IMG/VR virus record: IMGVR_UViG_2671180603_000016 | Origin: a virus | Taxonomy: Duplodnaviria > Heunggongvirae > Uroviricota > Caudoviricetes | DNA length: 8,632 nucleotides | Direction: 5' to 3' (one strand) | In this document: positions 1 through 8,632 of the stretch, piece by piece | Position numbering within the stretch: position 1 is the stretch's first letter | How the letters are laid out: each line of letters starts with the position of its first letter | Position numbers and translations under genes: made by a program | Notes under the pieces: generated by a model | What the model was told of the DNA's origin: nothing | Seen by the model: only the letters and a program-made list of their open reading frames with translations | The model's database searches: none

Positions 1-578
1 GCGGCGGTAATCCTCCGGCATTTTCCCTGACACCGGACGGAAAACTGACCGCTAAAAATGCAGATATCAGTGGCAGTGTGAATGCGAACGCCGGGACGCT
101 CAACAATGTCACAATTAATGAGAACTGTCAGATTAAGGGGAAACTGTCAGCCAACCAGATTGAAGGCGATATAGTCAAAACAGTGGGTAAGGCTTTTCCG
201 CGGGACTCCCGGGCACCGGAGCGGTGGCCATCAGGGACCATTACCGTCAGGATTTATGACGATCAGCCTTTTGACAGGCAAATTGTTATTCCGGCGGTGG
301 CATTCAGCGGCGCTAAACATGAGCGGGAGAATAACGATATTTATTCGTCATGCCGCCTGATAGTACGGAAAAACGGTGCTGAAATTTATAACCGTACCGC
401 GCTGGATAATACGCTGATTTACAGTGGTGTTATTGATATGCCAGCTGGTCGCGGCCACATGACGCTGGAGTTTTCGGTGTCAGCATGGCTGGTGAATAAC
501 TGGTATCCCACAGCAAGTATCAGCGATTTGCTGGTTGTGGTGATGAAGAAAGCCACCGCAGGCATCAGTATCAGCTGA
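1..578 (+). CDS. J: Host specificity protein J (central tail fibre), C-terminal ~190 codons; 5' end lies outside the window
   Basis: Frame 3 is open from position 3 to the stop at 576-578 ([38 protein letters not shown]...[12 protein letters not shown]...[10 protein letters not shown]). From memory this co-linearly resembles the C-terminal end of lambda gpJ. Gene order J-lom-stf-tfa supports the call. Confidence 0.85.
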
Positions 579-596
579 ATTTTATAACCCATATAC

Positions 597-621
597 GGGC
601 GCCAGAAATGGCGCCTTTTTT
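597..621 (+). terminator. Rho-independent terminator downstream of J
   Basis: Perfect 6-bp GGCGCC stem (598-603 / 610-615) with loop AGAAAT, followed by TTTTTT (616-621), 19 nt after the J stop. Confidence 0.55.
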
Positions 622-645
622 ATTGCAGAAAAGCGAGAGGTAATT

Positions 646-1245
646 ATGCGTAAAGTTTGTGCAGCCATTTTGTCCGCAGCCATCTGTCTGTCCGTATCCG
701 GTGCGCCTGCATGGGCGTCTGAACATCAGTCCACACTGAGCGCGGGGTATCTTCATGCCCGTACGAACGCTCCCGGCAGCGATAATCTGAACGGGATTAA
801 CGTGAAATACCGTTATGAGTTTACGGACGCGCTGGGGCTGATTACGTCCTTCAGTTATGCCAATGCTGAGGATGAGCAAAAAACGCACTACAGCGATACC
901 CGCTGGCATGAAGATTCCGTGCGTAACCGCTGGTTCAGCGTGATGGCGGGGCCGTCTGTACGCGTGAATGAATGGTTCAGCGCGTATGCGATGGTGGGTG
1001 TGGCTTACAGCCGTGTGTCGACTTTCTCCGGGGATTATCTCCGCGTAACTGACAACAAGGGGAAAACGCACGATGTGCTGACCGGGAGTGATGGCGGTCG
1101 CCACAGCAACACGTCTCTGGCGTGGGGGGCTGGCGTGCAGTTTAACCCGACCGAATCCGTGACCATTGACCTTGCTTATGAAGGTTCCGGTAGTGGTGAC
1201 TGGCGAACGGATGCATTTATTGTTGGTATCGGATACCGTATCTGA
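646..1245 (+). CDS. lom: Outer membrane protein Lom (Ail/Lom/OmpX-family beta-barrel), with signal peptide
   Basis: ATG at 646 preceded by GAGAGG. N-terminus MRKVCAAILSAAICLSVSGAPAWA has a signal-peptide shape. Family motifs GINVKYRYE, VMAGP, AYEGSGSGDWRTD and a beta-strand C-terminus are present. Position immediately after J is as in lambda. Confidence 0.92.
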   Translation: MRKVCAAILSAAICLSVSGAPAWASEHQSTLSAGYLHARTNAPGSDNLNGINVKYRYEFTDALGLITSFSYANAEDEQKTHYSDTRWHEDSVRNRWFSVMAGPSVRVNEWFSAYAMVGVAYSRVSTFSGDYLRVTDNKGKTHDVLTGSDGGRHSNTSLAWGAGVQFNPTESVTIDLAYEGSGSGDWRTDAFIVGIGYRI

Positions 1246-1351
1246 CAACAGACGCCGATTTATCTTCTGTAAATATTGTTATGATACGCAGGTTCATCCA
1301 CCTTATGGGGTGAACTGCGTTTGAGGAAACGTAAAGTTACACTGTCCTGAA

Positions 1352-1382
1352 GCCCGTGGCGTCACTGCTGCGGGCTTTTTTT
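1352..1382 (+). terminator. Intrinsic terminator between lom and the stf-like ORF
   Basis: 10-bp stem GCCCGTGGCG / TGCTGCGGGC (three G-U pairs), loop TCAC, then a 7-T run 1376-1382. The stf-like ATG follows 15 nt later. Confidence 0.5.
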
Positions 1383-1396
1383 ATTGGTGGAAAAGT

Positions 1397-2461
1397 ATGA
1401 CAGTAAAAATTTCTGGCGTGCTTAAAGATGGCACAGGAAAACCAGTACAGAACTGCACCATTGTGCTGAAGGCCAGACGAACCAGCAGCACGATGGTGGT
1501 GAACACGGTGGCCTCTGAAAATCCGGATGAAGCCGGACGTTACAGCATGGATGTTGAGCATGGTCAGTACAGCGTCACCCTGCTGGTTGAAGGTTTTCCG
1601 CCTTCACATGCCGGGACCATTACCGTCTATGAAGGTTCCAGACCAGGTACGCTGAATGATTTTCTCGGTGCCATGACGGAGGATGATGTCCGACCGGAGG
1701 CACTGCGCCGCTTTGAGCAGATGGTGGAAGAGGTGTCACGTAACGCCTCCGCGGTTGCACAGAATACGGCAGCCGCGAAAAAATCAGCCAGCGAGGCGGC
1801 AACTCATGCAACCGATGCTGCAGCCTCAGCACGTGCCGCCAGCACGTCAGCCGGACAGGCCGCGTCGTCGGCTCAGTCAGCGTCTTCCAGCGCAGGAACG
1901 GCATCGACAAAGGCCCGTGAAGCAGCAAAAAGTGCTGCTGCAGAGTCATCAAAAAGCGCGGCAGCTACCAGCGCCAGTGCCGCGAAAACGTCAGAAACGA
2001 ATGCCGCAGCATCACAAAAATCGGCAGCCACTTCTGCATCCACAGCGACCACGAAGGCGTCAGAAGCTGCCACCTCGGCACGGGGTGCGGCGGCCTCAAA
2101 AGAGGCAGCGAAATCTTCAGAAACGAATGCATCATCAAGTGCCAGTAGTGCAGCTTCCTCGGCAACGGCGGCAGGAAATTCCGCGAAGGCGGCAAAAACG
2201 TCCGAGACGAACGCTAAGTCTTCTGAAACAGCAGCGGGACAGAGCGCCTCAGCTGCGGCAGGTTCAAAAACAGCGGCTGCATTATCTGCCAGTGCCGCGT
2301 CAACAAGTGCCGGGCAGGCCTCAGCCAGTGCCACCGCCGCCGGAAAATCGGCAGAAAGCGCCGCATCATCCATCCGCGTAACTGACAATAAGGGGAAAAC
2401 GCACGATGTGCTGACCGGAAGTGATGACGGTCGCCACAGCAACACGTCTCTGGCGCACTGA
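1397..2461 (+). pseudogene. Truncated side-tail-fibre paralog (N-terminal ~325 codons of Stf) fused in frame to an internal lom fragment; chimeric ORF of 354 codons
   Basis: ATG 1397 with GGTGGA Shine-Dalgarno. Codons 1-325 are co-linear with, and very similar to, the N-terminus of the full stf at 2560 ([22 protein letters not shown]...), with small in-frame indels. At about 2373/2374 the sequence switches to 82 nt matching resident lom 1041-1122 with 3 mismatches (RVTDNKGKTHDVLTGSDDGRHSNTSLA), then stops. The fibre C-terminal domain is absent. Confidence 0.75.
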
Positions 2462-2495
2462 CGGTTTCATCGTGGGTGTCGGTTATAAATTCTGA
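2374..2495 (+). pseudogene. lom: lom 3' relic (second partial lom copy) with an internal deletion and frameshift
   Basis: 2374-2455 matches lom 1041-1122. Relative to the resident lom, 83 bp between two CTGGCG microhomologies (lom 1117-1122 and 1200-1205) are missing. The remaining tail 2452-2495 encodes WRTDGFIVGVGYKF-stop in the +1 frame; the resident lom ends WRTDAFIVGIGYRI. Confidence 0.7.
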
Positions 2496-2521
2496 TTAGC
2501 CAGGTAACACAGTGTTATGAC

Positions 2522-2548
2522 AGCCCGCCGGTTCAGGCGGGCTTTTTT
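2522..2548 (+). terminator. Intrinsic terminator immediately upstream of stf
   Basis: 8-bp stem AGCCCGCC / GGCGGGCT, loop GGTTCA, then TTTTTT (2543-2548). The stf ATG at 2560 follows after GTGGGGTGAAT. Confidence 0.55.
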
Positions 2549-2559
2549 GTGGGGTGAAT

Positions 2560-5340
2560 ATGGCAGTAAAGATTTCAGGTGTACTGAAAGACGGCACAGG
2601 AAAACCGGTACAGAACTGCACAATCCAGCTGAAAGCAAAACGTAACAGCACCACGGTGGTGGTGAACACGCTGGCCTCAGAAAATCCGGATGAAGCCGGG
2701 CGTTACAGCATGGACGTTGAGTACGGTCAGTACAGCGTTATTCTGTTGGTGGAAGGATTCCCGCCGTCACATGCCGGGACCATCACCGTGTATGAAGATT
2801 CCCGACCCGGTACGCTGAATGATTTTCTCGGTGCCATGACGGAGGATGATGCCCGTCCGGAGGCACTGCGCCGTTTTGAGCTGATGGTGGAAGAGGTGGC
2901 GCGTAACGCGTCCGCGGTGGCACAGAACACGGCAGCCGCGAAGAAATCAGCCAGCGATGCCAGCACATCAGCCCGTGAGGCGGCAACCCATGCGACTGAT
3001 GCTGCAGATTCAGCACGTGCAGCCAGCACGTCAGCCGGACAGGCCGCTTCGTCGGCTCAGTCAGCGTCTTCCAGCGCAGGAACGGCATCAACAAAGGCCA
3101 CTGAAGCCTCAAAAAGTGCTGCCGCTGCAGAGTCCTCAAAAAGCGCGGCGGCTACCAGTGCCGGTGCGGCGAAAACGTTAGAAACGAATGCGGCAGCGTC
3201 ACAACAATCAGCAGCCACTTCTGCATCCACCGCGACCACGAAAGCGTCAGAAGCTGCCACCTCAGCCCGGGATGCGTCGGCTTCAAAAGAGGCGGCAAAA
3301 TCATCAGAAACGAACGCATCATCAAGCGCCAGTAGCGCAGCTTCCTCGGCGACGGCGGCTGCAAATTCTGCGAAGGCGGCCAAAACGTCCGAGACGAACG
3401 CCAGGTCTTCTGAAACGGCAGCGGGACAGAGTGCCTCAGCTGCGGCAGGCTCAAAAACAGCGGCTGCGTCGTCTGCCAGCGCCGCGTCAACAAGTGCCGG
3501 GCAGGCCTCAGCCAGTGCCACCGCCGCCGGAAAATCGGCAGAAAGCGCCGCATCATCCGCTTCAACAGCCACAACGAAGGCTGGCAAAGCCACTGAGCAA
3601 GCCACTGCAGCAGCGAGGTCTGCTTCTGCAGCAAAAACCTCTGAAACAAATGCAAAGACTTCAGCAGACAATGCTGCTTCCTCTAAGGCAGCAGCCGCAT
3701 CGTCAGCCAGTTCAGCGGCGTCATCGGCATCATCTGCGTCTGCTTCAAAAGATGAGGCGACCAGACAAGCGTCAGCAGCGAAAGGTAGTGCCACGACAGC
3801 AACAACGAAAGCATCAGAGGCGGCAGGCAGTGCGACGGCTGCATCTCAGAGCAAAGTTGCTGCTGAATCCGCGGCAACGCGCGCCGAGACAGCAGCAAAA
3901 CGGGCAGAGGATATTGCATCCGCCGTGGCGCTGGAGGATGCGAGCACGACGAAAAAGGGGATAGTACAGCTCAGCAGTGCGACCAACAGCACTTCCGAGT
4001 CACTGGCGGCAACGCCAAAAGCGGTTAAGGCGGTAATGGGTGAAACGAACAAGAAAGCGCCCTTAAATAGTCCTGCACTGACCGGAACGCCAACAACACC
4101 AACTGCGCGACAGGGAACGAATAATACCCAAATCGCAAGCACGGCTTTCGTTATGGCTGCGATTGCCGCCCTTGTAGATTCGTCACCTGATGCACTGAAC
4201 ACGCTGAACGAGCTGGCTGCGGCGCTGGGCAACGACCCGAATTTTGCGACCACCATGACTAACGCGCTTGCGGGTAAGCAACCGAAAGATGCCACCCTGA
4301 CGGCGCTGGCCGGACTTACTACTGCGGCAGGCAAGTTTCCGTATTTTACGGGGAATGATGTCGCCAGCCTGGCAACCCTGACAAAAGTCGGGCGGGATAT
4401 TCTTGCGAAATCGACCGTTGCTGCCGTTATCGAATACCTCGGTTTACAGGAAACGGTAAACAAGGCTGGTAACGCCGTTCAGCGTTCCGGCGATAAAATG
4501 ACCGGAGAACTGAAAATTGGCACGGTGAATGCGCTGCGAATTTTCAATGATACCTTCGGTCTAATTTTCCGTCGTTCAGAAGATTTTCTTCATTTCATTC
4601 CGACGGCTGAAGGACAAGGCGAAAACGGTAATATCGGCCCATTAAGGCCATTCGCTATAAATCTGAGAACAGGTGCTATATCTGTCAGCCACGGGGCCAA
4701 AATTAAAGGAGGTCTAGCTATTGGAGCTACTGATAACGCACTGGGTGAAAACTCCATTGTTCTGGGAGATAACGACACCGGATTTAGGCAAGATGGAGAT
4801 GGTATTATTAGCTTCTATTCAAATGGTTCGCGCATCGGACATATTGATGAGTTAGGATTACATCTTTATAAAGATATTGAATCTAATGGCAGCAATTTTA
4901 GATTAAAAAGTAATTACCGCCACCACATTACATTCGCCAACGAAGACGGAAGAATTCGTATGTTTTTGTGGAAAGATAACGGTGGTGATGGTGTTCATAT
5001 TAATAACGGTTCAGATGGTGGTGGTGATTTCATTTTTAAAACAGATGGGGGATTTGCGCTGGGAAGTGGTGCGCAAGTTGCGTCTAGTGGCGATATTTAT
5101 GGTTCAGTGTGGGAAAACAACTGGTTAAGCACATGGCTGCATAATCATGTCGTTCGGGATATTCGTCTTGGCAGCATTGAATATAAAAACGTATGGCGCG
5201 ACTACGGCTTTGGCGATGCGTCAGGTTATGTTTTAACAGCCGCAATTAACAGCAATGCGGATGATATTGTCGACACTGTTGCCAGAAGGCCAATTCAGAA
5301 ATTGATTGGGGGAATATGGTACAACGTGGGGAGTGTTTAA
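2560..5340 (+). CDS. stf: Side tail fibre protein Stf (926 aa): lambda-type N-terminal attachment domain, long Ala/Ser/Thr-rich shaft, Mu S / P2 H-like variable C-terminal domain
   Basis: ATG 2560 ([26 protein letters not shown]...) with GGGGTG SD; an in-frame GTG at 2554 is less likely. Continuous ORF to TAA 5338-5340. GC content drops and sequence style changes after the crossover site at 4427-4452. Ends [18 protein letters not shown], mirrored by the alternative cassette. Confidence 0.9.
2935..3910 (+). repeat. Low-complexity Ala/Ser/Thr-rich shaft region of stf built from degenerate short direct repeats (approximate bounds)
   Basis: Reiterated units such as AAAACGTCAGAAACGAATGC / AAAACGTCCGAGACGAACGC (KTSETNA) and [13 protein letters not shown]. 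The same region recurs in the truncated copy at about 1770-2370. Open antisense frames here follow from GCN codon bias. Confidence 0.6.
4427..4452. repeat. Left crossover site of the invertible segment (gix/pix-like, 26 bp), inside stf
   Basis: TTATCGAATACCTCGGTTTACAGGAA. Matches the reverse complement of 7343-7368 at 22/26 positions, with identical central dinucleotide. From memory, close to the Mu gix site. Confidence 0.75.
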
Positions 5341-5341
5341 G

Positions 5342-5869
5342 ATGATGCACCTGAAAAATATTAAGGCCGGGAATCCGAAAACACCGGAACAATACCAGCT
5401 AACTAAAAAAGCGGGCGTGGTATGGCTCTTTTGCGAAGATGGCAAAAACTGGTATGAGGAACAAAAGAATTTTCAGCCAGACACCATAAAAATTGCTTAC
5501 GATGAGAACAACATCATCGTTGCTGTCAGTAAAGACGTTTCAACTATTAATCCTGAAGGGCTAAGCATAGTTGAAGTTCCTGATATTACGGCAAATCGTC
5601 ACGCAGACAATAACGGAAAATGGATGTTTCTGGATGGTAAAGTAGTAAAGAGGGAATATACAGAACAGGAACTGCAACAACAGGCCGAATCACAAAAGGC
5701 CGCATTGCTTTCCGAAGCTGAATCAGTCATCCAGCCGCTGGAACGCGCTGTCAGGCTGAATATGGCAACAGACGAGGAACGCACACGACTGGAAGCATGG
5801 GAACGCTACAGTGTTCTGGTCAGCCGTGTGGATACGGCAAATCCTGAATGGCCACAAAAGCCTGAATAA
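5342..5869 (+). CDS. tfa: Tail fibre assembly protein (Tfa/U-type chaperone), partner of the expressed stf end
   Basis: ATG 5342 lies 1 nt after the stf stop, with GGGGAG SD. N-terminus [23 protein letters not shown] is paralogous to the inverted tfa' ([22 protein letters not shown]). C-terminus ...[25 protein letters not shown] is Tfa-like. Confidence 0.85.
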
Positions 5870-5874
5870 AAATT

Positions 5875-5894
5875 AAGGCCCGATAGCGGGCCTT
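5875..5894. terminator. Bidirectional stem-loop between convergent tfa and tfa'
   Basis: Perfect 8-bp stem AAGGCCCG / CGGGCCTT with loop ATAG, in the 28-nt gap between the two convergent stop codons. No strong U-tract on either side. Confidence 0.4.
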
Positions 5895-5897
5895 CTC

Positions 5898-6431
5898 TCA
5901 TTCTGGTTGTTCGGGAAACGTTACTGGCAGGCTGGAGGTGTCTGTGGATTCAACCTTCTGCGCATAGAGCATCCACTCGGTTAATTTTTGTTTATTCTCA
6001 TCGGAAATGATGCCCAGCTGTAGCTGAGAGTCCCACAGCTGGGTTTTATCCCTGACGAGCTGCAGCAGGCTCTGCTTTTCATTTTCCGCTTGTTGCCTTT
6101 GCTCTTCCTCGGTATAAGTTCGCTTTATCACCGCACCATCTTTGAACATCCAGTTGCCCGAAATATCAGCCCGGCGATTTGCTGTAATATCAGGCAACTC
6201 AACGACACTTAAACCTTCTGGATTAATTGCTGATACATCCTTGTCTATAGCAATAATTATTCCCTCAACTGTGTAAGCCAGTTTTATTGTATCCTCCTGA
6301 AAGTTTTTTAATTCCTCATGCCAATTTTTTCCATCTTCGGACCATAACCAGATAACATCAAAATTCTTTGTTAGCTGGTATTGTTCAACGGTTTTTGGAT
6401 TACCTGCGACAATGTTTTTTAAATGCTGCAT
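5898..6431 (-). CDS. tfa: Tail fibre assembly protein, alternative copy (tfa', U'-type) belonging to the silent cassette
   Basis: 177-codon ORF on the minus strand. Its ATG (6429-6431) follows the stop of the alternative stf end by 2 nt. Tfa-family N- and C-terminal motifs are present. Confidence 0.85.
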
Positions 6432-6433
6432 GA

Positions 6434-7360
6434 TTATACCTGCGATACGTTATACCATGTTCCGTTAATTAACTTTTGTATTGGTCTGAATACTGCCGGA
6501 TCATCACCATCGACTTCACCGATAATACCAAGCCCCGTGATTACATGGCCTGATTTTTCATACATCACGCCTTTCTTCATGGTCTGAACAACTCGTGTGC
6601 CAAGTCTGACATCTCTCACATAGCGGGAATCAAAGTTACCGTAATCCGAGGGATTAACACGTCCCGTAATATTTATGGTTTTATTACTTTGAATGCTTCC
6701 GGAGACAAAGCGCATAACATGGACGTTATTAGCATAAACATCCAGATTACCATCGCCTTTTTGTTTAAAGCCCGTGTCATTATCACCCAATACAATCGAA
6801 TTACCGCCAAGAGCACTGGATGTTCCGATACCCAGTGCACCATTCAGTTGACCACCAGATAACGGCAGTGCACCAACATCTCCTGCTGAAGGTTTTCTGG
6901 TGGTGTAAAATTCGGACCAGTCGGCTTCAAAACCATAACCATCACGGGCTGAACGATAAAAAATACCGCCATTTTTATAATTAATCCGAAACTGAGCTGC
7001 AGGACAACTTCCTTCTCCCATATAAAAATGAATAATTAACGTTGATGCACCACTAATAGTTGCGTTATAGGCTCCGCTACTCCAGTTCCATCCAACTGCT
7101 TTATCATTCGCAACGGTGCTTCCTGTTTTCCCTAAGGCAAACGCACCAACATGACTTGCTTTTAATGTGATATCGGAGGAACCATCAAAAGCCACATTGC
7201 TTATTTTCCTGGCAGTTTTTAATTTTGCAGCTGTAGAAGCATTGCCGGATAGTTCACCAGAAAGGCCACCGCTGAATGTTTGTCGATTAGTCCAGGTATT
7301 CGCTGTACTGAGTAACGGTATTTTCTCCCCGCTTGTGCCGAGTTCTCGTAAACCGAGGTT
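6434..7360 (-). CDS. Alternative stf C-terminal variable cassette (Sv'), start-less; expressed only after inversion fuses it to the stf constant part
   Basis: Minus-strand frame is open from the crossover site (7360) to TAA at 6434-6436 with no plausible own start or SD. Predicted fusion reads ...[22 protein letters not shown]...[28 protein letters not shown].... Shares [20 protein letters not shown] and terminal [17 protein letters not shown] with the expressed stf end. Confidence 0.75.
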
Positions 7361-7368
7361 TTAGATAA
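7343..7368. repeat. Right crossover site of the invertible segment (gix/pix-like, 26 bp)
   Basis: TTCTCGTAAACCGAGGTTTTAGATAA, the inverted partner of 4427-4452. About 10 further bp of stf constant-region homology (GCCATTATC) lie on its outer side. Confidence 0.75.
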
Positions 7369-7422
7369 TGGCGGTTTCTGGCCTGCATGGCATGATTTGT
7401 GCTTTTGGACGGGAGATTCAGC

Positions 7423-7656
7423 GTGCTGATTGGCTATGTAAGGGTATCAACAAATGACCAGAATACAGACCTGCAACGAAACGCTCTTGTTTGTGCAGGA
7501 TATGAACAAATATTTGAAGATAAATTAAGCGGAACAAGGACAGGCCGACCTGGATTAAAACGTGCTTTAAAGCGCCTTCAAAAAGGTGACGCACTGGTTG
7601 TCTGAAAACTGGACTGACTGGGTCACTGTATGCGGCATCTTGTCGTGCTGGTGGTG
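7423..7656 (+). pseudogene. pin: DNA invertase (Pin/Gin/Hin serine recombinase) remnant: N-terminal catalytic region only, with premature stops
   Basis: GTG 7423 with GGGAG SD. Encodes (M)LIGYVRVSTNDQNTDLQRNALVCAGYEQIFEDKLSGTRTGRPGLKRALKRLQKGDALVV, then in-frame TGA at 7603 (Trp position in Pin/Gin) and TGA at 7615 (Arg position), then LGHCMRHLVVLVVEA. The helix-turn-helix C-terminal half is absent. Confidence 0.8.
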
Positions 7657-7749
7657 GAAGCCTAGAAAAAGTATCGGGTGTTGCTGAACCGTGTTGATAC
7701 ATCAACTGCACCTGATATTGAGTGGCCTACGAACCCTGTCAGGGAGTAA
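7657..7749 (+). pseudogene. tfa: Relic of the 3' end of a lambda-type tfa, fused to the invertase remnant
   Basis: Reads [33 protein letters not shown]-stop (TAG 7663, TAA 7747-7749). From memory, lambda Tfa ends ...[30 protein letters not shown]. Distinct from the two intact tfa copies in the window. Confidence 0.6.
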
Positions 7750-7763
7750 TCATTGGGATTATG

Positions 7764-7796
7764 CCGCAGCACGTCTTAAGCAAGAACGTGCTGCGG
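7764..7796. other. GC-rich stem-loop between the tfa relic and the 3' end of the methyltransferase gene
   Basis: 10-bp stem CCGCAGCACG / CGTGCTGCGG with a 13-nt loop. A T-run (7807-7812) lies 10 nt downstream on the + strand; no U-tract on the - strand. Possible weak or bidirectional terminator. Confidence 0.3.
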
Positions 7797-7803
7797 TTGG
7801 ATG

Positions 7804-8472
7804 CTATTTTTTCCCTGAAGCGGAAAACATTACTACAGTACCTTGAACCTTGGTTTTAACATTCTCGAAATGCTCTGAGAGTATATGTGTTAAGCCTTCT
7901 TCGGAATCTTTTGTGTTTGAAAAGATGCCTTTCTGATTGTAAATGCGCATCAGTTTTTGACCGAAGCTATTGTGCACAACTCCATCGCCAAGAATTGTGG
8001 CTCCGTATAGAGTTCCATCATCAGTTAAGGCCTGCGCCGCATTGCGTATTACACAGCTTTTTGTAGATATATTTCCAGGCAGGCAGTGAAGAAGGTAAAA
8101 CATGGAAATGGAATCAAATTGACCATGTAACGCCGCGGGATAAGGTTCAAAAACATCATGGCTAATTTTATGTTTAATTTTTGATTCCCCAGCCCTTGTA
8201 GATGCCGCGTTCAGGCTAGCTTCGTTCAAATCCATTAAAGATATCAGACTACTCTCAGGTACGTGAGTAAGGTAAAACCCAGTTCCAACACCAATATCCA
8301 GATGGTTGTTACCTAAATGTTCCAGAAAGTGTGGAAGAAGGTGTTCCTTTGTAGGACATCCCCATGCAAGCCGATTTGATACTCCCAAAACCCACCAGTC
8401 ATAAAGCTTTAGGGTAAGTGGTGTGTAAATTTTAGCCCCATCATCTGTGTTTTTTTTCATTAATTTCACCAT
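7804..8472 (-). CDS. Class I (Rossmann-fold) SAM-dependent methyltransferase, substrate unknown; likely prophage cargo
   Basis: 222-codon ORF. Motif I HLDIGVGTGFY, acidic post-I residue (ISLMDLN), motif II-like FDSISMFYLLHCLP, motif III-like LTDDGTLYGAT. No DPPY/NPPY or PCQ/ENV DNA-methyltransferase motifs. A second ATG at 8458-8460 (MKKNT...) has a better SD-like GGTGA and may be the true start. AT-rich relative to the tail genes. Confidence 0.8.
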   Translation of the reverse strand: MVKLMKKNTDDGAKIYTPLTLKLYDWWVLGVSNRLAWGCPTKEHLLPHFLEHLGNNHLDIGVGTGFYLTHVPESSLISLMDLNEASLNAASTRAGESKIKHKISHDVFEPYPAALHGQFDSISMFYLLHCLPGNISTKSCVIRNAAQALTDDGTLYGATILGDGVVHNSFGQKLMRIYNQKGIFSNTKDSEEGLTHILSEHFENVKTKVQGTVVMFSASGKK

Positions 8473-8501
8473 ATTATAGTTTTATTTGTGAATTAAATCA
8501 A
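8473..8501 (-). promoter_or_regulatory. Candidate sigma70 promoter for the methyltransferase gene
   Basis: On the minus strand: TTGATT (rc of 8496-8501), 17-nt spacer, TATAAT (rc of 8473-8478), abutting the first ATG. A start near 8466 would give a very short leader before ATG 8458-8460. Confidence 0.35.
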
Positions 8502-8528
8502 TTATGGCGATGAATTACAAGGGGTTAA

Positions 8529-8632
8529 ATGCTGCCGCAGCATAGCGATATTGAAATAGCCTGGTATGCTTCGATACAGCAGGAGCCGAATGGCTGGAAG
8601 ACCGTCACCACACAGTTCTACATCCAGGAATT
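8529..8632 (+). CDS. Hypothetical protein, 5' end only (continues beyond the window)
   Basis: ATG 8529 preceded by AAGGGG at -6 to -11. Open for 34 codons to the window edge (MLPQHSDIEIAWYASIQQEPNGWKTVTTQFYIQE). Not recognised. Divergent from the methyltransferase gene. Confidence 0.35.
   Translation, partial: MLPQHSDIEIAWYASIQQEPNGWKTVTTQFYIQE

Follow-up and report, generated by a model that had tools for sequence, protein, structure and literature searches.

The 3' end of a lambdoid-prophage side tail fibre gene, stf, very probably harbours a DNA inversion module of the Gin/Cin/Pin family, homologous to the G segment of phage Mu and the C segment of P1 and flipped in trans. We refer below to the whole stretch of DNA analyzed, 8,632 nucleotides long, as the window. 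What it holds is an orphan substrate of the Gin/Cin/Pin/Hin family and not a complete system: two inverted 26-bp sites with the same central dinucleotide are present, as are alternative in-frame fibre ends with their chaperones, but the window has no intact serine invertase beside them. A sequence-only reading of this DNA had proposed a Mu G/P1 C-type switch. The sites, the cassettes and the swap of fibre ends all withstood our analysis, but the switch proved to be orphaned, left with a 60-codon invertase remnant that this reading did not mention.

Crossover sites, cassettes and carrier fibre

The left gix-like crossover site (4427-4452, plus strand, 26 bp, TTATCGAATACCTCGGTTTACAGGAA) has its central TC at 4439-4440, and the right one (7343-7368, minus strand, 26 bp, TTATCTAAAACCTCGGTTTACGAGAA) its central GA at 7355-7356. 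As had been claimed from the sequence alone, the two match each other in inverted orientation at 22 of 26 positions with identical cores, the common 12-bp core ACCTCGGTTTAC including the central TC. The close match to Mu gix claimed in the earlier reading was also confirmed, with 24/26 identical positions for the left site and 23/26 for the right one. When the whole window was searched with gix at no more than 3 mismatches, exactly these two sites, 4427-4452 and 7343-7368, were retrieved, and gix matches were found in 0/200 dinucleotide shuffles of the window. The alignment to related sites that had been suggested gave 21/26 for cixR of P1, no match within 8 mismatches for cixL, and 18/26 for the e14 site against the left site. 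The hixL sequence of Salmonella presumably matches the window sites at 21-22/26. We also considered a shufflon-like system with a third crossover site and rejected it, as only two sites are present in the window at up to 8 mismatches.

The inverted match is not by itself distinctive. Since further inverted 26-mers with at least 22/26 identity lie inside the tfa/tfa' paralogues of the window, the score alone does not single out the site pair, whereas gix identity and position do. By blastn, the central dinucleotide of the left site is co-linear with the annotated Mu G-segment boundary at 31966 and that of the right site with the boundary at 35025. The matches include the recombinase core, a point on which the sequence-only reading had made its proposal depend.

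The invertible segment spans 4439-7356, that is 2918 bp counting both central dinucleotides. In the present orientation, stf extends over 2554-5340 (plus strand, 928 aa). Its constant part, Sc, runs up to the crossover (2554-4438, plus strand) and contains the Pfam domain phage_tail_N (PF08400, E=1e-71), while the variable tip cassette A, Sv (4441-5340, plus strand), is an open reading frame providing the C-terminus of the 928-aa Stf, with Pfam gp37_trimer at Stf residues 792-857 and a last stretch of about 65 aa showing 42% identity to the Mu S/S' ends. The chaperone gene of cassette A, tfa (5342-5869, plus strand; Pfam Caudo_TAP, E=8e-37), encodes a homologue of Mu/P1 U (82% and 85% amino acid identity, respectively). 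A G+C-rich, terminator-like hairpin (5875-5894; an 8-pair stem with 6 G-C pairs in the terminator scan) separates it from the convergent gene tfa' (5898-6431, minus strand; Caudo_TAP, E=5e-34), the chaperone gene of cassette B and homologue of Mu/P1 U' (85% and 84% identity, respectively).

Cassette B, S'v (6434-7354, minus strand; Pfam gp37_C), is start-less and silent in the present orientation. It has no upstream start, its frame extends without interruption from the crossover to a stop at 6434-6436, and the nearest stop upstream, at 7361-7363, falls in the outer half of the right site; the cassette shares 84% identity over 93 aa with Mu S'v. In-silico inversion of 4439-7356 yielded an uninterrupted in-frame Stf of 935 aa, versus 928 aa for the native one. 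The open reading frames and Pfam domains thus bear out the proposed layout of two cassettes, an stf end plus tfa against tfa' plus a start-less stf end in frame with the crossover, and the in-silico flip together with the homologies supports the reading that inversion exchanges both the fibre tip and its chaperone.

That the switch is carried by a lambda-type side tail fibre was likewise borne out, by PF08400 and by identity to lambda Stf. The window includes the 3' end of a lambda J-type tip attachment gene (78-578, plus strand; Pfam Ig_GpJ_C, E=6e-40), followed by lom, encoding an Ail/Lom outer membrane protein (646-1245, plus strand; Pfam Ail_Lom, E=1e-124), and the gene order J-lom-stf-tfa is that of lambda. 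The tail fibre N-terminal domain, this gene order and the similarity to lambda Stf place the locus in the lambda-type Stf/Tfa group. Stf shares 80.7% identity with lambda orf-401 over its residues 3-354 and 74% with the start of lambda orf-314 over its residues 568-633; the stretch just ahead of the crossover, residues 501-633, shows 77% identity to residues 326-458 of P1 S. The lambda similarity stops at EYLG, which is the crossover.

Invertase remnant and related systems

Downstream of the right site lies a pseudogene for a gin/pin-like serine recombinase (7423-7605, plus strand; Pfam Resolvase), reduced to its first 60 codons and ending at a TGA. It covers only positions 2-69 of the 145 of Pfam Resolvase. 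Read in frame, it has the stop codons TGA, TGA and TAG in place of the W, R and R of Gin and diverges after that; its homologue is annotated in RefSeq as 'recombinase family protein, incomplete'. The remnant is fused to the 3' fragment of another tfa gene (7675-7749, plus strand; translation ending in NRVDTSTAPDIEWPTNPVRE and a stop), which marks a deletion scar and whose counterparts in EC958, U12A and E66 are annotated as 'tail fiber assembly protein, missing N-terminus'. The region delimited in the sequence-only reading ended at 7368, short of this remnant. An intact invertase, with a Resolvase catalytic domain and a C-terminal HTH, was looked for and none was found in the window. With no working invertase of its own, the segment is an orphan switch that could be flipped only by a related enzyme encoded elsewhere in the genome.

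The 5' end of the remnant contains a stretch, 7441-7512 (plus strand), that aligns with the annotated enhancer of P1 cin (31678-31749 of the P1 record) and is identical to Mu gin at 71 of 72 positions and to P1 cin at 54 of 72. From this alignment we infer that it could be the equivalent of the Fis-dependent recombinational enhancer. The window also contains an extra stf copy that is truncated and fused to a lom fragment. This fusion and the deletion scar at the invertase are signs of prophage decay, so that the fibre may no longer serve a phage.

The closest parallel among phages is offered by the G segment of Mu, where the sites are placed alike relative to the fibre and invertase genes and where two convergent tip and chaperone cassettes, one of them start-less, are also found; the right site and the gin 5' end are 92.5% identical at the nucleotide level between Mu and the window. 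Unlike in Mu, the constant part of the fibre is of the lambda Stf type and not of the Mu S type, tip A has little in common with Mu Sv, and the invertase gene is a pseudogene. The C segment of P1 (cix, cin) and the Min region of p15B have the same architecture as the window. P1 shares with it the U and U' proteins (84-85% identity) and has its annotated enhancer in the cin 5' end, but its cix sites are more distant, as seen above, its invertase gene stands on the opposite side of the segment and the segment is longer, at 4.2 kb. The e14 P segment of E. coli K-12 (pinE, stfP/stfE, tfaP/tfaE) likewise belongs to the Gin family of invertible tail-fibre segments and is carried by a defective lambdoid prophage. 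Unlike the window, e14 keeps an intact pinE; its segment is only 1.8 kb long and its site is the poor match to the left site given above. The e14 P segment flips in culture (PMC4272514), and PinQ has been shown experimentally to act on it, a case of trans inversion across prophages (PMC12529663).

An orthologous locus has been described by Forde et al. (2014) in prophage Phi4 of E. coli O25b:H4-ST131 EC958 (PMC4134206). Its two 26-bp sites are identical to ours, Phi4_5prime to the left site and Phi4_3prime to the right one, and it shares with the window the lambda-type J-lom-stf context, the truncated invertase with its tfa-fragment fusion, a downstream SAM methyltransferase and a location next to trpA/ompW. 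The invertase was reported as 'severely truncated' and both orientations were seen in PacBio reads; the authors proposed that the invertase of Phi1 acts in trans (PMC4134206), and we follow them in regarding it as the probable trans-acting enzyme in EC958. The two loci differ in segment length (3106 bp in EC958 vs 2918 bp in the window) and in distal cassette A (window 4827-5347), which has no match in EC958, with an overall identity of 88-92%. The A-orientation fibre is annotated as incomplete in EC958, whereas neither fusion frame is interrupted in the window; the extra truncated stf copy belongs to the window, and an IS21 element in lom to EC958.

Both orientations in natural genomes and the alternatives

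The segment is invertible, as both orientations occur in nature, with the crossover in the core, for this very allele in other genomes and for its orthologue. The genomes L010 and L016 carry the same allele at 99.8% identity, L010 in the native orientation and L016 inverted, with half-sites swapped exactly as a crossover in the core predicts. For the orthologue, the ST131 isolates U12A and U13A show such an inversion: the flanks are 100% identical and a 3.1-kb segment is precisely inverted with its half-sites swapped. These isolates come from one patient and are 26 core SNPs apart (PMC6692316). The inversion is not mentioned in that paper on recurrent-UTI isolates (PMC6692316); we found this difference in the present analysis. 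Across complete E. coli genomes, a right junction linked to this truncated-invertase scar has the native form in 239 genomes and the flipped form in 143. Prophages found in different lineages and at different places in the chromosome share the scar. None of the complete E. coli genomes covers at least 80% of window positions 4000-8632 in one piece, so that the exact combination of these cassettes with the duplicated stf copy is absent from that set; the exact 928-aa Stf has no record in public assemblies, and the closest relatives are L010/L016, E66 and EC958.

Since an intact invertase is absent from the window, the segment may be frozen in the source strain. One could then assume that it is a relic, a once-active switch that no longer inverts in this strain for want of a compatible invertase. 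We regard this as possible but rather unlikely. It would account for the pseudogene state of the cis invertase and for the rearrangement scars of the prophage, and several related genomes (L009 and L011-L015) do carry such a frozen remnant, in which an IS element has taken out the left site together with part of cassette A. However, the window retains both sites, both cassettes and both chaperones intact, along with the putative enhancer stretch; in ST131, identical sites are flipped although the invertase is truncated in the same way; and L010 and L016 carry this very allele in opposite orientations. Furthermore, E. coli/Shigella prophages commonly encode Gin-family invertases, which act in trans (PMC12529663).

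Another hypothesis would be that the orphan switch has been kept by the host as a domesticated, trans-controlled and phase-variable surface or defence function. We consider it improbable. It fits with the integrity of both fusions, the chaperones, the sites and the putative enhancer, and with a scar shared across sites and lineages. For example, a chimeric Stf may keep other phages from adsorbing, as has been reported for PinQ with the e14 P segment, and the driver may be whichever resident prophage supplies an invertase.

It is very improbable that the segment is inverted without a site-specific invertase, through RecA-dependent homologous recombination of its inverted repeats (the 26-30-bp sites or the internal tfa/tfa' and Sv/S'v paralogues). 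The sequence-only reading had pointed to inverted paralogous stretches inside the segment that could allow inversions or deletions independently of the recombinase. Such stretches do exist (5287-5628 vs 6145-6487, 68.5% identity over 346 nt; 4750-4804 vs 6748-6802, 76% over 55 nt), but they are weak, and inverted repeats would yield inversions instead of the proposed deletions. In E. coli, RecA requires about 20-30 bp for efficient recombination, whereas perfect inverted identity extends over no more than 12 bp at the sites and 17 bp within the segment, which makes homologous inversion unlikely. Moreover, in every natural isomer examined the breakpoints fall within the 26-bp sites and the half-sites are exchanged about the core; none lies in the internal paralogues. 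Finally, the view that the site pair reflects chance or coding similarity and has no recombination function could appeal to the other inverted 26-mers of the tfa and tfa' paralogues. It is contradicted by the shuffles (no gix match in any of the 200, and an inverted pair of at least 22/26 in 0/40) and by the coincidence of the sites with the Mu G boundaries, and it is refuted by the natural recombinants U12A/U13A and L010/L016.

Significance of an orphan fibre switch

We propose, as the most probable reading, that the segment is a Gin/Cin/Pin-family module flipped in trans. A related serine invertase from elsewhere in the genome, for example from another prophage, would pair the two gix-like sites and cut at their central TC/GA dinucleotide, assisted by Fis bound to the putative enhancer in the invertase remnant, and the 2.9-kb segment would flip. 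In the present orientation, the constant part of stf is joined to tip A, with tfa behind it; after inversion, the constant part would be joined in frame to tip B, followed by tfa', which would alter the receptor-binding end of the fibre.

Switching of tail-fibre tips by invertases has been textbook knowledge since Mu and P1. The locus type is also already known from EC958 Phi4, where the sites are the same, the invertase is truncated and inversion is documented in reads (PMC4134206). For both reasons, our observation carries little weight as a discovery. It matters for annotation, since the start-less cassette and the 60-codon recombinase are parts of one orphan switch and not separate pseudogenes, and for assembly, since two orientations are to be expected at this locus. 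It also serves as a natural reporter for invertases acting in trans from one co-resident prophage on another.

Crossover sites and the cassettes between them

The two 26-bp inverted sequences that the sequence-only reading had likened to the Mu gix site lie at 4427-4452 (+) and 7343-7368 (-), where they match each other at 22 of 26 positions and share an identical 12-bp core that includes the central TC. A search of the window with Mu gix, allowing up to 3 mismatches, returned exactly these two sites and nothing else. No gix match was obtained in any of 200 dinucleotide shuffles, and no inverted pair at 22/26 or better was found in 40 shuffled windows. Alignment to known sites confirmed the resemblance, with 24/26 and 23/26 identities to gix, 21/26 to P1 cixR and 18/26 to one e14 site, and blastn placed the central dinucleotides of the window on the G-segment boundaries annotated in the Mu record. 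Further inverted 26-mers at 22/26 or better were also observed inside the segment, between 5378-5604 and 6169-6395. They arise because tfa and tfa' are paralogues, so that a plain inverted-repeat score alone cannot single out the crossover sites.

The full stf gene (2554-5340, 928 aa) crosses the left site and ends in tip A (4441-5340), followed by tfa (5342-5869). Convergent with the latter is tfa' (5898-6431, -), next to a start-less fibre 3' end carrying tip B (6434-7354, -). When the segment 4439-7356 is inverted in silico, the constant part of stf reads in frame into the start-less cassette to give a protein of 935 aa, as had been proposed from the sequence. In the window, a stop lying two codons outside the crossover (7361-7363) closes the frame of this cassette, which is thus expressible only after inversion. 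In both arrangements, 1-2 nt separate the stf stop from the start of the chaperone gene, as read from the sequence.

Natural inversion in related genomes

The window alone cannot show flipping, but related sequences can. Its exact tfa protein is encoded in many public genomes. One related locus, CP032523.1, has the orientation of the window and the same two sites, whereas in another, CP179990.1, a 2.95-kb segment 99.8% identical is inverted relative to its flanks. The sites of the latter read TTATCGAATACC-TC-GGTTTACGAGAA and TTATCTAAAACC-TC-GGTTTACAGGAA: the outer half-sites have not moved and the inner ones have been carried along with the cassettes, which fits a crossover at the core. An orthologous locus, with sites identical to those of the window, is found in Escherichia coli ST131. 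Full-length matches at 100% identity to its flipped right junction, built in silico from strain EC958, were obtained in at least 60 complete genomes, among them JJ1886, JJ1887 and U12A, and the native junction is present in EC958, U13A, U14A and U15A. Overall, the right junction is native in 239 genomes and flipped in 143, each joined to the same truncated-invertase scar. One pair, U12A and U13A, comes from one patient and differs by 26 core SNPs (PMC6692316); between them the flanks (3326 and 4285 nt) are 100% identical while the 3.1-kb segment is precisely inverted with its half-sites swapped.

These observations agree with the description of prophage Phi4 of EC958, which holds exactly these two 26-bp sequences around a 3106-bp invertible segment found in both orientations in PacBio reads from one culture (Forde et al. 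2014, PMC4134206). Because the Phi4 invertase gene is "severely truncated", the authors of that description concluded that inversion occurs in trans, and named as a possible agent the Phi1 invertase, which has nearly identical sites (PMC4134206). Experiments with PinQ, which inverts the e14 P segment, have since demonstrated such action in trans between prophages (PMC12529663). Altogether, the segment of the window is very probably flipped in trans, as a true invertase substrate.

Some relatives have lost this capacity. In several IS-rich genomes encoding the identical tfa (L009 and L011-L015), the module is cut short by an IS element at the equivalent of window position 5052; the loss takes in stf, the left crossover site and some of cassette A, and these copies are truly frozen remnants. 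The window retains both sites, but its segment could nevertheless be frozen in the particular source strain, an outcome that we regard as possible although rather unlikely.

Loss of the invertase and the likely route of inversion

Downstream of the right site, a short recombinase ORF lies beyond the start-less fibre end and before a methyltransferase gene. This gin-like frame runs for 60 codons and covers positions 2-69 of the 145 of Pfam Resolvase. It is then interrupted by a TGA at a Gin Trp position, and by a second TGA and a TAG at Gin Arg positions. After a 9-nt gap, the remnant merges with the 3' end of a tfa gene, whose translation terminates in VDTSTAPDIEWPTNPVRE before the stop. Most of the catalytic domain has been lost, and the DNA-binding domain altogether. 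In other genomes, RefSeq labels the homologous ORF an incomplete recombinase and places after it a tail fibre assembly protein lacking its N terminus. Judged by this sequence, the module's own invertase is dead. On the other hand, the cis enhancer is probably retained: over the 72 nt that align with the one annotated for P1 inside the 5' end of cin, the window matches Mu gin at 71 positions. The segment is thus an orphan substrate with a full set of cis elements and cargo, devoid of its enzyme.

The scar, made of the invertase remnant and the tfa 3' fragment and followed by the methyltransferase, was observed at 7606-7749 in the window and in two related public loci (L001, 8089-8415; L003, 7967-8293). 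It is present both in prophages adjoining trpA/ompW (EC958, U12A, CP032523.1) and in one adjoining potB (strain E66), which indicates that it is old and has spread, with the tail-end module, between prophages integrated at different sites.

The mechanism is most likely classical Gin-family inversion. A serine invertase of this family, made elsewhere in the genome, would synapse both sites with a Fis-bound enhancer and cut at the central dinucleotide; after strand rotation, inversion would exchange the expressed fibre tip together with the chaperone gene that immediately follows. The sites, frames, homologies, loss of the invertase and natural isomers are all observed, whereas the identity of the acting enzyme, its presence in the source strain, the working of the enhancer and continued use of the fibre are inferred.

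An alternative raised from the sequence was homologous recombination between paralogous stretches within the segment. Such inverted stretches do exist (5287-5628 versus 6145-6487 at 68.5%; 4750-4804 versus 6748-6802 at 76%), but their longest perfect inverted match is 17 bp. Since RecA recombination in E. coli normally needs about 20-30 bp, this route is not supported, and no breakpoints in these paralogues were seen among the natural isomers examined (CP032523.1/CP179990.1 and U12A/U13A). Deletions through them were rejected, since inverted repeats recombine to inversions.

Origin of the module and its place among fibre switches

ORF calling and Pfam searches identify the window as the right-hand end of the tail region of a lambdoid prophage, with the 3' end of a J-type gene (78-578) and lom (646-1245) preceding stf and tfa in lambda's own order. 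Pfam recognises a prophage tail fibre N-terminal domain (E=1e-71) in the constant part of the fibre, and this part has 80.7% identity with lambda orf-401 and 74% with the initial 66 residues of orf-314. This similarity stops at the motif EYLG, exactly at the crossover site; the description of a Mu/P1-type switch grafted onto a lambda-type side tail fibre is therefore accurate.

A parallel can be drawn with the Mu G and P1 C segments, which work alike and to which the segment of the window is homologous in its sites, chaperones and invertase remnant. Against the Mu genome, blastn aligned 4427-4481 with the left end of G, 5342-6487 with U, U' and the end of S' (81.7%), and 7348-7613 with the right end of G and the first 190 nt of gin (92.5%). 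Amino-acid identity of the tfa product is 82% with Mu U and 85% with P1 U; for tfa', the values are 85% (Mu U') and 84% (P1 U'). A 93-aa block of tip B is 84% identical to Mu S'v, and the kinship of tip A to known tips is confined to its ends.

An extra, truncated stf 5' copy (1397-2461) was also observed, a 354-aa ORF with phage_tail_N whose 3' end enters a copy of an 83-nt lom piece (2373-2455 versus 1040-1122, 96% identical). Window 1-2371 and 2537-8632 map to overlapping stretches of CP032523.1 (up to 6217 and from 5216), a pattern indicative of a partial tandem duplication, some 1.0-1.3 kb in size, relative to that locus. The copies, spaced 1163-1333 nt apart, agree at only 85-91%; such divergence suggests that two related prophages recombined unequally, and speaks against a recent duplication. 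The fibre shaft contains a long, internally repetitive Ala/Ser/Thr-rich stretch at 2950-3950 (stf residues about 130-470), and another at 1780-2370. It holds many short direct-repeat families (D4-D11) resembling repeated elements annotated in P1 S and, given 14 gaps relative to CP032523.1, these are a likely source of allele length variation. Directly past the dead invertase, flanked by tfa fragments, lies a class I SAM-dependent methyltransferase gene (7804-8472, -, 222 aa), kept at the same place in every related locus seen; it looks like prophage cargo.

The Phi4 segment of EC958 is an ortholog of that of the window, from which it differs in length (3106 versus 2918 bp) and in the distal cassette A (4827-5347), which has no match in EC958. 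In the "A" orientation, stf is annotated as incomplete in EC958 (L001, 3061-4557) and U13A (L007, 1561-3795). For the flipped isolate U12A, joining to cassette B yields a complete ORF of 941 aa. ST131 seems to encode an intact fibre in just one of its two switch states, whereas in the window, unlike in Phi4, both fusion frames are intact.

Invertible fibre tips on lambdoid or defective E. coli prophages have long been known, for example in e14 (PMC4272514), and such systems are the subject of a review by Sandmeier (1994), as cited in PMC4134206. Both the switch type and the locus are already known. The sole reading with some novelty, in which the orphan switch persists because it serves the host, with control exerted in trans, seems to us improbable. 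Compared with the Gin-type family, the segment departs in one defining feature, since the intact adjacent invertase has been lost. It fits that family best as an orphan substrate.

Follow-up and report, generated by a model that had tools for sequence, protein, structure and literature searches.

How did the last codons of a lambda-type tail fibre assembly gene (tfa) come to lie directly behind a broken invertase gene, and what became of the invertible tail-fibre segment next to them? The question is raised by the window, i.e. the whole 8,632-nt stretch of DNA that was analysed, at its right-hand side, where the original prediction had seen the mark of an invertible module replacing a part of a lambda-type fibre operon.

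The second half of the reading frame that runs from 7606 encodes the C-terminal end of a tail fibre assembly protein of lambda type. By alignments and Pfam, the tfa 3' relic (7654..7749, + strand) consists of codons 164-194 and the stop codon TAA. In phage PhiR26_1 the tfa gene is intact and codes for 194 aa; the DNA of the relic was 98-99% identical to it, and 85-90% identical to lambda's own tfa (orf-194). The 31-aa relic peptide matched the Pfam family PF02413 (Caudo_TAP) with E = 3e-13 at profile positions 104-130 of 131, the C-terminal end. Thus, the last ~30 codons of a lambda-like tfa are present directly behind the truncated pin, as had been predicted, with 31 codons supported by Pfam and by the identity to PhiR26_1; the start of the relic, on the other hand, had to be moved from 7657 to 7654/7655. 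The relic has no start codon of its own and, with only codons 164-194 of ~194 left, is a gene fragment rather than a member protein. It also has an internal in-frame TAG at 7663-7665 (a TGG-to-TAG change). The RefSeq/PGAP label for the EC958 equivalent of window positions 7666-7749 is ‘tail fiber assembly protein, missing N-terminus’.

The similarity to PhiR26_1 goes beyond the relic: window positions 7652-8632 were 99.5% identical over 981 bp to the tfa end and the methyltransferase region of that phage (L002 9001-9981). Between the relic and the convergent methyltransferase gene, direct folding revealed a strong hairpin with a U-run (7763..7797, + strand; RNA fold -28.5 kcal/mol, z = -4.47). 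This hairpin is conserved with PhiR26_1 and is probably the old tfa terminator. A terminator scan missed it, and the sole call of that scan, the right crossover site pixR, was discarded as a false positive. The next gene (7804..8472, - strand; an ORF with Pfam methyltransferase domains) codes for a class I SAM-dependent methyltransferase and is a ybcY-like cargo gene. The methyltransferase gene stands behind an intact tfa in PhiR26_1 and in the prophage of strain 2013C_3653 and is the normal follower of a lambda-type tfa; the tfa-methyltransferase module was present in 3795 of 5426 E. coli genomes.

Could the peptide encoded in 7654-7749 owe its resemblance to chance or be a part of a live small gene? 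PGAP does annotate an overlapping 45-aa ‘hypothetical protein’ at 7722-7859 (+ strand; RefSeq WP_001309429.1). However, besides the relic end this ORF takes in the terminator hairpin and the 3'-terminal part of the convergent methyltransferase gene; it is probably a spurious prediction that recurs with each occurrence of this module. The 981-bp identity to the tfa-methyltransferase region of an intact phage, the Pfam E-value, the missing start codon and the in-frame TAG of the window copy also speak against a chance match or a live gene, a reading to which we give next to no credence. With a similarity far beyond chance, the sequence at 7654-7749 is what is left of a lambda-type tail fibre assembly gene that no longer functions.

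Immediately upstream lie codons 1-77 of a pin/gin-type invertase (7423..7654, + strand), delineated by Pfam and by alignment to e14 pinE, Mu gin and the Phi1 invertase. Intact relatives have 184-199 aa. Of the 145 positions in the Pfam Resolvase profile the stump matches 2-85, which leaves the catalytic domain incomplete, and the C-terminal helix-turn-helix DNA-binding domain is absent, with tfa sequence following codon 77. Two nonsense codons, TGA at 7603-7605 and TGA at 7615-7617, interrupt the stump; its PGAP label is ‘recombinase family protein, missing C-terminus’. Past the first stop (7605) the pin remnant continues in the same frame to 7654, and the pin and tfa relics therefore abut without a spacer.

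Aligning the junction region to lambda-type tfa genes and to intact pin genes placed the breakpoint at 7654|7655. The stump is identical to e14 pinE from 7628 to 7654, and identity in the alignment to the intact tfa begins at 7652/7655; base 7654 is a pin-specific G and base 7655 a tfa-specific T. The fusion is in frame, from Pin codon 77 to Tfa codon 164. At base level, then, the right junction cuts through both pin and the old tfa, just as the original prediction had it. All that the two parents have in common at this junction is TG (7652-3) and GGA (7656-8), an imperfect 5-of-7 microhomology, and we conclude that the right join was made by illegitimate recombination.

The choice of the reference was of importance here. 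The Gin-like invertases of E24377A and of ST131 Phi1 were tried and set aside as breakpoint references, since their alleles diverge from the stump after 7613; it took e14 pinE to trace the stump as far as 7654. We observed that the stump is a mosaic: nucleotides 1-190 are 95-100% identical to Mu gin, while nucleotides 191-232 (window 7613-7654) are 83% identical to e14 pinE and only 50% to gin. A search for a donor with exactly this invertase allele found none. Therefore, either the stump itself is mosaic or its donor is unsampled.

To see what the junction had replaced, we compared the window with two loci where stf, tfa and the methyltransferase gene are uninterrupted, namely phage PhiR26_1 (L002) and the prophage of strain 2013C_3653 (L011). 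Both have the gene order J-lom-stf-tfa-methyltransferase. Homology of the window to either comparator is lost at ~4031 and regained at 7652, with the same boundaries in each. Between these points the window has a 3.6-kb block, compared to ~2.1 kb of stf 3' and tfa 5' sequence in the comparators; what is missing from the lambda-type operon is 1.6 kb of the stf 3' part and 0.49 kb of the tfa 5' part. This is the replacement of the 3' part of stf and the 5' part of tfa by the invertible module that had been proposed from the window alone. The 2013C_3653 prophage had been considered as a comparator at the same attachment site (ompW-trp), but it is at the DLP12 site, and was kept as the second uninterrupted comparator; no uninterrupted prophage at ompW-trp was found.

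The left edge of the block lies within the hybrid side tail fibre gene stf (2554..5340, + strand; 928 aa), as seen from the ORF and its alignments. The N-terminal part of the gene is of lambda type up to ~4017 and the remainder, which spans the left inversion site, is of P2/Mu type. Up to 4031 the gene is 94.4% identical to the PhiR26_1 stf. In a three-way alignment, the informative sites of the window are lambda type to ~4017 and P2 type from 4032. The left recombination interval is thus 4018..4032, at the end of a conserved fibre motif. The style switch inside stf that had been predicted does exist, although it was expected at the left crossover site and is found ~400 bp upstream of that site (4427-4452). 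Since the switch occurs inside a motif common to both fibre types, we conclude that the left exchange was homologous.

The relatives of the inserted block are of a different phage type. Window positions 3935-4447 are 95.7% identical to the H fibre gene of a P2-like ST131 prophage (L008), just upstream of its crossover site, and positions 4427-6487 are 91.5% identical to a Mu-like prophage (L005), with the S gene match starting from 4427. Collinearity with both modules continues through the region from pixR to the invertase, spacing included. The phage relatives of pixR and the stump at >90% identity were all Mu-, P88- or P2-like, and no lambda-type phage was among the 60 listed of the 95 records matched. 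The sequence comparisons support the module-replacement reading as right in substance.

How widespread is this junction, and did it arise once? A 201-bp junction probe was covered at >=80% in 536 of 5426 complete E. coli genomes, and the exact junction string occurred in 30 IMG/VR predicted-prophage contigs. The probe gave no match in 50,697 phage records, and the exact string was absent from 185,579 species-representative genomes. We compared 36 copies of the junction (the window, 5 genomes and the 30 IMG/VR contigs), in 35 of which the stump was readable. The breakpoint was identical in 36/36 copies, and a TGA at pin codon 65 was common to 35/35 readable stumps. Further stops are nested: a subset of copies adds the TGA at codon 61, and a sub-subset, with the window and EC958 included, also has the relic's TAG. 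None of the 35 copies, when checked, had an open Pin(1-77)::Tfa(164-194) fusion frame. What would have spoken against the predicted module replacement, an intact pin-tfa junction of this form as the normal state in phages, was not what we observed: pin is dead in every readable copy, and no phage record carries the junction.

The prophages that carry the junction occupy at least three attachment sites: ompW-trp (the window, EC958), potAB (L003, L007) and the lambda attB ybhB-bioA (L004, L010). They differ in fibre-tip alleles, and some also in the downstream gene. Such diversity, as well as the aberrant rearrangements seen at the pixR side in some IMG/VR copies (L014, L016), would suit a recurrent hotspot, where the same pin-tfa junction forms independently, e.g. 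by aberrant action of an invertase at a pseudo-site. Against this stand the identity of the breakpoint in all 36 copies and, in the 35 readable ones, the shared codon-65 TGA and the flanking substitutions LGHC and VVEA; common descent would produce shared derived mutations of this kind, independent events would not. Nor does the junction resemble a 26-bp crossover site. Recurrent origin is therefore very improbable and, judging from these mutations, effectively refuted. The identical breakpoint together with the nested nonsense mutations shows a single origin followed by decay. By these comparisons the junction did not form in the window's own genome; it is one old scar common to the 536 E. 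coli genomes.

The single origin was demonstrated for the right junction only, as the left side has been reshuffled between lineages, with other stf', tfa and stf alleles and, in L003, an extra motif repeat. The whole module with the window's alleles was present in only 6 genomes, which indicates that the interior and the left side were reshuffled repeatedly with the right scar fixed. Some variation was seen inside the relic as well. In L004 (5383 onward), L010, L018 and L022 the relic ends with PTGPIIE or PKEPDTI and not with PTNPVRE (~7725-7750), and the prophages with the altered relic end have a diguanylate cyclase gene downstream in place of the methyltransferase gene. Altered codons along with a swapped downstream gene suggest a further recombination point inside the relic.

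With a probability of roughly 60%, we read the relic as the right edge of one ancestral event that put a Mu/P2-type invertible fibre module into a lambda-like phage. The recipient would have been a lambda-like phage with the order J-lom-stf-tfa-methyltransferase. From left to right, the incoming module would have consisted of the end of the fibre constant region, the left crossover site, a pair of alternative fibre tips, either one accompanied by a chaperone gene, the right crossover site and the 5' part of the invertase gene. On the left, the exchange would have been homologous, inside the fibre motif of both parents (~4018-4032), and on the right illegitimate, joining invertase codon 77 to tfa codon 164 at the 5-of-7 microhomology and destroying both genes. 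The scar would then have been inherited and would have spread among lambdoid prophages while nonsense mutations accumulated, and inversion would be catalysed in trans by the invertase of a co-resident prophage, e.g. the P2-like Phi1 of ST131.

Insertion followed by deletion would give the same product. A lambdoid ancestor may have gained a complete module with an intact invertase gene; this module either landed in front of a lambda-type tfa or was joined to a tfa-methyltransferase cassette by a subsequent recombination. Deletion between microhomologies would afterwards have removed the 3' part of the invertase gene, the intervening DNA and the 5' part of tfa, with the same net replacement. Short imperfect microhomology, such as that at the breakpoint, is typical of spontaneous deletions. 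The codon-65 nonsense mutation present in all copies could mean that pin was already dead before its truncation, a pseudogene free for deletion, and two steps would fit it equally well. The mosaic stump shows an earlier recombination in pin, and the fibre region has other repeats too (the tfa 3' end again after the methyltransferase gene, and the lom/stf duplication, both described below). Still, no intermediate was seen in the records covered; the sampled junction copies are all identical; no lambda-type phage with a close intact homologue of this invertase was among the 60 listed of 95 records; and one event more is required than in direct replacement. For these reasons we regard the two-step course as rather unlikely and would favour replacement in one step.

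Although its neighbouring invertase gene is broken, the invertible segment itself is complete. Two 26-bp crossover sites in inverted orientation, identified by inverted-repeat and half-site analysis, flank the segment. The left site, pixL (TTATCGAATACC TC GGTTTACAGGAA; 4427..4452, + strand), corresponds to Phi4_5prime and the right site, pixR (TTCTCGTAAACC GA GGTTTTAGATAA; 7343..7368, + strand), to Phi4_3prime of Forde 2014. Between them the expressed U-type tail fibre assembly gene of the module (5342..5869, + strand; Caudo_TAP E = 8e-37) is followed by the silent alternative tail fibre assembly gene tfa' (5898..6431, - strand; Caudo_TAP E = 5e-34) and by the silent alternative fibre C-terminal cassette stf' (6434..7342, - strand), whose flipped ORF is intact. 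Both chaperone genes of the module are intact. The native fibre has 928 aa, and inversion in silico joined stf' in frame to give an intact fibre of 935 aa. A functional invertase gene beside the segment is absent; there is only the 77-codon stump with its stops.

Does the segment still flip? We built a synthetic post-inversion junction of the pin side from the EC958 allele, a sequence that is absent from EC958 itself. Full-length matches to this flipped junction were found in 151 genomes, and all 30 among the matches listed were 100% identical. The native junction was found in 375 genomes, EC958 and U13A-U15A among them, while carriers of the flipped junction include the ST131 strains JJ1886, JJ1887, MNCRE44 and U12A; both orientations thus occur among ST131 genomes. 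Orientation also differs among similarly named, possibly related strains, 4/0 being flipped and 4/1-1 and 4/4 native. With both orientations in near-identical genomes, the sequences indicate that the segment still flips and that the module works as a switch. Furthermore, both Phi4 orientations were reported in PacBio reads of one EC958 culture, in the accessible text of Forde et al. (2014, PLoS One 9:e104400; PMC4134206).

The synthetic junctions replaced an earlier comparison. OZ040035 (L007) had been taken as a simple flipped copy and was rejected after a segment-wise comparison, in which the cassettes at both ends were similar but of different alleles; as it is not a clean flip, the inversion test was redone with junctions from the clonal EC958 allele. 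In this genome (NZ_OZ040035.1, potAB site) both ends of the segment have similar fibre-tip cassettes and the same inner half-site, and the two orientations would therefore encode similar fibres. Two IMG/VR contigs showed other rearrangements: L014 has lost the start of pin, its inner half-site running straight into the gene near codon 13-16, and L016 combines pixR with an unrelated inner stretch, TTTTCCCAGAACC. Deletion by an invertase may account for these, as may inversion involving a secondary site or a further prophage.

As for the enzyme, the same text of Forde et al. (2014; PMC4134206) calls the Phi4 invertase ‘severely truncated’, proposes inversion in trans and suggests the Phi1 enzyme. 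We found an intact invertase of 199 aa in a P2-like Phi1-type prophage of an ST131 genome, along with near-identical crossover sites. The invertase acting in trans would accordingly come from another prophage of the same cell, the P2-like Phi1 of ST131 being one candidate.

The stump may have retained one function. By homology to the enhancer annotated in P1, we predicted a Fis-dependent recombinational enhancer inside the stump (7441..7512, strand not assigned). In the P1 record the enhancer is mapped to cin nt 19-90, and our placement relied on this annotation and on Hin papers; a literature search for coordinates of the Mu ‘sis’ enhancer found nothing. The predicted stretch equals Mu gin and the intact Phi1 invertase gene at 71/72 positions. 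It lies 142 bp upstream of the breakpoint and was spared by the truncation, which would explain efficient flipping. With 4/72 variable positions in this stretch versus 16/160 in the rest of the stump, numbers too small for a conclusion, we saw no clear signal of selection on 7441-7512. The stump may persist because of a cis-acting Fis enhancer, defining a lambdoid lineage with a working two-state switch that needs the invertase of an unrelated co-resident prophage; we offer this tentatively, at somewhat less than an even chance. If true, a lambdoid lineage that keeps its switch would be present in ~10% of complete E. coli genomes, and there would be a regulatory dependency between prophages, which could couple the fibre states of several prophages per cell.

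The architecture of the module is the one of the Mu G segment with gin, the P1 C segment with cin and the e14 P segment with pin. Common to these and to the window is the order constant part, crossover site, Sv-U, inverted U'-Sv', crossover site, invertase, and so is the position of the enhancer, predicted in the case of the window, inside the 5' coding region of the invertase gene. Gin-family invertible tail-fibre switches were reportedly treated by Sandmeier in 1994. Unlike the Mu, P1 and e14 switches, the module of the window belongs to a lambda-like prophage and follows a Stf N-terminus of lambda type, and its own invertase is down to 77 codons with stops, which makes the switch dependent on a foreign invertase. 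Compared with the lambda stf-tfa operon as represented by PhiR26_1, the window has the relic, the terminator hairpin, the convergent methyltransferase gene and the second tfa fragment at 99.5% identity, whereas only codons 164-194 of tfa itself are left.

The closest known system is Phi4 of E. coli ST131 EC958, which is the same locus: window positions 7200-8632 are 99.5% identical to EC958 1487722-1489154. As described in the accessible text of Forde et al. (2014; PMC4134206), Phi4 shares with the window the 26-bp crossover sites, a 3.1-kb invertible segment and a truncated invertase. That text makes no mention of a fusion of the truncated invertase to a lambda-type tfa relic, nor does it give the breakpoints, the origin of the module or its spread in the population. 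The left side of the window differs from EC958 by the absence of ISEc12 in lom, by other fibre-tip alleles and by an extra lom/stf duplication.

The feature is therefore a known kind of tail-fibre mosaicism, widespread in E. coli and largely described already, and the pin-tfa scar reveals no new kind of system. Both fragments are in RefSeq, and the truncated invertase and inversion in trans at this locus were published in 2014 (PMC4134206, accessible text). What the analysis adds is the base-level position of the breakpoints, the evidence that the scar arose once and then spread, and the finding that the enhancer-homologous stretch was kept. The locus is a base-resolved example of host-range modules moving between unrelated phage types, with a homologous exchange in a conserved fibre motif at one edge and an illegitimate join that killed two genes at the other. 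It explains how, in the pandemic ST131 clone, a Phi4-type switch that lacks its own invertase can still flip. For annotation, two small pseudogene fragments and an overlapping ‘hypothetical protein’ can be treated as one scar.

Repeats were observed on both sides of the window. The tfa 3' end with its hairpin (window 7652-7798) is repeated downstream of the methyltransferase gene with 89% identity, as a ‘tfaX’ fragment. In EC958 (L001) this repeat is at 10502-10649, beyond the right end of the window, whose last ~100 bp begin it. A methyltransferase gene flanked by direct repeats of the tfa end suggests insertion by recombination between tfa genes. The tfaD-ybcY-tfaX arrangement of DLP12 in K-12 is the same kind of cargo arrangement.

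At the left-hand side there is a diverged tandem duplication, in which a lom fragment (1040-1122 vs 2373-2455) is 96% identical and the first ~1 kb of stf (1370-2371 vs 2537-3558) is 87% identical between the copies. It creates a chimeric 354-aa ORF (1397-2461), where the Stf N-terminus runs into the 3' piece of lom. The duplication is absent from EC958 and OZ040035. With the stf copies only 87% identical, unequal recombination between two different prophages seems a better explanation than a recent duplication. Finally, EC958 has lom (L001 1296-3817; window lom 646-1245) split by ISEc12, an IS21-family element, and stf labelled a pseudogene. The window is free of this insertion, and in this respect its prophage copy is less degraded than the published reference.

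Follow-up and report, generated by a model that had tools for sequence, protein, structure and literature searches.

The right-hand end of the 8,632-nucleotide stretch of DNA analysed here, which we refer to as the window, raises the question whether the reversed methyltransferase gene and the truncated reading frame located there belong to a prophage or to the neighboring bacterial chromosome, how they came to lie next to tail-fibre genes and what the methyltransferase acts on. ORF and Pfam annotation identify the content of the window as the late-right end of a lambdoid prophage comprising, in this order, the end of J, lom (646-1245), a partly duplicated stf between lom and the stf at 2554-5340, this stf itself, tfa (5306-5869), an inverted tfa'/stf' segment (5898-7195) and, on the plus strand, the decayed remnant of a pin-type serine invertase (7399-7655; Pfam Resolvase N-terminal domain, E 4.6e-15). 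In frame-0 translation, this remnant follows a single frame from 7399 to ~7655 despite internal stops, and this frame continues into the final 31 codons of tfa, giving a pin::tfa fusion. These 31 codons (7654-7749, plus strand, stop at 7747-7749) are a remnant and not a gene; their translation is identical to the end of the Tfa protein of phage PhiR26_1, and the DNA alignments agree. The slot from the tail-fibre genes to the attachment site is the b-region.

Past the invertase remnant, gene orientation flips, as a preliminary description of this DNA had stated, and the ORF at 7804-8472 is on the minus strand, opposite to the late operon. The DNA from here on was also described as markedly AT-rich. 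This is the case for the methyltransferase ORF (40.7% GC and 35% GC3 versus 49.6% GC for the whole window) and for the 56-bp promoter spacer (25% GC), but not beyond them: the preceding 3 kb, covering the stf C-terminus, tfa and the invertible segment, are already at 42.5-45% GC, and 7606-7803 and the start of the ORF at 8529 are at 50.5% and 50%, respectively. Compared with the adjoining DNA, the AT-richness of the methyltransferase gene and the spacer is modest.

The region is the known ybcY–tfaX accessory cassette of lambda-like Escherichia coli phages and, as such, ordinary and not new. Specifically, the best explanation of the locus as a whole, to which we assign a probability of roughly 0.85, is that 7799-8632 make up the greater part of a ybcY–tfaX cassette, a 'moron' that occupies the b-region of a lambdoid prophage. 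Of 5426 complete E. coli genomes, 3844 contain one to four matches of at least 95% identity to positions 7800-8632. Among these genomes is K-12, in which the DLP12 prophage is 98.9% identical at the DNA level over 7800-8632 and has the segment order tfaD'-ybcY(frameshifted)-tfaX'-appY-ompT-envY. Full-length identity of the YbcY protein is 99-100% in 14 records of Escherichia lambdoid phages, which include ev243, 2G7b, PhiR26_1, PhiR29, Kati and Turner, and reaches 100% in ev243 and others. In the two records inspected, ev243 and PhiR26_1, ybcY follows the tail-fibre genes on the opposite strand and lies upstream of a short Tfa-like ORF, an alpha/beta hydrolase gene and ompT, and in ev243 the integrase gene comes next; in PhiR26_1, in which the depositors used the label 'YbcY', an intact stf-tfa is directly upstream. 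In total, the 14 phage records and the ybcY-tfaX locus of DLP12 support the earlier proposal that the position after lambdoid tail-fibre genes is a slot for accessory cargo. Conversely, the idea that the methyltransferase gene and the ORF at 8529 are a conserved chromosomal pair does not hold, as both are found in different prophages at 1-4 copies per genome.

The borders of the cassette coincide with a direct repeat. The first copy, R1 (7652-7798, 147 bp), consists of the tfa 3' end and the hairpin downstream of it. The second copy, R2, is outside the window and located 1049 bp from R1 in the ST131 strain EC958; in a repeat search, the two copies were 89-90% identical (12353-12499 versus 13402-13549 in EC958 locus coordinates). 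In alignments with lambda and PhiR26, homology to lambda tfa stops at 7798, i.e. at the last nucleotide of R1, placing the left junction at 7798/7799. After R1 the cassette opens with GGATGC, and after R2 the EC958 sequence is lambda-like again (AGTT.GT). As judged from these alignments, the cassette is the DNA from 7799 to the end of R2 and begins directly after the tfa hairpin. The hairpin is GC-rich and lies at 7763-7797 between the convergent tfa remnant and ybcY with a T-run at 7807-7812 on the plus strand. The RNA fold of 7745-7825 has a free energy of -29.9 kcal/mol (z = -3.5), and none of 200 shuffled sequences was as stable. Given that it is kept in lambda as well as in R2, the hairpin looks like the tfa terminator, and it may also function as a stop for ybcY transcription. 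We suggest that a circular molecule containing the cassette and a tfa 3' end would enter a recipient phage at its tfa 3' end by a single crossover, which would generate the repeat-flanked layout. A synthetic R1+X junction query for empty sites returned only filled sites among the matches listed, with the search joining the two pieces of the query.

The plus-strand ORF of the cassette starts with the ATG at 8529-8531, and its first 34 codons (8529-8632) are present before it is cut by the end of the window. An in-frame TAA and, four nucleotides upstream, an AAGGGG precede this ATG and bear out the start and the good SD sequence reported previously. The preliminary description could not assign this divergent ORF and proposed to inspect the rest of it downstream; the complete ORF has 89 codons in EC958 and 101 in PhiR26_1, and the comparisons below now allow an assignment as a TfaX-like chimera. 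The ORF matches PHROG 2341 (88 aa, 'unknown function') with an E value of 4e-61. Residues 3-37 match phrog_3893, and the first 37 residues share 76% identity with the beginning of an 80-aa ORF located divergently from ybcY in Citrobacter freundii. Residues 29-87, on the other hand, match the Tfa C-terminal families phrog_105, 188 and 136, and residues 32-86 are 49% identical to the C-terminus of the window's own Tfa. Of the N-terminal chaperone and C-terminal domain that make up Tfa proteins of about 175-195 aa, only the C-terminal ~55 residues are matched. These similarities show that the ORF is a relic chimera in which the 5' third of a phrog_3893-type small phage ORF is joined to a 3' part of tfa in the 'tfaX' arrangement. 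It is not an independent gene and most likely arose as a side product when recombination put the cassette in place.

The minus-strand ORF (7804-8472, 222 aa) is intact and encodes a class I SAM-dependent methyltransferase of the YbcY family. In Pfam, four families scored above the gathering thresholds, all of them generic for class I (Methyltransf_12, 23, 25 and 11; best E value 3.8e-9), and motif I is present as LDIGVGTG at residues 58-65, as are acidic residues following strands 2 and 3, in agreement with the SAM-binding motif set that had been recognized from the sequence. An AlphaFold2 model (pLDDT 84.3) has the alternation of strands and helices typical of a Rossmann-type fold. The profile and structure searches proposed for the 222-aa protein gave YbcY (PHROG 2132) as its subfamily and a substrate class of the small-molecule type: residues 5-222 align with positions 1-218 of the 218-position phrog_2132 profile (E 7.9e-157), which is annotated as 'unknown function' in PHROGs. 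Because M5 of the ORF is invariant in the alignment of homologues and corresponds to the first position of the PHROG profile, the protein is most likely 218 aa long with the conserved start at ATG 8460 and not at 8472. The annotated start of the methyltransferase is, therefore, probably four codons too long.

Homologues of YbcY are numerous. A word-indexed search gave 2296 homologous proteins, and an exhaustive search of clusters at 50% identity gave 1720 clusters with E values of at most 1e-3 and 412 with E values of at most 1e-30. In a scan of one genome per species, loci were found across Gammaproteobacteria, among others in Enterobacter, Salmonella, Yersinia, Proteus, Pantoea, Erwinia, Pasteurellaceae, Pseudomonas and Xanthomonas. 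The residues that are invariant in the alignment of the family fall into the segments YDWWVL..SN..AW.C.T, H.D.GVGTG, D.N..SL, HD.F, DS.S..YL.HCL.G, GATI.G and YN.KGIF.N..D. Compared with homologues, including the closest prophage-borne copies, dN/dS is 0.10-0.19, and by this measure ybcY is under purifying selection. In Salmonella, Enterobacter and Yersinia, the sampled orthologues with 56-65% identity each stand alone on the chromosome in unrelated non-phage surroundings, and copies with 68-90% identity in Citrobacter and Salmonella are found among cargo of the prophage or island type (DinI, sodC, SopA-like, PerC). This distribution points to a chromosomal ancestry of ybcY, with promoter, SD sequence and start codon having travelled with the gene.

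Neither 80 loci across Gammaproteobacteria, with clustering of neighboring genes over 73 loci, nor nine contexts revealed a partner gene shared across genera. Synteny was at the genus level only, as in Pseudomonas with the order DUF6388-MTase-enoyl-CoA hydratase-CorA. Fusion proteins, one of which is a fungal RCC1 fusion, gave no functional hint. In line with the preliminary description, in which no restriction or partner gene was visible in the window, none is present in the extended contexts of EC958, ev243 and PhiR26_1 either.

The 56-bp spacer between the two divergent genes (8473-8528) harbors a predicted sigma-70 promoter of ybcY. A promoter scan placed it on the minus strand with a -35 box TTGATT (8501-8496), a 17-nt spacer and a -10 box TATAAT (8478-8473) that abuts the 222-aa ORF, and an SD sequence GGTGA is found upstream of ATG 8460. 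Over 7300-8632, the scan found two promoter-like sites versus 2.3 expected from shuffled sequence; because the number of sites is not in excess of shuffled sequence, the scan alone proves nothing. The block TTGATTTAATTCAC...CTATAAC.AGGTGAAATTAATG is, however, kept from the window down to the chromosomal Enterobacter orthologues, and in K-12 the ybcY promoter is listed as TTGATT-17-TATAAC (Shimada et al. 2014, Table 1; PMC3946193). In that study, genomic SELEX detected binding of RpoD holoenzyme to the K-12 ybcY<>tfaX spacer, for which an H-NS site is listed as well (PMC3946193). The predicted promoter, thus, rests on conservation and on in vitro data for K-12 and not on data for this strain. 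On this basis, host RNA polymerase would transcribe ybcY in the lysogen, and the in vitro binding to the K-12 spacer suggests that H-NS probably dampens this transcription; the gene may be largely silent as a consequence of H-NS binding. The promoter, the terminator-like hairpin, the insertion at the end of lambda tfa homology and the GC content of 40.7% versus 49.6% are together the features of a moron.

With respect to the substrate, our data suggest that YbcY is a small-molecule-type methyltransferase and not a DNA methyltransferase. In fold searches, many small-molecule methyltransferases matched about equally well. Such a cytoplasmic enzyme would methylate a small molecule or a lipid- or quinone-like head group as an accessory function on the side of the lysogen. 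Attempts to narrow down the substrate by sequence gave generic Pfam families only, nothing near a cut-off in NCBIfam and, in phmmer and profile searches of the PDB, weak matches to JHAMT and UbiG only; gene neighborhoods and fusions, with genus-level synteny and no cross-genus partner, did not narrow it down either. Searches of the literature on ybcY/b0562 and on moron methyltransferases found no study giving a substrate or phenotype. In K-12, in which ybcY is a pseudogene, a ybcY mutant had no effect in one assay (PMC2408971).

A tentative proposal, which we consider rather unlikely as it stands, is that YbcY is an active, phage-spread and H-NS-gated methyltransferase for lysogenic conversion that methylates the head group of a membrane lipid or quinone of the host, or detoxifies or modifies a small metabolite, and is encoded by a cassette spread by single crossovers in the tfa 3' end. 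If true, YbcY, in ~70% of E. coli, would alter the physiology of the lysogen or its susceptibility to phages.

PE is abundant in E. coli, and a more specific alternative is that YbcY is a membrane-peripheral enzyme similar to PmtA that methylates a phospholipid head group (PE to MMPE, DMPE or PC) or a quinone, resulting in membrane conversion of the lysogen. This alternative is in agreement with the top Foldseek match in the PDB, which is to the PE N-methyltransferase of R. thermophilum (8ys9; E 7.5e-12, TM 0.60-0.66), and with weak sequence matches to PmtA, RquA and UbiG. Moreover, the invariant aromatic N-terminal helix YDWWVL..SN..AW is loosely similar to the lid of Rt-PmtA with Tyr10, Trp13 and Phe21, and the catalytic triad of Rt-PmtA is formed by Tyr10, Ser120 and His147 (PMC11446283). 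With a score far below the curated PmtA cut-off, YbcY does not qualify as a PmtA when judged by score and Tyr/Ser/His triad together. Similarly, it falls outside UbiG, UbiE and RquA, as the score for RquA is 16.9 bits versus a cut-off of 175 and the UbiG chains in the PDB match at E values of ~1e-3 over the SAM-binding core only. We regard a PmtA-like activity as improbable.

A function for the lysogen could also be lacking altogether. In this scenario, ybcY is an inert hitch-hiker that H-NS keeps silent, that persists only because it is linked to the recombinogenic tfa 3' end and that is turning into a pseudogene, as it has in K-12. The frameshift in the K-12 gene, the binding of H-NS to the K-12 spacer, the decaying surroundings in the window (the pin remnant, the tfa fragments and the chimeric tfaX) and the lack of a phenotype in the literature found by our search are all in line with this. 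By contrast, the ORF is intact here and the 90%-identity cluster to which the protein belongs has 6589 member sequences with a 222-aa representative, the low dN/dS extends to the closest prophage-borne copies, and promoter and SD sequence are kept across genera. Taken together, we consider inert cargo an unlikely explanation.

That YbcY is an orphan DNA methyltransferase, with a role in anti-restriction or epigenetic regulation or as the remnant of a restriction-modification or defence system, is highly improbable. Orphan DNA methyltransferases are frequent in phages, and a PADLOC search gave one weak match to mad2 (E 0.0033, 14 bits); as a single and insignificant match, it does not sustain a defence-system reading. 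The protein, however, does not contain a (D/N/S)PP(Y/F/W) or PC catalytic motif, confirming the absence of DNA methyltransferase motifs that the preliminary description had reported; its sole ENV, at position 203, is in a C-terminal stretch that is variable in the family; and no Pfam or NCBIfam family of DNA methyltransferases was matched. YbcY belongs to none of the N6-A, N4-C and C5-C classes. In addition, a single-domain protein of 218 aa as modelled leaves no room for a target-recognition domain, the structural neighbors are overwhelmingly small-molecule enzymes, and a nuclease or partner gene was not present in any of the contexts examined.

EC958 is 99.5% identical over 7300-8632. Downstream of the position corresponding to 8632, this genome completes the 8529 ORF and continues with a DUF4376 fragment, Rha and ash. 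The downstream context is deduced from ST131 genomes with this identity, and no genome covers more than 78% of the whole window in one place. The suggestion that host chromosome begins near 7750-7800, compatible with the changes in composition and orientation and with the chromosomal location of distant homologues in other genera, is practically excluded by the presence of the identical gene inside lambdoid phage genome records, of the module in several prophages per genome and of tfa 3' repeats on both of its sides, and by phage-derived DNA in EC958 that continues for ~1.6 kb past the window end to a truncated ompW adjoining trpA. The near-identical genomes suggest that the prophage end is ~1.6 kb past 8632 and not at 7750-7800.

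We, therefore, return to the ybcY–tfaX cassette as the preferred reading. The locus has been annotated as ybcY/tfaX since the K-12 genome, is catalogued as PHROG 2132 and PHROG 2341 and occurs in the majority of E. coli genomes. The discovery value of this assignment is little; its practical value lies in a corrected prophage boundary, a probable new start codon and the identity of the 8529 ORF. The ybcY gene is intact, under purifying selection and found in ~70% of complete E. coli genomes as well as in lambdoid phages.

Among characterized enzymes, UbiE, UbiG, PmtA and JHAMT share only 11-21% identity with YbcY, which is far under the cut-off of every curated family, and the YbcY invariants YDWWVL, HDVF, YLLHCLPG and YN.KGIFSN are not those of any characterized enzyme examined. 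The arrangement of the locus, in contrast, has close parallels. The closest is ybcY (b0562) in DLP12 of K-12, which has the same order of a tfa 3' end, a reversed ybcY, a 56-bp spacer with TTGATT-17-TATAA(T/C) and tfaX. The two loci differ in that K-12 has a frameshift in ybcY and a stop codon within tfaX whereas ybcY is intact in the window, in that the upstream neighbor is tfaD' in K-12 and the pin::tfa fusion remnant in the window, and in that the prophage in the genomes closest to the window is located at ompW/trpA and not at the DLP12 site. Phages ev243 and PhiR26_1 resemble the window in having a reversed ybcY after tfa followed by a short Tfa-like ORF (PHROG 2132 and 2341); unlike in the window, stf-tfa is intact on the upstream side and hydrolase-ompT-int cargo follows downstream, and their short ORF is 101 aa long with a C-terminal end different from that of the 8529 ORF.

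In a wider context, ybcY parallels the lambda-type morons lom and bor, sodCI of Gifsy and ompT in that it is a small unit of lower GC content with its own promoter in the slot between the late genes and att. The products of these morons are envelope proteins or secreted virulence factors with known roles, whereas the product of ybcY is an enzyme of the cytoplasmic type. The similarity extends to the surroundings, as ybcY adjoins other moron cargo in each case: lom in the window, ompT in the phages, and sodC together with a SopA-like gene in C. braakii.

The pin-type invertase remnant to the left of the ybcY–tfaX cassette (window positions 7399-7749) is fused in frame to the final 31 codons of tfa, and its reading frame is interrupted by in-frame stops, the translation including VV*KLD*LG. 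This arrangement suggests that the fusion is the product of a deletion that linked the decayed switch with the tfa 3' repeat, the 147-bp direct repeat that brackets the cassette. The junction between tfa and ybcY is also covered by a 45-aa ORF on the plus strand (7722-7859), which shares sequence with the 3' remnant of tfa, with the hairpin and with the 3' end of ybcY. RefSeq carries this ORF under the label "hypothetical protein" and, for genomes derived from K-12, under "nucleocapsid protein"; the ORF appears to be a spurious gene call.

At the other end of ybcY, RefSeq and the phage records place the start of the methyltransferase gene at ATG 8472. Judging from sequence conservation, the genuine start is probably ATG 8460, giving a protein of 218 aa, and ATG 8472 is probably not a real start, because all orthologues, the conserved Shine-Dalgarno motif GGTGA and the profile of the ybcY protein family (PHROG 2132) agree on ATG 8460. 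Beyond the window end, in the EC958 locus (13596-14740), the interval from the cassette to a truncated ompW is occupied by a DUF4376 fragment and by the genes Rha and ash, the latter two on the reverse strand.

Elsewhere in the window, the lom 3' end and the 5' part of stf are partially duplicated in tandem: positions 1040-1122 and 2373-2455 (lom) are 96% identical, and 1380-2232 and 2543-3419 (stf) are 85-91% identical. The ORF at 1397-2461 is a truncated stf copy whose terminal residues are lom-derived, and it is followed by a second, full-length stf that begins at 2554.

In the genome contigs searched, ybcY protein matches 100% identical to that of the window lie on two short contigs (L020 and L029) from metagenome-assembled genomes binned as "Bacillus sp." and "Planococcaceae"; these matches most likely reflect contamination or mis-binning rather than true host range. 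The closest copy outside E. coli is in Citrobacter freundii (locus L013, 4307-4941; 90% amino acid identity), where ybcY lies close to purB with DinI and CdiI-like genes in the vicinity. This locus retains a complete divergent small ORF of 80 aa of the phrog_3893 type and is without the tfa 3' repeat on that ORF's side, an arrangement that may represent the cassette before fusion. Among the loci compared, the sole recurrent neighbourhood of a ybcY homologue is confined to Pseudomonas (L053-L098), in which about 15 genomes carry the orthologue in a conserved same-strand gene run in the order DUF6388, methyltransferase, enoyl-CoA hydratase/isomerase and CorA-like transporter.
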